This document shows positions 1 to 64,000 of a stretch of DNA of 64,000 bases, piece after piece. Within the stretch, counting starts at the first letter, position 1. Every line of letters begins with the position of its first letter. Both the position numbers and the translations under genes were made by a program. The stretch lies in NCBI GenBank assembly GCA_963816185.1, contig CAWFJJ010000030.1, forward strand, positions 96,001 to 160,000. Reading direction: 5' to 3'. The stretch comes from Thermoanaerobaculia bacterium. GTDB taxonomy: Bacteria > Acidobacteriota > Thermoanaerobaculia > UBA5066. The notes under the pieces were generated by a model, which saw only the letters and a list, made by a program, of their open reading frames with translations, ran no database searches and had not been told where the DNA came from.

Positions 1-2
1 GC

Positions 3-875
3 ATGGAGGTCCTGGAACTGGTGGGCTACACCGAAGAGGAGAAGCTGGGCATCGCCTTCTCCTACCTCATCCCCCGCCAGTTGGAGGCCCACGGCCTGAC
101 CGCCGAGCAGCTGGAGATCGCCCCTGCCGCGGTCCGCCTGGTCATCGCCTCCTACACCCGGGAGGCGGGGCTGCGCAACCTGGAGCGGGAAATCGCCTCC
201 CTCTGCCGGGGCGCCGCCCGGGAGATCGCCGAAGGCCTCAAGACCCAGGTCGCCATCAACGAAGCGGACGTCGCCCAGTACCTGGGGCCGCCCAAGTTCT
301 TCCGGGACGCCGCCCTGGAGCACCCGGAGCCCGGGGTGGCCACCGGTCTGGCCTGGACCCCCAGCGGCGGCGACATCCTCTTCATCGAGGTCCTCAGGAT
401 GCCGGGCAACGGCAGCCTCAAACTCACCGGCCAGTTGGGCGACGTCATGAAGGAGTCGGCCACCGCGGCGCTTTCCTATATCCGGGCCCGGGCCCCGTTT
501 CTGGGCATCGAAGAGGACTTCTTCGATAAAGCCGACCTCCACATCCACGTGCCCGCCGGCTCCATCCCCAAGGACGGGCCCTCCGCCGGCGTGGCCCTGC
601 TCTGCGCCCTGGTGTCGCTGCTGTCGAACCGCCCCATCAAAAAGGGCCTGGCCATGACCGGCGAGATCACCCTGCGGGGCCACGTCCTGCCGGTGGGCGG
701 CATCAAGAACAAGGTCCTGGCCGCGCACCGGGCCGGCATCAAGGAGATCATCCTGCCGGCCCAGAACCAGGTGGACCTGGAGGAGATCCCGCCCTCGGTG
801 CGGGAGGAACTCACCTTCCACCCGGTGGAGCGCCTGGACCAGGCCCTGGAGATCGCCTTCCCGCCCCGGGAATAG
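3..875 (+). CDS. lon: Lon protease (endopeptidase La), C-terminal part; 5'-truncated by window edge
   Basis: YTREAGLRNLERE, GLAWT, LTGQLGDVMKES, HIHVPAGSIPKDGPSAG (catalytic Ser), MTGEITLRGHVLPVGGIKNK (catalytic Lys). Confidence 0.97.
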   Translation: MEVLELVGYTEEEKLGIAFSYLIPRQLEAHGLTAEQLEIAPAAVRLVIASYTREAGLRNLEREIASLCRGAAREIAEGLKTQVAINEADVAQYLGPPKFFRDAALEHPEPGVATGLAWTPSGGDILFIEVLRMPGNGSLKLTGQLGDVMKESATAALSYIRARAPFLGIEEDFFDKADLHIHVPAGSIPKDGPSAGVALLCALVSLLSNRPIKKGLAMTGEITLRGHVLPVGGIKNKVLAAHRAGIKEIILPAQNQVDLEEIPPSVREELTFHPVERLDQALEIAFPPRE

Positions 876-1077
876 ACTGGTGGGGCGGGCGGAGATGTTG
901 CCAGCCCTAGGGGCGACCTGCTGCGTCGCCTGTTGGTAGCGCAGGCTTCCCTCGCCCTGCCGGTTCTGCTTTAAAGGGGGAGAGTGCTTAAGTGTGAGGT
1001 GGGAAGTAATCTCTTTTTCTCCCGCTAATCAATCTCGGTCCTTTCGGTGGGCTGGGGTGGGGGTGGAGTCTTTCCCC

Positions 1078-1636
1078 ATGAACAATTTAAGCTATGCTAT
1101 TCTCGGGGGCCTGCTCCTGGGAATGGTCCTTCTGGCGGTCCCCATCTCCCTGGGATACAATTCCGCCGCCAAGTGGTTCCAGGTAAACTGGCTGGGCCTG
1201 ACCATCACCAGGCGCCTGGGGCGGGAGCAACCGCTAACCGCTGGACGGAAAACCAGCCAAAAACCCGGAAAAATTAAACGCCGGCGCCATCTTGCCGCGC
1301 CTGTGGCGACAGCGGGAACTCGCGACGGCATTAATCACCCGGTTGGGGCGCTTTTTCTGGGAAGTATGTCGGACTCTGAGCTTTCGGGACTCCGAGGCCA
1401 GCTTCTCTCTGCCCGATCCCATGTGGAACGGCGTGCTCTATGGGGTTCTGACTAATATCCGGCTCAAGAATGTCAAATTGTCGGTGAATTTCGAGAACCG
1501 CAATTATGCCAAAATGTGGGTCACGGCCTATCCTTACCGGGTGGCCTGGAAACTGGCGGTCCTGCTGCTCCGGTTGCCCTATCTCCACCTGCTGAGGTTC
1601 GCTTGGGACCTCAAACATCCAGTTAGAGAGGTTTAA
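1078..1636 (+). CDS. YtfI-like (DUF2953-type) membrane protein, split by an apparent frameshift near 1260-1290
   Basis: N-terminal TM segment from ATG 1078 continues in a second frame (…FSLPDPMWNGVLYG…LSVNF); directly upstream of a ytfJ/gerW homologue, the usual pairing. Confidence 0.6.
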
Positions 1637-1640
1637 TGAC

Positions 1641-2045
1641 ATGACCACCGTTGCCACCGAGATTATCGGCAAATTGATGGAGGAACTGCGGACCGTTGCC
1701 AAAACCGAGACCATCATGGGGAAAGAAATCCAGGTGGGGGATGTTACCCTGATCCCGGTTTCCCGAATTTCCCTGGGGATCGGCGCCGGCGGCGGCCAGG
1801 GCAGCGACAACAAAAGAACGGGAGAGGGCGGCGGCGGCGGCGGGGGAGTCATGGTCACTCCCATTGCCTTTATTGCCGTCAAAGCCGGCGAGATCACCTT
1901 CCATGGCCTGAGAAGAGGCGGCTTTTTTGAGGGACTCTTTGGGCAAATGGCGGAATTGACCGAGAAAATTCTGGCTAAGGTGCAGGAACCTGAGACCAAG
2001 CAAGCAGAACCTGAGGCAAAAAAAGCCGAACCCGAGGCCGGTTAA
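1641..2045 (+). CDS. GerW/YtfJ family protein
   Basis: TETIMGKEIQVGDVTLIPVSRISLGIGAGGG…GGGGGGGVMVTPIAFIAV signature; GAGGT RBS. Confidence 0.9.
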   Translation: MTTVATEIIGKLMEELRTVAKTETIMGKEIQVGDVTLIPVSRISLGIGAGGGQGSDNKRTGEGGGGGGGVMVTPIAFIAVKAGEITFHGLRRGGFFEGLFGQMAELTEKILAKVQEPETKQAEPEAKKAEPEAG

Positions 2046-2059
2046 TTCTGACACTTAGG

Positions 2060-3620
2060 AAAAATGGTGGGGCGGGGCAAAATGGTGGGGCGGGCGTCCC
2101 CGCCCGCCGGTCCACGTAGCCGCAGGCTTTAGCCTGCGTCTTTTTTGATCGGTCAGCCCCTGGCTGCCATAAAATTCTCTATTCTGGTGGCACCGGCGTC
2201 TCGCCTGTGTTCCGGATGTCTAGGCCGTGGGCCTGAATTTAATCTACGGTGCGTCCCACGCCCGACGACTTTTCGAACCTTGACCTTGACCTTAAACTTT
2301 AACCTTGAACTTTGAACTATCTCTTTAATCGGAGGAAAATCCATGGCCACCTTTACCTGTGAAAAATGCGGCAGCAACGTCGAAACCCGCTGCAAACCCA
2401 AGAAGTGCACCGCCTGCGGCGAATCCGGCACCATGTGCAAAGAGGTAACCGCCCCCCCTCCCCAGAAGGACAAGAAATAGCCGAATCCGCATAGTGGCGC
2501 CGGCGTCTCGCCGGCGCCCCCAGGCAGCCCGGGCCTTCCAGCCTGTGCAGGTTTACCTTTTTATGGCTCCTTCGGCCCAGGCGCAAATTATGCAAAAGCT
2601 CTGGTGGGGCGGGCCTCCGGGCCCGCCCTGTAGGGTGCGTCCCACGCACCCTCAACCACAACTTTATTGCTTTAACCCTCTCTCCACCCCTGATGCGGGA
2701 GAGGCCTGGGGTAAGTGAGGCGTAGGGGTACCGCTTGCTATGTCCTGACGCACAGAAGCAAGGCGCTCCCCTAGGTATTATCATTTAGTGGCACCGGCCT
2801 CCGGCCGGTGATTGACCCTGGCCAGAAGCCGCTGCCGCAAAATCTAGGGTGGGCACTGCCCACCTTATTCCCTAAGAACAGTTTTCTAGGCCGGGCCGCG
2901 CCCATCCCTTCCTGGCGGCCCCGGCCTGTCTTATCCCCGGACGGTGGCCCGGCGTCTCGACCAGGGGCTTCGGTAGCGCCGGCCTCCGGCTTTTGATTGA
3001 CCTCGGCTGCAAGCCTGTTTCACCATATATCAATATGACCCCGGAAAGAGTCCCTGCTTTATCCCCTCTCCCCCAATGGGGAGAGGGTTAGGGTGAGGGG
3101 GAAGTAATCTCTTTCCCGCTCCGCTTAAGCATCAACAGAGCCGCCTATAGGGCGGGCCGTGCCCGCCGCTTCCCGCCTGCGCACCCTGGTAGCCCAGGCT
3201 TTCCAGCCTCTGCCTGCTGCCGGCTGCGCCCTGCGCTCCATGAATCAGCCTAATTCCTCTCCACTGGCGCCGGCCTCCGGCCGCTGATGATTTTAGCCCC
3301 AATCCGGCAGCCGGTGCCGCCAGAAATTAATCAAAGCCGGAAAACAGCCCCATCCTTCACTCCCTCCCCCTTAGCGGGAGGAGGGCCGGGGTGGGGGTGA
3401 GTGGCTTTACTTTGTCGCCCGGACTCATCACCGCCGCCACCGGCTCTTCCACATTTCCTTCCTTTCTCCGCCAAGTTATGGCATCATTAGCCATAATCTT
3501 TCCATATCTTAGGTCAAAATGCTGGGATACGGAGGTTTTAAGTCCCCCTTTCCTAAAGGGGGATTTAGGGGGATTATCAAGCGGTTATTTAATCTCACCT
3601 GCCACCCTTTAGCCAAGGCG
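2060..3620. repeat. Dense cluster of REP-like palindromes (GTAG/GTGG-led hairpins, CCCCTCTCC…GGAGAGGG and CCCCCTTT…AAAGGGGG types)
   Basis: e.g. ggtggcaccggcgtctcgcctgtg (~2185), gtggcgccggcgtctcgccggcgc (2494), gtggcaccggcctccggccggtg (~2788), ccctctcccccaatggggagaggg (~3064), ccccctttcctaaaggggg (~3545). Confidence 0.75.
2343..2480 (+). CDS. Small RCKP-type rubredoxin-like metal-binding protein (45 aa), not in ORF track
   Basis: MATFTCEKCGSNVETRCKPKKCTACGESGTMCKEVTAPPPQKDKK*; CxxC…RCKP..CxxC; GGAGG RBS upstream. Confidence 0.85.
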   Translation: MATFTCEKCGSNVETRCKPKKCTACGESGTMCKEVTAPPPQKDKK

Positions 3621-3745
3621 TGATTCTTTCCAAGCTTAAAACCCCTTGGATAGATTCAAGCTGACGTCGAAAATCGGTTTTGCCATGACTTCTAAAGACT
3701 TCTTTTGCCTTTTAACTAGAAATCAGCAAACTGAAAACCGCCCTT

Positions 3746-4130
3746 ATGATTTACGGCATCGGAGTCGATCTGGTCAAGGTAGCCCGCCTCGCCGCCGCCA
3801 TCGAGCGCCACGGCGAGCGCTTCCTGAACCGCGTCTTCACCCCCCGGGAAATCGCCTATTGCCAGCGCCAGACCCGCGGCCGCGACTCCGCCTTCGCCCT
3901 GCGCTTCGCCGCCAAAGAGGCCTTCTCCAAGGCCCTGGGCGTCGGCCTGCGCCAAAACGGCATCCGCTGGCGGGAGGTGGAGGTAGTCCCCAACCCCCTG
4001 GGCAAACCCGAACTTCCGGTCACCGGCCGCGCCGCCGACCTCTGCGCCGCACGCCGGCATCACCCACATGCACCTCTCCCTCACCGACGAAAACGACCAG
4101 GCCCTGGCCGTAGTGATTTTGGAGAAGTAA
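3746..4130 (+). CDS. acpS: Holo-[acyl-carrier-protein] synthase (frameshift near 4050)
   Basis: MIYGIGVDLV…RVFTPRE…RFAAKEAFSKALGVG…GKP; C-terminal HMHLSLTDENDQALAVVILEK* lies in another frame. Confidence 0.93.
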
Positions 4131-5498
4131 TGTCTGAAGATACCCCCACCTGCCAAATCCATAAGAAATATGACTGGATTGAATGTGCCAATCCCGCCCT
4201 GCCCGGGGACCCCGAAGGCTTCTGCATCCTCCATTCCCAGGATAAGGAAAAAGACCCAGCAGCCTTTCGGGAAGCGCTGCTGTGCCCGGTGGAACCAGGA
4301 AGACCGGAATATTATGATTTTCGCGGTGTCTTTTTCCCGGTCACTTTTGACCCTCAAGATTTTTCGGAATCCCGGAAATTTACAAAAGCCGTAAATTTTT
4401 CCTAGGCCACCTTTACGAGAATGCCGATTTTTCGAGGCCACCTTTAAAGAGAGGCCGATTTTTTCGAGGCCACCTTTACGAGAGATGGCCTGATTTTTCC
4501 AGGGCCACTTTTACTGAAGGAGGCCAATTTTTCCGGATGCCACCTTTACGAGGATGGCCGATTTTTCGAGGCCACCTTTACGAAGGAGGCCGATTTTTCC
4601 GAGGCCACCTTTCATGGAGAGGCCGATTTTTCATGAAGCCACTTTTACGGAGGATAGCCGATTTTTACCGAGGCCACCTTTATGAAGGATGCGAATTTTT
4701 CCGAGGCCAGAATTCGAGGGCTGGTCGTCTTTCAGAGCCTCAATCCGCCAAGGAGAGGAGAACCGCCGCCCGCTTTTCAGGGTGATTTCAAGTATTTGGA
4801 ATTAAGCCCGGAGGCGGTGCTGCGCTTTCAGGACCTGTCCCTGGCTCAGGTGCAATTTACAGGCACCGATTTGCGCCGGGTGGAATTTCACCACGTGCAG
4901 TGGCATCCTTACCGGGGCCGCCAGGCCGTTTATGATGAGGTATTATTAAGGCAAGAAGAAAAGCAAAATCCCTGGTTCTGGACCTGGCTCTTATACGCTG
5001 AGCCCCATGCTGATCCTCCTTCCTCCTGGACAGATAAATATGGCGAAGTGGAGCGCCTCTATCGCGAACTCCAGGAAAATTATGAAAAGGCCAGGAGACT
5101 ACAAGAAGATGGGGGACTTCCACTACGGCGAAATGGAGATGCACCGCCGGGCCAACAAATGGCGCTGGTTTCCCTTCTACTGGTATAATCTCTACTGGGC
5201 CTTGAGCGGCTACGGCGAGCGCCCTTCCCGGGCCTTTATCTGGCTGGCCGCCTTTCTGGCGGTCTTTACGGGCTTGCTGGCCTGGGCCGGCCTGGAAATC
5301 CTGGACCCCAAACATAGCGCCAGTTTCGGCAATCCCTTCTTTTATCTCTTGCAAAAGGTCACCCTCCAGCGCCCCACCTGGGCCGAACCGCTGGGCTTTG
5401 GGGGCAAGCTGGTGGCCGGCCTCAGCGTCCTGCTCATCCCCGGCCAGGCGGCCCTCTTTCTCCTGGCCCTGCGCAACCGCCTGGGCCGCCGCCGCTAA
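4130..5498 (+). CDS. Pentapeptide-repeat protein with C-terminal membrane domain; multiple frameshifts
   Basis: ATG overlaps the acpS stop; N-term C…CILHS; EATF/ADF pentapeptide array; C-term GDFHYGEMEMHR…YWALSGYGERPSRAFIW plus TM helices. Confidence 0.75.
4393..4710 (+). repeat. About 30-bp degenerate tandem repeat encoding pentapeptide units
   Basis: Recurrent gaggccacctttacg…gccgatttttc, about 10 copies. Confidence 0.85.
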
Positions 5499-6061
5499 AG
5501 CTCGCTCAATCCCCCCTCCCCATGGTGGGAGGGGGCTAGGGGAGGGGGCGTAGGGGCGGACCCAGGTGTCCAGCCCTGATTCTGGCCGCACCCGCTAACC
5601 AGGCGGCCCTGCCACCTTTTCCCTTGGCGTCTTTTGCGCCTTGGCGCCTTTGCGTGAGCTATCTTATTTTTTCGCCCTCGACACCCAAATGCGGGTCAAC
5701 TGTCCATACCCTTCTGGAAATTTCCCTCACCTATAATAAGGTTATCCTTAATATGGAAAATATGAAATTAACCGCTCCCCCACCGCTCCACCCGGCCGCC
5801 AAGCGGCACAATAGCGGTACAACCGCGGCATTTCACCGCTGCCGGAACGGTAAACCAGCGCCTCACCAGCGGCATAAAGTTAGTACAATAAGGTACTTAT
5901 CCGAACCAAATTGCGGTAATTTTAAAACTGCCGGAACAATATTGACCGCTGGAGGCTCTAAAAGGTGCACTGAAGACGTGCAAATTCCAGCTCCCGGAAC
6001 GCCTATCCTATTGATTTTCCTGGCGATCTCTATGTGTGCACCTTAGCAAGTTGGTATCTTA

Positions 6062-6396
6062 ATGAAATCAATGGATAATCCGGACCAAAGACTGATCGTC
6101 TACGGCACCCTGGTGCCCGGAGGCCTGTATCATTATCTGCTGGCGGACCTGCCGGGCACCTGGGAGCCGTGCCTCATCCGCGGCCATATGGGCGAATATT
6201 GGGGCTTCAAGGCCTTTCACTACGACGAGCACGGCCCGGAGCACCCGGCCTGGCTCTTCACTTCCCCGGCCCTGCCCCAAAAATTCCCGGACCTGGACGC
6301 CTTCGAAGGCGAGGGCTACCGCCGCCTCATCATCCCGGCCCGTGTAGGTCTTCGCCGGGTCCGGGCCAATATTTATGAGCCCGGGAACGCACCTGA
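6062..6396 (+). CDS. Gamma-glutamylcyclotransferase family protein (probable 3' frameshift; ORF track runs on to 6592)
   Basis: LIVYGTLVPG…LDAFEGEGYRR…ANIYE motifs. Confidence 0.8.
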
Positions 6397-6464
6397 AAGA
6401 ACTGGGCGAATTGACTTGTTATTTCCTGGCCGCAACCTATCTTTGGAGAAAAGGAGGAATGGCC

Positions 6465-6965
6465 ATGAAAAAAACCTGGATAGGAATCGCGCTCGTGCTG
6501 GCGGCGAGCCTGGCCTGGCCGCCGCGGCCCTGGCCCAGCAGCGCGCCGCCCACCACCTCCGGCGGCTCGGGCATGGCCCTGCTCAATCTTGAAAACACCG
6601 TGGCCCTGCACGGCTACGACCCGGTCTCCTATTTTGAGCGGGAGCAGCCCAGGCAGGGCAACAAGAGAATCCTGGAAAGGGTAGGGGGGGCCACCTACTA
6701 CTTTGCCTCCCGGGCCAGCCGCTATACCTTCCTGGGGAACGCCCCGGCGTATCAGCCCCAGTTCGGCGGCTACTGCGCCACCTCCATGGCCCAGGGCCGG
6801 CTGGAGGATATCGATCCCGAAATCTTTACCATCTTTGACAACAAGCTTTATCTCTTCAAAGACGACGCGGCCCGGGCCCGGTTTCTGAGCGATCCGAGAG
6901 GGACCATTGCCGCCGCGGCGCACAACTACTTCGAGAAGGCCCAGAGCCAGCGGAGATATTATTAG
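6465..6965 (+). CDS. Exported YHS-domain protein (Cys form)
   Basis: Signal peptide; ALHGYDPVSYF, YYFAS, YQPQFGGYCA, KLYLF; AGGAGG RBS. Confidence 0.88.
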   Translation: MKKTWIGIALVLAASLAWPPRPWPSSAPPTTSGGSGMALLNLENTVALHGYDPVSYFEREQPRQGNKRILERVGGATYYFASRASRYTFLGNAPAYQPQFGGYCATSMAQGRLEDIDPEIFTIFDNKLYLFKDDAARARFLSDPRGTIAAAAHNYFEKAQSQRRYY

Positions 6966-6966
6966 G

Positions 6967-8110
6967 ATGGCGGCTGCCACGGGCCGCCCCAACCCTGGCT
7001 CGGTCGCGGCGCTGGCCTTCATCCGACTGTTATGCTGTTTAATGGTAATGTTAATTCCCCGCCGGAGCCGGGGCTGAGGAGGCCTTTCAAAAGCCGCAGC
7101 CGGGCCGCGTCTGGCAGTTCCCCGCCGACCACGGCTCCCACCCGGAGTACAAAACCGAGTGGTGGTATTGGGTGGGGCATCTCAAGTCCGCGGCAGGCGA
7201 GACCTTCGGCTACCAGCTCACCTTCTTCCGGGTGGCCTTGCGCCAACCGGACCCCCAGGCCCGTTCGGCCTGGCGCCTGAACACCGTCTATTTCGCCCAC
7301 CTGGCCGTCTCCGATCCGGCCCGAGGCCGCTTTCACTTCCGGGAAAAGGCGGGCCGGGGCGCCCTGGGGCTTTCCGGCGCGGAAGCCGGCCACCTCCGGG
7401 TCTGGATCGACGACTGGCAGGCGGAGCAGGTGGGGGAGGCCATGCACCTCCAAGCCCGGGACGAGGGCCTGGGGCTGGACTTGACCCTAACGCCCCTTAA
7501 ACCCCCGGCCTTGCACGGCGAAGGCGGCTTCAGCCGCAAGTCGGCCAAATCTGAGGCGGCCAGTTACTACTATTCCATCACCCGTCTGGATACCAAAGGT
7601 CATCTGACCCTGAATGGCCGCACCTTGGAGGTCAACGGCGCCAGCTGGATGGACCACGAGTTTTTCAGCCGCGCCATGGCCCCCGGCTTGGTGGGCTGGG
7701 ACTGGTTCGCCCTGCAACTGGACGACGGCCGGGAGGTGATGCTCTATCTCCTGCGGCATCAAGACGGCAGCCTGGACCCGGCCTCCTCCGGCACCCTGGT
7801 GGATGCTGCCGGGAAAACGCGGCATCTAAAGTTAAGCGATTTTCAGGTAAAGACCACCGGCGTCTGGAAGTCGCCCCATTCCAAGGCGGTGTATCCGGCG
7901 GGCTGGCAGATTAACCTTCCCGGGGCTGGTCTCAGTCTCACCCTGGCCCCCACCCTGGCCGACCAGGAGGTCCGGGCCGGCGCCCCGGCAAAGGTGAGCT
8001 ACTGGGAAGGGCAGGTAAAAATCCAGGGCCAGCAAGAGGGCAGCCCCATCAGCGGCTGGGGCTACGTGGAACTCACCGGATATGCGGGCGCCATGGGAGG
8101 AAGGTTTTAA
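6967..8110 (+). CDS. AttH/CrtC-like lipocalin-domain secreted protein (frameshifted at 5' end)
   Basis: FPADHGSHPEYKTEWWY, GYQLTFFR, SYYYSITR, WMDHEF, GWDWFALQL, YWEG, GYVELTGY. Confidence 0.88.
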
Positions 8111-8192
8111 GAACTGGACTTAAGAAAAAAAGGGGGCAGCCGCGGCCGGCCCCCCCTTATATTCTATATATAAAATCCCTTTTAATCGGGCG

Positions 8193-9561
8193 TTAGCGCG
8201 TCAGCCAGCGGTCGTTGCGCACCGTCAGAAAGGCCCAGGGCTGGATCCAGTTGAGGAAGAAGAAGGCGAAGTAGGAGTAGAGGATGCCGTAGATGAACTC
8301 CAGGTCCCGCTCCTGGTGAATGTAGTAGTACATCCACACCAGGGTGAAGACCCCCAGGCCGGCAAAGAATTTCACCATGACGATGGGGTAGATGACAAAG
8401 GAAACCAGCAGCATCCCCAGAAAGAGGTAGGTCAGGGGAAACTCGATCTGGGTCATGAAGAAGTCGAGGATGGGCAGCAGCCAATGTCTTTTGCCGGTAG
8501 TTGCCGAAGATGAACTTCACCTGAACCCAGTTTTCCCGGAAGTTGCTGCGATCCCAGCGCAGGTACATGCGCACCAGGCCCCGGTAGGTTTCCGGCACCT
8601 TGGTGTAGACCAGGGCGCTGCGCTGGTAGACGGTGTAGAATCCCTGCCGCAGCACCAGATTGGTGAGGGCCCGGTCTTCGCCGATGTTGGCGGGCAGGCC
8701 CATGAAGGTCTGTTGGCGCCATTCTTCCAGAATGGGTTTGACGGCGCTGCCCCGATAGGCGGACAGGGCGCCCGGGGTGCAGGTGACGAAGCCGTACATG
8801 CTTTGTGAGGCCCGCAAAAAATCGAAGGCCAGGACGAAACGCACCGCCAGCATCCGGGCCATGAGGCAGCGGCCCCGGTTGAAGACCTTGACGTTGCCGG
8901 CCACCGCGCCCACCCGGGAGTCCTGGAGCATGGGGGCGATGACCTGGCGTACCGTGTCCGGTTTGATGATGCTGTCGGAGTCGATGGTGACGAAGAACTC
9001 ACCCTTGCCCTGGGTAAAGCCGGTATAGAGGCCCTCTTTCTTGCCCCGGTTTTTGGGGAAGCGGATGGCCTTGATGAGTTTGGGATAACGCTTCTGAGCC
9101 CGTTCGATGTAAGTCCAGGTGTCGTCCTTGGAGCCGTCATCGATGCAGATAATCTCCAGCCGATCGGCCGGATAGTCGGAGGCGGCCGCGGCGTAAATGG
9201 ACTTTTCCACCATGGCCCCTTCGTTGTAGGCCGGGATAATGACCGTCACCCGGGGCAGGTGCCCTTGGGGCAACGCATAAGGTTTATAGCGCCACCAGAG
9301 GACGGTGCGGACCAACTGGAAACCCAGGTAGGCCAGGGTAAAGCCGGCCCCCAGGCCCATCAGGGGCGAGCCGAAGCTCTTGCTGCTCAGCAGTTGGAGA
9401 TAGCCGTTGAACGAGCCGACCTTAAAGGCCACGACGAAGCAGACCGACAAGATCAAAGGGACCAGGATCTTGAGGACCAGGTCCAGAACCTGGATCCGCT
9501 GCTCTTCTTTGGACCGCCATTTGCCCTGGGGCCAGGGAAAGGCGAAAGTGGTGGTGCGCAT
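8193..9561 (-). CDS. Processive GT2 glycosyltransferase (hyaluronan/chitin synthase-like), frameshift near 8480
   Basis: IPAYNE, IDDGSKD, GKKEG, TIDSDS, PGALSAYR, GEDRALT, MYLRWDRS (QxxRW variant); C-terminal TMs ending WLTR in the 8193-8456 frame. Confidence 0.9.
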
Positions 9562-9609
9562 ATAGCGAAAACCTCAGTATGGACAATTAGATTCTATCGG
9601 ATAGCTATT

Positions 9610-9627
9610 ATGCAAATGACTTGCCAA
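9610..9627 (-). promoter_or_regulatory. Sigma-54 (-24/-12) promoter candidate for the GT2 gene
   Basis: Minus strand TTGGCAAGTCATTTGCAT: GG-N10-GC spacing, ~50 nt upstream of the ATG, followed upstream by long AT-rich DNA. Confidence 0.65.
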
Positions 9628-10007
9628 TAAAAAGCGAATAATTAACTCACTGGAATAACGATTGAATTGGTTGAGACAATTTTGTTCCAAGTTTTTGACC
9701 TGCCGATATTTCTCTACTTGAGAGAACGACCGGGAAGCATGATAAATTTTTCTCAAATTGATAATGGAACCAGCCGCGAACCGAAAAAGCTCCCGGCAAC
9801 CGCCTAAAACCCCCGGAGCCCGGGAGGGTAGGGGTAAAATTATTTTGCCGTGACGAAAATCCGGACAAAAATGAGCATTTTCTGCAGACAATAAAAGGTG
9901 CGGTTCACTTCTCAACTATCTTATGGTAAAAAGGTTTGGGAATATGGTTAGCTTATTGGATCAATCGCTGGGGCAGCGTCCCGCATTTTAAGAGATTAGG
10001 TAAACCT

Positions 10008-11447
10008 ATGGTAAATAATCAGGCACCACCGACATCGGAAGAAGCCAGCGGGCTGAAGCTCTGCGAAATAGGGCAGGAGTGCGTTGTCCCTCCCGGAACC
10101 CGCATCGTCAGCCAGGGAGAAACCCCGGAATTTTTCTATGTGATTCAGTCCGGTCGAGTGCGGGTCTTTCGGGAGACGGCAGACGGCATCCGGACCCCGT
10201 TGACGGAATTGAGCGCCGGCACTTATTTCGGCGAAGTGGCCCTGGTGACCGGCCAGCCTCGCACCGCCTCAGTGGAGTCCATAGAAGAATCCGTCCTGAT
10301 CAAGGTCTCCAAGGAAGAATTCGACCGGCTGTTGGACGATAACCCCAGACTGGCCCGCCATATTATCAATCAATTGGCCAATTGGTTGGTGACCGGGGAT
10401 AGGCGCCTGGAAAAAGAGGTGGTGCACCAGGTGAAGCTGCGCCAGATCTCCTGGTTCGACTATGCCCTCATGATCGGTTTGAGTATTATTTTTGGCGTGG
10501 TCTTTAACATTTACAACGACAATAAAATCCCGCTCATTTACGGCTGGGGCGAAAAGAACGTTATTCCCGAGATTTCTCTGACCCAGGCCCAGGAAGAGTA
10601 CCAGAAGAACCAGGTCATTTTCGTCGATGCCAGGAAAAGCGCCTTCTTTGAACAGGAGCATATCAAGGGCGCCATGAACTTGCCGCTGGTTCTGTATGAT
10701 TTGATGTTTCCCATGTTTCAGTTCACCCTGGAGCAGACCCCGGGGACCAAGGACAAGACCATTATTGTCTACGGCGGTTCGTTTAGCCGGCGGTTCGACC
10801 TCGAACTGGCCCGCCTGTTGAAAAACAAGGTTGCGAACAAGGTGGTGGCATTAAAAGACTACTCCGGCTGGGAGCACACCTTTCCTTTGGAAGAGAAGCC
10901 GCCCAAAGAAGGCGCCGCCATCTCGCTGGGTCTGGCGGGTCTGCTCGAATCGCTGCCGTTGTCCATTTTCCTGCTCATCCTAATTCCTCCCATCCGCCGC
11001 AGCCCTTACATGTCAATGGTTTGCCGACTGCTTCTGGGGGCTATCTTTATTTCCTTTGCCTTGAGCAAAATTTTGCGGCCGGCGGTCTTTGCCTTGAACA
11101 CGGTGGATTATGGCATGATGCCCGCCTGGGGGGTGAATCTCTGGGCCCTCGCCTTGCCGTGGGCCGAACTGGTGGTCGGGTTGTTCCTGGTTCTGGGCAT
11201 CCGGACCCGGGCGGCGGCTACCCTGATCGGGACCATGGAAGTTATCTTTATCGTCGGTCTGGTCAACGCCATTTTTCACCATCTGCCGATTAACTGCGGC
11301 TGTGTCGGTGAAGTGGGTGAGCCGGTTAACTGGTTGAAAGTCCTCAAAAATACCGGAGGGTTAATCATGTGCATCCAAATTTTCTTCTACGATCGTTTTT
11401 TCGTCTTGGATCGTGGAGGCTTCACCTTGCGGGATAGATCGATATGA
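10008..11447 (+). CDS. Fusion protein: cNMP-binding domain + TM + rhodanese-like domain (no catalytic Cys) + MauE/DoxX membrane domain
   Basis: FYVIQSGRVRV…YFGEVALVTGQPRTASV (cNMP); FVDARK…HIKGAMNLP…IIVYGGS (rhodanese); RLLLGAIFISFALSKI…LPWAELVVG…INCGCVG (MauE). Confidence 0.85.
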   Translation: MVNNQAPPTSEEASGLKLCEIGQECVVPPGTRIVSQGETPEFFYVIQSGRVRVFRETADGIRTPLTELSAGTYFGEVALVTGQPRTASVESIEESVLIKVSKEEFDRLLDDNPRLARHIINQLANWLVTGDRRLEKEVVHQVKLRQISWFDYALMIGLSIIFGVVFNIYNDNKIPLIYGWGEKNVIPEISLTQAQEEYQKNQVIFVDARKSAFFEQEHIKGAMNLPLVLYDLMFPMFQFTLEQTPGTKDKTIIVYGGSFSRRFDLELARLLKNKVANKVVALKDYSGWEHTFPLEEKPPKEGAAISLGLAGLLESLPLSIFLLILIPPIRRSPYMSMVCRLLLGAIFISFALSKILRPAVFALNTVDYGMMPAWGVNLWALALPWAELVVGLFLVLGIRTRAAATLIGTMEVIFIVGLVNAIFHHLPINCGCVGEVGEPVNWLKVLKNTGGLIMCIQIFFYDRFFVLDRGGFTLRDRSI

Positions 11448-11821
11448 AGAGAGAACTGCTGACGATAGCCGCGGTCCTTGGGTTGCTCCTGGTTTGCCTG
11501 GGCCTGGGAGGTTGCGGGGAGTCTCGCTCTCCCTTCGCCGGGACCTATCGGTCTGAGGAGACCTTTGCCGGGAATAAATACATCGACCTTGACCTGAAAG
11601 AGGATGGCAAGGGGACTTGGAGTCTGGCGGGGAAAACCGTGGAATTCACCTGGGTGGTGAACGAGGGCAAGGTCTGGATGTATCTCAGGACCGGGGGCAT
11701 CGTCATCGCCACCCCCAGCGACGAGGGCAAGAAGTTGTCGCTGGACATGACCGGCGACTGGCATCCCGGTTGTCCGCCCAATGCCTGTGTGACCTTTAAG
11801 CGGATCAAGGAAGGAGGATAA
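11444..11821 (+). CDS. Putative lipoprotein with C-terminal CPPNAC
   Basis: Lipobox-like LGGC after hydrophobic signal; ATGA overlap with upstream gene. Confidence 0.7.
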   Translation: MKRELLTIAAVLGLLLVCLGLGGCGESRSPFAGTYRSEETFAGNKYIDLDLKEDGKGTWSLAGKTVEFTWVVNEGKVWMYLRTGGIVIATPSDEGKKLSLDMTGDWHPGCPPNACVTFKRIKEGG

Positions 11822-11864
11822 GGCAATATTTAATCTGGCAACCCCGGGGGCGAAAATCAAGACG

Positions 11865-13031
11865 TTGAGCCTCCTGGGGATTTTTGTACTGGCCGTGGGA
11901 AGTCTTCTCAGTCCCAGGATGGGGTGGGGAGCCGCTACTGTGGAAGTTCGCCGCCTGGGTTTGAGCCGGGTGGGAGAAAACACCTTGTTGACCATCGTCC
12001 TGGATCGGACGGCGGAGCCGCAAATCACTGCCGCCAAGACCTCGGGAAAACCCCAATTGGTGGTGGAATTCCCCCAGGCCCGGGCTGGGAACCTGCCGAG
12101 CCGCCTGGAAGGGGATGATATCTTGGTGGAGCAAGTGGAAACCCAGTCCGCTGCCAGGGGGGTGAGGATCACCCTTGACCTGTTCCCGGACCAACCCTAT
12201 TCTTACTGGCGACAGAGTCGACCCGGCCTCGGAGGCCAGACCCTGTTCATCCTGGGTCTGAAGCCCGACACCTCGGGCCGCGGCCTGACGCAGATGCGGC
12301 CACCGGCGGGACCGGCGCCGACGCCTTCCGCCAGCCCTTCACTACCGGCGAGGGAGCCGGAGTACGCCACCCCGCCTCCGACGGAGCCTCCTGTGGAGGA
12401 GTACAAACCAGCGGCGCCCTCCGGGAACGTGGTTCCCGGCAGCTTTGCCGATTTGCGCCAACTGATACCCCGGGCCGGGGCGCTGCTGCAAAGCCTGGAA
12501 AACGAGGGCTGGAGCGTCGGCGAATCCCATAATTATAACCGGCCGGGCCAACGCAATTTTCGGGATTTTACTCTGTCAAACCGGAAGTACCCGGAATTGG
12601 CGGTGAAGATTGTGTATATGCCGTCTAATTCGCCCGGAACTCCCAATATCGGCATTGTCAGCCTGACTACCGACAATTGGTCGAGTGAGGCCGCCACCAA
12701 ATATCAGAGCCTGCGCCAGTGGAGTTTCGGCCGTATTAAGAAGGACTATGAAGATATCGGCGATTTCTTCGAGGATGCTTTGAAACCCCTGCGGGTGACT
12801 CTGCGGGAAGAGACCAAGTCTCTGGTGCTCAAAGATGCCGTGGTCTTCACGAATTTTGTGCAGGCCGCCTCCGGCAACCCCCAGGTGGCCGAGAAAGTCA
12901 TGAGCCACGTGCGGGAGAAAGTGAATCCTCGATTCGAAGGGGTGCAATACACCGTCTCGGAAAACCCCCTGATCATTCTCAATCAGGTGGATTTTCTTTA
13001 TGTGAAGGTCTATTTTCTGGATTCCAAGTAA
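11865..13031 (+). CDS. Exported protein with AMIN-like N-terminal domain, Pro-rich linker and unknown C-terminal domain
   Basis: Signal-like N-term; LTIVLDR…PQLVVEFP…VRITLDL pattern; PAGPAPTPSASP linker; start uncertain. Confidence 0.6.
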   Translation: MSLLGIFVLAVGSLLSPRMGWGAATVEVRRLGLSRVGENTLLTIVLDRTAEPQITAAKTSGKPQLVVEFPQARAGNLPSRLEGDDILVEQVETQSAARGVRITLDLFPDQPYSYWRQSRPGLGGQTLFILGLKPDTSGRGLTQMRPPAGPAPTPSASPSLPAREPEYATPPPTEPPVEEYKPAAPSGNVVPGSFADLRQLIPRAGALLQSLENEGWSVGESHNYNRPGQRNFRDFTLSNRKYPELAVKIVYMPSNSPGTPNIGIVSLTTDNWSSEAATKYQSLRQWSFGRIKKDYEDIGDFFEDALKPLRVTLREETKSLVLKDAVVFTNFVQAASGNPQVAEKVMSHVREKVNPRFEGVQYTVSENPLIILNQVDFLYVKVYFLDSK

Positions 13032-13042
13032 GGAGGTGGACC

Positions 13043-13267
13043 GTGGCTAAGGAAATTACCATCTTCGGCAAGCAGTCCTGACCCTTCACCCTCAAGGCCC
13101 GGGAGGCCAAGAGTAAAGAGGGTTTTACCGTAATTTATAAGGATGTGATCCAAAGTTCCCAGGCCATGGAGGAGATGCAGGGCCTCATCCCGGGCAATCG
13201 CCGGGTGCCGGTGCTGCTGGAAGACGGCCAGGTGAGCATCGGCTTCGGCGGCGCCTGAAAGGCTTGA
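13043..13267 (+). CDS. Glutaredoxin-like selenoprotein with two in-frame UGA (Uxx-star type), 74 aa; not in ORF track
   Basis: AGGAGG RBS + GTG; MAKEITIFGKQS-U-PFTLKAREAKSKEGFTVIYKDVIQSSQAMEEMQGLIPGNRRVPVLLEDGQVSIGFGGA-U-KA*; UGA at 13079 and 13256; Grx VP and GF motifs lie after the first UGA. Confidence 0.88.
13091..13113 (+). promoter_or_regulatory. SECIS-like hairpin for UGA 13079
   Basis: ctc-aa-ggcc-cggga-ggcc-aa-gag starting about 10 nt after the UGA. Confidence 0.55.
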
Positions 13268-13270
13268 GTC

Positions 13271-13292
13271 ACCCACGGTCGTGGGTTTTTTT
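13271..13292 (+). promoter_or_regulatory. SECIS-like hairpin for UGA 13256, also resembling an intrinsic terminator
   Basis: acccac-ggtc-gtgggt 12 nt after the UGA, GGUC loop, followed by a T-run. Confidence 0.65.
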
Positions 13293-13775
13293 GCACAAAT
13301 CTGAGTAATCGGCTGGATCAAGGGCCGGGAGGTGGTAGCAAACCACCCCCGGCTTTTTTTCCACTATCTCCCGCCGGATTGCTTCGCAAGATTTCTTAAT
13401 GCCCTTGTACCGGCTTACTGGGAACGGGAAGAGGGCGTAGATGCTGGCCGAAACCACAATTTTTGCCAGAAGTCGGGTAGAAAGGAGCCCGATGGCTAAC
13501 TAAAATAAATAAAATAATTAAAGATTGAGTAACATATCTTAATTATTATTAAAATAGGTATAAAAAACGCATTAATAAAAATTCAGTTTTATGATTATAA
13601 AAAATGTCCCACTCTGAAGCATAAAATGAGCTTAAATGCTGGAAAATAACCCCATTATTGGGAAAATGGACGCGCTTTTTGCCACAGAAATTGTCAGGGA
13701 GGCGTGGGCAAATTTATTTATGGCGATTATTATTTAAGATTATCTGATGGTTATCAATATTGGTGAAATTTTTTC

Positions 13776-13804
13776 TTGACAGGCCGATCAATTGGCCATA
13801 AGAT
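13776..13804 (+). promoter_or_regulatory. Sigma-70 promoter
   Basis: TTGACA-N17-TAAGAT. Confidence 0.75.
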
Positions 13805-13810
13805 GGTTCA

Positions 13811-13986
13811 AACAATCACAAAGGTCCTTTGGGTCGTGCGCTAGTGCACTTAACCAATGGCTTTTGGGGATAGGAACCTGAGACCGGGCGGCCGTCAATA
13901 CCGGGGATGTTCCCCGGCGAAGCGACCCTAGGCTGAAGGCGTCAAATTACTACCAAGAAATCCGGGGCTGCGGCCCCAATTTTTTC
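13811..13986 (+). ncRNA. Candidate structured leader RNA or sRNA (class unassigned) ending in a terminator-like hairpin
   Basis: gggtcgt (13831) pairs with gcgaccc (13922); internal hairpins gtgcgctagtgcac and ccggggatgttccccgg; ggggc-tgcg-gcccc + T-run at 13964-13986. Confidence 0.5.
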
Positions 13987-14059
13987 CTGGCGGTTCCTTT
14001 TTTCAAGTTATTCCCCAGCCATCGAAGCAAGCCTGAACTGTCTGCAAAGGGAGGGAGCC

Positions 14060-14422
14060 ATGAAAACGATGGCTTTAGTTTGCCTGATCGGGGTTGGGGT
14101 CTTCTGTGCCCCCCGACCTACCATGTGCGTCACCATGTCCATCGTGACGGTCACCGCTTATCACCATTGCCCGGGCTCCAGAGGCATCACGGCCTCCGGG
14201 GAACGGGTCAGGACCGGGATCATCGCGGTCAGCCGGGATCTGGAGAGAAATTTGAGTCTCGATTTTGGCGATCGAGTCTTACTGCATGGCTATGGGGTAT
14301 TCCAGGTTCAGGACCTCATGGCCCCCCGTTGGAACAGAAGAGTAGATATCTACCTGGATAACCAGAGAAAAGCCTGCGATTTCGGGTTGCGGCGCTATGT
14401 AGTCCTGGTCAAACTCGTCTGA
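14060..14422 (+). CDS. 3D-domain (cell-wall hydrolase-like) exported protein
   Basis: VTVTAY…GITASG…IIAVSRDL…VQDLM…RVDIY; GGGAGG RBS. Confidence 0.88.
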   Translation: MKTMALVCLIGVGVFCAPRPTMCVTMSIVTVTAYHHCPGSRGITASGERVRTGIIAVSRDLERNLSLDFGDRVLLHGYGVFQVQDLMAPRWNRRVDIYLDNQRKACDFGLRRYVVLVKLV

Positions 14423-14434
14423 CGACGCCTGCCC

Positions 14435-14995
14435 TTATTTAACTCGCTCAATATAAGCGCCGGTGCGGGTGTCCACCTTGACCCGGTCCCCTTCATTGAT
14501 AAACAGGGGCACCTGGACGGTGGCGCCGCTTTCCAGGGTCGCGGGTTTGGTCCCCCCCGCGGCGGTGTCGCCCTTGACCCCGGGTTCGGTCTGGGCTATG
14601 GCCAGTTCCACGAAGTTGGGCAGCTCCACGGTGATCGGCTGTTTATTATAGAACAGGACCTCGACGTTCAGGTTGTCAATCAGGTAGAGGCGCCCGTCCC
14701 CCATCTGCTCTTCGGTGAGCATGATCTGTTCATAAGTCTCGTTGTCCATCATGCAGTAGCGGTCGCCTTCCCGGTAGAGATACTGCATCTCCTTTTCCTC
14801 TAGGTCCGGCTTCTCCACCTTTTCTCCGGAGCGGAAGGTCTGGTCCACCACCCGGCCATTGAGCAGGTTCTTCAGCTTGGTGCGGACGAAGGCGCCGCCT
14901 TTGCCGGGTTTGACGTGTTGAAAGTCCACGATGACATATGGAATACCGTCTATTTCGACCTTGAGGCCTTTCTTGAATTCAGCAGTGGAATACAT
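14435..14995 (-). CDS. efp: Elongation factor P
   Basis: [41 protein letters not shown]. Confidence 0.98.
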
Positions 14996-15117
14996 GTCTA
15001 ACTATCCTTTCTTAAAATGAAATAAGATGAAATTTCTCCCCCAAGGCGCCTTTAGGCAGACCAACCATGCTTCGGCCAATCCCAGTCGCGGGGAAATTTA
15101 GCAGATAACCTTCAGGG

Positions 15118-15594
15118 CTACTGAACGTTGTTGGAGCCGGGTTTGGGCGCCCCCTCCAGGAAATGCCAGGCCCACGACTGTTGGCGGGCCTTCGGCGGCT
15201 CTCCGGGTTTGGCCTGGGGTTCAACTGCAGGGGCCACACTGGGCGCGGCGGCTGGAGAGGTCTGCTTGCTTTCCCGGCCGGGAGGCAACTGAAAGATTAT
15301 TTCGTTTTTTTTGACGAAATTCAACTCCCGCCGGATGAATTCCTGGATCATTTCCGGATCGTTCCGCAAGCGATCAATGGTGCGGGTCAAGCGGGCGTTT
15401 TCTTCCGCCAGGCGGGCGTTGTCCTGATCCAGCCGGACCCGGTCGTGACGGAAACGATAGATCTGATAAAGGCCGCGGTGGCTGAAAAGTACCAAGGCAA
15501 CCACCAGCAGCCCCAGGGCAACGGCCACCCCGGCGAGCAGTTTATGGCTACCCTTGGCCTCGAGGCCCTCGACCTGAGTAGTCGACGAAGTCAT
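15118..15594 (-). CDS. ftsB: Septum formation initiator FtsB/DivIC family
   Basis: Single TM then coiled coil, LRNDPEMIQEFIRRELNFVKKNEIIF; start moved to the ATG with GGGGAG RBS. Confidence 0.8.
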   Translation of the reverse strand: MTSSTTQVEGLEAKGSHKLLAGVAVALGLLVVALVLFSHRGLYQIYRFRHDRVRLDQDNARLAEENARLTRTIDRLRNDPEMIQEFIRRELNFVKKNEIIFQLPPGRESKQTSPAAAPSVAPAVEPQAKPGEPPKARQQSWAWHFLEGAPKPGSNNVQ

Positions 15595-15769
15595 GTTCTC
15601 CCCCCAAACCAGACTTCTTGACTGAATAATGCCTGAAAAACCTGACAGATGCAAGCAAAAACGGCTGTTTTAGAGGACTTAGCCCGGCGAAAGCGTTTTT
15701 TTTACCGATGGGGGGAACATGGTCAGGGCGGTTCTCGAACCGTCCTTTACTCTGGCCCCTGATCCCTGA

Positions 15770-16299
15770 CCCCTGACCCCGGCCTTTCCTGGGCCGCCCG
15801 AATCTGGTCCAGAATGGCGTTGACAAAGCCGCCGGAGTCTTCGCTGCCGTAACGCTTGGCCAGTCTATGGCCTCGTTGATCACCACCTTGGGAGGAATTT
15901 TGGGGATATAAAGGAGTTCAGAGGCGGCCAGTCGCAGAAGATTGAGATCCATCACGGTCATGCGTTCCAGTCGCCAATGCTCGGAATAGCGGGCGATAAG
16001 GGCATCCAACTCCTCCCGGTGAACCGCCACCTCCTGCACCAGATTCCTGCAGATAAGCGGGAGGCGCATAATTTATGAGACTTATCTGGGTGAGTCGGCG
16101 CACCGGGCCGACTCTGAGGCCGATATTCTTAAATGGAATTAATTTGGCACGGCCCTTTCTGGCTCGAATAATTAATAAAGGTCCAAAGTGGCTCCAGAAA
16201 CGCTCCAGGTCCTCCCGGCCAGCGACCCCCGACAAAATCGGCCTGATAAAGAAATTTCAGCGCCCATTCCCGGCACTGGCTGCGGGAATAAGCCGCCAA
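15770..16299 (-). pseudogene. nusB: NusB antitermination factor, disrupted by frameshifts and a ~110-nt insertion (possibly an assembly artefact); ends approximate
   Basis: Pieces RSQCREWALKFLYQAD, EDLERFWSHF, LDALIARYSEHWRLERM…LLRLA…IPPKVVINEAI, AKRYGSEDSGGFVNAILD; canonical position after ribH. Confidence 0.85.
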
Positions 16300-16302
16300 A
16301 AA

Positions 16303-16770
16303 TCAGGCCCCCAGGCCTTTCAGGAGATTGACCATTTCAATGGCGGCCTCCGCCGCGGCAAAGCCCTTGTTGCCCGCCTTGCTGCCGGCCCGCTCGATGG
16401 CCTGCTCCAGGGTGTCGGTGGTGAGAATCCCGAAGGAGATGGGCATGCCGGACTCCAGGCTCACCATCGCGATGCCTTTGCTCACTTCCGCGGCCACGTA
16501 ATCGAAATGGGGCGTAGAACCCCGAATCACCGCGCCCAGGCAGATCACGCCATCATAAGCCTTGGACTGCGCCAGGCGTTTGACCACCACCGGAATCTCC
16601 CAGGCCCCGGGCACCCGCGCCACCATGAGGTCGTCTTCCGCCACTCCCTGGCGCCGCAGGCAATCCAGGGCGCCCTCCAGCAGGCGCTCGGTAATAAAGG
16701 AATTGAAGCGGCTGACCACCAGGGCGAATTTCAGGCCTGCACCGCTGAGCTTGCCTTCGACTGTACGCAT
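16303..16770 (-). CDS. ribH: 6,7-dimethyl-8-ribityllumazine synthase
   Basis: [43 protein letters not shown]. Confidence 0.98.
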
Positions 16771-16923
16771 CCTTCCCCCTTTTTGGTGTACAATTGTTCT
16801 CGTTCCGAGCTTGCTTGTGAGGCAAATTTTAAACGAGGCTAGCTGCGTAATCCAAAGACCAGGTTGAGAACTAAAGGCTCTTTCTCCGGTTACCCTTTTC
16901 CCCTTTCGCCTTTTCCCCCTGCT

Positions 16924-18132
16924 TTAACTTTCCACCAGTTTCAACATATGCCCCATCTTTTGGCATTTGGTTTTCAGGTAATTGCGATTCACCCGGTTGG
17001 GCGGGATCTCCAGGGCCACCCGCTCTACCATGTTGAGGCCGTAGCCTTCCAGGCCGATGATCTTCTTGGGGTTGTTGGTCATCAGGCGCATCTTGCGCAC
17101 CCCCAGGTCCCGGAGGATCTGGGCTCCGATGCCGTAATCCCTGAGGTCCGCCTTGAAGCCCAGGGCCTCGTTGGCTTCCACCGTATCGGCGCCCTGGTCC
17201 TGCAGTTCATAGGCCCGCAGTTTGTTGACCAGGCCGATGCCCCGGCCCTCCTGGTGCATATAGAGGATGATGCCTTTGCCTTCGCATTCCACCAGTTGCA
17301 TGGCGGCTTCCAACTGGTCGCCGCAGTCGCAGCGCAGCGAATGGAAGACGTCGCCGGTGACGCACTCGGAATGGACCCGCACCAGGACCGGCTCGGCGGG
17401 GTCGATCTCCCCCTTCACCAGGGCCATGTGCTGGTTGTCGTCCACGTCATTGTCGTAAGCCACCGCAGTGAACTCACCATAGTAGGTAGGCAGCTTGACC
17501 ACGGCCCGGCGGTGTACGAAGGACTCGTGGCGCAGCCGGTACTCCACCAGGTCGGCGATGGTGGCGATCTTGATATTATGCTCGACCGCGAATTTTTCCA
17601 GGTCCGGCATCCGGGCCATGGTGCCGTCGTCCTTCATGACCTCGCAGATGACCGCGGCGCCCTTCAGCCCCGCCAGGCGGGTCAGGTCCGTGGAGCCCTC
17701 GGTCTGGCCGGTGCGCACCAGCACCCCGCCCTTGCGGGCCCGGATGGGAAAGACGTGGCCGGGGCTCACCAGGTCATCCGGCCGGGTGTGATCCGCCACC
17801 GCGGTGAGGATGGTGGTGGCCCGGTCTGCCGCGGAGATGCCGGTGGTCACCCCCCGGCGGGCCTCGACGGAGACGGTGAAGGCCGTCTTGAAGCCCGACT
17901 GGTTGTCGCGCACCATCTGGGGCAGTTGCAGGCGCTCCACCAGGGGCGGATCCAGGGCCAGGCAGACGAGGCCCCGGCCGAAACGAGCCATGAAATTGAC
18001 GGCCTCCGGGGTCACCAACTCCGCGGCCATGGTCAGGTCACCTTCGTTTTCCCGGTCTTCGTCGTCCACCAGGATGATCATCTTCCCCTGGCGCATATCT
18101 TCGATGGCTGCTTCAATAGGTGCTATCGACAT
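16924..18132 (-). CDS. ribBA: Bifunctional DHBP synthase / GTP cyclohydrolase II
   Basis: [30 protein letters not shown]…RCDCG, QEGRGIG, TNNPKK. Confidence 0.98.
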
Positions 18133-18225
18133 AATTAAATTCCTGTTTTCCGTTTCTTATATTATTTCGGTGGCACAGGCCTCTGGCCTGTGATTCTCTT
18201 CTTACTGCTCACTGCTCACTGCTCC

Positions 18226-18871
18226 TTACAAAAACCCGTGCCGGGCCAGCAGCTCCGCCGTGACCCCCTCCTCCTGCGGACGCCTCTCGCCCCAGCATCC
18301 GGGCCACGTACTTGCCGATGAGGTCCGTTTCCAGGTTGACCCGGTCCCCCACCTTCAAGGCGGCCAGGGTGGTTTCCTGGGCGGTATGGGGGATGATGTT
18401 CACCGTGAAGGTGTTGCCCTGCACCGCGTTCACCGTCAGGGAAACCCCGTCCACCGCGATGGAGCCCTTCTCGATGACGAAGCGGCTCAAGGCTTCGGGC
18501 AGCTCGATGTGTAATTGAAAATAGGCCGGTCCGTCCCGGCGCTGCCGCACCGCGCCGGCCGCGTCCACGTGGCCGGTGACCAGGTGGCCGCCCAGACGGT
18601 CGCCAAGTCTAAGTGATCTTTCTAAGTTTACCCGGTCGCCCACCTTTTTCAAGGGGAAAGTGGTGCGGGCCAGGGTCTCGGGCGACACCTCGAAGCTGGC
18701 CGCGGGCGGATTAATGGCCACCACCGTCAGGCAGGCCCCGGCCACCGCCACTGACTCCCCCAGGACCAACTCTGCGGCTGGAAAGGCAGTCTTGACCACA
18801 ATCCTGAGCCCTTCCGCCTGGGGCGTGAGCCCGACGATCTCTCCCACCCCTTCCACTAAACCGGTAAACAT
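18226..18871 (-). CDS. ribE: Riboflavin synthase (alpha chain); 3' frameshift
   Basis: MFTGLVE, VNLERSL…GGHLVTGHVD, KGSIAVDGVSLTVN; natural end VTAELLARHGFL* in another frame. Confidence 0.95.
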
Positions 18872-19103
18872 GTATGAATTTCCTGAATGGCGAATTTATT
18901 TTGTAATTTTACAATTATTACGGCGAAAGCGCAAACGCCTTTCTCCAGAAAAAACGGCGCCTATTCGAGGCGCCGCTTTTTACAATATGATGCGACTGGT
19001 GGGGCGGGCCTCCGTGCCCGCCTTCCGGTGGGCGGCCAGAGACGGCTGCCCCACCTGTCTTAGTGGAACCGCCCAGGGCGGCGGTGCCACCTTTACTCGT
19101 CCC

Positions 19104-20159
19104 TCAAGCCACCGTCACTTCCTTGCTCAGGAAGACATCCTGGATGGCGTTGAAGAGCTCCACCCCTTCCTTCATGGGGCGCTGGAAGGTCTTGCGCCCG
19201 GAGATCAGCCCCATGCCGCCGGCCCGCTTGTTGATCACCGCGGTGCGCACCGCGTCGGCCAGGTCGTTTTTCCCGGAGCCGCCGCCGGAGTTGATCAGGC
19301 CCGCCCGGCCCATGAAGCAATTGGCCACCTGGTAGCGCACCAGGTCGATGGGGTGGGCGCTCGTCAGCTTGGTGTAGACCAGCTCGTTGGTCTTGCCGAA
19401 CTTGGGGATGGCCTTGTAGCCGCCGTTGCACTCCGCCATCTTCTGTTTGATGATGTCCGCCTCGATGGTCACGCCCAGGTAATTGGCCTGGCCGGTGAGG
19501 TCGGCGGAGGCGTGCATGTCCCCCTGCTCCGTCTTGAAGGCGGGGTTGCGCAGGTAGCACCAGAGGATGCAGGCCATCCCCAGTTCGTGGGCCAGCTTGA
19601 AGGCCTCGCTGATCTCCTGGATCTGGCGCCGGGACTCAGCGGAGCCGTAATAGATGGTCGCCCCCACCGCCACCGCCCCCAGATCGAAGGCCTGCTCCAC
19701 GCTGGCGAACAGGGTCTGGTCGTAGAAATTCGGGTAGCTCAGCATCTCGTTGTGATTGATCTTGACGATGAAGGGGATCTTGTGGGCGTATTTCCGGGCC
19801 ACCGAGCCCAGCACCCCGAGGGTGGAGGCCACGGCGTTGCAGCCCCCTTCCAGGGCCAGCTTGATGATGTTTTCCGGGTCGAAATAGATGGGGTTGGGGG
19901 CAAAGGAGGCCGCGGCGGAGTGCTCCACCCCCTGGTCCACCGGCAGGATGGAGAGGTAGCCGGTGCCGGCCAGGCGGCCGTGGCCGAACAGAGACGCCAG
20001 GGAACGCAGCACCCCGGGCGAGCGGTCGCTCACCACGCAGACCCGGTCGATGAAGTCCGGACCCGGCAGGTGCAGGCTCTCCTTGGGGAAGCCGGTGCAT
20101 TTATGACTCAGCAGGTTGTCGGCCTCAGAACCTAACAATGATTGAATTTTTTTGATCAT
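19104..20159 (-). CDS. fbaB: Class I fructose-bisphosphate aldolase (FbaB type)
   Basis: [45 protein letters not shown]. Confidence 0.95.
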
Positions 20160-20349
20160 CGCCACCTTGCCACCTCCTGAAAACGGTTTTCGGTTTTCAG
20201 TTTTTTTCTGTTCCCAAGCTCCAGCTTGGGAACCCGTTTGATGCAAAGCTCCAGCTTTCGAGGATGGCAGAAATATTATGATTGCCAAAAAACGGACCCT
20301 TATTTAATAATAAGATGCCCCTAAACGTAGGCAAGGGCAAATATTTTTT

Positions 20350-21549
20350 CTATTTTTTATCCCCAGCTGCCAACTCCAGGGCCACCTGGGCCGCCCGGGC
20401 CGAGGCGCCGGGGCCCTGCAAGCGGGTGATGACCCGGGCCAGGCCCTGAAAGATGGACTTCAGACGCTCCCGGTCGGCAATCAAGTCCAGGACCTCCTGA
20501 GCCAGCCGCTCCGGGGTGAAGTCATCCTGGAGGAGTTCCGGGAAAAGACGTTCGCCGGCCAGGAGGTTGGCCATGCCCACGTGGTCCACCCGGACCAGGC
20601 TGCGCGCCACCCGGAAGGTCAGGGGCGACACCCGATAGACGATCACCGTGGGCGTGCCGGCCAGGGCCGCCTCCACCGTGGCCGTGCCCGAGGCCACCAC
20701 CGCCAGGTGGGCCGCGGCTAAGGCCTCGTAAGACTGGCCGGAGATAATTTTTAGATGCAGCCCTGGCGCCCCCGCCGGTCCCTGCCCAGCCGGGCGCGGC
20801 TGCTCTCCATCTCCTGCGGCCACCATCTCCTTGACCAACGCCACCGGGGCCGTGGAGGCCAGGGGCAGGAGGAACTGGGCCTGCGGGATGGCTGCCTGGA
20901 TCAATCGGGCTCCGGCCAGCATCATCGGCAAGTGGCGCTCAATTTCACTGGCCCGGCTGCCGGGGAGCAGGGCCAGGGTGAGGCGCTCGGGGTCCAGGCC
21001 CCATTGGGTCAACAGGCCGCGGCGGTCCACCCGGGGCGGCAGGCCCTCCAGCATCGGGTGCCCCACGTAAGTCACCGGCACCCCCCGCTGCCGGTAAAAT
21101 TCTTCTTCAAAGGGAAAGATCACCACCATGCGGTCCACCAGGCGGGCAATGGTGCGCACCCGGTAGGTGCGCCAGGCCCAAACCTGGGGACTGATGTAGT
21201 ACATCACCGGCACCCGGTAAAATTTGGCCAGCCGGGCCACCCAAAAGTTGAAGTCCGGGAAATCCACCAGGATGACCAACGCCGGGCGCTCGGCCTTCAG
21301 GGCCCGGCCCACGTCCCGCAAAGCCCGCAGCACCGCGCCCAGCCGGCCCACCACCTCCGAGAGGCCCATTACCGCCAGCTCCGAGGCGTGGCAGAGGAGA
21401 CGCACCCCCTGGGCGGCCATGGCCTCGCCGCCGATGCCGAAAAACTCGGCTCGGGGCTCTTTCGCCTTGATGGCCGCCACCAGGCGGGCCGCATGCTCGT
21501 CTCCGGAGGCCTCCCCGGCGACGACGAGAATTTTTTTATGCTCAGCCAT
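20350..21549 (-). CDS. lpxB: Lipid-A-disaccharide synthase
   Basis: VAGEASGD, DFPDFN, YYISPQVWAWR, LLPGSRASEI, ASGTATVE. Confidence 0.97.
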   Translation of the reverse strand: MAEHKKILVVAGEASGDEHAARLVAAIKAKEPRAEFFGIGGEAMAAQGVRLLCHASELAVMGLSEVVGRLGAVLRALRDVGRALKAERPALVILVDFPDFNFWVARLAKFYRVPVMYYISPQVWAWRTYRVRTIARLVDRMVVIFPFEEEFYRQRGVPVTYVGHPMLEGLPPRVDRRGLLTQWGLDPERLTLALLPGSRASEIERHLPMMLAGARLIQAAIPQAQFLLPLASTAPVALVKEMVAAGDGEQPRPAGQGPAGAPGLHLKIISGQSYEALAAAHLAVVASGTATVEAALAGTPTVIVYRVSPLTFRVARSLVRVDHVGMANLLAGERLFPELLQDDFTPERLAQEVLDLIADRERLKSIFQGLARVITRLQGPGASARAAQVALELAAGDKK

Positions 21550-21825
21550 ATATTCTATCGAAAAAAAAAGCCGGTATGGCGGCCCTCATGGGAATTAGGG
21601 GCGGTTCACGAACCGCCCTCGGCTAGTAGTCTCTTCCCCTTTTCGCCTTTTCGCCCTTCTTTTCATCCCTTAGCTTTTTTCGTTGCCGCCATGATCTCCA
21701 GTAAAGCGTAGGGCGGGAAAGCGCAGCGCATCCCGCCTTCGGCCATTCAGGTTAGACCTTACTTATGCCTCAATATATTCGCTTGGGCAGCAGATGATCA
21801 TCATGGGCTTCCCCTTTTCCCCTTT

Positions 21826-22773
21826 TTACCCCTTGGCGATCTTCATGGCCGCCATGATCTCCAGGGCCAGATTCAGCGCCTCGCGCCCGGCTTCACCGCT
21901 GATCGGGGGCTCCTGGCCGGTCTTGACCGCCTGCACGAAGGCGATGATTTCCTTATTCAAAATATCTTCCTGGGGGAAGCGCCGGGTTTCCAGGGCCACC
22001 CCGGGGATGGGGCCCATGGCGCCCGCCTTCTTGAAGGCCACGGTCAGTTCCCGGTTCTCAAAATCCACGGCCAGATAGGCGTCACTCTGGAACAGGCGAA
22101 ACTTGCGCATGCTCTTGAAGGACATGCGGGAGGCGGTGAGGTTGGCGATGCAGCCGTCGGCGAACTCCAACCGGGCATTGGCCAGGTCGATGCGGTCGGT
22201 GAGCACCGAGATGCCCGCGGCCCGGATCTCCTTCACCGGCGACGGCGCCAGGCTCAGGACATGGTCCAGGTCATGAATCATCAGGTCCAGGACCACGTCC
22301 ACGTCGGTGCCCCGCTCTTTGAAAAACGCCAGGCGGTGGCTTTCGATGAAGCGGGGTCGGTTCGCCTTGGCCTTCAGCTCTTCCATGGCCGAGTTAAAGC
22401 GCTCCAGATGACCCACCATCAGGATGCGCCGGCGCTCCCGGGCCAGGCGCACCAGTTCGTCGGCTTCGGCCACGGTGACGCTGATGGGCTTTTCCACCAA
22501 CACGTGACAACCGGCCGCCAGCGCCTCCTGCACCACCCCAAAATGACCGGAGGTAGGCACCGCCACACTCACCGCCGCGACCTCCGGCAAAAGCTCCTGA
22601 TAATCGGTGTAGGCCCTGGTCCCTAAAGCCTGGGCCACCTCGACGGCCCGGGCCTGGTTGAGGTCGGCCACCCCCACCAGTTCCGTGTCTTGCAGATGGG
22701 CGTACTTCTCGGCGTGGAAGCGGCCCAGGTAACCGACGCCGACGACCCCGACCTTGATGGGAGCCTCGTCCAT
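21826..22773 (-). CDS. Gfo/Idh/MocA oxidoreductase (GnnA-like, next to lpxB)
   Basis: GVVGVGYLGRFH, VEKP, VGHLERFN, DVVLDLMIHDLD, ANLTASR. Confidence 0.9.
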   Translation of the reverse strand: MDEAPIKVGVVGVGYLGRFHAEKYAHLQDTELVGVADLNQARAVEVAQALGTRAYTDYQELLPEVAAVSVAVPTSGHFGVVQEALAAGCHVLVEKPISVTVAEADELVRLARERRRILMVGHLERFNSAMEELKAKANRPRFIESHRLAFFKERGTDVDVVLDLMIHDLDHVLSLAPSPVKEIRAAGISVLTDRIDLANARLEFADGCIANLTASRMSFKSMRKFRLFQSDAYLAVDFENRELTVAFKKAGAMGPIPGVALETRRFPQEDILNKEIIAFVQAVKTGQEPPISGEAGREALNLALEIMAAMKIAKG

Positions 22774-23019
22774 GATGAAAAAATTCCTCTGTTTAAGAAT
22801 ATCTTAATTAAAAGAAAATTGTTTTCCGCCGGAGCTGACCTGTTATCCTGCTAATTCCAGGCGCATCCCGGGTGTGCCTTGGCTGGCAAAAGCTTGGCAA
22901 GCCAGCCCCATCATACCGGAAAAGGAGACCCTTAGGCAACGAAAACTGCGGGAAACCATTTGACAAGCGCCCTGTGAAGCGATAAAAAATCTTCAAGCTA
23001 CTTTCTGGAGGCAGGATAA

Positions 23020-23949
23020 ATGGTGGAAAAGGCGAAATTTATCTGGCTGGACGGCAAGTTCATTCCCTGGGACGAAGCGCACGTGCACATCATGACCCAT
23101 AGCCTGCATTATGGCTTGGGAGTCTTCGAGGGCATCCGGGCGTACCATTGCCAGGACGGCCGGACCGCCATCTTCCGTCTGAAGGAACATGTCCGGAGAC
23201 TGTTCGACTCCGGCCATGTCATGCAAATGGAAATTCCTTTCTCCCGGACCCAGATCGAAGAGGTTTGCTGTGATATCCTGCGGCGCAACGGTCAGAAGTC
23301 GGCCTATCTGCGTCCCCTGGTGTTCGTGGGCGACGGCGTCATGGGCCTGCATCCCCAGGACAATCCCATCCGGACTACCGTCATCAGCTGGGTTTGGGGC
23401 GCCTACCTGGGGGACGAGGGTTTGGCGAAGGGCATCCGGGCCAAGATTTCGTCCTTCTCCCGCCACCACGTCAACGTCATGATGACCAAGGCCAAGACCA
23501 CGGCCAATTACGTCAACTCCATCCTGGCCAAGCGGGAAGCCACCTCCCTGGGCTACGACGAGGCCCTGATGCTGGATACTGACGGCTACGTGGCTGAGGC
23601 CTCCGGAGAAAATATCTTTATCGTCTCGGACGGGGTGCTGCGCACCCCGCCGATAACCGCGGTGCTCTCCGGTATCACCCGGGCCAGCATTATTACCCTG
23701 GCTCAGGATTTGGGCATTCCGGTGCGGGAAGACATCTTCTCCCGGGATGAGCTCTACCTGGCCGACGAGGCCTTCCTCACCGGCACCGCGGCGGAGGTCA
23801 CCCCCATCCGGGAAGTGGACGCCCGGATCATCGGTCCGGGGAAACCCGGCCCCATCACCCAGAAATTGCAGGCCGCCTTCTTTGACATAGTCAAGGGCAA
23901 GAACCCGCAATACCAGGAGTGGTTGACTTATATAATTAAAAAAATCTAA
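23020..23949 (+). CDS. ilvE: Branched-chain amino acid aminotransferase
   Basis: SLHYGLGVFEGIRAY, KAKTTANY, EASGENIF, LSGITR, FLTGTAAEVTP. Confidence 0.97.
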   Translation: MVEKAKFIWLDGKFIPWDEAHVHIMTHSLHYGLGVFEGIRAYHCQDGRTAIFRLKEHVRRLFDSGHVMQMEIPFSRTQIEEVCCDILRRNGQKSAYLRPLVFVGDGVMGLHPQDNPIRTTVISWVWGAYLGDEGLAKGIRAKISSFSRHHVNVMMTKAKTTANYVNSILAKREATSLGYDEALMLDTDGYVAEASGENIFIVSDGVLRTPPITAVLSGITRASIITLAQDLGIPVREDIFSRDELYLADEAFLTGTAAEVTPIREVDARIIGPGKPGPITQKLQAAFFDIVKGKNPQYQEWLTYIIKKI

Positions 23950-23953
23950 AATG

Positions 23954-24088
23954 CAGTTTTCAGTTTTCAGTTATCAGTTTTCAGCAAAAGAAAATCAAAC
24001 GGGGCCTCGGGAAGGAATTCCCCAAGCCCCGTTCGCATTGCAATTTCTTTGCTTTTACAGAAAACCGAAAACCGAAAACTGAAAACCG
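23954..24088. repeat. Inverted heptamer tandem arrays flanking a hairpin between convergent genes (likely bidirectional terminator)
   Basis: (cagtttt)n … ggggc…gcccc … (aaaaccg)n. Confidence 0.6.
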
Positions 24089-24090
24089 TC

Positions 24091-24504
24091 TTATTCGGCG
24101 CCGCAGTCCTTGAGATATTGCAGCATGATATCGGTTTCGGTAATCAGGCCCACCAGGTGTTCGCCCTCCACCACCGGCAAACAGCCGATCTTCTTGTCCA
24201 TCATGAGCCTGACGGCCTCACATAACTTGGCGTCCGGAGAGATGGTGGTCACCGCTTTGACCATGATGTCCTTAATGCGCAGGGTCTTCATCAGGTCCCG
24301 GGAGGCCTGGCCGCCGTAACCCAGGGCCTGGGCCAGGGAACTGCGGAACAGGTCCCGCTCCGAGATGATCCCCGCCAGCCGGCCGCCGTCCACCACCGGC
24401 AGATGGCGAATCCTGCCCAGGCGCATGATGTCATTGGCCAGACTCAGTTCATCATTGACATCCAGCGTGGCTATTTCCTTGACCATTACTTCCTTGACCG
24501 TCAT
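24091..24504 (-). CDS. CBS-domain protein
   Basis: IRHLPVV…GIISERD; IGCLPVV…GLITETD. Confidence 0.93.
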   Translation of the reverse strand: MTVKEVMVKEIATLDVNDELSLANDIMRLGRIRHLPVVDGGRLAGIISERDLFRSSLAQALGYGGQASRDLMKTLRIKDIMVKAVTTISPDAKLCEAVRLMMDKKIGCLPVVEGEHLVGLITETDIMLQYLKDCGAE

Positions 24505-24699
24505 TCATTATCTCCCGGAGGTGATTCTTGCCTGCTGAGCAAATCTGATGGATTTGTCTAGTTCAGCCTTCTGGTAATGTACGAAATTATCCCGCGGGAG
24601 GCAAATCATTTGGTGGCGGAGGCTTGCCAACCCGGAGCTGCGCAGGCTGAAGCCTGCGGCGACATTTTTCTCAGCGCCAACCGCAAGCCGCCAACTGTC

Positions 24700-25400
24700 T
24701 TACAAGGAGGCCAGCCACTCCTGGCCCCGAACGCTCAGGTCCGCCAAAACCTGAAAACCGCGGCGGGCTTCGTCCGGGCTCAGATACCCCATGCCGCAGG
24801 CCGGGGTGAGCAGGGCCCGGCTCAGGATTTCTTTGAGGCCGGTTTTTTGATCCTGGGCCAGTTGCGCCACCTGTTGGGTAAACCGCGGCCAGAGGCTGTC
24901 GGCGGTTTCCTGGCGAAAATCTGCCGCCCCGGTGGGCACCAGGCCCCAGGCCAGCCAACCGCCCCGGGCGAAAAATTTTGCCACCGCCTGATCATAGAGA
25001 CGCAGACTATCAAAGTAACCGTAGGAGTCGAAACTGAGGATATCGATGGGGGCGGACAAAAGCAGGCCCCAATCGGTGTTGCCGCAGCAGTGCATCCCGA
25101 CGGCCACCGGCCCGGGGGCGGCCTGCCGCAATTCATCTATGGTCTGCCCGATGATCTCCAAAACCTCTTCCCGGGAGATGGGCAAATAGGCGGAGCCGAA
25201 GCCGGTGAGGAAAGGTTCGTCCAGGAAGATGACCGGGTCTTTGCCCAACTCCCTGAACTTCCGGGCCTGCCAGGCGGCCTTGCGGGCCAGGCCCAGGCAG
25301 GCGGCCTGGGTCAGCTCCCGGTCAAACAACATGGCCTTGCCTTCCCGGTCCTTGACCATGCCGGCGAAGGTCACCGGTCCGGCCAGTTGGCCCTTCAGGG
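24700..25400 (-). CDS. Cobalamin-independent methionine synthase-like protein (MetE C-terminal fold), 5'-truncated at the junction
   Basis: LKGQLAGPVTF, IFLDEP, GMHCCGNTDW, LSFD, LAWGLVPT, LLTPACGMG; N-terminal part absent. Confidence 0.8.
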
Positions 25401-25493
25401 GAAGTCTTCGGCGCGACCAAAGCCGCGACAAGCGCAAGATAGGCGTAAATACTTGATCCGTCAAGGGCAGAAAAGACCTAAACTCCTCGGGCT

Positions 25494-25937
25494 TTGCCGG
25501 AAGAAAGCGCCACGAAGCGACCGAGAACCCTGGGCCGTCGCATCCTGCGGGCAGCTCTCTTCGTCGTCATCGTCGCATTCCTGCTTTTCGCCGGCACCGT
25601 CTTCCTCTTCAACCGGCCGTTCAGCGACAACCCGGATCTGGTCCGGGCTTCGCGCCTGACGACCTCGAATCAGCTCTTCCCGATGCAGGTCGTGGTCTTT
25701 CCCGAACGGATTGCGCGTTATAAGCCTCGTTTCTTCGGCCACATGGAGGACTCGATCTCGACCGACCAGATCGCGTCCGTGAAGATTCAGGCCGGCATGG
25801 CGTTCGCGGATGTCGTGATCGACACGACGGGAGGCTCTCCGCCGATCGTGATTCACGGGCTCTGGAAGAGGGACGCCGAGCGCCTGCGCCGTCTTATCAG
25901 CACCGCGCAGGAGGCCCGCCGAAAGCGGGCGCCGTGA
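25494..25937 (+). CDS. Membrane-anchored bacterial PH-domain-like protein
   Basis: One TM; ASRLTTSNQLFP…IASVKIQAGMAFADVVIDTTGG. Confidence 0.6.
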   Translation: MPEESATKRPRTLGRRILRAALFVVIVAFLLFAGTVFLFNRPFSDNPDLVRASRLTTSNQLFPMQVVVFPERIARYKPRFFGHMEDSISTDQIASVKIQAGMAFADVVIDTTGGSPPIVIHGLWKRDAERLRRLISTAQEARRKRAP

Positions 25938-26026
25938 ACGGACCGTGAAAGGACTCGTCCATTTGAAGTTCGGGCGGTTTGCGGAGAGAATCCGCCGAAC
26001 CCAAAGGCAAATGATCGACAGGGAGG

Positions 26027-26671
26027 ATGCGAATGAAGAACGGTTTCAGAATCACCGCCGTGGCCCTCTGCTGCGTGGCGCTCGTCGCCTGCAGCCAGAA
26101 GGGCCCCGCAGAAGCTGCCCTCAAGGCCGCCGAAACTTCCGTGAACGAGGTCAAAGCCGAAGGAGCGAAGTACGCGGCCGAGCAGACGAAGGGCGTCCTG
26201 GCGTCGTTCGCGTCCGCCCAGGACGCCTTCAACAAGGGCGACTACAAGGCCGCGATGGAGATCGCGCAAGGCGTCCCCGCCAAGGCCAAGGACGTCGTCG
26301 CCGCCATCGCCGCCAAGAAAGGCGAGCTCACGAAATCGTGGAATGAGCTCAGCGCCTCCGTTCCCGGCATGGTCGAGCAGGTCAAGGCGAAGGTCGATGC
26401 CTTGAGCGCGATGAAGAAGCTGCCCAAGGACATGGATAAGGCAAAGCTCGAAGCCGCGAAGGCAAGCCTGGCCGACATCGAGAAGTCGTGGGGCGAGGCG
26501 TCCGACGCTTTCAAGTCGGGCAATCTGATCGACGCCGCCGCCAAGGGAAGCGGCGTCAAGACGAAAGTCACCGACGAGATGGCCACGCTCGGCCTCACGC
26601 CCGGCGCACCCCCGGCCGCCGCTGCTCCTGCTCCCGCAGCGCCCAAGGCCAAGCCGACCAAGAAAGTCTAG
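26027..26671 (+). CDS. Ala/Lys-rich helical lipoprotein
   Basis: GGAGG RBS; lipobox LVAC. Confidence 0.8.
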   Translation: MRMKNGFRITAVALCCVALVACSQKGPAEAALKAAETSVNEVKAEGAKYAAEQTKGVLASFASAQDAFNKGDYKAAMEIAQGVPAKAKDVVAAIAAKKGELTKSWNELSASVPGMVEQVKAKVDALSAMKKLPKDMDKAKLEAAKASLADIEKSWGEASDAFKSGNLIDAAAKGSGVKTKVTDEMATLGLTPGAPPAAAAPAPAAPKAKPTKKV

Positions 26672-26695
26672 GTCCCCCGAATCCTGGAAACCTCT

Positions 26696-26725
26696 GGCCC
26701 GCGGCGAACCGCGGGCCTTTCTTTC
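26696..26725 (+). terminator. Intrinsic terminator
   Basis: ggcccgcgg-cgaa-ccgcgggcc followed by tttcttt. Confidence 0.7.
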
Positions 26726-26865
26726 GCCCAGGAGCTCGTCTGAGTAGTTGCACGGGTCTCCGGAGGGAGGAAGGGGTTTGGGGGAACCCGATCGGGTTCC
26801 CCCAGGACGTGAGAGCCGCCAGCGCGCCCTACCCCGTGGCGCGCGAAGCGCGCGGCGCGCTGGGC

Positions 26866-28047
26866 CTAGCTCCTATAGTCGGCGTTCAACGACACGTAGT
26901 CGTGCCCGAGGTCCGCGGCCAGCTTCGAGGCCGTCGCCGTCCCGGCCCCGAGATCCACGAAGACGGGAACGCGCTCTTTCCGGAAGATGCGCACCGCGTC
27001 CTTCTCGCGGTACGGGGCGGGAACTCCGTCCTTGACGAGCGTCAGCGAGCCGAGCTTGAGCGAGACGCGCTTTTCCGAGAAGCGGGCCCCGCTCCGGCCC
27101 ACAGCCGCGAGGATCCGCCCCCAGTTCGGATCGCCGCCGTGGAGGGCGGTCTTCACGAGCGGCGACGTCGCGACGGCATGCGCCGCGGCTCTTGCCTCGG
27201 CCTCGGTCCGCGCGCCGGTGACGGTGAGGTCGAGGACGCGCGTCGCCCCTTCCCCGTCGCGCACCATCATCCACGCGAGCGTGCGGCAGACTTCGGCGAG
27301 CGCTTTTCGGAACTCCGGTCCGTCGTCCTTCTCCGCGAGCTCCGGCCCTGAGAGCGCCCCGGAGGCCATCAGGAGAACCGTGTCGTTCGTGGAGGTGTCG
27401 CCGTCCACGGAGACGAGGTGGAAGCTCTCGTCGGCCGCCTCGCGAAGCACCGTCTTGAGGTAGGCAGGCGTGGCAGGGATGTCGGTCATGACGAACGCGA
27501 GCATCGTCGCCATGTTCGGATGGATCATGCCGGCGCCCTTGGCGATTCCCACGACGCGGCCCCGGCGGCCCATCCAGGCGAACGAAGCCTGCGCGACCTT
27601 CGGGCCCACGTCGGTCGTGAGAATGGCGTGCGAGGCGGCGTCGAGACCCGAGGGCGAAAGTCGGTACTTGGCGTCGGGAAGCGCGGCGCGGATCTTTGCG
27701 TCCGGCAGGACCACCCCGATGACGCCCGTGGACGAGACGATGACCTCCTCTTTCGGAAACCCGAGGAGCGCTGCCGCGTGGTTGCGCACGCGTCGCGCGG
27801 CGTCGAGACCCGGCTTCCCGGTGACGGCGTTCGCGCAGCCCGCGTTCACGACCACGGCGCGGACACGGCCGCCGCTACGCCGGAGATCCCGCCTGCCGAG
27901 AATCACGGGCGCGGCCTGGAAACGGTTCTTCGTGAACAGGCCCGCGGCATTCGCGCCTTTCTCGACCACGATGAGCGCAACGTCGGGGCGCTTCTTCCGG
28001 ATGCCCGCGCGCACGCCCGACGCCAGAAAGCCCTTCGGGAGCTTCAT
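26866..28047 (-). CDS. argJ: Ornithine acetyltransferase
   Basis: NAGCANAVTG, SSTGVIG, AKGAGMIHPNMATML, VDGDTSTND, DGEGAT. Confidence 0.97.
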   Translation of the reverse strand: MKLPKGFLASGVRAGIRKKRPDVALIVVEKGANAAGLFTKNRFQAAPVILGRRDLRRSGGRVRAVVVNAGCANAVTGKPGLDAARRVRNHAAALLGFPKEEVIVSSTGVIGVVLPDAKIRAALPDAKYRLSPSGLDAASHAILTTDVGPKVAQASFAWMGRRGRVVGIAKGAGMIHPNMATMLAFVMTDIPATPAYLKTVLREAADESFHLVSVDGDTSTNDTVLLMASGALSGPELAEKDDGPEFRKALAEVCRTLAWMMVRDGEGATRVLDLTVTGARTEAEARAAAHAVATSPLVKTALHGGDPNWGRILAAVGRSGARFSEKRVSLKLGSLTLVKDGVPAPYREKDAVRIFRKERVPVFVDLGAGTATASKLAADLGHDYVSLNADYRS

Positions 28048-29417
28048 CCCGCACCTCCTGCGAGACGCCTGATCGCGGCCTTCGCGGCGCGTGCCACCTG
28101 CCGCGGCGCCGTGCCGCCCGTGATGTCTCGCTTGGCGAGCGCACGCCTCACGTCGAGCGCCTGAAGATCCTGGGCGGTGATCTCCTTCGAGGGCCCGAGA
28201 GCCGTGAGCGTCGTCCCGAGCGTCTCGGCCTCCGCGATGCGGCGGCCGACGATTTCGTGCGCATCGCGGAACGTCATGCCCCTCTTCGCGAGCGCGTCGG
28301 CGAGCTCGGTGGCGAGGAGGCGGTCGTCCGAGGCCGCCTGAGCCATCCGCTCGCGATCGAGCCGAAGCCCCTCGACGACGCCCGTCAGCGCCGGCAGCGC
28401 GGCCGCGAGAACGCCCCGCACGCGGAAGACCGGCTCCTTGTCGAGCTGGAGGTCCTTGTCGTAGGCGAGCGGCAGCCCCTTGAGAACCGCGAGCAGCCCG
28501 GTCAGGTCGCCGATCGCGCGCCCGGCATGGCCGCGCGCGAGCTCGAGCACGTCCGGGTTCTTCTTCTGCGGCATCCGCGACGAACCCGTCGCGAGCGCGT
28601 CCGGCAGCGTGGCGAAGCCGGACTCGTCGGACGTGAAGGCGATGAGGTCCTCCCCGAGGCGCGAGAGGTGGACGAGGAGAAGCGCGGCCGTGAAAAGGTA
28701 CTCGGCGGCCGTGTCACGATCGGAGACGGCGTCGAGGGAGTTCGCCGTGGGCCTGAGGAACCCGAGGCTCCGCGCGAGGGCCTCGCGATCGATGGGCAGG
28801 GGCGTCCCCGACAGCGCGCCCGAGCCGAGCGGGCACTCGTCCGCACGGGAGGCGGCGTTGTCGAAGCGGCTCGCGTCGCGCCGCAGCATCTCGACGTAGG
28901 CGAGGCACCAGTGGCCGAACGTGACCGGCTCGGCGCGCTTCACGTGCGTGTAGCCCGGCATGGGAGAGGCGGCCTCCGCCTCCGCGCGGCGTGCAAGCGC
29001 GAGCGCGAAGGCGCGCGCCCCCGCCGCTCCCTCGGCGAGGGCCTCTTTCAGGTAGAGGCGGAAGTCGGTCGCCACCTGGTCGTTCCGCGAGCGGCCCGTG
29101 TGGAGCTTCCCCGCGAGAAGCCCCACTTTCGCCGCGAGGCGCGCTTCCACGAACGAATGTACGTCCTCGTCGTCCGCGTCGGGGGGCACGCCCGTCCTAG
29201 ACACCTCGGTGCCGATCTCCTCGAGGCCTGAGGCGAGCTTCTTGACCTCGGTCGGCGAGAGGACGCCGGCCCTGCCGAGGGCCTGTGCCCAGGCGATCGA
29301 CCCGCGGACGTCCTCCGCGAGGAGCGCCTGGTCGAACCAGAACGAGTCGTTGAAGGTTCGAAGAGCCTGGGCTGGAGGCTCGGAGAACCGGCCTCCCCAG
29401 AGCTGGCGCCGGGCCAA
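28044..29417 (-). CDS. argH: Argininosuccinate lyase
   Basis: LWGGRF, LHTGRSRNDQ, MPGYTH, TGSSRMPQKKNPD. Confidence 0.97.
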   Translation of the reverse strand: MARRQLWGGRFSEPPAQALRTFNDSFWFDQALLAEDVRGSIAWAQALGRAGVLSPTEVKKLASGLEEIGTEVSRTGVPPDADDEDVHSFVEARLAAKVGLLAGKLHTGRSRNDQVATDFRLYLKEALAEGAAGARAFALALARRAEAEAASPMPGYTHVKRAEPVTFGHWCLAYVEMLRRDASRFDNAASRADECPLGSGALSGTPLPIDREALARSLGFLRPTANSLDAVSDRDTAAEYLFTAALLLVHLSRLGEDLIAFTSDESGFATLPDALATGSSRMPQKKNPDVLELARGHAGRAIGDLTGLLAVLKGLPLAYDKDLQLDKEPVFRVRGVLAAALPALTGVVEGLRLDRERMAQAASDDRLLATELADALAKRGMTFRDAHEIVGRRIAEAETLGTTLTALGPSKEITAQDLQALDVRRALAKRDITGGTAPRQVARAAKAAIRRLAGGAG

Positions 29418-29420
29418 GGA

Positions 29421-30656
29421 TCACCCTTCCCCGGATACGACGGCCTGATAGGTCGTTCCGGCCTTCAGGCGCAGGCGTCCCTTCGTGGGCAGGCCGAAGA
29501 GGCGGATGAAGCCGGCGGCGTCGGCGGGCGTGTAGCCGCGCATGTCGAACGAGGCCAGGTGCGCCGAGTAGAGCGCGTGCGGCGACGTTCGGCCGACGAC
29601 CGAGGAGGAGCCCTTGAAGAGCTTGAGCGTGACGTCGCCCGTCACGGTCGGCATGAGCGCGTTCATGAAAGCGTCGAGCGCCTCCCGAAGTGGCGAGAAC
29701 CATTGCCCGAAGTACACGAGCTCGGCGTAGCGCGCGGCGAGCTTCTCCTTCTCGTGGACGCTGTCGCGGTCGAGCGTGAGCGTCTCGAGCGCTCGGAGCG
29801 CCTGGACGAGCAGCGTCCCGCCCGGCGTCTCGTAGACGCCGCGCGACTTGATTCCGATCAGCCGGTTCTCGACGATGTCCACCCGGCCGACGCCGTGCCC
29901 GCCGCCGAGTTCGTTGAGCTTCTGGATGAGTGGAACGGGCGCGAGCCTCTGGCCGTTCACGGCCACGGGCAGGCCGGCTGCGAAGGAGATCGTGACGCGC
30001 TCGGGGGCATCCGGCGCCTTCTCGGGATCGACCGTGAGCTTGAACATGGAAGGCTCGGGCTCGAAGCCGGGCTCCTCCAGCGGGCCGCCCTCGTGCGAGA
30101 GATGCCAGAGGTTGCGGTCGCGCGAATAGGAATCCTTCTTCGTCGCGGAGACGGGAATGCCCCGCGCCGCGGCATAGTCGATGGCGTCCTCGCGCGACGT
30201 GATGTTCCACTCGCGCCACGGCGCGATGATCGCGAGCTCCGGCGCGAGCGCCATGTACGCGAGCTCGAACCGGACCTGGTCGTTGCCCTTCCCGGTGCAG
30301 CCGTGCGCGAACGCGTCGCAGCCCGTCGCGAGCGCGACCTCGACCTGTTTCTTGGCGATGAGGGGGCGCGCAGTCGCGGTGCCGAGGAGGTAGTCGTGCT
30401 CGTATGCGGCACCCGCTTTGAGGACCGGGAAAAGATAATCCCTCGCGAACTCGTCCTTCGCGTCGACGAGGAAGAACTCGGAGGCGCCGGTCTTCTTCGC
30501 CTTCTCCTCGAGGCCGGAGGTCTCCTCGGCCTGGCCGACGTCGACGGCCACGGCAACGACCTCACAGCCGTAGTTCTCCTTGAGCCAGGGAATGATGATG
30601 GATGTGTCGAGCCCGCCCGAGTAGGCGAGCGCGACCTTCTTGACCTTCGGTTTCAC
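29421..30656 (-). CDS. argG: Argininosuccinate synthase
   Basis: [34 protein letters not shown]; GTG start overlaps the argD stop. Confidence 0.97.
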
Positions 30657-31867
30657 GAGACTCTCTCCTTCGGCGGCTCGTGGAGGGTCTCCTCGAGCGC
30701 CTTGATGAATCCGGACAGGGCCGGGCGCGGCACGACATACGGAGGCAGCAGGCGCAGCACCTTCGCCCGGGACGTCCCGACGACGAAGCCCTTCGTCAGG
30801 AGCGCCCTCTGAGCCTCGACGGCGTCCCGGTCCAGCTCCACGCCCCACATGAGGCCGCGACCGCGGACGTCCACGATCGCGCCCTTGCTGCGCTTCTTCG
30901 CGCTCCGGAGCTTCTTCCCGAACCACTCCCCCGTCTCGCGGATCCTCTCGAGGAGGCCGCCGTCGACGATCTCGGAAAGCGTCTCGAGGCCGAGGCGGCA
31001 CGCGATCGGGTTGCCGCCGAACGTCGTCCCGTGGTGCCCGGGCTTGACGAGCGGCGCGATCCGCTCGCCGACGAGGACGGCTCCGAGAGGAAGGCCGCCG
31101 CCCAAGGGCTTGGCGAGGGTCACGAGATCGGGTGCCGCTCCCATCTCCTGGAAGACGAAGAGGTGGCCCGTGCGCCCGAGGCCCGACTGGATCTCGTCGA
31201 ACACGAGCGCCGCGCCCACGCGGTCCGCCGCTGCGCGCGCGGCCCGTGCGTACTCGACCGTCAGGGGAACGATGCCTCCCTCGCCGAGGATCGGCTCGAG
31301 AAAGATCGCGGCCACCTCCGGCGTGGCGGCGCGCTCGAGGGCCGCGACGTCGTTCGGGGGAAGGAAGATCGTCTCGCCCACGAGCGGCTCGAACGGCTTG
31401 CGGTACGCCTCGTTGCCCGTGAGCGCGAGCGCTCCCATCGTGCGCCCGTGAAAGCCGCCCTCGAGCGCGAGCATCCGGCTTCGCCCCGGCGCGGCGAGTC
31501 GCGTGAACTTCACGGCGGCCTCGACGGCCTCCGTGCCGCTGTTACAGAAGAAGACGCGGGGCATCCCGGAGAGGTGCGTGAGGCGCTCGGCGAGAAGACC
31601 CTGGGCCGGGTGGTAGAAGAGGTTCGAGACGTGGAGAAGGTGGTTCGCCTCCTCGCGGAGAGCCTTCACGAGGCGCGGATGCCGGTGACCGAGCGCGTTC
31701 ACGGCTATCCCGGCGAGGAGATCCCAGTAGACCTTTCCCTCGGCGTCGACGATCTTCGCGCCCTTTCCCGCGCGGGGATGAAAGGACGTGCGTTTGTACG
31801 TGCCGAGGATGTTCTCGGCGTCCCGCTTTTCGACGAGCGACGGGGATTCAGGCGGCGGCTGCTGCAA
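30653..31867 (-). CDS. argD: Acetylornithine aminotransferase
   Basis: [43 protein letters not shown]. Confidence 0.95.
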
Positions 31868-32651
31868 GGCGGGTCCCTCCGATGCCGTCGGTCAGAGCCG
31901 AGGCGTGGCCGTTCGGTCCAGCGATGACGACCTGTGAGACGCCCGCCTTCACCGCTTCGAGGCAGGCGACGAGCTTCGGGCGCATTCCCCCGGCCACGGC
32001 GCCGGACGACAGGAGCGCCCAGGCCGAATCCGGGTCGAGCTCCGGCACGAGCTTTCCCTGGGCGTCGAGGAGGCCCTCGACGTCCGTGAGGAAGACGAGT
32101 CTCTCGGCCCTCAGCGCCGCCGCGAGCGCGGAAGCGGCCGAGTCGGCATTCACGTTGAGGAGCGTCCCCTCGCGCCCGAGCGCGACGGAAGCGACGATGG
32201 GCAGCAGGTCGGCGCCGAGGATCGCGCCGATGAGCTTCGGATTCGAGAACGTGACGCGCCCGACGAACCCGAAGTCCACGCCGTCGAGGCGAGGATGGAA
32301 CTCGGCCCACAGGGTCTCGCCGTCCGCGCCCGAGAGTCCCGCCGCCGTGACTCCGAGCGAGCGGAACTCGGCCACCAGCGACTTGTTCACGAGGCCCGAC
32401 AGAATCGAGACGACGACGTCGAGCGTCTCGGGATCCGTGATCCGAAGCCCGCGATACGTCTTCTTCGGGATCTTGAGCGCCTGCAGCGAGGCGTCGATCC
32501 GCTTGCCGCCGCCGTGCACGACGACGATGCGCGAGCCCGCGGTCCATCGGGCCGCGATGGCGGCGAGCGCCCGCGCGCGGAGCGCGGGCTCCTCGAGAAG
32601 GCTCCCGCCCAGCTTGACGACGATGGGCCGTCCGACGTGGGTCGCACTCAC
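31848..32651 (-). CDS. argB: Acetylglutamate kinase
   Basis: VVKLGGS, VHGGG, GLRITD, NVNAD, LTDVEG, GGMRPK. Confidence 0.96.
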   Translation of the reverse strand: MSATHVGRPIVVKLGGSLLEEPALRARALAAIAARWTAGSRIVVVHGGGKRIDASLQALKIPKKTYRGLRITDPETLDVVVSILSGLVNKSLVAEFRSLGVTAAGLSGADGETLWAEFHPRLDGVDFGFVGRVTFSNPKLIGAILGADLLPIVASVALGREGTLLNVNADSAASALAAALRAERLVFLTDVEGLLDAQGKLVPELDPDSAWALLSSGAVAGGMRPKLVACLEAVKAGVSQVVIAGPNGHASALTDGIGGTRLAAAAA

Positions 32652-33673
32652 GCGAGGCCCTCCGTCTCCGGATGTCCGAACAGCCGGTTCATGTTCTGGA
32701 CGGCGGAGGACGCCGCGCCTTTGAGCAGGTTGTCGAGCGCGGAGACGAGGACGCCGCGCCGACCGCCCGCCAGAACCGCAAATCCGATTTCCGCGCGCGG
32801 CGTGCCGACGACGTCGCGCAGCTCAGGCAGCTCTCCGGCCGCCCGGACGCGCACGAAGGGAGTCTTGTCGTACGGCTTCGCGTACGCGGCCGCGAGGGTT
32901 TCGTCCGTCTGGGGCTCCGCGAAGGTGACGTGGAGCGTCGAGAGCAGCCCGCGTACGACCGGGAGGAGGTGAGGCACGAAGACGAACGGCGCATCGGGCG
33001 GAAGGCCCAGGCTCTGCCGCATCTCCGGCTCGTGCCGGTGCACGCCGACCCCGTAGGCCTTGAAATTGCCGTCGAGCTCCGAGAAGGAGTAGGCGACCTC
33101 ACTCTTTTTCCCCGCCCCCGAGACCCCGCTCACGCTGTCGCAGATGACGGGCTGACCTTTTTCGAGGAGAGGGAGCAAGGGCTTGAGAGCGAGGAGGACG
33201 GACGTCGGATAGCAGCCCGGATTCGCGACGAGCCGTGCGCCGGAAAGCTCCTCACCGCACCACTCGGTGAGGCCGTAGACCGCTTCCTCGAGGAGCCGGG
33301 GCGCGGGATGCTCGAAGCCGTACCACTTCGGGTAGGCGGCCGCGTCACGAAGGCGGAAGACCCCGGAAATATCGATGACCTTCGCGCCAAAATCGAGGAT
33401 CTTGGGCGCGAGCGCGGCCGACGTCTCGTTCGGCGTTGCCAGGAAGACGACGTCCGGCCGAGCCGCCTCGAGACGCTTCTCGGAGAACGGCTCGGCATCC
33501 GGCCCGAGAGCGCGCCCGAGCATCGGATGAAGACGCTCGAACGGGACGGGGCGCCCGTCCTTTCTGCCGGAGGAGAACACGGAGACGATCTCGGCGCGGG
33601 GGTGGCGCGAGAGAAGCGCGCACAGCTCCGCTCCCGAGTACCCCGTGGCCCCGACGACGGCGGCGCGCGTCAA
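32648..33673 (-). CDS. argC: N-acetyl-gamma-glutamyl-phosphate reductase
   Basis: VGATGYSG, ANPGCYPT, SGVSGAG, HRHEPE, DNLLKGAA; TTG start overlaps the argR stop. Confidence 0.96.
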   Translation of the reverse strand: MTRAAVVGATGYSGAELCALLSRHPRAEIVSVFSSGRKDGRPVPFERLHPMLGRALGPDAEPFSEKRLEAARPDVVFLATPNETSAALAPKILDFGAKVIDISGVFRLRDAAAYPKWYGFEHPAPRLLEEAVYGLTEWCGEELSGARLVANPGCYPTSVLLALKPLLPLLEKGQPVICDSVSGVSGAGKKSEVAYSFSELDGNFKAYGVGVHRHEPEMRQSLGLPPDAPFVFVPHLLPVVRGLLSTLHVTFAEPQTDETLAAAYAKPYDKTPFVRVRAAGELPELRDVVGTPRAEIGFAVLAGGRRGVLVSALDNLLKGAASSAVQNMNRLFGHPETEGLA

Positions 33674-34170
33674 CTGCGCCCCCGCCGGGGCCGTCCCGGC
33701 TGCAGGCCTGAGGCGAGGCGCCGGGCGAGCCTCTGCGCGATGGCGCCCGTCGCTGCCGCGAGGAAGATCGTGTCGTCGCCGGCAATCGTGCCCACGGCCC
33801 CCTCGAGCGCGGCCTCGTCCAGGGCGCGCGCCACGGGGTCCGCCGTCGCCGGAGGCGTCTTGAGGACGACGAGGTTTCCCGCCGTCGCGACGTCGAGCAC
33901 CCACTCGCGGAGCGCGCGCTCGAGGCGCCCCTCGCGCCGGGATTTGAGGTCGCCGTCGGCCTGTGGCGCCTCCGCGCCGGGCACGACGTAGCCGGCAGCG
34001 GACTTCGCGAGGCCGAGATCCTTGAGATCCCGCGAGAGCGTGGGCTGAGCCACGTCGATCCCGCGGCGTTGGAGGCGGTGCTGCAGCTCTTCCTGGGAGT
34101 GCACGGCACCGTCGCGGATGACCTTCAGGATCTCGTCTCGCCGCCTCAGCGCGGTCGAATGACTATTCAC
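33670..34170 (-). CDS. argR: Arginine repressor
   Basis: SQEEL, QPTLSRDL, GTIAGDDTIF. Confidence 0.96.
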   Translation of the reverse strand: MNSHSTALRRRDEILKVIRDGAVHSQEELQHRLQRRGIDVAQPTLSRDLKDLGLAKSAAGYVVPGAEAPQADGDLKSRREGRLERALREWVLDVATAGNLVVLKTPPATADPVARALDEAALEGAVGTIAGDDTIFLAAATGAIAQRLARRLASGLQPGRPRRGRS

Positions 34171-34191
34171 AAATTTGAATATTCATTCATT
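34154..34191. promoter_or_regulatory. Tandem ARG boxes overlapping the argR start and promoter
   Basis: gtcGAATgactATTCAca and ttTGAATattcATTCAtt, 2 bp apart; minus-strand TTGACG at 34201-34206. Confidence 0.85.
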
Positions 34192-34302
34192 TAGGCCGCG
34201 CGTCAAGCTTTTTCTTTTGCAATGAAACAGGCGGGTCCGCGGTCCTTCGAGGGCTAGAATTCCTCCGATGAGCTGTCGCGTCTCCCGCCGGGTGGCGCCG
34301 GG

Positions 34303-34866
34303 GTGAGCCCTTCGCCCTTCTCCGACCCGTTCGAGGCCGAGATCGGCCGGCTGCCGGAAAAGCTGCGGCGCTTTTTCCTGTCGCGTGGCGTGCGAACGGA
34401 GGACGACGCCCGGGATCTCGCGCAGGAGACGCTCCTGCGCGTCCTGCAGCGGCTGTCGCGCGGCGAGCTGCTGGACTCGCCCGAGGCCTTCTCCCTCGGA
34501 GTCGCGAAGAACGTCTTCTTCGAGTACTGCCGCCGCGTGGCGAAATCTCACGCTCACGACGGCCTCTCCGGCGCCGTGGAGCTTGCCGGAGCCGAGGATC
34601 CCCTGACGGACGCTCTCGCGTCGAGCCAGGCGATCGTCTTTCGCAAGGCGCTCGAGCTCCTGCCCGAGCGCATGAAGAGCCTTCTCGTAAAGCGGTTCGT
34701 GGATGAGGTTCCGTCGCGCACGATCGCCCGCGAGGAGGGAATCTCGACGGACGCCATCGACATGCGCGTCTATCGTGCGAAACGCGAGCTGAAGAAGCGC
34801 ATGGATCGCGAAAGGGCGGCGCGGGGGAACGGAGCTCCGCCTCCGGACCCGGATCTCCCTTCGTGA
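34303..34866 (+). CDS. ECF RNA polymerase sigma factor
   Basis: DARDLAQETLLRV (sigma2), LELLPER…IAREEGIS…RVYRAKREL (sigma4). Confidence 0.88.
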   Translation: MSPSPFSDPFEAEIGRLPEKLRRFFLSRGVRTEDDARDLAQETLLRVLQRLSRGELLDSPEAFSLGVAKNVFFEYCRRVAKSHAHDGLSGAVELAGAEDPLTDALASSQAIVFRKALELLPERMKSLLVKRFVDEVPSRTIAREEGISTDAIDMRVYRAKRELKKRMDRERAARGNGAPPPDPDLPS

Positions 34867-35693
34867 GCGTCTCGTCGCCCGGATCCGGGGAGATCCGCGA
34901 CTACCTCCTCCGCCGCATGACCGATACGGCGCGGGGCCGTTTCGAGGAGGCCTACTTTCGCGACGACACGCTGCTGGACCGCATCGAAGCCGAGGAAGAT
35001 GCTCTCGTCTCCGACTACGTCCTCGGACATCTGAGCGACGTCGAGAGGCGCCTCTTCGAGGAGTCGCTTCTCGGGACGCCTTACTACCGCGAACGGGTCG
35101 AAACCACGAACCGTCTCCGGCTGAAGGTGAACTCAACCGCGCTTTTTCCGCCTCGCGTGAGCATCGCTGCCGCCGCCGACGCGCGCCTCTTCCCGGGGCG
35201 CACGGGTGTCGCCGTGGCGTTTTCTCTCCTGGCGCTCCTGCTCGTCGCGGCGCTTCTCTCCGCGCTTCGCCTCAAGAGCGACCTTTCGCACGCGCGGCTG
35301 GAGCTCGCGGCGAGACCGACGGCCGTTGCCGGTCCAGCCGCGCGGGCAGGCACCGTCCCGCTCGCTCAGTCGGTCGTCCTCGGCGCCGAGCGCTCCTTCG
35401 GTCCTGCGATTGCGAGCCTCAGGCGCGCGCCGGGCGGCGCGATCCTCCTGAGCTTTCCGCGGGCGGTTCTCGGACGGCAAAACGAGCCCTTTTCGGTCGT
35501 TCTTTCCGACGGCAAGAATGCGGCCTGGGAATCCGCCGTCTTCCCTACGAAGGAGATGGATGACGGAGACGTGTCGCTGCGGCTGCCGCCGGGTGTACCT
35601 CCCGCCGGCGCCTACTCGGTCCTTCTCAGGACTCCGGGTGCGCCGGACCGCCCGGAAATCCTGCTCGGAGTCCTCGAGATCTTGGACCGTTAG
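34863..35693 (+). CDS. Putative membrane-anchored anti-sigma factor
   Basis: GTGA-coupled to the sigma gene; duplicated YLL…RFEE / YVLG.LS..ERR.FE N-terminus, one TM, Ig-like C-terminus. Confidence 0.7.
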   Translation: MSVSSPGSGEIRDYLLRRMTDTARGRFEEAYFRDDTLLDRIEAEEDALVSDYVLGHLSDVERRLFEESLLGTPYYRERVETTNRLRLKVNSTALFPPRVSIAAAADARLFPGRTGVAVAFSLLALLLVAALLSALRLKSDLSHARLELAARPTAVAGPAARAGTVPLAQSVVLGAERSFGPAIASLRRAPGGAILLSFPRAVLGRQNEPFSVVLSDGKNAAWESAVFPTKEMDDGDVSLRLPPGVPPAGAYSVLLRTPGAPDRPEILLGVLEILDR

Positions 35694-36331
35694 GGGCGGA
35701 GGCCGTTCAGGAAGAGCGACGCGAACGCCTCCCCGATCTCGTCCGCGGAGGCCCCGCCCCCCGCCCGATACCAGCGCGCCATCCAGTTCAGGGCGCCGAG
35801 GATCGCGAATGCCGTGATCTTCGGATCGACCGGGCGAAAGATCGTCTTCGCCACGCCCTCGGCGATCACGTCGCGCAGGCTCGCTTCGTAGGCATCGCGG
35901 ACGCTCACGACGGCGGCACGCCGCCGCGCGTCGAGCGCGTCGAACTGGAGCGCGAGCGCGGTCCCGTGAAACTTGTCCACCATGACGCGGGCGTGCTCCA
36001 CGACGATCCGGCGCAGAGCCTGATCAGGGGGCAGCGCGGACGCCCGCACGCGCTCGGCCACGTCGAGCATCGCCTGGTTCGCGGTCTCGTGGCAGAGCGC
36101 GAGGATCTCTTCCTTGTCGCGAAAGTAGTAATAGAGGCTGCCTCGCGTCAGCAGAAGCTCCTCGGCGATGTCGTCCATCGAGGTGCCGTAGAACCCTTTC
36201 GCCGCGAAGCTGCGCACGGCGCTCTCCAGGATCCGCGCGCGCTTGGCCTTGCGTTTCGTCGCCACGTGCGCCGAGGGTGTCCGGCGGCGGGCGGCACTGC
36301 CCCGCGTTCCGGCTATTTCCTTGCGCGACAT
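35690..36331 (-). CDS. TetR family regulator (KstR2-like C-terminus)
   Basis: ILESAVRSFAAKGFYGTSMDDIA…GSLYYYFRDKEE; ILGALNWMARWYR. Confidence 0.92.
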   Translation of the reverse strand: MSRKEIAGTRGSAARRRTPSAHVATKRKAKRARILESAVRSFAAKGFYGTSMDDIAEELLLTRGSLYYYFRDKEEILALCHETANQAMLDVAERVRASALPPDQALRRIVVEHARVMVDKFHGTALALQFDALDARRRAAVVSVRDAYEASLRDVIAEGVAKTIFRPVDPKITAFAILGALNWMARWYRAGGGASADEIGEAFASLFLNGLRP

Positions 36332-36368
36332 GGCGCCCGAGATCTTAGGCCCCCGGACTTCCGGAACG

Positions 36369-36397
36369 AAAAAGGCCCCGCGCGGGAAGCGGGGCCG
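36369..36397 (-). terminator. Terminator after tRNA-Pro
   Basis: Minus strand ggccccgc…gcggggcc followed by ttttt. Confidence 0.65.
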
Positions 36398-36409
36398 AGG
36401 CGTGAGGAA

Positions 36410-36486
<77 letters not shown>

Positions 36487-36559
36487 AGGAGCGCGGACGA
36501 TACCATCCGGGACCGTTCCCGCGCCAGCTTGCACGCGAACGCGAAAGTCGGGCATGGCG

Positions 36560-36586
36560 TGTCGAATTCCGCCGTTCCCGTTCGAC
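36560..36586 (+). promoter_or_regulatory. ECF42-type promoter
   Basis: TGTCGA-N17-CGAC upstream of an ECF42-type sigma gene. Confidence 0.6.
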
Positions 36587-36657
36587 TAGTCCATGACGGC
36601 GTCAAAGACAGCGCCGGCGAAAGGAAGGAAAACCATGGAATACCTGCTGCTCGGCCC

Positions 36658-37905
36658 ATGGATCTCGACCGCTTTTTCCGCGAGGAGCGCGGACGCATCC
36701 TCGCGAGTCTCATCCGGCTCCTCGGAGATTTCGACCGTGCCGAAGAGGCGATGCAGGACGCGTTCGCGATCGCGGCGGAGACCTGGCCACGCCAGGGAAT
36801 TCCCGCGAGCCCGCGGGCCTGGATCGTCGGAATCGCGCGGCACAAGGCGCTCGACCGCTTGCGGCGCGAACGGATCTTCGCGGCGAAGGCGCCGCTCCTC
36901 CGGGAGGAGGAAACCGTGGGCAGCGCCGCGGATGCGGCTGACGAGCTCCCGGACGACCGCCTGCGCCTCGTCTTCACGTGCTGTCATCCGGCGCTCGCGC
37001 TCGAGGCCCAGATCGCGCTCACGCTCCACACGCTCGGCGGCCTCACGACCGAAGAGCTCGCGCGCGCCTTCCTCGTCCCCGTGCCGACGATGGCTCAGCG
37101 CCTCGTGCGGGCGAAGCGGAAGATTCGCGACGCGGCCATCCCGTATCGCATTCCCGCGCGCGACGAGCTGCCCGAGCGGATCGACGGGGTGCTCGCCACG
37201 CTCTACCTTATATTCAACGAGGGATATGCCGCGTCCTCGGGCGAGGCGCTCGTCCGGCGCGACCTGTCCGCGGAAGCGATCCGCCTGGCCCGTGTGCTCG
37301 CGGAGCTCCTTCCCGAAGAGCTCGAGCCTCGCGGACTTCTCGCGCTCATGCTGCTCGCGGACGCGCGGCGCGAGGCACGGGTCGACCGTAACGCCGACCT
37401 CGTCCTCCTCGAGGACCAGGACCGTTCGAAGTGGGATCGCGCGGAAATCGAGGAAGGGCTCGCGCTCGTTCCCTCTGCGCTCACCGGGCGCCCTCCCGGC
37501 CCGTATGCTCTCGAAGCGGCGATCGCCGCGCTGCACGCGCGTGCGCCACGCGCCGCCGATACCGACTGGCGGCAGATTGCCGCCATCTATGCCGTGCTCG
37601 AGAGCGTCCGCCCGTCCCCGGTCGTCGCGCTGAACCGGGCCGTGGCCGTTGCGATGGAGGAAGGGCCACAAGCCGGCCTCTCACTCGTCGGCGAGATCGA
37701 GCGCTCGGGCGCGCTCGACGGCTACTACCTTCTTCCCGCCGCGAAAGCCGACCTCCTCCGGCGCCTCGGCCGACATGCCGAGGCGGCGACGGCCTACCGC
37801 AAGGCGCTGGAGCTCGTCTCCACCGCGCCCGAACGGCGATTCCTCGCGCGAAGACTCGACGAAGTCACCCGCGCAGCCGCCTCGGGCCCGGCCGCGGCGC
37901 CGTAG
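36658..37905 (+). CDS. ECF42-type sigma factor with C-terminal TPR extension
   Basis: DDRLRLVFTCCHPAL, MAQRLVRAKRKI, LYLIFNEGY, LLEDQDRSKWD, TDWRQI, SPVVALNRAVA. Confidence 0.93.
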   Translation: MDLDRFFREERGRILASLIRLLGDFDRAEEAMQDAFAIAAETWPRQGIPASPRAWIVGIARHKALDRLRRERIFAAKAPLLREEETVGSAADAADELPDDRLRLVFTCCHPALALEAQIALTLHTLGGLTTEELARAFLVPVPTMAQRLVRAKRKIRDAAIPYRIPARDELPERIDGVLATLYLIFNEGYAASSGEALVRRDLSAEAIRLARVLAELLPEELEPRGLLALMLLADARREARVDRNADLVLLEDQDRSKWDRAEIEEGLALVPSALTGRPPGPYALEAAIAALHARAPRAADTDWRQIAAIYAVLESVRPSPVVALNRAVAVAMEEGPQAGLSLVGEIERSGALDGYYLLPAAKADLLRRLGRHAEAATAYRKALELVSTAPERRFLARRLDEVTRAAASGPAAAP

Positions 37906-39590
37906 CCGCGGGGGTCCGCGACCCCGGTGAGCGTTCCGTCCTTTTCGAACGCGATCGCATGAACCCTTCCGAGCGTCCCGCGCTCGAAGACGGCGTGCCC
38001 TTTCGCGCGCAGCGCCGCCTTCACGCTCTCGGGATACGCCCCGATCTCCACCTCGATGCGGTCCGGCAGGTGCTGGTGGTGGAAGCGCGGCGCGGCGACG
38101 GCCTCGGCGAGCGGCTCTCCGCGCGGGCCGGCGTTCAGGAAGACCTGCAGGACCGTCGTCGGAATCGTGGCTCCGCCCGGAGAGCCGAGGACGAAGCGAG
38201 GCCGGCCGTCCTCGAGAACGATCGTCGGCGTCATGGACGAGAGCGGTCGCCCGCCCGCGCGCACGGCGTTCGCCTCGCCCTGGACGAGGCCGTATGCGTT
38301 CGCGGTTCCGGGCACCGCCGAGAAATCGTCCATCTCGTTGTTGAGGAGGACTCCGACTCCCGGCACCATCGTGCCGTTTCCGAACGCGTCGTTCAGCGTG
38401 TACGTGAGCGCCACGGCGTCGCCGTCCACGGTCGCGGTGGAGAGGTGCGTCGTCTGAACGTGCTCGCCGGGCCACGCGCCGCCCGTTATCTCCCGTGACG
38501 GCGTGGCCCGCGCGGGGTCGATCGAGAAGCCGAGCGCAGCGAGGCGGGCGGGCGCGAGGAGTCGCGCGAGCGGCTCGTCCACGCAGTCGGCATCCCCGAG
38601 AAAGCGGTTCCGGTCGGCGTACGCGCGGCGCTCGGCTTCCGCGATTAGGTGAATGGTCTCCGGAGCGTCGCGGGACGAGATGTCCCCGCGCGCGAATCGA
38701 AGCTGCCCGAGGATGGACGCGAGAAGGAAACCGCCCGACGAGGGAGACGGCAGCGTCACGAGCCGAAAGCGGCCGTAGTCGAACACGAACGGGATCCGCC
38801 ACGACGGCGCATAGCCGGCGAGGTCCGCTTCCGTCAGGACTCCGCCGGTCGCGCGGACGAACTCCGCGATCCGGCGCGCGATCTCGCCGCGAAGAAACCC
38901 GTCCGCTCCCCTCGAGGCGATCGCCTCGAGCGTTCTCGCGAGATCCGGTTGCACGAGGAGCGTCCCCGCGGCGACGGGCTTTCCCTGCGGATAGAAGAGG
39001 CGCGCTGCCTCCGGATCGCGGGAGAGGACCCGCCGGACGCCGTCTTCGGCGAGGTCGCCGGAGAGGCCGGCAGGAACGCGGTATCCGTTCCGCGCGAGCT
39101 CGATCGCCGGTGCGACGAGCCGCTTCCATGGCAGGCGGCCGAATTTCCTGTGCAGGGCCTCGAGGCCGCGCACCGTTCCGGGTGTCGCCACCGCGAGCCC
39201 GCCGAAGCGCGAGGCCTGCGGCCGCGAGGCTCCTCGTGCGTCGAGATACGTGTTGCGCCAGGAACCGGCCGGCGCCGTCTCGCGGAAGTCCAGCGCGAAG
39301 AGGCCGCCCTCGGGGGTTCGCACCACCGCGAACCCTCCGCCCGCGAGGTTGCCGGCCTGGGGATACGTGACCGCGAGAACGAAGGCGGCGGCGATCGCCG
39401 CGTCGACCGCGCCGCCTCCGGCCGCGAGCACCCGGGCGCCCGCTGCGACGGATTCCGGCGTGGCGGCCGCGACCATGCCCCTCTTCGAGCGTGCCGCCGG
39501 CGGCTCGCCGAAGGGCGCGGAGGCGCGCACCGAAAGAGCGGTGAATGCCAGAACGAGCGCTCCGGTTCCGGCGACGAGGCGCGAGCGCAT
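37794..39590 (-). CDS. ggt: Gamma-glutamyltransferase
   Basis: AGNLAGGGF, LDFRETAP, QTTHLS, LLNNEMDDF, RPLSSMTP, GSPGG, ADPRG. Confidence 0.95.
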   Translation of the reverse strand: MRSRLVAGTGALVLAFTALSVRASAPFGEPPAARSKRGMVAAATPESVAAGARVLAAGGGAVDAAIAAAFVLAVTYPQAGNLAGGGFAVVRTPEGGLFALDFRETAPAGSWRNTYLDARGASRPQASRFGGLAVATPGTVRGLEALHRKFGRLPWKRLVAPAIELARNGYRVPAGLSGDLAEDGVRRVLSRDPEAARLFYPQGKPVAAGTLLVQPDLARTLEAIASRGADGFLRGEIARRIAEFVRATGGVLTEADLAGYAPSWRIPFVFDYGRFRLVTLPSPSSGGFLLASILGQLRFARGDISSRDAPETIHLIAEAERRAYADRNRFLGDADCVDEPLARLLAPARLAALGFSIDPARATPSREITGGAWPGEHVQTTHLSTATVDGDAVALTYTLNDAFGNGTMVPGVGVLLNNEMDDFSAVPGTANAYGLVQGEANAVRAGGRPLSSMTPTIVLEDGRPRFVLGSPGGATIPTTVLQVFLNAGPRGEPLAEAVAAPRFHHQHLPDRIEVEIGAYPESVKAALRAKGHAVFERGTLGRVHAIAFEKDGTLTGVADPRGYGAAAGPEAAARVTSSSLRARNRRSGAVETSSSALR

Positions 39591-39618
39591 GCGGCCCCAG
39601 CCTAGCAGTCGCAACGAA

Positions 39619-41253
39619 TCAGCCGCCGCCCTTCACGACCATGTACCTGTCGACGGGCAGGTCTGTCAGCGTTTCCGCAGTCCCACTCGGCCACCGGACC
39701 TCCACTTTTTCGACCCGCGTCGCTTTCCCGAGCCCGAAGTGCAGCCGTGGGTCGTTTAGCGACAAGTACGACTGCGACCGCTGGTAGACGCGGACCTGCG
39801 TTCTTCCGCCCGCGGTCACCCGAACGACGGCGCCGACGGGCTCCGCCCGGTTCTTGCCCGGCTGGAGGCTGACGCCGAGCCAGTGGTTTCCGTTCGCGGT
39901 GACGTTTCTGAGCAGCGCGGGCGTGCCCTTCAGATCGACGTGTGAGACGACGATGTCGATCCGTCCGTCGTTGTCGAAATCCCCGAAAGCCGCCCCGCGG
40001 CCGCTCCGCTTCCCCAGGAAATACGGCCCACCGGTGTCCGCCGCATCGGTGAAGTGTCCTTTGCCGTCGTTCACGAGCAGGGTCGGGCGCTTATCCACGA
40101 GAGTATCGGCTCCGCCGTTCGCCGCGAAAACATCGAGGTCGCCGTCGTTGTCGAAGTCATAAAGCCCGGCTCCCCACGACTCGGTTCCATTCATGAGCCT
40201 CCGAATCCCGCTTTGCTCGACGATGTCGTCGAAACGACCGGGGCCGATCGCGCGATAGAGGCTCTGGAAGCTCAGGTCCGTCACGAAGAGGTCGACGAGT
40301 CCGTCACCGTCTACGTCGCCGAGCGAGCCGTGCATGTGGCCGGTCCCGACGCCGTCGAGGTTGACGCCGACTCCTGCCTCAGGCGCGACGTCCCTGAATT
40401 TTCCCCCGCCGAGATTGCGAAGAAGGAAGTTCGGCTGGTGGTCGTTCGCCTGGAAGATGTCGAGTAGGCCGTCCCCGTCGTAGTCGTAGACCGTCAGGCC
40501 CATGACCTTGCTTTCGGGGAAGTACAAGCCGGCCTCCTTCGTCACGTCTACGAATCGCCCGTCGGCCGCTCTCTTGTAAAGGATGGACGGCTGACCCCTG
40601 TACTCGGCCGGTGAGGGCATCCTCTCCGGCGAGCCAGGGCTTCGATACTTCGGATCGAAGGCGAGGAAGTTCCCGACGAAAAGCTCCGGGGTGCCATCCC
40701 CGTCAGCGTCGAAGGCCGCTGCACCGACGCTCCACTTGACGAATCCGTTGAGCGTGTCGGGGCCTTGGAGGCCGGCCTTCTCCGTCCAGTCCGAATAAGT
40801 ACCGTCCCCATTGTTGTGGAAGAACGTGTTCGGTCCGTAATTCGAGAGGAAGATGTCTTCGAGCCCGTCGCCGTCGAGATCGGCGATGGTCGCCGCCATC
40901 GACCAGTGACTCCCGCCGAGCCCGGCCTTCTCGGTCACGTCGGTGAACGTGCCGTCCCCGTTGTTCCGGTAGAGCGCGTTCTTCGCATTCGAAAAGACGA
41001 GGCCCTTCGGGTCGCTCACCCCTTCGATGTACCTGCCGTTCAGGAAGAGAATGTCCATCTTACCGTCGCCGTCGTAGTCGAAGACCGCGACCCCCGAGCC
41101 GCTCGACTCCAAGATGTTGTCGTAGGTGAAATCACCGAAGTTGTACCGAAAAGTAATGCCGGTCTGCGCCGTTACATCCTCGAAACGAGGCCCCGCTCCA
41201 CCACGGCACCCCGTGCCGGCCGTGAAGGCGCCGGCGAGGATCGCGACTGTCAT
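39619..41253 (-). CDS. CRTAC1-family FG-GAP repeat / ASPIC-UnbV protein
   Basis: Repeated DYDGDG/DFDNDG, LYRNNGDGTFTDVT, SYLSLNDPRLHFGLG…VRWPSG; start uncertain. Confidence 0.9.
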   Translation of the reverse strand: MTVAILAGAFTAGTGCRGGAGPRFEDVTAQTGITFRYNFGDFTYDNILESSGSGVAVFDYDGDGKMDILFLNGRYIEGVSDPKGLVFSNAKNALYRNNGDGTFTDVTEKAGLGGSHWSMAATIADLDGDGLEDIFLSNYGPNTFFHNNGDGTYSDWTEKAGLQGPDTLNGFVKWSVGAAAFDADGDGTPELFVGNFLAFDPKYRSPGSPERMPSPAEYRGQPSILYKRAADGRFVDVTKEAGLYFPESKVMGLTVYDYDGDGLLDIFQANDHQPNFLLRNLGGGKFRDVAPEAGVGVNLDGVGTGHMHGSLGDVDGDGLVDLFVTDLSFQSLYRAIGPGRFDDIVEQSGIRRLMNGTESWGAGLYDFDNDGDLDVFAANGGADTLVDKRPTLLVNDGKGHFTDAADTGGPYFLGKRSGRGAAFGDFDNDGRIDIVVSHVDLKGTPALLRNVTANGNHWLGVSLQPGKNRAEPVGAVVRVTAGGRTQVRVYQRSQSYLSLNDPRLHFGLGKATRVEKVEVRWPSGTAETLTDLPVDRYMVVKGGG

Positions 41254-41336
41254 GAACCGGCCCGAATGCCTCGATCTTCTAACGGTTGCGATCCTCTCTG
41301 GCGCGGCGGGTGAACGAGCTCCCGCGACCTCTACAT

Positions 41337-42527
41337 CTAGCGCAGGGTGACGGTGAGGTTCTTCGACGCGTCCACGTCGAGCGCGAGCGTGCGGCCGTCG
41401 CTGCCGAGAGTGAACGTGCCGACCCTGTACTGGTTGACGCTGCGATCCGTCGCGATGACCCAGGCTTTGAACTCGGCCTGCCCGCTCGGCAGATCGATCT
41501 CGCCGTCGAAGGTCCCGCCGCCCGCCTTGCGGCCGAAGTCGAAGGAGCGCCGGAAGACCTCGACGTCGTTGCGGCGCACCATGACGTAACCCTGCGGGGC
41601 CGGCACCGTCACGGCGATGCGCAGCCGGACCCGAGCCGGCGTTGGCTTCGGAGGCGGCGGGGTCTCGGGCTTCGGCGCCACCGCGACCGGCTCGGGGGCG
41701 GGCGTCGGCACGACGGACGGCTTCGATGAGGACTTCAAAGCGCGAATCTGCGCGGCCGCCTTCCTCTGGGCGGGGCGCCCCTGCTTGGCGACTTCCGCCT
41801 GGGCTTCGGCCTTCAGATCCCGTGCTTCGGCCGAATCGGGGATGAGCGCAAGGATCGTGTCCGCTTCCACGATGACGCGAGCGAAGTTCTTCGCGGCATA
41901 GGCCTCGCGGGCAACCGCGAGGCGTGCCCCGGCTTCGGCGACGCGGCGTTCCTGATCTTCCTTCTTCGCGAGCGCCGCGTCCGCCTTTTCGAGAGCCGCA
42001 CGGGCGGCGAGGGATTCGGGAGCCTGCCGCAGCAGCTCGAGAAAAGCCGCTCGCGCGTCCGCCGGACGCCCCTCGGCCAACGCCCGCGAGCCGTCCGCGA
42101 GAAGCTTCTTCCGTGCGAGCGTGTCCCGTTCGGTCGTTGCGTCGGAGGTCTTGCCCGCGATCGCCCAACTCCGCTGGAGGAGCGCGCCGACGATGACGAG
42201 CGCCACCAGAACGGCCGCGCCGACGATGAGGAACACAAAGCGGCGACTCACCTCGCGCTTGAGAGCCTCGGGTACCTTCGCGCCGAGCGGCTGCCCGTCC
42301 GCGAGGTTCACCGGTCCGGTCGCCGGCGCTCCGGAACGCGGCGGAATCGTCGCGACAGGGCCCGTGATGTCGCGGCCCGGTGGACGCACGGGCGCGCCCG
42401 CGGGGCGGCCCGCAGGCGACCGCGTTGCGGGCACTGCCATGCTCGCCGCGGGACGTAGCGGCTGGATCGGCCCCGTGATGTCCCGTCCGGCCTTGGCGAT
42501 ACGGGGAACGCCGCTCGGCGGCGTCAC
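41337..42527 (-). CDS. Pro-rich + TM + TPR-like extracellular protein; probably the C-terminal half of the Ser/Thr kinase
   Basis: Repeated GRDITGP, one TM (FVFLIVGAAVLVALVIV), helical repeats; abuts the kinase by a GTGA overlap. Confidence 0.7.
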   Translation of the reverse strand: MTPPSGVPRIAKAGRDITGPIQPLRPAASMAVPATRSPAGRPAGAPVRPPGRDITGPVATIPPRSGAPATGPVNLADGQPLGAKVPEALKREVSRRFVFLIVGAAVLVALVIVGALLQRSWAIAGKTSDATTERDTLARKKLLADGSRALAEGRPADARAAFLELLRQAPESLAARAALEKADAALAKKEDQERRVAEAGARLAVAREAYAAKNFARVIVEADTILALIPDSAEARDLKAEAQAEVAKQGRPAQRKAAAQIRALKSSSKPSVVPTPAPEPVAVAPKPETPPPPKPTPARVRLRIAVTVPAPQGYVMVRRNDVEVFRRSFDFGRKAGGGTFDGEIDLPSGQAEFKAWVIATDRSVNQYRVGTFTLGSDGRTLALDVDASKNLTVTLR

Positions 42528-44080
42528 GGGCGGAGCGGGCGCGCGGCGCGCGGCGCCTGGGTCCGGGCGGGCGGGGCGGGTACGGCCGTGACCGCTGGAG
42601 GCGGCCCCGGAGGAGTGCTCTCCCGAACGACGTCCCTCGCCGGAACCTCGGCTGCCGGGGACCCCACGGGCGGGCGAATCATCTGGATTCTCTCGGTCTT
42701 TTGCGAGAGCGGGTCGTTCGCCGGCAGCACCGGCTCAGGCGGACGCTCCGGCACCTTGATGCGTCCGCTGTCCCGCTCCGTCGCCGGCTTGACGCCGCGC
42801 TTTACGTCCGAGACGAGCGTCCCGGGAGACGACGGCGGAGGCTCGTGAGGAGCAGAGACTTCGTCCCGCGCATTCACCGAATTTCTCTTCAACGAATCCG
42901 TGTCCAGACTCCAGTCGGGAATCGAAGTCTCCTTGCTGAGCGAGCGCGGAGGAAGGGCGGCCAACGAGGGGTCGAGATCGCTCCGACCACGTCGGGCGAG
43001 GTCCTCGAGAGTCGTGGTACCGCCGCCGAGCGGCCCGAACGCCCCTCCGAGGCGCGGCGCCGGCGGCGCAGGCGCAGGAAACTTCTCGGGGGCCGCCGTG
43101 AGGCTCTCCTTGGATTCGACGGCCGAGACGGGGCCGAGCCGCTCGGCCTGCGCCACCATCTCGCCCAGGTCTTTCAGCATCTCCATCTCGGCGTGGCGGG
43201 CGCGAAACTCGGAGAGGGCTCGCACAAAATCCCTTCCGCTCTGGAAACGCGCCGCCGGATCCTTCGCAAGCGCCTGCGCGAGGATCGGGTTGAACTCGAC
43301 CGGGATCGCCGCGTCATATGTTTGCGGGGACGGATACTCCTCGTGGACGATCTTGTAGGAGATCGACGTGAGGTTGTCGCCGGCGAACGGCTTTTTCTTC
43401 GTGAGCAGCTCGTACAGGACCACGCCGAGCGAGAACAGGTCGCTGCGCCCGTCGACGATCTCGGCCGTCACCTGTTCGGGCGACATGTAGTTCGGCGTGC
43501 CCAGAAACTGTCCGGTCGCCGTGAGACTCGAGCTTTCCATCTTCGCGATTCCGAAGTCCGTGATTTTCACGGTGCCGTCGGTCGTCAGGATGATGTTCGC
43601 GGGCTTCACGTCGCGGTGCACGATGCCGCGCCGGTGGGCGTAGTCGAGGGCTTCTCCGACGGAGATCACGATCTCGGCGATCCGGTCGTACGAAAAAGAC
43701 ACCTTGTCCTTCAGAAGCTGCTTGAGGTTCTTGCCCTCGACGTACTCCATCGCGATGAAGGACGTCCCGGTCTCGACGTCCTCGCCGACGTCGTGGATCG
43801 TGACGATATTCGGATGGGAGAGCGTGCCGGCCGCCTGCGCTTCGCGGAGGAAACGCTCCGTGAACTCCCTCGTATCCGAATCGTCCTCGCCGTTGGCCCG
43901 GATCGTCTTCAGCGCGACACGGCGGCCGATGACCGGGTCGCGTCCGAGGAAGACGACTCCCATCGCGCCTTTTCCCAGCTCGCGTTCCACCTCGTAGCGC
44001 GCGAATTTTCTGGGCAGGCTGGACGGTCCCGGTTCGGGCGGCAGACGACCTCCGTGTCTGCGTACGGTCACGCAGACCAT
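42524..44080 (-). CDS. Hanks-type Ser/Thr protein kinase
   Basis: LGKGAMGVV, VALK, HRDVKPAN, DFGIAK, GTPNYMSPEQ, SDLFSLG; start uncertain. Confidence 0.95.
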   Translation of the reverse strand: MVCVTVRRHGGRLPPEPGPSSLPRKFARYEVERELGKGAMGVVFLGRDPVIGRRVALKTIRANGEDDSDTREFTERFLREAQAAGTLSHPNIVTIHDVGEDVETGTSFIAMEYVEGKNLKQLLKDKVSFSYDRIAEIVISVGEALDYAHRRGIVHRDVKPANIILTTDGTVKITDFGIAKMESSSLTATGQFLGTPNYMSPEQVTAEIVDGRSDLFSLGVVLYELLTKKKPFAGDNLTSISYKIVHEEYPSPQTYDAAIPVEFNPILAQALAKDPAARFQSGRDFVRALSEFRARHAEMEMLKDLGEMVAQAERLGPVSAVESKESLTAAPEKFPAPAPPAPRLGGAFGPLGGGTTTLEDLARRGRSDLDPSLAALPPRSLSKETSIPDWSLDTDSLKRNSVNARDEVSAPHEPPPSSPGTLVSDVKRGVKPATERDSGRIKVPERPPEPVLPANDPLSQKTERIQMIRPPVGSPAAEVPARDVVRESTPPGPPPAVTAVPAPPARTQAPRAARPLRP

Positions 44081-44256
44081 CCGGGGGAATACCCGGAATC
44101 CCGAAATTCTAGCAGCCGCGGTCGGGGCCGCGCGGAGAGCCGCGCAATTGCCGTGTCCCATTCCTGCGCACTCCTGCGTTGGCGAAAAGAACCGCCGCGC
44201 CCGGAACCCCAGCGCCTATAATCCCCGCCCCGAACCGAAACTCCGGAGGGCCCCGA

Positions 44257-46347
44257 ATGAAGGTCTACCCCGCTTCCGCCATCCACAACGTCGCCGTCGT
44301 CGGCCACAATGGCGTCGGCAAGACGACGCTCGTTTCCGCCCTCTTGCACGAAGCCGGCGCAACGCCGCGCTTCGGGCGTGTGGAGGACGGCAATGCTCCG
44401 ACCGACTTCGATCCGGAGGAGATCGAGAGGAAGATCTCGATTTCGCTCGCCGTCGCGTCGCTCGAGTGGAAGAAGAAGAAGGTCAACCTCATCGACACGC
44501 CCGGTTACGGGATTTTCGTCTCCGAGATGATCTGCGGCTTGAAGGCGGCGGACGCCGCGCTCCTCGTCGTGGACGCCGTCGCCGGGGTCGAGGTTCAGAC
44601 GGAGAAAGCCTGGAAGGTCTGCGACGAGCTCGGCCTGCCCCGGCTCCTGATCGTGAACCGGATGGACCGCGAGAATGCGGACGGCGGCCGCGTGATGGAG
44701 CAGGTTTCCCGCAAGTTCGGCCGCACGTGCGTGTGCCTCGAGGCCCCCATCGGACGTGAGAAGGCCTTTCGCGGCGTGATCGACCTCGTGGCCATGGAGG
44801 GCTACCTGACCGATTCCACCGGCAAGACGGCGCCGGGCCCCATCCCCGAGGAGTTCACGAAGGATGCCGCAACCCTTCACGAGTCGCTCGTCGAGATGGT
44901 CGCGGAAGGCGACGACAAGCTCATGGAGATGTTCTTCGCCCAGGGGAACCTCTCCGAGGAGCAGATGAAGCCTGCCCTCACAAAGGCGATCCGCGACCGC
45001 AAGATCACGCCGGTCCTGTTCGCCGCGAGCGGCGACCACGAGACGGGCGTCGAGAAGCTTCTCGACGAGATCGTGGATCTGCTCCCGACGGCCGACTCCT
45101 TCCAGACCGTCGCAAAGAACAAGGCCGGGCAAAGCGAAGCGCTCGCAGCCGACGCGGCCGGTCCCGCGGCCGCGTTCGTCTTCAAGACGGTTTCCGACCC
45201 GTATTCCGGGCGCCTGACGCTCTTTCGAGTCGTCTCGGGCACGTTCAAGAGCGACGGCACGTACTGGAACGCCTCGCGCGAGACGGCCGAGCGCTTCGGT
45301 CCCGTCTTCTCGCCGATTGGCAAGACGATGCAGACGATTCCCGAGATTCCCGCCGGTGACATCGGGGGCGTCGCCAAGCTCAAGGAGACGCTCACGGGCG
45401 ATTCCATCTCCGCGAAGGAAAAGCCTTTCGTCTTCGCTCCGCCCTCCATTCCGGAGCCCGCGATCGCCTTCGCGATCGAGCCGAAGTCCAAGGGCGACGA
45501 GGACAAGATCTCGGCTGCGCTCCACAAGCTCATCGAGGAGGACCCGTCCCTTCACTTCTCGCGGGACGCCGACACGCACGAATTCCTGCTGGCGGGTGCG
45601 GGGCAGCTGCACGTCGAGATCGCGGTCGCACGCATGAAGAGGAAAAGCGGCGTCGAAGTCATCCTCCACCCGCCGAAAGTCCCGTACCGCGAGACGATCA
45701 CGCGGCCCGCAGAGGGGCACGGCCGCCACAAGAAGCAGACGGGTGGCCACGGCCAGTTCGCCGACTGCAAGATCCGCATCAAGCCCCTCGCCCGCGGTGA
45801 GGACTTCGAGTTCGTCGACGACCTCTACGGCGGCTCGATCCCGCGCAACTACGTGCCCGCGGTGGAGAAAGGCATTCAGGACGTCCGCAAGCGCGGCTTC
45901 CTCGCCGGATTCCCGATGGTGGACTTCCGGGTCGAGCTGTACGACGGCCAGTACCACGATGTCGACTCATCGGAGCTGGCGTTCAAGATCGCGGGATCTC
46001 TGGCCTACAAGGACGCCATGGAGAAGGCGAAGCCGACCATCCTCGAGCCGATCATGAAGGTCGCGATCCGGGCTCCGCAGGAGTACATGGGCGACCTGAT
46101 GGGCGACCTCACGTCGCGCCGCGGCCGGCCGGCGGGTATGGACCAGGAGGGCGACGACTCGATCATCCGTGCCGAGGCGCCGCTCGCGGAGATGATCTCG
46201 TACGGATCCATCCTGCGCGCCATCACCCAGGGGCGGGGCTCGTTCCACATGGAGATGGACCACTACGAAGAGGTCCCGCGCCCCCTCCAGGAGAAGCTCA
46301 TCGCCGAGCACGCCAAGCACCGGAAGGTGGAGGTCGTCGAGGAGTAG
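44257..46347 (+). CDS. fusA: Elongation factor G paralogue (EF-G2-like)
   Basis: GHNGVGKTT, ERKISI, DTPGY, NRMD, KKQTGGHGQF, YHDVDSSE; outside the str operon. Confidence 0.93.
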   Translation: MKVYPASAIHNVAVVGHNGVGKTTLVSALLHEAGATPRFGRVEDGNAPTDFDPEEIERKISISLAVASLEWKKKKVNLIDTPGYGIFVSEMICGLKAADAALLVVDAVAGVEVQTEKAWKVCDELGLPRLLIVNRMDRENADGGRVMEQVSRKFGRTCVCLEAPIGREKAFRGVIDLVAMEGYLTDSTGKTAPGPIPEEFTKDAATLHESLVEMVAEGDDKLMEMFFAQGNLSEEQMKPALTKAIRDRKITPVLFAASGDHETGVEKLLDEIVDLLPTADSFQTVAKNKAGQSEALAADAAGPAAAFVFKTVSDPYSGRLTLFRVVSGTFKSDGTYWNASRETAERFGPVFSPIGKTMQTIPEIPAGDIGGVAKLKETLTGDSISAKEKPFVFAPPSIPEPAIAFAIEPKSKGDEDKISAALHKLIEEDPSLHFSRDADTHEFLLAGAGQLHVEIAVARMKRKSGVEVILHPPKVPYRETITRPAEGHGRHKKQTGGHGQFADCKIRIKPLARGEDFEFVDDLYGGSIPRNYVPAVEKGIQDVRKRGFLAGFPMVDFRVELYDGQYHDVDSSELAFKIAGSLAYKDAMEKAKPTILEPIMKVAIRAPQEYMGDLMGDLTSRRGRPAGMDQEGDDSIIRAEAPLAEMISYGSILRAITQGRGSFHMEMDHYEEVPRPLQEKLIAEHAKHRKVEVVEE

Positions 46348-46367
46348 ACGCCGTCGACCGGGGACGC

Positions 46368-46763
46368 TCAGCGGAGACGGGTGATACCGGGGTATCCGTC
46401 GAATCCCCCGTCGAAGGTCAGGATCTCGCGCACGCCCTGCTCCTCCATGACCGCGAGATGCAGGGCGTCGCGGGCCGACAACTTTCGTCGCGCCAGTACG
46501 ATCTCCTTGGCGCGGAGGAGTGACGACGACTGCACTGGAAATACCTCGTCGACCACTCCGAAGAGACAATCGAAAGCCGGCTGGATCATGTCTCGGCGGT
46601 CGATTGATACATATCGATGAAGAATTTCTTGCAGGACTTCGACGTCCGACACGAGGCGTTTCCTCTCGGCGATTAGGCCTTCGACGATGCGCTGAGCGTC
46701 CACCTTGTGGGGATGAGATGCCCCGACGAGATACATCGGAATGTTCGAATCGACGAAGATCAC
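46368..46763 (-). CDS. vapC: VapC PIN-domain toxin
   Basis: IFVDSNIPMY, EVLQEILHRY, SARDALH, TFDGGFD. Confidence 0.92.
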   Translation of the reverse strand: MIFVDSNIPMYLVGASHPHKVDAQRIVEGLIAERKRLVSDVEVLQEILHRYVSIDRRDMIQPAFDCLFGVVDEVFPVQSSSLLRAKEIVLARRKLSARDALHLAVMEEQGVREILTFDGGFDGYPGITRLR

Positions 46764-47011
46764 TCGCCCGATCCGTAACCCTTTTCGATCTCGGCAAGCA
46801 TCTGCTCGATGTCGCCGGTCGGGCCCTGGTGTCGCACGGCGCGGCGCACCGCTGCGATCTTGTCGGCAACGTCTCCGAGAGGCTCCTTCCGCCGCGCCTC
46901 GCGCAATGCTCCGCGTACCCACTCCGCGACCGTCATGCGCTTCGCGCGCGCGGCGCGCTGGATTTCGCGGATTTCAGGTTCGTCAAGAAGGACCTGAAGG
47001 CGCTTACTCAT
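46760..47011 (-). CDS. RHH-type antitoxin (VapB-like)
   Basis: MSKRLQVLL…TVAEWVR…PTGDIEQML; GTGA overlap with the toxin. Confidence 0.88.
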   Translation of the reverse strand: MSKRLQVLLDEPEIREIQRAARAKRMTVAEWVRGALREARRKEPLGDVADKIAAVRRAVRHQGPTGDIEQMLAEIEKGYGSGE

Positions 47012-47209
47012 AGGCATGAGTCTATCAGACTTGCATAGCGACTCACCGCCAGGCCGACGTGACCTTGTTCCGGCTGGACGGCGGCTGGTGTTTTGCACTG
47101 ATCTTCCCGCATCATGGCGGTAGGTGGCCCCGAGGGAGGACGTTTAGGAAGAGGGCCGCCTATGCCAGTTCTGGAGACGACCGCCGAAGAAGAGATCCTC
47201 GGAGGATTG

Positions 47210-48493
47210 ATGAAGGACGATTCGAGCCGGGCCAGAGCGCTCGTCTCTTCCGCTCCTGCCCTCGAAGCCCTTTGGAGCCAGCATTTCGCTCAGCGGATGC
47301 AGCGCATCAGGGCCTCGGTGATCCGTGAGCTCCTCAAGCTGACGGAAAAGCCGGATATCATCTCCTTCGGCGGTGGGCTGCCCGCACCCGAGGTCTTCCC
47401 CGTAGAGGAGATCCGCGCAGCCACGGACCGCGTCCTCACGCAGCACGGCACGATGGCGCTCCAGTACACGACGACCGAGGGCTATCGGCCTCTGCGCGAG
47501 CTGCTCATCCACCACATGGCGCGCTATGGAGTCGTCGTGCGCCCAGAGAACGTGCTCATCACGTCCGGCTCGCAGCAGGCGCTCGACCTCGTGGGCAAGC
47601 TCCTCATCAATCCTGGGGACCAGGTGCTCACCGAGGCGCCGACCTACCTCGGCGCGCTCCAGGCTTTCAACGCGTATCAGGCCGACTACCTCCCCGTGCC
47701 GATCGACGACGACGGCCTCGACCTCGACGTCCTCGAGAGACAGCTGCGCGCCGGTCCGAAGTTCCTGTACGTGCTGCCGAACTTCCAGAACCCCGGGGGG
47801 GTCACCCTCAGCCTCGACCGCCGCCGGCGAGTCGTCGAGCGGGCGGCTCACTACGGCATCCCGATCATCGAGGACGACCCCTACGGGCAGCTCCGATACG
47901 AGGGCGAGCACCTTCCACCCCTCGTCAAGATCGACGCCGAGCTCCGCGGCTGCGCGGACGGCGGGCGGGCGTTCGCGGGCAATGTGCTCTACATGTCGAC
48001 GCTCTCCAAGACCCTCGCGCCCGGACTGAGAATCGGCTGGGTCGTGGCGCCCGAAGCCGTCATCACGAAGCTCGTTCAGATCAAACAGGGCGCGGACCTC
48101 CACTCCTCGACCTTCTGCCAGTACGTGGCCTACGAAGTCGCGAGAGGCGGCTTCCTCGATCAGCACGTGCGCCGCATTCGCGCGGTCTACGGGGAGCGTC
48201 GGGAGGCCATGCTGTCCTCGCTCGCGCGGCATTTCCCGCACGGCGCCCGCTGGACGCGCCCGCAGGGAGGCCTGTTCCTTTGGGCCACGCTGCCGAAAGG
48301 CCTCGACACGACGGCTCTTCTCGAGGACGCGATCCGCGAGAAGGTCGCCTTCGTCCCGGGCGCGGCTTTCTACCCCTGCGGCGGAGGCGAGGAGACGATG
48401 CGCCTGAACTTCTCGTACGCGCCGCCGGACGTGATCGAGGAGGGGATCCGTCGGCTTTCGCAGGTCATCAAGGGAAAGACAAAGATTTCTTAG
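47210..48493 (+). CDS. PLP-dependent class I aminotransferase (LysN/ARO8-like)
   Basis: ISFGGGLP, SGSQQALD, PNFQNPGG, EDDPYG, TLSKTLAPGLRIGW, RLNFS. Confidence 0.92.
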   Translation: MKDDSSRARALVSSAPALEALWSQHFAQRMQRIRASVIRELLKLTEKPDIISFGGGLPAPEVFPVEEIRAATDRVLTQHGTMALQYTTTEGYRPLRELLIHHMARYGVVVRPENVLITSGSQQALDLVGKLLINPGDQVLTEAPTYLGALQAFNAYQADYLPVPIDDDGLDLDVLERQLRAGPKFLYVLPNFQNPGGVTLSLDRRRRVVERAAHYGIPIIEDDPYGQLRYEGEHLPPLVKIDAELRGCADGGRAFAGNVLYMSTLSKTLAPGLRIGWVVAPEAVITKLVQIKQGADLHSSTFCQYVAYEVARGGFLDQHVRRIRAVYGERREAMLSSLARHFPHGARWTRPQGGLFLWATLPKGLDTTALLEDAIREKVAFVPGAAFYPCGGGEETMRLNFSYAPPDVIEEGIRRLSQVIKGKTKIS

Positions 48494-48611
48494 AAAGGGT
48501 CATGAACGGGTCGCCGCTGCGGTGCGCCGACGGCTGTTGTTCGGCCACGACCCCACTCACCCTTCTAAGAAATCCCCGGTTCCCTCTCTCTTTCTAGATC
48601 TCTCCCCGTCC

Positions 48612-49391
48612 TTACGCCCCGTGGATTCCCTGCTCCGAGCTCGCGATGAAGTCGCGGAGGAGCTTCACGTCCTCGGACGTCGCGCCGAGCGCATCGAGCC
48701 CTGCCAGGAGGGCGGCCTTGTCGTGGCGGTGCTTGTGGAGAACGCGGTAGGCCTTCTGCAGAGCGGCCACGCGCTCTTTCGAGAACCCCTTCCGCGCGAG
48801 CCCTACGCTGTTCACCTTCCACGCCCTCACGTCGCGATCCGACGAAGTCCAGAGAAACGGCAGGACGTCGTGGTTCAGCCCGGCGAACGCCCCGACGAAG
48901 GCGTGCGGGCCGATCCTCAGGAACTGCCGGACACCGGCGAAGGCCCCGAGGATGACGTCGTCCCCGACGGCACAGTGACCTGCGAGCGAGGCGCCGTTCG
49001 CGAAGACCGTCCGGTTTCCGACGACGCAGTCGTGAGCCACGTGCGAATACGCCATGAACAGGTTGTCGTCCCCGATGATCGTGGTGCCGTGCCCGGTCAT
49101 CGTCCCGCGGTGAACCGTGCAGAACTCCCGAAACGTGTTGCGGTTGCCGATCGTCAGGGTCGTTGGCTCGCCTTTGTACTTGAGGTCTTGCGGGGGGCCT
49201 CCGAGAGCGGCCAGCGCGGCCACGCGGTTATCCTCTCCGAGCGTCGTCGGTCCTTCGATCACGGCGTGTGCTCCTACGGTCGTGCGCGCGCCGATCGTGA
49301 CGCGCGCGCCCACGATCGCGTAGGGGCCGATCTGAGCGGATTCGTGGACGGAAGCCGACGGGTCGACGATCGCGGTGACGTGTGTGGCCAT
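48612..49391 (-). CDS. lpxA: UDP-N-acetylglucosamine acyltransferase
   Basis: Hexapeptide repeats, PQDLKYKGE, REFCTVHRGT, HVAHDC. Confidence 0.96.
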   Translation of the reverse strand: MATHVTAIVDPSASVHESAQIGPYAIVGARVTIGARTTVGAHAVIEGPTTLGEDNRVAALAALGGPPQDLKYKGEPTTLTIGNRNTFREFCTVHRGTMTGHGTTIIGDDNLFMAYSHVAHDCVVGNRTVFANGASLAGHCAVGDDVILGAFAGVRQFLRIGPHAFVGAFAGLNHDVLPFLWTSSDRDVRAWKVNSVGLARKGFSKERVAALQKAYRVLHKHRHDKAALLAGLDALGATSEDVKLLRDFIASSEQGIHGA

Positions 49392-49870
49392 CAGCGTCTC
49401 GCCGCCGGGATCCTGACGAGACTGCTCATGAACTCGCCCTCCGCGCACAGAGCGCCCTCGACGCGGGCTTCCGCCTTCATGCGCACCATGTTGGAGCGGA
49501 CCTGAACGATCTCGGCGTCGACGATGAGCTGGTCGCCCGGGAAGACCGGTCGCCTGAAGCGCGCCTTGTCGACGCCCGAGAGGTACATCAGGGTCTTCTC
49601 CGGCTCGTCCACGCCCGTGAAGAAGAGGCAGCCGCCGACTTGAGCCATGCACTCGAGGATGAGAACGCCTGGCATGACGGGATTCCCGGGAAAATGTCCC
49701 TGGAAGTACGGCTCGTTGACGGAGACGTTCTTGAGGCCCGTGACTTTCGAGCCTGGGACCACGGGACCTTCGCTGATGGAGACGATGCGGTCCACGAGCA
49801 GGAAGGGATAGCGGTGCGGCAGGAGCCGCATGATCTCCAGGATGTTCCTCCCCGTGTTCGATGCGCTCAT
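49391..49870 (-). CDS. fabZ: 3-hydroxyacyl-ACP dehydratase
   Basis: LLPHRYPFLLVDRI, FQGHFPGNPVMPGVLILECMAQ. Confidence 0.97.
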   Translation of the reverse strand: MSASNTGRNILEIMRLLPHRYPFLLVDRIVSISEGPVVPGSKVTGLKNVSVNEPYFQGHFPGNPVMPGVLILECMAQVGGCLFFTGVDEPEKTLMYLSGVDKARFRRPVFPGDQLIVDAEIVQVRSNMVRMKAEARVEGALCAEGEFMSSLVRIPAARR

Positions 49871-50898
49871 TCCCCTGCTCCCTTGAGGAGACCCGCTTTC
49901 CGGGCGAGGCTGCGGACGAGACGCGCCGTCTCCGGCAGCCGGCGGAACTCGACGTGCGATTTCTGATAGGCGCGGTACGCGAAGGCGGGCGTCCCGTGGA
50001 GCGCTTCGCCATCCGGCACGTCCGCGCCGATGCCGCTCTGAGCCTGCGCTTTCACGCCGTTTCCGACCGCAATGTGGCCGGCGACGCCCACCTGCCCGCC
50101 GAGAACGACGCCATCTCCGACGACGGCCGAGCCGGCCACACCCACCTGCGCGCAGAGGACGTCGTGACGGCCGATGCGCACGTTGTGGCCCAGCATGACG
50201 AGGTCGTCGATCTTCGTGCCGGCGCCGACGGACGTGGTCTCGAGGGCTGCGCGGTCGATGCATGTGTTCGCGCCGACCTCGACGTCGTCGCCGATCGTGA
50301 CGCCGCCGACCTGAGGAATCTTCACGAGGCCCTTCTCCGTCGTCGCATAGCCGAACCCGTCCCCGCCGAGGATGGCGCCACTGTGGATCTCGACACGCTC
50401 CCCCAGAACAACGTCGTCGTACAGAACGACGTGGGGATGCAGCCACGAGCCCGCGCCCACCCGGCATCGGGCCCCGATGACTGCGTGAGCGCCTAAGATC
50501 GTGTTCGCCTCGATGCGCGAGTGGTCTCCGACGACGGCATAAGGACCGACCTCCGCGGACGGGTCGACGAGCGCGCCCGCATCGATCACGGCGGTCGCGT
50601 GAATGCCGGGCCGCGGAATCCGCGCCGGGTGAAAAAGGCGCAGCACGGGAATGAGAGCCGCGGACGGATCCGGAACTTCGATGACCGTCCGGCCGAGGAA
50701 GGCGGACGCCGACCGCGCCAGCAACGCGCCCGCCGCGGAGGCGGCCGCGCGCGGCAGGGCCCGTTCCTCGTTCACGAACGAGAGCGCGTCTTCGCCCGCG
50801 CCCTCGAGGGAGCGCACGCCGGAGAGTCTCCGTTCCCCATCGCCGACGACGCGTCCGCCGCAGGCGGCGGCCACTTCGGCGACGGAGAAGGACGCCAC
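49867..50898 (-). CDS. lpxD: UDP-3-O-acylglucosamine N-acyltransferase
   Basis: GGDGFGY, KIPQVGGV, GANTCIDR, KIDDLVMLGHN. Confidence 0.96.
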   Translation of the reverse strand: MASFSVAEVAAACGGRVVGDGERRLSGVRSLEGAGEDALSFVNEERALPRAAASAAGALLARSASAFLGRTVIEVPDPSAALIPVLRLFHPARIPRPGIHATAVIDAGALVDPSAEVGPYAVVGDHSRIEANTILGAHAVIGARCRVGAGSWLHPHVVLYDDVVLGERVEIHSGAILGGDGFGYATTEKGLVKIPQVGGVTIGDDVEVGANTCIDRAALETTSVGAGTKIDDLVMLGHNVRIGRHDVLCAQVGVAGSAVVGDGVVLGGQVGVAGHIAVGNGVKAQAQSGIGADVPDGEALHGTPAFAYRAYQKSHVEFRRLPETARLVRSLARKAGLLKGAGE

Positions 50899-50906
50899 GA
50901 CGGACG

Positions 50907-51524
50907 TTACTTCTTCGGGGCTGCCGGGGCCGCGGGCTTCGGCGCGGCGGCGGGCTTCGCCGTCGCGGGTGCGGGCGGCGCCGCGATCTGCGAGTTGAAC
51001 TTCGTGATGACGGCCTCCGTCAGGTCGACGGTCTTGTCGTCGGCGAAGAGCAGCCCGGAGTTGAACTTGTTGAAGACGAGGGCGTAACCCTGCTCGCGCG
51101 CGACCTCGTTGATGATGGGCATGATCCGCTTCTCGAGCTCGCCGAGCTCCTTGCGCTGCGATTCCTCGAGCTCGCGTTGCGCGTCGTCTTGGAAGCGCTT
51201 CAGATCGAGCGCTTTCGTCTGATACTCCTTCTGGAGCTTCTCCATCGCGTCCTCGGACAGGGACTTACCCTGGTCCTGAATCTTCTGCTCCATGTCCCGC
51301 AGCTCTTTCTGGCGCTTCTGCAGGTCTTCCTGCTTGGCCTGCTGGACCTTCTGGACGCGGGCCAGGCTTTCCTTGCCGATGGCAGATTCCTGGACGATCT
51401 TCTGGACCTCGATCACGCCGATCTTTCCGCCGGGCGTGTTCGCGGAGGGGGCTTGCGCGGAGGCGCCGCCGGCGAAAACTCCGAGGGCGAGGGCGCCGGC
51501 CGCGAGGGTGACGATGCGATTCAT
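50907..51524 (-). CDS. skp: Skp/OmpH periplasmic chaperone
   Basis: Signal peptide, KIGVIEVQKI, coiled coil, VDLTEAVI; between bamA and lpxD. Confidence 0.93.
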   Translation of the reverse strand: MNRIVTLAAGALALGVFAGGASAQAPSANTPGGKIGVIEVQKIVQESAIGKESLARVQKVQQAKQEDLQKRQKELRDMEQKIQDQGKSLSEDAMEKLQKEYQTKALDLKRFQDDAQRELEESQRKELGELEKRIMPIINEVAREQGYALVFNKFNSGLLFADDKTVDLTEAVITKFNSQIAAPPAPATAKPAAAPKPAAPAAPKK

Positions 51525-51601
51525 GGATGGAACTCCTTCGTTGGTTTTGGCCCCGGGTGAGGACGCCGAGTCCACGGAAACGGGGATCATACTGGAAATG
51601 G

Positions 51602-54220
51602 CTAGAACGTCGTCCCGATGGAGAACGCGAAATCCGTTCGGGACTCGGGCTGGATCACGTTACCCGCCTGGTCTTTGATGTCCTTCGGCGAGAGGTTGAT
51701 GCCGTAGATGAACCGCAGGGGTGCCTGGAAGATCGGCAGGAGGATCCTCATCTCGAGACCCGTCGACTTCCGCAGCGCTCCCAGGTCCGGGGATTGGCCC
51801 TCGAGCCACGTGTTCCCCGCGTCGAAAAAGAGCGCGACCTTGAGAGGGCCGGCCAGGGTATAGACGTATTCGGAGTTGAAGACGAGGAATCGGTCGCCCC
51901 CGATGAGCGCCCCGGCGCTCGTGAAGAACGCCTTGTTCTGGCTGTCCACCGGGAAGATGGATCCGAATTTGAAGCCGCGCACGGATCGGTCTCCGCCGAG
52001 GCGGTACCGCTCGAAAAGAGGGATCCGGCTGTCGTAGCCGATCTCGGCGGGGTCCTGTGCGCCGCTGTAGGCTCGAAGCAGACCGAGGTCGAGGTTGAAC
52101 GCGAAGTCGCCCCTCTTCCCGAAAGGGATGTATTTCGTAGCGTTCGCGCTCAGTTTGAAATATGAAAAGTCGCCTCCGAAGGGGCCTCCCGCGATCGAAA
52201 GCGAGACTCCGAACTTCGTTCCGCGGGTCGGATCGAACGGATCGTTGCGGCTGTCATAGCGGTACCCGGGCGTGACCGCCGACGTCTTGCCGGCATACGT
52301 CGCGAACGCGGTGGGCACCGTCCCGGCTCCCGGGGGGGGCGGGGGCGGATAGACCTGGTACGTGCTCGTCTGGTCCGTAAACCCGTAGAAGATCGACGCG
52401 AGGTCGAAGAGCCCCAGCCCGTACCCGAACGAGACGCTCGCACCCTTGCTCTTCTCGTCGAGGCCTCCCGCGACGTCGCTGTAGTCGAGGGTCCGGTTGA
52501 ACACCGAGCCGCCGACGGACATCCGCTGGTCGAGGAACCACGGCTCGGAGAACGAAATGTCGAAAAAGTTCGAGCGGTTGCCGCGCTGGAACTGGAGACC
52601 CAGGGTGTCGCCCCGGCCGAGGAAATTGCGCGTCGAGAACTGGAACTGTCCGAAGAGGCCGTCGAGCTGCGAATAGCCCGCTCCGAACTGGACCTCGTTG
52701 CGATTCGTGTCCGTCCCCTTGATCGAGACGTCGACGGTCTTCTTTTCCGAGTTGACCCGGAAATCCGGGTCTTCCTCGATCTTGTAGTAGCCGAGCTGCG
52801 TCACCTTGAACAGGCTCTTCTTGAAGGTCTCCATGTCCATGATGTCGCCTTCGAAAACCTGCAGCTCGCGTCTCAGCACCTTGTCGCGCGTCGTCTTGTT
52901 GCCCGTGAACTCGATCCGGCCGAGCCGGTACTGATCGCCCTCGGTGACCTTCACGGCGACGTCCACGACGTGGTTCGGCTTCTCGGTGTTCTCCGGATTC
53001 ATGAAGACGTAGATGTAGCCCCGGCTGCGGTAGATCGCGTCGATCGCCTTCATGCCGTCCGCGATCACGGCCCGGCTCATCGGCTTTCCGGGCTTGTACG
53101 GGAAGAACCGCTCGAGCGCTTCCGGCCTGAACACCGTCGACCCCTCGACGGTGACTTTGCCGAAGTAGAACCTCTCTCCCTCGACGATCGGGATCGTCAT
53201 CCTCACACGCCTCTTGATCTTCTCCGGGCGCTTCTCGGAAGGGTTTGTCACGAACACGTCGAGGATGGGATCCTTGATGACGACGTCCTTGTAGCCGACG
53301 TCCTGATAGCGCTTGCGCAGCGCCTCGACGTCCTCCTCGTACCCCGCCTGGTTGTACGTGGACTTGCTGTCGAAGAAGCGCCACCAGTGCGCCTGCTTCG
53401 TCTTCTTGAGCGTGTAGCGGAGCTTCGTCTGCCCGAAGACCGTGTTGCCCGAGAACTTGATCGATTCGATCTTGATCTTGTCGCCTTCATCGATCAGGAA
53501 GACGATGCGGCGCTGAAGGTCGGAGACGTTCTCGGTCGTGGCGTCGACCGCGGCGGAGCGGAATCCTTCGGCCTTGTATGCGTCGAGAAGAACGGTCTTG
53601 GCTTTCGCCACGTCGCGCAGCGAGACCGGCGCGCCGACGCGGATCTCGGCCTTTCCTTCCTTGAGCTTGTCCTTGAGCTGCGAAGTCGTGAGCTTCTTGT
53701 TGCCTCGGAACTCGAGGTCCGCGACGGTGGGCCGTTCCACCACGGTCGCGACGATCACGACGCCTGCGGGGGACGTCTCCTTTTCCAGCGTCACGTCTTC
53801 GAAGAGCCCGGAATCCCAGAGCTTGTTGAAATTCCGCTTGATGAGGTCTTCGTCGTAGGGGTCGCCGACTTTGACGCCGAGATAGAAGCCGACCGTCTCG
53901 GGAGCGGTGGTCTTTCCGCCGTGCACGACGATCTGCGCGATCTTCGGCCTGTTCGCGGAGGCCGCGGGCTCGGGCGCGATCGCCACGGACGCTTTCGGCA
54001 TCGTGCCCGTGAGCGGCGACTCGGGCCGGGTCGCGCCGAAGATGCTTTCGCCGGCGGCCGCGGGAGAGGGCGTGGGCGTCGGAGTCGGCGCCTGCGCGTG
54101 GACCGTCTCGCGACCGAGAAAGACCGCCAGAACCCCTGCGAGAGCTCCCGCCCGTATGAAGCGCACGGATCGACCCGACGCTGACCCGGCGGTACCGCCG
54201 GACGGGTGATTCAGGGGCAC
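51602..54220 (-). CDS. bamA: Outer membrane protein assembly factor BamA (start uncertain: 54166 or 54220)
   Basis: POTRA repeats (GNKTTRDKVLRREL), SVRGF, terminal FSIGTTF. Confidence 0.96.
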   Translation of the reverse strand: MPLNHPSGGTAGSASGRSVRFIRAGALAGVLAVFLGRETVHAQAPTPTPTPSPAAAGESIFGATRPESPLTGTMPKASVAIAPEPAASANRPKIAQIVVHGGKTTAPETVGFYLGVKVGDPYDEDLIKRNFNKLWDSGLFEDVTLEKETSPAGVVIVATVVERPTVADLEFRGNKKLTTSQLKDKLKEGKAEIRVGAPVSLRDVAKAKTVLLDAYKAEGFRSAAVDATTENVSDLQRRIVFLIDEGDKIKIESIKFSGNTVFGQTKLRYTLKKTKQAHWWRFFDSKSTYNQAGYEEDVEALRKRYQDVGYKDVVIKDPILDVFVTNPSEKRPEKIKRRVRMTIPIVEGERFYFGKVTVEGSTVFRPEALERFFPYKPGKPMSRAVIADGMKAIDAIYRSRGYIYVFMNPENTEKPNHVVDVAVKVTEGDQYRLGRIEFTGNKTTRDKVLRRELQVFEGDIMDMETFKKSLFKVTQLGYYKIEEDPDFRVNSEKKTVDVSIKGTDTNRNEVQFGAGYSQLDGLFGQFQFSTRNFLGRGDTLGLQFQRGNRSNFFDISFSEPWFLDQRMSVGGSVFNRTLDYSDVAGGLDEKSKGASVSFGYGLGLFDLASIFYGFTDQTSTYQVYPPPPPPGAGTVPTAFATYAGKTSAVTPGYRYDSRNDPFDPTRGTKFGVSLSIAGGPFGGDFSYFKLSANATKYIPFGKRGDFAFNLDLGLLRAYSGAQDPAEIGYDSRIPLFERYRLGGDRSVRGFKFGSIFPVDSQNKAFFTSAGALIGGDRFLVFNSEYVYTLAGPLKVALFFDAGNTWLEGQSPDLGALRKSTGLEMRILLPIFQAPLRFIYGINLSPKDIKDQAGNVIQPESRTDFAFSIGTTF

Positions 54221-54225
54221 CCCGC

Positions 54226-56652
54226 TTACCGGCCCGTACCGACCGGCTCGGGAGCTCGAACCTGAACCTTGAGCTCGTCTCCTGATACGGTCACTTCGAC
54301 ACACTCGATAGGCTCTTTAGAGCCGATGAGCAATTCCGATACCGCATCCTCGACGTGCCGTTGAATGGTCCTGCGCAGCGGCCGCGCGCCCGAATGGATG
54401 TCGTGCCCCGACGCCTTGAGGAGCCAGTCCACGGCGGCTTCGTCCACGACGAGCCTCAAGCCGCGATGCTTCAGAGTCATCCCGACGTCATCGAGAAGCA
54501 GTCGGCCGATGCCCCGGAGCTCCGCGAGCCCCAGCGGGTTGAACACGATGATCTCGTCGATGCGGTTGATGAACTCCGGCGAGAACTCGCGCCGAAGCTC
54601 TTTGAGGACCATGTCCTCGATCTCGCGCTTCTCGGGGGCGTTCTTCGTGTCCCCGAAGCCCATGCGGCTGCCCGTGACGAGGAACTTCGTCCCCACGTTC
54701 GAGGTCATGATGATGAGCGTGTTCTTGAAGTCGACGACGTTTCCGTACGCGTCCGTGAGCTGTCCGTCCTCGAGAATCTGCAGGAGAAGATTCGCGATGT
54801 CCGGATGGGCCTTCTCGATCTCGTCGAGGAGGATCACCGAGTAGGGCTGGCGCCGGATGCGCTCCGTGAGCTGGCCGCCCTCCTCGTGCCCCACGTAGCC
54901 GGGGGGCGACCCGATGAGCTTCGAGACGGCGTGCTTCTCCATGTACTCGGACATGTCGAATCGCACGAGGGCCTTCTGATTGTTGAAGAGGAATTCGGCG
55001 AGCTGGCGAGCGGCCTCTGTCTTGCCGACGCCGGAGGGCCCGAGAAAAATGAACGATCCCATCGGCCGGTTCGGGCTCTTGACCCCGAGGCGCGAGCGGC
55101 GGATGGCGCGGCTGATTGCCTCGAGCGCGCGATCCTGACCGATGACGCGCTTCTTGAGGGACTCCTCCATGTGGAGGAGCTTCTCTGCTTCCTCCATCTG
55201 GAGGGACGTCACCGGGATCCCCGTCCAGCTCGAGATGATCTCCTCGACGTCCGAACGGTTCACGTCCACTGGTTGCCCGTCGTCGAGAGCGGAGGTCTTC
55301 GTGTGCTCGATCTCCTCCTTGATCTCGATCTCGCGTTCGCGCAGGAAGACGGCCCGCTCGAAGTCCTTTTCCGAGATCGCCTTCTTCATGTCCTTGACGA
55401 TCCCCTTGATCTCGCCCTCGAGGCGCCTCAGGTTCTGGGTGTCCGCCGTCTTGCGCAGCTTCACCTTCGCGCCGGCCTCGTCGAGGATGTCGATGGCTTT
55501 GTCCGGGAAGAAGCGGTCCGGAATGTAACGGTTCGCCTGGTAGACGGCCGTCTTGATGGCGTCCGCCGTGTAGTGCACGCGGTGGAACGTCTCGTAGCGC
55601 TCGCGGACTCCGTCGAGGATCCGGAGCGTCTCTTCCTCGTCCGGCGGAGCCACCATGATGGCCTGGAAGCGGCGAAGGAGGGACCGGTCCTTCTCGATGT
55701 ACTTGCGGTACTCCTTCAGCGTCGTCGCGCCGATGCAGGAGATCTCCCCGCGCGAGAGCGCGGGCTTGAGGATGTTCGCGGCGTCGAGCGAGCCTTCGGC
55801 CGAGCCCGCGCCGATCAGCGAGTGGATCTCGTCGATGAAGACGATGAGGTCGAGGTTCTCCTTCAGCTCCTTGAGGATGCCCTTGAGGCGCTCCTCGAAC
55901 TGGCCGCGGTACTTCGTGCCCGCGACGATGAGCGAGAGGTCCAGGGCGAGGATCTTCCTCTGCGCGAGGAACAGAGGAACGCCGCCCTCCACGATGCGCT
56001 GCGCGAGGCCCTCGACGATCGCGGTCTTGCCGACGCCCGGCTCGCCGAGAAGGATCGGGTTGTTCTTCGTACGGCGCGAGAGGATCTGAATGATCCGCTC
56101 GACCTCCACGTCGCGCCCGACGAGCGGGTCGAATGCTCCCTGCTGCGCGAGCGCGGTCAGGTCGCGCGCGTACTCGGCCAGGAACGGCAATTCCTTCTTC
56201 TGCTTCGACGCCTCGCGCTCCTTGATCAGCGCGATCGTCTCCTCGCGCACGCCGTACAGGTTGAAGCCGTGCGACATCAGGATGCGGCCCGCGACGCACG
56301 GATCCACGCGGAGGATGCCGATGAGGAGGTGCTCCGTGCCGACGTAGGGATGCATCATCGACTCGGCCTCGTGCGAGGCGTAGGCGAGGATCTTCTTGGA
56401 CTCCTCCGAGAGCGGCAGCTCCTGGGTGGAGGAGACGCGCTCGACGAACACGCGATCGCCCTCGATCTCCCGGCGGATCTCGTCGGGCTTCACGTTGAAG
56501 CGGGCGAAGATCTCCTTGATGATCTCTTCGCCCTCGCGGAGGACCCCGAGCAGGATGTGCTCGGACTCGATGACCTTGGAGCCCAGCTTCGAGGACTCGT
56601 ACCGGGCGAAGAACAACGCCCGGCGCGCCTTCTCGTTGTATTTTTCGAACAT
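54226..56652 (-). CDS. clpC: ATP-dependent Clp protease ATP-binding subunit (ClpC-like)
   Basis: Clp N repeats, [17 protein letters not shown]-like middle domain, [16 protein letters not shown]. Confidence 0.93.
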
Positions 56653-56666
56653 GTCAGTTGACCGTT

Positions 56667-57389
56667 TCAACCCCTCGAAGAGAGCGGGAGGGCGCTCCCC
56701 ACGACATCGCTCAAACCCTCTTCTCCCAGCAATTTGATCGTAGCACAGCGACGCGCCCACTCCGGGTCGTGAGTCACGACGATCGCGGCTCCGGCGCGCT
56801 CTTTCGCAACCTCGGCCAGGAGCTCGAAGACCTGGGTCGCGTGGGCGGCGTCGAGGCTCCCCGTGGGCTCGTCACAGAGGAGGAGCCGCGGTCGCCTCAC
56901 GACCGCGCGTGCGATCGCGACGCGCTGCCTCTCGCCGCCCGAGAGAGTCCGCGGAAAGGCGGCCGCACGGCCGAGAAGGCCCACACGGTCGAGAACCTCG
57001 CGCGCGACGCCGCGGCCTTCCTCTTCGGTTGCCCCGGCGAGGAAGAGCGGAAGCGCAACGTTCTCCTCGGCCGAGAGCTCGGGAAGAAGATGGTGGAACT
57101 GAAACACGAAGCCCACGCTCGCGCCGCGCACGGCCGCGCGTGGGGCCGGCCCGAGCGCCGCCCAGTCCGCGCCGTCGAGCGTGACGCGGCCGGCGTCGGG
57201 CGTGTCGAGCCCGGCGAAAAGGTGGAGCAGCGTCGACTTTCCGCAGCCCGAAGGCCCCGTGATGGCGAGAAGATCGCCCGGCCTCACGGCGAGCGAAACT
57301 CCGCGGAAGACCTCGACCCGCGCCTCGCCTGCCCCGAACCCCTTCGCGAGGCCCTCCGCGACGAGCAAGGCCGCCGCTTCAGGCCCCAC
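56667..57389 (-). CDS. lolD: LolD-type ABC ATPase
   Basis: [41 protein letters not shown]. Confidence 0.85.
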
Positions 57390-58524
57390 GGAGGGCCTCC
57401 ACGGCACTCTGGCGCGCGGCGGTGCGGGCGGGCACCGTCGCCACGACGAACGCCCACAGGATCGACAGCACCGCGACCGCGCTCACGTCGAGAGGATCGA
57501 CGCGGAAGGGTGCGTGGCTCATCCCGTAGAGCTGCGCGGGCAGAGGAATGAGGCCGAGCCTCTCGAGCAGGAAAGATGCCGCGACGCCGAGGAGAACTCC
57601 CGCGAGCGTGCCCGCCATCCCAACGCAGCCCCCTGCGACTCGAAAGACCTTCTCCACGATCCTCGGAGACGCCCCGAGCACCGAAAGGACGGCGGCGTCC
57701 CCCGCGCGCGTCGCCGCGAGGACCGCCGACGTGGCCGCCAGGTTCAGGCCCGCCACGATCACGATCAGGAAAACAGCCGCGAACAGGACGAAGCGCTCGA
57801 GCCTCAGTGCGAGGACGAGGGCCCGGTTCTGCTCTTCCCACGTCGTCACGGCAACGGAAGGCCCGAGCGCGGCCGCCACGGCCTCTGCGCCGGCCTTCGC
57901 GTTCGTCGGATCCTTCAGGATGACCTCGTAGCCGGTCGCCCCGTCCGGGCCGAGCGCGAAGAGGCGCCTCGCCTCGTCGAGCGAAAGGCTCGCCTCGGCG
58001 GCGCGACGCCCGGTGGACGAGGGTGCGAGGGCGGTGATTCTCAAGGTCGAGACGATCGGCACCGGGCCGAGCGGCGAGAGCCGCGCGCGCGACGAGACGA
58101 GAGTCACGGTTTCTCCCGGCACGACGCCGAGCGGCCGGGCCTGGGCCACGTCGAGCACGAGCCCTTTCGTTTTCTCGCGACCCACGACCTCCGCCGGAGC
58201 GGCGTCGCGCCCCATCGACACCCACACACGGCCGCGCACGACGGGCGACACCGAGACGACGCCGGCGATAGCCGCGAGCTTCCCGGCGATCCGGTCCACG
58301 TCGTGGAACGGGCCGCGGCCGGCAGGCGTCACGAGGAGATGCGGCGTCTCGGCGAGAAGCCGGCTCCTCACGTGCGTCTGAAACCCCGCGAGCAGCGCGA
58401 GTGACACGACGAGTGCCGCGACTCCGAGCGTGAGCCCGCAAAAAGCCGCGAGGGCGACGACCCCCACCTGCGCATCGCGCCGCGACGCGAGGAGATAACG
58501 CTTGGCGAGAAAGAAAGAAATCAA
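57379..58524 (-). CDS. LolC/E-type ABC permease
   Basis: FLAKRYL…LGVAALVVSLALLAGF; FtsX-like C-terminus; lysS-lolC-lolD synteny. Confidence 0.85.
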   Translation of the reverse strand: MISFFLAKRYLLASRRDAQVGVVALAAFCGLTLGVAALVVSLALLAGFQTHVRSRLLAETPHLLVTPAGRGPFHDVDRIAGKLAAIAGVVSVSPVVRGRVWVSMGRDAAPAEVVGREKTKGLVLDVAQARPLGVVPGETVTLVSSRARLSPLGPVPIVSTLRITALAPSSTGRRAAEASLSLDEARRLFALGPDGATGYEVILKDPTNAKAGAEAVAAALGPSVAVTTWEEQNRALVLALRLERFVLFAAVFLIVIVAGLNLAATSAVLAATRAGDAAVLSVLGASPRIVEKVFRVAGGCVGMAGTLAGVLLGVAASFLLERLGLIPLPAQLYGMSHAPFRVDPLDVSAVAVLSILWAFVVATVPARTAARQSAVEALRGA

Positions 58525-58608
58525 GAGAAGAGGATTTTCTTAGGGGGAAAAGAGAAGAGGAAGATCTTCTTAGAAGGGGAAGAGGGCGCAGGCCACCTGC
58601 TGACCTTT

Positions 58609-60240
58609 CTAAGCATCTTTATCTTTCTTCGGTCTCATCAATGGAAACAAAATCACGTCGCGAATGGACGGCGAGTTCGTGAAGAGCATCGCGAGGCGGT
58701 CGATGCCGACGCCTTCGCCCGCCGTGGGCGGCATCCCGTACGAAAGCGCCTCGACGTAGTCCTCGTCGTAGAGCATCGCCTCCTCGTCGCCCTTGCCGCG
58801 CTCTTTCACCTGTGCGCGGAACTTCTCCGCCTGCTCGTCGGGGTCGTTCAGCTCTGAGAACCCGTTCGCGACCTCCATCCTCCCGATGAACAGCTCGAAG
58901 CGGTCGGCGGTATCCGGGTCGCCCGGCTTCGTCTTCGAGAGCGGCGAAATCTCCGCCGGATAGTCGACGATGTACGTCGGCTGCAGGAGCCGTTTCTCGA
59001 CGACGGCGCCGAAGATTTCGGCGAGGAGCTTCCCTTTCGAATCGCCGAAACGCTCGACGGACTCCACGCCATAGCGTTCGGCTGTTTTTCTTAGAAGGTG
59101 GAGGTCGCTGAGGGTCTCACGAGTGACGGCGGGGCGCTCGCCCGCCCGCACGGGACCATTCGAAGAAATCTTCTCTTCTTCTTTCTTCCTGTCTTCTTCC
59201 GCCGCCGGGATGTTCTCGAGAATCGCGTCCACCATGGAGATCCGCTTGAACGGCGCCTTGAGCGAGATCGTCTCGTTGCCCCACTCGAGCTCGGTCGTCC
59301 CGAGGATCTCCCGCGCGGCGCCCGTGAGAAGCTCCTCCGTGAGCGCCATCTGGTCTCGCGCGTCGGCGTAGGCCGTGTAGAACTCGAGCATCGTGAATTC
59401 GGGATTGTGGTGCGTGGAGATCCCTTCGTTCCGGAAATTGCGGTTGATCTCGTAGACCCTCGGGAAGCCGCCGATGACGAGCCGCTTGAGATAAAGCTCG
59501 GGAGCGATGCGCAGGAAGAGGTCTAGGTCGAGCGCGTGGTGATGCGTCACGAACGGGCGCGCGGCCGCGCCCCCCGCGAGCGTCTGCATCATCGGCGTCT
59601 CCACCTCGACGAAGCCGCGCGCGTCGAAGAAGCGGCGAATGAACCCCACGATCTTCGCCCGGATCTCGAACGTCCTGCGCGTCTCCGGCGAGACGACGAG
59701 GTCGACGTAACGCTGCCGGTACTTCCGCTCGACGTCCGTCAGGCCGTGCCATTTTTCCGGCAGCGGCCGCAGGGACTTCGAGAGGAAATCGAGGGAGCCC
59801 GCCCTCACGGACAGCTCTCCGGTACGGGTCCGGAAGACCGTTCCGGCGACTCCCACGTGGTCGCCGAGGTCGAGCTGCTCCAGAAGGTCCCAGTCGCCCG
59901 GGCGAAGCGCGTCCTTCTTGAGGTAAGCCTGCACGCGGCGGACGCCGTCCGAGAGATCGAGGAAGGTCGCCTTCCCCATCTTGCGGATCGCGAGGATGCG
60001 GCCCGGCACGCGCACGAACCGCTCGGCTGAGGGTTCAGCGTCGAGGGCGGCGGCGTCCAGGGGCGACCACCTCGCGACGACGTCCGACACGAGATGCGTG
60101 GGATCCCAGCGATTCGGGTACAGCGCGCGCCCGAGGGCCGCGATGCGCGCGCGCGCGGCGCGGCGGTTCGCGATCTGCTCGGGGAGCTCGAGCTCCCGGG
60201 GAGGTACCGGCGGGGCGGCGGCTTTAGGAGTTTCGGCCAT
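58609..60240 (-). CDS. lysS: Lysyl-tRNA synthetase class II, with a ~25-30 aa insertion
   Basis: YRQRYVDL, LRIAPELYLKRL, RNFRNEG, HNPEFTMLE, GMPPTAGEGVGIDRL. Confidence 0.98.
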   Translation of the reverse strand: MAETPKAAAPPVPPRELELPEQIANRRAARARIAALGRALYPNRWDPTHLVSDVVARWSPLDAAALDAEPSAERFVRVPGRILAIRKMGKATFLDLSDGVRRVQAYLKKDALRPGDWDLLEQLDLGDHVGVAGTVFRTRTGELSVRAGSLDFLSKSLRPLPEKWHGLTDVERKYRQRYVDLVVSPETRRTFEIRAKIVGFIRRFFDARGFVEVETPMMQTLAGGAAARPFVTHHHALDLDLFLRIAPELYLKRLVIGGFPRVYEINRNFRNEGISTHHNPEFTMLEFYTAYADARDQMALTEELLTGAAREILGTTELEWGNETISLKAPFKRISMVDAILENIPAAEEDRKKEEEKISSNGPVRAGERPAVTRETLSDLHLLRKTAERYGVESVERFGDSKGKLLAEIFGAVVEKRLLQPTYIVDYPAEISPLSKTKPGDPDTADRFELFIGRMEVANGFSELNDPDEQAEKFRAQVKERGKGDEEAMLYDEDYVEALSYGMPPTAGEGVGIDRLAMLFTNSPSIRDVILFPLMRPKKDKDA

Positions 60241-60301
60241 CGGGCCGATTAAACCATCGACGCGTCCGGCGGGGTTGTGGTCCGAGTCTTCCCCGTTTCC
60301 T

Positions 60302-61888
60302 TCACCTTCCGCCGAGGGCGTCGTAGAGCAGCCAGAGCCCCGCGAATGCACGGAGATGCCGGAAGCGCGAGCGGGTCAGGTGATTCCACGGCTCGATGCC
60401 CTCCGATTCGGCTGCGGCGAGCGCCTGTCGGAAGAGGCCGTCGACCTCCCGGGCGCGCGCGAGGCACTTGCCCGCGGGTTGGAGCGTGCTCTCGGAGGCG
60501 GACGAGTCTCCCACCTCGCCGACGAGGTCGCGCAACTTGTGCGCCTCTTCGTCCATTCTCTGCCGAAGGACGGCGGCGTTGAAGAAGAGGCGGTCTCGTT
60601 CGGCTGCGGGCTCTCCGTCCTTGCCTTTACGAAGGACCCGGAGGGTCGACCGCACCTCCCAGGTCTCGAGCCGGGCTCCGTGCACGGGCACGCCGCTCGG
60701 CGGGTCCGACCGGACGAGATCCACGCTCGCGAAGAGGCGGCGGGAGCTCTCGGACGTGAGGCGGTCCGTCTCGGCGCGCCAAGCGATCCCCGCGCCCGTG
60801 TCCCGTCGGATCGGCAGGGGTGTCGCACCTTTCGACACCTCGCTCTTCCGGCGGCCGCCCGTTCCGGCGGTCGAATCCGAGCCCACGTCGAACTCCTCCG
60901 CAGCCGCGGGATCGAGGCGTGAGAGGAGCTTGTGGAGCGACTCCTTCAGCCTCTTGACGTCGCGCGGGCGCACCCCGCGCCGGCGGCTCGCCTTCTCGAA
61001 CTCGTCCTTGTCCTTGCGAAAGCGCTCGAGATCGTCGCGGAACTCGGGGCTCATGAAGCGGGCGTCCTGCTCGAGGTCCTTTTCTTTCTCGAGAACCTCG
61101 CGGGAGGCCGAGAGGATGCGCTTCTCCTCCTCCTTGTAAAGGAGCTGGAACTTCTTCTTCACCGCGACGTTCGACGAGAGGATCGCCTGCATGACCTCGG
61201 AGTCGTAGAACGCCCTTCCCATCCGGTGCTTCAGCGTGCGGATGTTCTCGAGCGTCCTGCGCTTGGAGAGGTCCTCGAAGCGTTCGCAGGCTTCGAGGTC
61301 GCGGCGAAGGATGTCCAGGAGGGAGACGACGGACTTCACCTCGGCGGCATCGGCCCGCTGCCGCACCATGAGAGAGAGAAGCGCCTCGCTCAGCTTCTGC
61401 AGCTCGGGGGCGGACTTGAGCTCGGTCTCGCCCACTTTTCCCGCCGTGGTGCCGAGGCGCGTCATGAGGAAGTCTACCTTGTCCATCTCGTCGGACGAGA
61501 GCGTCGGCGTGTAGTAATAGAACTTCACGATCGAGAGGAGCAGCTCCTCGTCGCCGGCCTTTACACGCTCGAAGAACTGGCGCATCGCGCTCGGGGAAAT
61601 CTGGCTGTCGTCCTCGGCCAGCGTCGCGTGCAGCGTGTCGAGCTGGCCGTCGAGGCGCGCCATCGCCGCGCGCGTGTCGGCTGCGGGCTCCACGCCTTTC
61701 GTCTCCTTGATGCGCTTGATCTGCTCGTAAAGGGGTGCGAAGGAGACCGCCGGCCCCGTGGCCCCACGAAGGCTCGTCCTGTGCACCCCCTGGAGGAACT
61801 GATGAAACGTCCAAAGGGTCTTGAACTTCATGGAGAGGCGGGCGTAGGCCAGCGAGATGGCTTCGGGGTCGGGCACGGTGCTCGTCAC
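60302..61888 (-). CDS. Hypothetical all-helical / coiled-coil protein (~528 aa)
   Basis: Long ORF with host-like codon usage; no recognised motif. Confidence 0.75.
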   Translation of the reverse strand: MTSTVPDPEAISLAYARLSMKFKTLWTFHQFLQGVHRTSLRGATGPAVSFAPLYEQIKRIKETKGVEPAADTRAAMARLDGQLDTLHATLAEDDSQISPSAMRQFFERVKAGDEELLLSIVKFYYYTPTLSSDEMDKVDFLMTRLGTTAGKVGETELKSAPELQKLSEALLSLMVRQRADAAEVKSVVSLLDILRRDLEACERFEDLSKRRTLENIRTLKHRMGRAFYDSEVMQAILSSNVAVKKKFQLLYKEEEKRILSASREVLEKEKDLEQDARFMSPEFRDDLERFRKDKDEFEKASRRRGVRPRDVKRLKESLHKLLSRLDPAAAEEFDVGSDSTAGTGGRRKSEVSKGATPLPIRRDTGAGIAWRAETDRLTSESSRRLFASVDLVRSDPPSGVPVHGARLETWEVRSTLRVLRKGKDGEPAAERDRLFFNAAVLRQRMDEEAHKLRDLVGEVGDSSASESTLQPAGKCLARAREVDGLFRQALAAAESEGIEPWNHLTRSRFRHLRAFAGLWLLYDALGGR

Positions 61889-61914
61889 GTTTTGCCGATG
61901 ATAGTCTGACCGCC

Positions 61915-62433
61915 ATGATCGACCGTATCCTGCTTTCCGAGGAGACGATCGCGAGACGCCTGGACGTTCTCGCGAAGGAGATCGACGCGGCATACGCGGG
62001 CAAGGATCTCCTCGCCGTCGGCATCCTGAAGGGCTCGGTGTTCTTCCTGACCGACCTCCTGAAGCGCCTCAGCGTGCCGGTCTCGGTCGACTTTCTCCAG
62101 GTGCGTTCCTATGCCGGAACGAGCTCCTCGGGAAACATCAACATCGTCCACGATCTTTCGATGGACGTCCTGGGTAGAGACGTCCTTCTCTTCGAGGACG
62201 TGATCGACACGGGCCTCACGCTCCGGAAGATCCTCGACCTCCTTGCCTCGAGAAAGCCCCGCTCCTTGAGAGTGGCGGCGCTCCTCAAGAAGAGGCTGCC
62301 CGAAAACCGCGACATCCGCACGGACTTCCTCGGGTTCGAGATCGGCCCCGAGTTCGTCATAGGCTACGGCCTCGACCTAGACGAGAAGTACCGAAATCTG
62401 CCGCACGTGGCTGTATGGGATCCAACGCGATGA
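61915..62433 (+). CDS. hpt: Hypoxanthine phosphoribosyltransferase
   Basis: GILKGS, LLFEDVIDTGLT, FVIGYGLD…YRNLP. Confidence 0.96.
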   Translation: MIDRILLSEETIARRLDVLAKEIDAAYAGKDLLAVGILKGSVFFLTDLLKRLSVPVSVDFLQVRSYAGTSSSGNINIVHDLSMDVLGRDVLLFEDVIDTGLTLRKILDLLASRKPRSLRVAALLKKRLPENRDIRTDFLGFEIGPEFVIGYGLDLDEKYRNLPHVAVWDPTR

Positions 62434-62813
62434 GCCTGAAGACGATCTCCGTCGACAACGCCCCAAAGGCCATCGGCCCCTATGCGCAGGGAATCGTGGC
62501 CGGAGGCTTCCTCTTCACCGCGGGCCAGGTGGGCCTCGACCCGGCCACGATGAAGCTCGTCCAAGGCGACGTCGCTGCCCAGACGCAGCGCGTCTTCGAC
62601 AATCTCGAGGCCGTCCTGGCGGGTGCGGGCGCTTCGCTTTCGGACGTCGTCCGCGCGGGCGTCTACCTCGTCGACATGGGCGACTTCGCGAAAATGAACG
62701 AAGTCTTTTCAGCCCGCTTCGGCGCCCACCGCCCGGCGCGGTCGACCGTCGCGGTCGCAACGCTCCCGGCCGGGGCCCGGGTGGAGATCGACCTCGTCGT
62801 CCGCGTAGGATAG
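62430..62813 (+). CDS. ridA: RidA family enamine/imine deaminase
   Basis: APKAIGPYAQ, AGQVGLDP, PARSTVAVATLP…VEID. Confidence 0.93.
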   Translation: MSLKTISVDNAPKAIGPYAQGIVAGGFLFTAGQVGLDPATMKLVQGDVAAQTQRVFDNLEAVLAGAGASLSDVVRAGVYLVDMGDFAKMNEVFSARFGAHRPARSTVAVATLPAGARVEIDLVVRVG

Positions 62814-62850
62814 GGGCCCCGTTCGGACACTCTGGACGGAAGGAGCCCCG

Positions 62851-63300
62851 ATGCGACTCACCTGCTGCCTCCCGGCCCTCGCGGTCTTCCTTCTCCTCTC
62901 CCTCCCGGCGCATGCCGATGAGACAGCGGCGACCACCCCGCCGAAGGAGGCCGCGAAGAAGGCTCCGGCTACGGCGACAGCGAAGCCCGCAGCGGCGACG
63001 GGGTCCTCCTTGACCGTGGCGCGCGATCCCGTCACGGGCGCCCTGCGCCCTCTCACGCCCGAAGAGGCGCGCAAGCTCCTGGGACGACGGCCGCAGGTCG
63101 CGGCCGCGCCCCAGGTCGTCACGCTGCCGGACGGAACCAAAGTGATGACGCTCGGCCCGGATCAAGCCAGCCTCTCCGTTGTGCGGGAGAATCCGGACGG
63201 AACTCTCACGAGCGCTTGCGTCCACGACGCCGATGAAGCACGTGCCTTCCTCGAGGCCGCGCCTCGACCCTCTCCGCCCCCCGCGACCCGCGAGAAGTAG
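62851..63300 (+). CDS. Small secreted protein upstream of the zinc peptidase
   Basis: Signal peptide; DPVTGALRPLTPEE…VTLPDGT…VVRENPDGTLTSACV. Confidence 0.7.
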   Translation: MRLTCCLPALAVFLLLSLPAHADETAATTPPKEAAKKAPATATAKPAAATGSSLTVARDPVTGALRPLTPEEARKLLGRRPQVAAAPQVVTLPDGTKVMTLGPDQASLSVVRENPDGTLTSACVHDADEARAFLEAAPRPSPPPATREK

Positions 63301-63307
63301 GCGAAAA

Positions 63308-64000
63308 ATGACGCGCCGCTTCCTCTTGCCGGCCCTTCTCCTCGCGTCTCTCGCCGCCCGGCCGCTTTTCGCCGGGGCGAACATCGTCATCGTCAACAAC
63401 GATCCGGCCGGCACCGGCCTGAGCGATCCCACCCCGGTCTCGCCCGTCGGCGGAAACGCGGGGACGACTCTCGGCGAACAGCGGCTCAACGTGTTCAAGC
63501 AGGCCGCGGCGATCTGGGGAGGGCTCCTCGCGAGCACCGTCGACATCCGGGTGAGCGCGAGCTTCACTGCTCTCGATTGCACCGCGACGACCGGCGTCCT
63601 GGGCTCGACCTATTCGAACAAGGTCTACTCCGATTTTTCGGGGGCCCCGATCGCAGGGACGTGGTACGCAAAGGCGCTCGCAAACAAGCTTCACGGCTCG
63701 GACCTCGCCCCCGCCTCGTTCGACATGATCGCGCAGTTCAACAGCAAGCTCGGCCAGACGGGCTGCCTGACGGGCACCTCGTTCTATCTCGGCCTCGACA
63801 ACAATCACGGGTCGGACATCAATTTCCTCACGGTGGCCCTGCACGAGTTCGCGCACGGGCTCGGGTTCTTCTCGGGCGTGGATTCGACGGGCGCGCTCCT
63901 CGGCAGCACGTCATCGCAGCCGACGCCGCAGCCGACCATCTTCGACCGCTTCATCTACGACGACACGCTCGGTAAGACGTGGGACAAGCTCACGGACGCC
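63308..64000 (+). CDS. Secreted zincin metallopeptidase, 3'-truncated by window edge; not in ORF track
   Basis: MTRRFLLPALL signal; GGNAGTTLGEQRL, FYLGLDNNHG, VALHEFAHGLGF (HExxH); open to window end. Confidence 0.88.
   Translation, partial: MTRRFLLPALLLASLAARPLFAGANIVIVNNDPAGTGLSDPTPVSPVGGNAGTTLGEQRLNVFKQAAAIWGGLLASTVDIRVSASFTALDCTATTGVLGSTYSNKVYSDFSGAPIAGTWYAKALANKLHGSDLAPASFDMIAQFNSKLGQTGCLTGTSFYLGLDNNHGSDINFLTVALHEFAHGLGFFSGVDSTGALLGSTSSQPTPQPTIFDRFIYDDTLGKTWDKLTDA

Follow-up and report, generated by a model that had tools for sequence, protein, structure and literature searches.

A conserved four-gene locus of Desulfobaccales-like bacteria combining a cNMP/rhodanese/MauE fusion gene with a double-selenocysteine glutaredoxin-like gene

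Organization and conservation of the locus

The window analysed here is a stretch of 64,000 nucleotides, in which four same-strand genes, g1 to g4, lie within positions 10008-13267 (Table 1). The close packing described in the first-pass annotation is borne out, including the ATGA overlap of g1 and g2, the gap of about 40 bp (43 nt) before g3, and a ribosome-binding site, GGAGG, that abuts the g3 stop codon just ahead of g4. In 53 of 57 related Desulfobaccales-like loci the four genes keep their order and strand and span no more than 4.2 kb, and in the remaining four the contig ends before g3 or g4. The junctions recur as well: the 4-nt overlap of g1 with g2 is found in 43 of 50 sequences, and g3 and g4 overlap or are separated by 8-16 nt in 45 of 50, where the ribosome-binding site of g4 touches or overlaps the stop codon of g3. 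A longer g3-g4 gap (102-217 nt) occurs in 4 of 50. One locus, L040, carries the block intact amid entirely different flanks (UDG/NfeD/SPFH and a Lon-like gene).

Because the 57 loci all come from a single lineage (57-91% identity to g1), and because a flanking GT2 glycosyltransferase gene is kept in 56 of the 57, as often as the operon, part of this conservation could be inherited synteny. The first-pass annotation had allowed for an accidental linkage; the locus exceeds chance in its recurrence in 53 of 57 loci, in the synonymous sites of the first selenocysteine insertion element (SECIS) of g4, invariant in 50 sequences, and in compensatory changes in the second. The g1-g4 block behaves as one conserved unit, specific to the lineage of Desulfobaccales-like bacteria, one order of anaerobes.

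Table 1. Coordinates of the genes and sequence features discussed in the text (window positions).
Feature	Position	Strand	Remarks
GT2 glycosyltransferase (neighbour)	8182..9561	-	NodC/PgaC-like; divergent from g1; frameshifted in the window
g1	10008-11447	+	479 aa; ATG at 10008 agrees with orthologue N-termini
cNMP-binding domain of g1	10086..10343	+	Pfam; predicted cytoplasmic
Rhodanese-like domain of g1	10581..10868	+	Pfam; probably periplasmic; lacks the catalytic Cys
MauE domain of g1	11007..11375	+	Pfam; DsbB-like four-helix module
CGC motif of g1 (C430-G431-C432)	11295..11303	+	Loop between MauE helices 3 and 4
g2	11444-11821	+	125 aa; ATG overlaps g1 TGA
g3	11865-13031	+	388 aa; starts 43 nt past g2 stop
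C-terminal domain of g3	12435-13028	+	
g4	13043-13267	+	74 aa; GTG start, 11 nt past g3 TAA
SECIS 1	13083..13122	+	3' of UGA 13079-13081; core GGCC-CGGGA-GGCC at 13096-13108
SECIS 2	13271..13286	+	3' of UGA 13256-13258, beyond the stop codon

The encoded proteins

The g1 product matches the Pfam families cNMP_binding (E 2e-23, residues 27-112), Rhodanese (2.5e-09, 192-287) and MauE (1.5e-21, 334-456), as well as DoxX (E 9.5e-07), and at least 120 homologues with 72-94% identity are found among the matches listed. The three-domain fusion with a CGC motif described earlier is thus upheld, and C430-G431-C432 is invariant in 12 sequences together with K354 and E387 of the MauE domain. The profile of the cNMP domain matches the PKA/PKG regulatory subunits and CAP in the PDB, and its phosphate-binding cassette is intact, with F74 G75 E76 and R85 A87 S88 invariant (n=12). 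This cassette fits the cyclic-nucleotide control proposed in the first-pass annotation. The rhodanese call holds for the domain and fails for its chemistry: the active-site loop reads VYGG[ST]FSRR, G256 and G257 are invariant (n=12), and glycine replaces the catalytic cysteine.

Hydrophobic segments at 150-168, 308-326, 338-356, 380-398 and 405-423 were found by hydropathy, with a weaker sixth near 447-465 judged by eye, and the rhodanese domain sits between the first two. Net positive charge is absent from the CGC loop, and the loops on either side of it obey the positive-inside rule; the loops PPIRRSPYMSM and GIRTRAA and an Arg-rich C-terminal tail fall on the side of the cNMP domain. Judged from hydropathy and charge only, g1 would be a six-helix inner-membrane protein with its cNMP domain in the cytoplasm and its CGC motif and rhodanese domain in the periplasm. 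The C-terminal tail, cytoplasmic in this topology, is highly conserved. Among the 12 sequences, g1 has no invariant cytoplasmic or membrane-embedded cysteine; C19, C339 and C455 all vary.

We read g2 as a lipoprotein of lipocalin-like fold in which a C-x4-C pair is invariant. The lipoprotein with a CPPNAC motif of the first-pass annotation is confirmed by C24 of the lipobox and by C110 and C115, which delimit that motif (residues 110-115) and are, like C24, invariant in 37 sequences. Its AlphaFold2 model is all-beta (pLDDT 83.7), and the closest folds in the PDB, those of lipocalins and small barrel lipoproteins, match at E 0.008-0.09, with none at E<=0.001; the Atlas lead is DUF5640/Lipocalin_4 (0.91). 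A predicted complex of g1 (residues 140-479) with g2 (residues 24-125) scored 0.58 (0.57-0.58 over three runs), in the "weak support" band, where a passing score misleads more often than not if the pairing was not already likely. With chains folded without alignments, 51 of 78 solved complexes attained the score mark, as did 2 of 108 mismatched pairs, and passing scores of 0.60 or less came from only 5 of the 78 solved complexes and from all 4 of the mismatches that passed (of 180). The best of three controls scored 0.01, the runs share at least 86% of contacts, and the partner pLDDT is at least 76. The prediction thus speaks for g2 as a partner of g1, and the position of its score in the weak band against it.

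In the g3 product a signal peptide precedes an AMIN domain, which scores 22.6 bits (cut-off 20.5), and a Pro-rich linker connects this to a C-terminal domain. The hydrophobic N-terminus ends in WG(A), followed by a conserved VEVRRLGLS, in the majority of 25 sequences examined, and the earlier description of an AMIN-like exported protein is sustained by this N-terminus and the Pfam match. AMIN domains serve in cell-wall anchoring. The C-terminal domain yields an AlphaFold2 model of pLDDT 93 with no PDB match at E<=0.001. No cysteine is conserved in g3, the C-terminal domain having 0-2 cysteines across 52 orthologues.

The g4 product belongs to NCBIfam NF041114, "UXX-star selenoprotein family 1" (86 bits, cut-off 72), and matches Pfam Glutaredoxin, making it the only thioredoxin-fold protein of the operon. 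The double-selenocysteine glutaredoxin of the first-pass annotation is confirmed: in-frame TGA codons occur at positions 13 and 72 (U13 and U72, the latter followed by K-A-stop), and selenocysteine is used by all orthologues. Of the 49 orthologues, 46 have U at position 13 and 3 have C, and all 49 have U at position 72; the stop two codons past U72 may be TGA (33), TAA (11) or TAG (5). The g4 profile aligns with PDB glutaredoxins, U13 falling on the first cysteine of CPxC, and the g4 sequence has no signal peptide. Nothing sets g4 apart from its family (also listed as "Distant Grx-like protein 1", PMC13188914), with which it shares UxxT, two selenocysteines and the U-x-x-stop end. The first-pass annotation knew of no described system with this composition; the double-selenocysteine glutaredoxin had already been catalogued, and the operon itself is particular to this lineage. 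The operon offers a genomic entry point to a functionally uncharacterised selenoprotein family, adding to what is recorded for that family a gene neighbourhood and covariation support for a 3' SECIS.

Each selenocysteine of g4 is decoded through a SECIS of its own. The consensus fold of SECIS 1 has 7 pairs, and 47-50 of 50 sequences show no variation in its core, synonymous codon positions included; no compensatory change was found in SECIS 1 among these 50. The SECIS 2 hairpin is kept in 50 sequences, with compensatory double changes at 3 of its 4 core pairs. In the window it is followed by a run of seven T, the last stem base included, as expected of the single terminator-like hairpin noted earlier, but a run of at least five T at this place occurs in the window only (1 of 50). 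From its pattern of conservation, the 3' hairpin is read primarily as the SECIS of the second UGA and not as a conserved terminator, terminator-like though it is in the window.

Known MauE enzymes and related architectures

According to a 2026 preprint (10.64898/2026.03.05.709764), an E. coli strain deleted for dsbB regains motility and PhoA activity when given MauE of one Thermodesulfobacteriota or one Calditrichota species, but not when given single or double CXC mutants, CXC being required in both proteins. The preprint places the CXC motif in the periplasmic TM3-TM4 loop, describes the TM1 Lys and TM2 Glu as conserved and the Phe after CXC as highly conserved, and holds that MauE is thought to work through a periplasmic thioredoxin-fold partner. 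The MauE domain of g1 is alike in its four helices, its CXC (here CGC) in the helix 3-4 loop, the Lys of helix 1 and the Glu of helix 2, but it is placed behind a cNMP domain, two additional helices and a rhodanese domain devoid of the catalytic Cys, it has Val (V433) where these enzymes have the conserved Phe, and no periplasmic thioredoxin-fold partner is encoded near it. The Val at this position speaks against g1 as an oxidase. With no such partner in the operon and no signal peptide on g4, either g4 or an oxidase model of the locus is incompletely explained.

Among 1.84 billion cluster representatives, P0079 alone matches g1 almost from end to end (residues 13-479). The same Lys, Glu and CXC occur in stand-alone MauE and rhodanese-MauE relatives (P0379, P0396, P0446), and the stand-alone MauE P0379 is 57% identical across g1 residues 332-479. 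A family of proteins of ~305 aa (P0374-P0376, P0388, P0391, P0410), each with a sensor domain, one helix and a Cys-less rhodanese domain, aligns to g1 residues ~17-290 at 28-38% identity; the loop in both is VYG[GR][ST]xS, lacking the catalytic cysteine, and variants carry a receiver domain (P0481) or cNMP plus GAF (P0383). These proteins lack the MauE module that g1 has, and g1 reads like a fusion of a sensor-rhodanese protein of this family with a stand-alone MauE such as P0379.

Three other systems bear comparison. The DsbD/CcdA pathway embodies the idea behind the relay proposed in the first-pass annotation, with a cytoplasmic thioredoxin-fold donor, a cysteine-bearing membrane protein and a periplasmic acceptor, but it shares no sequence likeness with g1, whose single Cys pair is placed periplasmically, with none embedded in the membrane. 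In Mycobacterium tuberculosis, a DoxX/MauE-superfamily membrane protein reportedly joins a rhodanese-family partner in the membrane-associated oxidoreductase complex DoxX-SseA-SodA, whose components are said to be separate proteins and whose rhodanese, SseA, is said to be catalytic; in g1 the domains are fused, and the rhodanese is Cys-less and probably periplasmic. TsoB (NF045694, a rhodanese/DsbD fusion-like selenoprotein), compared here by its family name and one table row of PMC13188914, resembles g1 in uniting a rhodanese domain with a membrane redox module in a selenoprotein neighbourhood. The g1 protein differs in having no selenocysteine, a MauE domain in place of the DsbD-like module and a rhodanese domain without the catalytic residue, and it scores 15 bits against the NF045694 cut-off of 805.

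A candidate thiol-oxidising module and its alternatives

We give about an even chance to the operon being a ligand-gated periplasmic thiol-oxidising module accompanied by a cytoplasmic selenoprotein. If g1 acts like the two MauE proteins shown to replace DsbB in E. coli, its CGC would take electrons from periplasmic thiols and pass them to the quinone pool, and a cyclic nucleotide bound inside the cell may tune this oxidation. The lipoprotein g2, translationally coupled to g1, would be the most likely dedicated client or partner, and g3 would act as a structural or effector partner rather than as a redox carrier, because it has no conserved cysteine. The g4 protein presumably stays in the cytoplasm with its glutaredoxin fold, one selenocysteine at the active site (UPFT) and the second three residues from the C-terminus, the two probably pairing as an intramolecular Se-Se (or S-Se) couple. 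Because no chain of thiols is visible between g4 and the periplasmic CGC, the link of g4 to the module, through co-translation with g3, would be one of co-expression or regulation rather than of direct electron donation.

The first-pass annotation had instead proposed a reductive, DsbD-like relay gated by a cyclic nucleotide, from g4 through the MauE cysteine pair to g2. The conserved operon and its translationally coupled genes speak for such a relay, as do the position of g4 as sole thioredoxin-fold protein, the conserved tail of g1, which could be a docking site, and the cysteine motifs, whose predicted conservation is borne out (CGC invariant in 12 sequences, C-x4-C in 37). An earlier report cited in the MauE preprint (10.64898/2026.03.05.709764), that MauE may be a reductase, likewise favours the relay and speaks against an oxidase. 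The direction and path of the relay are nevertheless not supported: since MauE has been found to be DsbB-like in two assays with a CXC active site, as the same preprint describes, the likeliest course of electrons is from periplasmic thiols to quinone and not outward from g4. Furthermore, the sole invariant cysteine pair of g1 is placed in the periplasm, leaving no invariant cysteine in the cytoplasm or membrane to accept electrons from g4; profile searches found no homology of g1 to DsbD or CcdA, the rhodanese domain has lost its catalytic cysteine and g3 has no conserved one. We therefore consider the reductive relay very unlikely.

Three other readings are less likely than the thiol-oxidising module. 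Lipoproteins and AMIN-domain proteins are typical envelope components, and g2 and g3 would fit a role in which g1-g3 regulate or export, on a cyclic-nucleotide cue, a GlcNAc-type envelope polysaccharide made by the neighbouring synthase, with g4 as a passenger. In 56 of 57 loci the GT2 gene is found no more than 1.5 kb upstream of g1; it resembles NodC (TIGR04242, E 7e-50) and PgaC_IcaA (E 7e-41), with Chitin_synth_2 also found, and the g1 rhodanese domain weakly matches NF045521, "rhoda_near_glyco" (E 0.003, far below cut-off). Yet L040 keeps g1-g4 without a GT2 gene, the NodC and PgaC matches themselves fall far below the equivalog cut-offs, the gene is frameshifted in the window (in L001 it is an intact ORF of 455 aa), the block holds no outer-membrane porin or deacetylase gene, and MauE is not known from any polysaccharide system, so that this reading is distinctly unlikely. 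Handling of a metal, metalloid or chalcogen (e.g. Hg, As, Se, Te), with the g4 selenocysteines and the cysteine pairs of g1 and g2 as ligands or carriers and the rhodanese domain as an anion-binding site, would suit the two arginines (SRR) retained in a loop that has lost its cysteine, and lipocalin-like barrels such as those matched by g2 bind small ligands; it is highly improbable, since the block and its neighbours include no transporter, reductase or regulator that senses metals, the MauE features indicate protein thiol oxidation, and the review statement in its favour is a conjecture. The last reading is an arrangement in which only g1-g3 form the functional unit and g4 is an unrelated cytoplasmic redox gene carried on the same transcript, as the missing thiol path, the restriction to one lineage, in which linkage may be inherited, and the occasional long g3-g4 gap would allow. 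We regard this as unlikely, since the g4 ribosome-binding site is so regularly joined to the g3 stop and g4 comes next after g3 in each of the 53 loci whose contigs extend to this point, L040 included.

Conservation of the four-gene block

The first-pass annotation had described g1 to g4 as four tightly packed, co-oriented genes with particular spacings, domains, cysteine motifs and a hairpin, and every one of these elements is present at the locus; the GGAGG ribosome-binding site of g4 directly abuts the TAA of g3. The same annotation had allowed that the linkage could be accidental, a concern on which the gene neighbourhoods of relatives bear. Among the matches listed in protein searches, relatives of g1, g2 and g3 carry only Desulfobaccales, Thermodesulfobacteriota or Deltaproteobacteria-type names, with identities among the best 120 matches each of 72-94% for g1, 65-93% for g2 and 58-91% for g3, and homologues of g3 and g2 bear neighbouring locus tags (COS90_01595/01600 and VIN67_12160/12165). 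A single search of species-representative genomes, made with an alignment of g1, yielded 57 loci, all from MAGs of one lineage and 57-91% identical to g1. In 53 of these 57 loci the four genes keep their order and strand and lie within 4.2 kb, and in the other four (L023, L027, L043 and L046) the contig stops short of g3 or g4. The 4-nt overlap of g1 and g2 recurs in 43 of 50 sequences, the seven exceptions being mostly artefacts of partial alignments, and g4 follows g3 after 8-16 nt, or overlaps it, in 45 of 50.

Flanking genes vary more across loci than the block itself. An efp gene lies within 3.5 kb downstream in 37 loci and is missing in nine with sufficient sequence. In the related locus L040, g1 to g4 are intact amid wholly different flanks, with UDG, NfeD and SPFH genes upstream and a Lon-like gene downstream. 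Because order, overlaps and spacing are kept, and because the L040 block is intact despite its new flanks, these observations favour a four-gene unit, with support from one lineage and with L040 as the sole case of rearranged upstream flanks.

Features of the locus and its surroundings (window coordinates; residues for g1 domains)
Feature	Position	Strand	Details
CrtC/lipocalin_9 two-domain protein	7172-8110		adjoins the glycosyltransferase gene
GT2 NodC/PgaC-like gene	8182-9561	-	frameshift near 8456-8480
g1	10008-11447	+	479 aa
g1 cNMP_binding (PF00027)	residues 27-112		Pfam E 2e-23, 82.6 bits
g1 Rhodanese	residues 192-287		Pfam E 2.5e-09
g1 MauE (PF07291)	residues 334-456		Pfam E 1.5e-21, 77.4 bits vs cut-off 27
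g2	11444-11821	+	125 aa; ATG overlaps g1 TGA (ATGA at 11444-11447)
g3	11865-13031	+	388 aa; 43 nt after g2
g3 C-terminal domain	12435-13028		198 residues
g4	13043-13267	+	GTG start, 11 nt past g3 TAA; 74 residues with TGA read as Sec; TGA stop at 13265-13267
Minus-strand ORF	13269-13457	-	62 aa; overlaps SECIS 2
Second hairpin (SECIS 2)	13271-13286		six pairs, then a T-run (seven including the last stem base)
0.8-kb spacer after operon	13478-14006		7 of the 10 promoter-like matches found in the region scanned
Two-way terminator-like hairpin	13962-13979		in the spacer downstream of the operon

In the window, the frameshift leaves the NodC/PgaC-like gene as two ORFs, one of 459 aa whose tail is out of frame and one of 87 aa; the orthologue in locus L001 is one intact 455-aa ORF, and the window copy is a pseudogene or else reflects an error in assembly. 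The CrtC/lipocalin_9 gene is next to the glycosyltransferase gene in 34 of the 57 loci, and in some others inserted genes lie between them.

Domains and predicted topology of g1, and its envelope neighbours

Three Pfam domains are found in g1, and Pfam DoxX also matches. The cNMP profile matches PDB domains of PKA, PKG, CAP and SthK, and FGE and R85-x-A-S of the phosphate-binding cassette are invariant; with the Pfam match and both the Glu and the Arg of the cassette in place, cyclic-nucleotide binding is predicted. Hydropathy marks hydrophobic segments at residues 150-168, 308-326, 338-356, 380-398 and 405-423, with a weaker sixth near 447-465 picked by eye; the MauE helices are 338-356, 380-398, 405-423 and ~447-465. 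Charge and hydropathy would place the cNMP domain, the loops PPIRRSPYMSM and GIRTRAA and the Arg-rich C-terminal tail on the cytoplasmic side, and the rhodanese domain and the loop HHLPINCGCVGE on the outer side. The motif C430-G-C432, invariant and lying between MauE helices 3 and 4, is probably periplasmic, given the charge distribution. K354 in helix 1 and E387 in helix 2 are likewise invariant, as is V433-G434 directly after the CXC in 12 sequences. The active-site loop of the rhodanese domain reads VYGG[ST]FSRR, with an invariant Gly where the catalytic Cys is expected, and a domain of this sequence cannot be a sulfurtransferase.

The MauE part invites comparison with characterized proteins. 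According to a March 2026 preprint (10.64898/2026.03.05.709764), an E. coli dsbB deletion strain regains motility and alkaline phosphatase activity when it carries MauE of Desulfatibacillum aliphaticivorans or of Caldithrix abyssi, and rescue is lost when either Cys of the CGC is mutated; the CGC sits in the loop that joins helices 3 and 4 on the periplasmic side, a helix 1 Lys and a helix 2 Glu are conserved near the predicted quinone site, Phe-Gly usually follows the CXC, and MauE probably acts via a thioredoxin-fold partner. The preprint also notes an earlier study that proposed MauE as a reductase, and it contains no mention of rhodanese, cyclic nucleotides or selenium. The likeness of g1 to these proteins extends to the Pfam family, the four helices, the CXC in loop 3-4, the Lys and the Glu; the difference is a Val where MauE usually has Phe after the CXC.

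A wider search with g1 covered every representative of 1.84 billion protein clusters, among which P0079 (75% identity) is the only one to span nearly the full protein (residues 13-479). Many relatives of ~305 aa have a cNMP domain joined by one helix to a rhodanese domain that lacks the Cys, and variants of these carry a receiver or GAF domain instead. Relatives of the MauE part include the stand-alone P0379, with 57% identity to g1 and the same C-terminal tail, and P0446, a rhodanese-MauE fusion whose rhodanese domain retains its Cys; unlike g1, the relatives P0379, P0396 and P0446 have Phe after the CXC. Since sensor-rhodanese proteins and stand-alone MauE relatives exist separately, g1 looks like a lineage-specific fusion of the two. 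The wider sensor-rhodanese family (P0374, P0375, P0376, P0388, P0391, P0410, P0383 and P0481) has cNMP, cNMP plus GAF or receiver domains as cytoplasmic sensors, one transmembrane helix and a rhodanese domain without the catalytic Cys. This recurrence of a Cys-less periplasmic rhodanese domain behind several kinds of cytoplasmic sensor suggests that it is a recurring, undescribed signalling module.

The product of g2 is a predicted lipoprotein, with a signal peptide and an L-x-G-C lipobox containing C24. The CPPNAC cysteines pointed out in the first-pass annotation prove to be conserved: both the lipobox and the C-x4-C at residues 110-115 are invariant in 37 sequences. Pfam gave only sub-threshold matches for g2 and NCBIfam none. 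Its AF2 model is an all-beta barrel (pLDDT 83.7) for which a PDB fold search gave no match at E<=0.001; the top matches are lipocalins and small barrel lipoproteins at weak E-values (0.008-0.09), and Atlas also points to DUF5640 and Lipocalin_4. Residues 140-479 of g1 and 24-125 of g2 were modelled together from the window sequences only, with no alignments. The complex scored 0.58 (three runs, 0.57-0.58), the best of three controls 0.01, and the verdict was "weak support"; the runs share at least 86% of contacts, with a partner pLDDT of at least 76. When the method was calibrated, 51 of 78 solved complexes and 2 of 108 mismatched pairs attained the mark, and scores of 0.60 or less comprised only 5 of those 78 complexes and all 4 passing mismatches (of 180). 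The modelled complex is no more than a mild plus for g2 as a partner.

In g3 a hydrophobic signal peptide is followed by an AMIN domain, a Pro-rich linker and a C-terminal domain. The AMIN match is marginal (22.6 bits vs cut-off 20.5, E 1.2e-4); AMIN domains have a cell-wall-associated role. The C-terminal domain is modelled by AF2 as mixed alpha and beta (pLDDT 93, pTM 0.88), and may represent an undescribed fold: the PDB fold search returned 0 matches at E<=0.001 and a best TM-score of 0.23, and the scores from the ESM Atlas, at 0.83, were no better than chance. It holds 0-2 Cys, none conserved, in 52 orthologues.

The selenoprotein g4 and its SECIS elements

The product of g4 matches Pfam Glutaredoxin and, at 86 bits vs cut-off 72 (E 1.5e-24), NCBIfam NF041114, "UXX-star selenoprotein family 1". 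A 2026 review (PMC13188914) names this family "Distant Grx-like protein 1", gives it the motif UxxT and two Sec, and suggests that the Sec of the UXX-star family may bind metals or other substrates. The double-Sec glutaredoxin is thus an already catalogued family rather than a new one. Translated with TGA as Sec, g4 has UPFT at residues 13-16 and ends in U72, K-A and a TGA stop. Of 49 orthologues, 46 have U at position 13 and three have C; position 72 is U in all 49, and the U-x-x-stop ending is universal among them. The stop is TGA in 33, TAA in 11 and TAG in 5, and because this stop, two codons later, is TAA or TAG in 16 of 49, the reading frame continues past the second TGA.

A hairpin lies downstream of each UGA, and Sec insertion is predicted at both; in the window sequence both loops start ~22 nt from the U of their own UGA, by hand count. 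We compared the hairpins in 50 sequences (the window and 49 loci). L004 and L045 (frameshifted within g4) and L009 and L035 (cut at contig ends) were omitted from both the 50- and the 49-sequence counts, and L016 (N-terminal frameshift) from the count of 49 only; the frameshifted orthologues lie at 11057-11280 in L004, 11009-11230 in L045 and 11038-11075 in L016. The GGCC-CGGGA-GGCC core of SECIS 1 is invariant in 47-50 of the 50 sequences, with no covariation among them, and since synonymous codon positions are also invariant, its sequence argues for constraint at the RNA level. In L013, L020 and L039 Cys replaces Sec at codon 13 and Sec72 is retained; the SECIS 1 sequence is unchanged in L013 and L039, and L020 has one loop change.

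SECIS 2 lies beyond the stop codon and was previously taken for a single terminator-like hairpin. The hairpin, with a T-run after it, is indeed present in the window. Three of its four core pairs show compensatory changes among the 50 sequences, with stem variants such as CCCAC/GTGGG, CCCGC/GCGGG, CCTGC/GCAGG and GCTGC/GCAGA, and a T-run of at least five follows it in one sequence of 50, that of the window. Because pairing is conserved by compensatory changes and the T-run occurs only in the window, this pattern of substitution identifies the hairpin as first of all the predicted SECIS for U72, which may double as a terminator in the window's genome only. For annotation, the lesson is that what looks like a terminator, a hairpin directly after a stop codon, can instead be the SECIS that serves a Sec codon lying three residues upstream.

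In the alignment with glutaredoxins, U13 takes the place of the first Cys of their CPxC motif, and the tail of g4 comes after the G-G turn behind the last strand. In glutaredoxins this turn lies beside the active site. From these two positions we infer that U13 and U72 can meet. We also considered g4 as a DsbA-like periplasmic partner of MauE, a candidate that was rejected: the protein begins with its first beta-strand and has no signal peptide, and the signal peptides of g3 lack a twin-arginine motif. At gathering thresholds the one Rfam match in the window was a tRNA, with none inside the operon, ARAGORN found tRNA-Pro only and no tRNA-Sec in the window, and Pfam named no selenium-utilisation gene among 42 window ORFs and a further ORF set scanned.

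A candidate mechanism and its alternatives

Taken together, the best-supported reading is that g1 would act as a cyclic-nucleotide-responsive, MauE-type periplasmic thiol oxidase, with g2 as its probable dedicated client or partner, g3 as a putative non-redox periplasmic component, and g4 as a presumably co-expressed, cytoplasmic low-potential selenol/diselenide protein. The first-pass annotation had instead proposed a reductive relay that starts at g4, passes the MauE Cys pair of g1 and ends at g2. The invariant cysteines of g1 and g2 would be its natural stations, but the only invariant Cys pair of g1 is predicted to lie outside the membrane, C19, C339 and C455 are all variable, and g1 has no invariant intramembrane Cys; nor did Pfam or NCBIfam detect DsbD/CcdA homology except for TsoB, at 15 bits vs cut-off 805. 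Because the pair would be outside, the other cysteines vary and g1 is unlike DsbD/CcdA, a relay of which type calls for a membrane-embedded Cys pair, the relay is unsupported and we consider it very unlikely.

Other alternatives concern what the genes are doing together. That g4 is a mere passenger beside g1-g3 would suit its predicted cytoplasmic location, and sits poorly with the spacing and order kept across loci; we regard it as unlikely. An accessory role of g1-g3 for the neighbouring NodC/PgaC-like synthase draws on the divergent glycosyltransferase gene, which is retained upstream in 56 of the 57 loci, and is at odds with the intact block amid the different flanks of L040, so that it appears quite improbable. 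Handling of a metal or metalloid would be in keeping with the substrates suggested for UXX-star proteins; set against the MauE-type features of g1, a module of that kind seems highly improbable. It is odd that g4, the sole thioredoxin-fold protein of a MauE-centred operon, would be cytoplasmic, and this keeps a more unusual coupling possible. In one such reading the operon would be a cNMP-gated, membrane-spanning redox switch: diselenide g4 would dock on the cNMP domain or on the cytoplasmic C-terminal tail of g1, which is invariant, and tie the redox or selenium state of the cytoplasm to the CGC in the periplasm, so setting the disulfide state of a complex of the lipocalin lipoprotein and the AMIN protein at the cell wall. 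We hold this switch to be distinctly unlikely.

The components are all of known kinds: MauE, a cNMP domain, a rhodanese fold, a lipocalin-like lipoprotein, AMIN and UXX-star family 1. Their combination in g1 to g4 was not found in print in the literature searched, which covered main texts, and no publication found there brings together at least three of MauE, cyclic-nucleotide binding, rhodanese and selenocysteine. Within it, selenoprotein with MauE gave only unrelated author-name matches, MauE with rhodanese or DoxX only unrelated genome papers, and "UXX-star" was absent outside one review. To our knowledge, DsbB, VKOR and the tested MauE proteins are treated as constitutive housekeeping enzymes. 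If a MauE protein is wired to a cytoplasmic cyclic-nucleotide sensor, envelope disulfide formation would be switchable by an intracellular signal. Were the switch reading true, g1 would be the first member of the DsbB/VKOR/MauE class known to be regulated by a ligand, and a UXX-star selenoprotein would for the first time have a functional context. The strictly conserved, translationally coupled neighbourhood offers concrete partners to test for the UXX-star family.

The window is not uniform in composition. G+C is 0.53-0.63 in 1-26 kb vs 0.65-0.71 in 26-64 kb, and gene content shifts near ~26000, the second part holding an ECF sigma factor with DUF6596, a Ser/Thr kinase and an FG-GAP/ASPIC protein. 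The window may be composite or chimeric, or include an island. The lpxB gene lies in the first part of the window and the lpxA/lpxD/ompH/bamA cluster in the second.

Follow-up and report, generated by a model that had tools for sequence, protein, structure and literature searches.

A UXX-star family 1 gene with two UGA codons predicted to encode selenocysteine, each followed by a 3′ hairpin

Results

A glutaredoxin-like reading frame with two internal TGA codons

The 64,000-nt stretch of DNA analyzed here (the window, whose coordinates are used throughout) carries on its plus strand a GTG-started frame at 13043-13267, which by sequence and translation runs for 74 codons before a TGA stop. An AGGAGG Shine-Dalgarno sequence at 13031-13036 shares one base with the upstream TAA (13029-13031), and the GTG lies 6 nt farther on. 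The 30 nt upstream of the GTG are near-identical in three relative loci (L041-L043). The frame begins ...F-G-K-Q-S-TGA(13079-13081)-P-F-T... and ends ...G-F-G-G-A-TGA(13256-13258)-K-A-TGA(13265-13267). An earlier, sequence-only reading of this DNA had proposed a GTG frame with an AGGAGG at the upstream stop, 74 codons and two in-frame TGA codons, and all of these can be read directly from the sequence. The features of the locus, all on the plus strand, are listed below with the evidence for each.

9936..11447, plus strand: gene 1, 503-aa protein with cNMP-binding, rhodanese-like and MauE/DoxX membrane parts (Pfam)
11444..11821, plus strand: gene 2, 125 aa, lipoprotein-like at its N-terminus and matching no family (sequence, Pfam/NCBIfam)
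11865..13031, plus strand: gene 3, 388-aa protein with an N-terminal AMIN domain, PF11741, at 22.6 bits against a cut-off of 20.5 (Pfam)
13031..13036, plus strand: Shine-Dalgarno sequence AGGAGG (sequence)
13043..13267, plus strand: predicted coding sequence of a UXX-star family 1 glutaredoxin-like (Grx-like) selenoprotein, 74 codons plus TGA (NF041114, PF00462)
13079..13081, plus strand: UGA read as Sec13, at the active-site position of U-P-F-T (alignment to the CPYC of Grx3, relatives)
13080..13124, plus strand: putative SECIS-1, within the coding sequence (fold, frozen codons)
13256..13258, plus strand: UGA read as Sec72, third residue from the end, U-K-A-stop (relatives)
13265..13267, plus strand: true stop, TGA here and TAG, TAA or TGA in relatives (sequence, relatives)
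13271..13292, plus strand: putative SECIS-2 in the 3′ UTR, together with a T7 run; also terminator-like (covariation, per-sequence hairpin search)

A table-11 ORF listing contains no plus-strand ORF at the selenoprotein gene and does contain an antisense ORF of 103 aa (13010-13321). The sequence-only reading held that ORF finders miss the gene and call this shadow ORF in its place. The gene is missed and the antisense ORF exists, but the exact antisense sequence is absent from a collection of 15 billion proteins, so the notion that it is called instead is unsupported. For the database relatives, gene callers yield pieces of 42-55 aa or forms that stop at the second UGA, and no antisense ORF.

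Reads might have shown TGC or TGT at these codons, a concern raised along with the original proposal. Contigs over 12800-13400 from two DNA runs and two RNA-library runs leave both TGAs and the stop unchanged where covered, and the second TGA (13256-13258) is intact in contigs of runs X1, X2 and X16. Because these independent contigs agree, and ten independent assemblies keep the TGAs, sequencing error is argued against. The RNA-library contigs, from runs X15 and X16, each extend over part of the gene and by themselves are no proof of transcription, strand or ends; X16 coverage, which comes from one study only, stops near 13314.

The encoded protein is assigned to UXX-star family 1

For profile searches, the protein was scored with TGA read as Cys. 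It reaches 86 bits (E 1.5e-24) against the equivalog model NF041114.2, 'UXX-star selenoprotein family 1', whose cut-off is 72, and a six-frame search with the same model gives 72.4 bits over model positions 1-67. Beyond this score above the cut-off, the protein resembles family 1 in its equal length, in Sec followed by P-aromatic-T at the active site, in a G-F-G-G-x-U-x-x-stop tail and in a SECIS 3′ of each UGA. Other Uxx-star proteins share the small glutaredoxin fold and the U-x-x-stop end, but the window protein falls under the cut-off of every one of their models: the parent family (NF041212, 64.9 bits against its own cut-off of 66), families 2 and 3 (NF041211 and NF047338, 29.5 and 34.8 bits against 100 and 97) and the HUGP/GUXX-star fusion (NF045501, 36.7 bits against 325). 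Classical glutaredoxin models give 13-25 bits against cut-offs of 84-129, with TIGR02181 (20.3 against 90) and TIGR02180 (16.4 against 87.25) both far below threshold. The protein has neither a classical CxxC nor a CGFS active site, its motif being U-P-F-T.

An AF2 model built from a 37-sequence alignment (A3) has a mean pLDDT of 77.3, with a strand at residues 4-9, a helix at 14-25, a strand at 29-34, a helix at 39-48 and strands at 57-60 and 63-67, and no helix in the tail (residues 68-74). As modeled, the protein has the fold of a glutaredoxin that lacks its final helix. The best PDB matches in Foldseek are glutaredoxins (4tr1, 4mjb and 3qmx; TMq 0.70-0.73, rmsd ~2.1 Å, E-values all >0.001). 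When PDB sequences were searched with a profile, the two Cys positions of CPYC in E. coli glutaredoxin 3 (Grx3) were matched by Sec13 and Thr16, respectively, in agreement with the position previously claimed for Sec. The proposed glutaredoxin likeness is likewise borne out by Pfam Glutaredoxin (PF00462, 29.3 bits), by the NF041114 score and by the top Foldseek matches.

Compared with dithiol glutaredoxins such as E. coli Grx3 (1fov/3grx) and Clostridium oremlandii cGrx2 (4tr1), the window protein has the same fold, nucleophile position and V-P (cis-Pro) and G-G motifs. It differs from them in having Thr for the second Cys of CxxC, in lacking the C-terminal helix and in carrying a Sec on the tail. 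That tail, U72-K-A-stop, places Sec three residues before the C-terminus; the suggestion that the gene ends in U-x-x-stop proved correct, and this architecture is the defining trait of the UXX-star family.

A 2026 review lists UXX-star family 1 as 'Distant Grx-like protein 1', with UxxT and two Sec, and credits it to Zhang & Gladyshev 2008; its table gives family 2 one Sec (PMC13188914). The passages of Zhang & Gladyshev 2008 that bear on this describe 'Grx-like' proteins with UxxC, and in them the NF041114 subfamily is unnamed (PMC2398784). The two-Sec architecture is already in print and in NCBI annotation rules. Since family 1 is already catalogued with two Sec, the gene is a correct call rather than a discovery, and it changes nothing known of the family.

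Both TGA codons are conserved in two clades

We scanned 151 genomes of the assigned order in six frames; the tallies include three unpublished genomes (G002, G009 and G146). UXX-star family 1 was found above cut-off in 71 of the 151, and 68 of 75 order-wide matches have two in-frame TGA codons. The other seven comprise five that end short of one site, one full-length match with a single TGA and one without TGA, the last being a weak match (29 bits) that is not a family member. Within the high-GC clade (loci L007-L036), the first site is TGA in 30/30 and the second in 29/30, or 29/29 and 28/29 when the unpublished locus L008 is left out; locus L031 has Gly at the second site.

When the window protein was used as query against a broader set of species genomes, 12 loci were recovered: nine full-length (65-92% identity), one apparently frameshifted and two unrelated weak matches (L051 and L052). 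The frameshifted copy (L050:3001-3220) is 86% identical over its best segment and loses the frame after about residue 37, through either a frameshift or an assembly error. The window gene and its nine full-length relatives, which we refer to as the window clade, have TGA at both sites (10/10 and 10/10). Across the two clades, 39 of 40 relatives retain the pair of TGAs, the exception being the Gly noted above, and the true stop three codons after the second site varies among relatives (TAG, TAA or TGA). Codons 13 and 72 of the window gene thus coincide with the two Sec positions that the family conserves.

The window protein is 38-47% identical to 27 high-GC members of UXX-star family 1 (alignment A3), and its clade is a divergent one. 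The two clades differ in the residues surrounding both Sec positions, with Q-S-U-P-F-T and A-U-K-A in the window clade and D-T-U-P-Y-T and T-U-G-V in the high-GC clade.

The protein databases contain 21 relatives. Eighteen are 42-55-aa fragments whose start lies past the first UGA and whose end is the second. The other three are 70-71-aa forms that end at the second UGA, two with Cys at the first site (P0003 and P0005) and one with Arg. The two with Cys make this a Sec/Cys pair. The expectation that Cys and TGA would align in homologues therefore holds at the first site in 2/21 of these relatives, and TGA is conserved at both sites in both clades. The main value of the gene lies in correcting annotation, since gene callers miss it or leave such fragments, as in the 18 of 21 database relatives above.

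Taken with the sequence of the window, these comparisons make it very likely that 13043-13267 on the plus strand is a genuine NF041114 gene in which both UGAs are recoded to Sec.

Codon usage around the hairpin after the first UGA

The predicted hairpin following the first UGA (SECIS-1) has an apical stem at 13096-13099/13105-13108 (GGCC/GGCC) that closes a loop at 13100-13104 (CGGGA). This apical stem begins 14 nt past the UGA codon and sits atop a longer stem that begins at the UGA itself. The sequence-only reading had placed a hairpin 10-12 nt after each TGA; the spacing is right for the second hairpin, at 12 nt, and wrong for the first. Folded alone, SECIS-1 has an MFE of -19.1 kcal/mol (z -2.0, 7/200 shuffles as good), a modest result for a single sequence.

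Because this hairpin lies within coding sequence, we examined synonymous sites. Codons 18-22 (K-A-R-E-A) each use one codon in 10/10 window-clade sequences, whereas two to three codons are used for Ala, Gly, Val and Arg at other invariant positions of the clade. Similarly, 28/28 high-GC sequences encode Arg20 as CGT, while the invariant Arg53 of that clade uses four codons. RNAalifold on the high-GC clade predicts a 4+2-bp hairpin for SECIS-1 with one covarying pair (CG in 15, GC in 7). The apical loop differs between the clades, with a G in the window where the high-GC clade has an invariant U.

Covariation in the hairpin after the second UGA

SECIS-2 begins 12 nt past the second TGA and consists of a 6-bp stem (13271-13276/13281-13286) with the loop GGUC, as had been noted from the sequence, followed directly 3′ of the stem by a T7 run (13286-13292). 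On the window sequence alone it is unremarkable (z -1.1, 21/200 shuffles as good), so its significance derives from relatives. In a per-sequence search of 29 sequences (L008 is excluded, and the second UGA is missing from L031), 26 have a perfect stem of 6-12 bp, closing a loop of 3-5 nt, that starts 9-16 nt past the U of the second UGA, compared with 16% of shuffles; the remaining three have bulged stems. Stem sequences vary from genome to genome, and the loops are mainly GUC, GGUC, GGC and GUU.

Within the window-clade alignment (A4), a 6-pair helix, chosen by eye and placed by hand, is 98.3% paired, and three of its six pairs have changed on both sides. Its covariation is 0.42 against 0.24 in shuffles, with 0/500 shuffles as high, and slid-helix controls on the same alignment are 29-48% paired. 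An RNA-library contig of run X16 carries the compensatory changes A13275G and T13282C, on the two sides of one SECIS-2 pair. MAFFT and RNAalifold found no consensus helix across 29 diverse 3′ UTRs because the stems vary in length and sequence; the helix emerges only from the per-sequence search and from the more closely related window clade. An Rfam scan of 12900-13500 (E up to 10) returned only chance-level matches to unrelated families.

By these sequence comparisons, each UGA is followed by a predicted 3′ hairpin that is under RNA-level selection, one inside the coding sequence and one past the stop. SECIS-2 would illustrate clearly, in a natural gene and with covariation behind it, how a bacterial SECIS can lie beyond the stop codon.

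In the window sequence, SECIS-2 and its T7 run were also picked up as terminator-like, and in this copy the hairpin and T7 together probably end the transcript as well. A long T-run 3′ of SECIS-2 occurs only in the window and is absent in L044-L048. As the T-run is not conserved, the conserved role is that of a hairpin at a fixed distance from the UGA.

The selenoprotein gene closes a conserved four-gene arrangement

Genes 1 and 2 overlap by 4 nt, and the stop of gene 3 overlaps the ribosome-binding site of the selenoprotein gene. The order of the four genes (503-aa, 125-aa, 388-aa, selenoprotein) is kept in 10/10 loci (L041-L050), with neighbor identities down to 48-58%. Flanking housekeeping genes (EF-P and a DivIC/FtsB-like gene) are also syntenic in the window clade, so the linkage of the four genes may partly reflect relatedness. 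Neither the 125-aa neighbor nor a 120-aa neighbor matched any Pfam or NCBIfam family. The membrane part of the 503-aa protein (9936-11447) contains a C-G-C motif, as read from the translation, and its rhodanese-like active-site loop has Gly at what we take to be the expected catalytic Cys position.

The high-GC loci of UXX-star family 1 have another design, in which an OPT oligopeptide-transporter gene (PF03169) adjoins the selenoprotein gene. This holds for 7/7 loci examined of the 30 (L007, L009, L014, L016, L021, L025 and L034); in six of them the OPT gene follows the selenoprotein gene on its strand, and in one the two are divergent. A CarboxypepD_reg-like protein is encoded on the other side of the gene in several high-GC loci.

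The arm of the contig that carries the gene appears to be foreign to the assembly

From position 1 to ~121,400 of the contig (window ~25,400), GC content is ~0.59; it then steps abruptly to 0.67-0.72, and most other contigs of the source assembly are at ~0.67. DNA at window positions 14000-25400 is 91-97% identical to three MAGs that bear the title 'uncultured delta proteobacterium' or 'Desulfobaccales bacterium', and nothing comparable beyond window ~25,400 matches these three Desulfobaccales-like MAGs. The EF-P left of the GC break is 40-45% identical to full-length EF-P of genus-mates, and a second EF-P lies on contig C8. Right of the break, ArgJ is 74-94% identical in 11/12 genus-mates. 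Neither the selenoprotein gene (0/28) nor the 388-aa AMIN-domain neighbor (absent from 28/28) is found in genus-mates.

The absence of the selenoprotein gene from all 28 genus-mates brought horizontal transfer into consideration; we rejected it in favor of a foreign contig arm, given the GC break, the identity to the MAGs and the contrast between EF-P and ArgJ. On sequence grounds, the contig probably results from a chimeric join or bears a 121-kb foreign arm. The selenoprotein gene appears to come from a Desulfobaccales-like organism and to have entered this assembly through an assembly or binning error, or else as an island of very large size.

The source assembly has selA, selB, selD and two tRNA-Sec genes (C14:29774-29872 and C24:155246-155344), all on high-GC contigs and possibly another organism's. 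Its selD (C8:373999-374967) carries an in-frame TGA of its own. Because these Sec genes may belong to another organism, we examined five genomes that carry the window-type gene. All five have selA, all five have selD (each with its own TGA) and all five have a tRNA-Sec over the gathering score. A selB over the cut-off is present in two; two others have a partial selB, one of them near a contig end, and in one it was not found. The Desulfobaccales-like MAGs themselves have selA, selD and tRNA-Sec. When the Sec machinery of a genome is to be cited for a selenoprotein gene, it should first be checked which organism owns that gene, as the contig here looks chimeric.

The same arm contains 30-100-nt stretches at approximately 18998-19095, 20202-20263, 21708-21745, 24040-24093 and 24610-24670, which may be REP-like dispersed repeats of that lineage. 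In the three related MAGs, each finds matches of 80-100% identity at dozens of places.

Discussion

By the established mechanism of bacterial Sec insertion, each of the two hairpins would be a docking site for SelB carrying Sec-tRNA(Sec), and the UGA that precedes the hairpin would be recoded. In the resulting protein, Sec13, where helix 1 begins, would stand in for the nucleophilic Cys of CPYC, and Thr would take the place of the resolving Cys. The G-G motif lines the active site in the glutaredoxin fold. Because the last glutaredoxin helix is missing from the model, Sec72 would sit on a short flexible tail just past this motif. With the nucleophile kept, the resolving Cys lost and a Sec on the tail past G-G, we infer that it is geometrically plausible for Sec72 to resolve Sec13 by forming a diselenide within the molecule, or for both selenols to clamp a soft ligand. 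This model-based mechanism, including the diselenide, is put forward tentatively and falls somewhat short of an even chance.

The same gene and the same recoding could also yield a protein whose selenols bind a soft metal or metalloid (Hg, As or Cu), making it a carrier or chaperone rather than an oxidoreductase. The arsenic metallochaperone ArsD is among the weaker structural matches (TMq 0.57), which fits such a role. However, no metal-resistance gene lies beside the window copy or in the seven high-GC loci examined, where the neighbor is the OPT gene, and the best structure and sequence matches are redox glutaredoxins. We consider metal binding less likely than not.

Recoding might instead be confined to the first UGA, with the second a real stop that yields 71 residues and the hairpin past it merely an intrinsic terminator. 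A hairpin followed by T7 is what a terminator would look like, the second hairpin does not stand out from shuffles of the window sequence, and the database gene calls P0003-P0005 do end at the second UGA. Against this, the second site is TGA and never TAA or TAG in 39/40 relatives, while the stop three codons on varies freely; the hairpin keeps its offset even in relatives without a T-run; and the two codons past the second UGA are conserved, as G-V or K/R-V/A. Termination at the second UGA is accordingly very improbable. Standard ORF finders detect nothing on the plus strand, as would be expected of a chance frame or of a glutaredoxin pseudogene decayed by two nonsense mutations, but either possibility is negligible given a frame, length and pair of TGAs conserved in two clades at 38-96% identity, a conserved ribosome-binding site and operon position, and an HMM score above a curated cut-off.

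As the selenoprotein gene is the last of a conserved four-gene arrangement, the 503-aa membrane protein may be a candidate partner of the selenoprotein, a link that we draw only weakly. More speculatively, the window clade might be a separate functional branch of UXX-star, with the gene fixed at the end of a four-gene operon that includes the cNMP-binding, rhodanese-like, MauE/DoxX membrane protein; the selenoprotein would be the soluble selenol partner of a regulated membrane redox module, and SECIS-2 would double as the intrinsic terminator of the operon. We regard this extended proposal as doubtful; if true, recoding and the formation of the transcript end would share a single hairpin. A literature search combining selenoprotein, MauE and rhodanese found nothing; the main paper on the family (Haft & Tolstoy 2025) lay outside that search.

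Two further features lie downstream of the gene. A longer GC-rich hairpin with a T7 run on the plus strand (13324-13360), about 35 nt past SECIS-2 and unreported by a consensus terminator scan, could be a back-up terminator. The intergenic DNA at 13500-14000, which separates the selenoprotein operon from the gene that follows, is AT-rich (GC 0.39) and has several promoter-like matches, on both strands.
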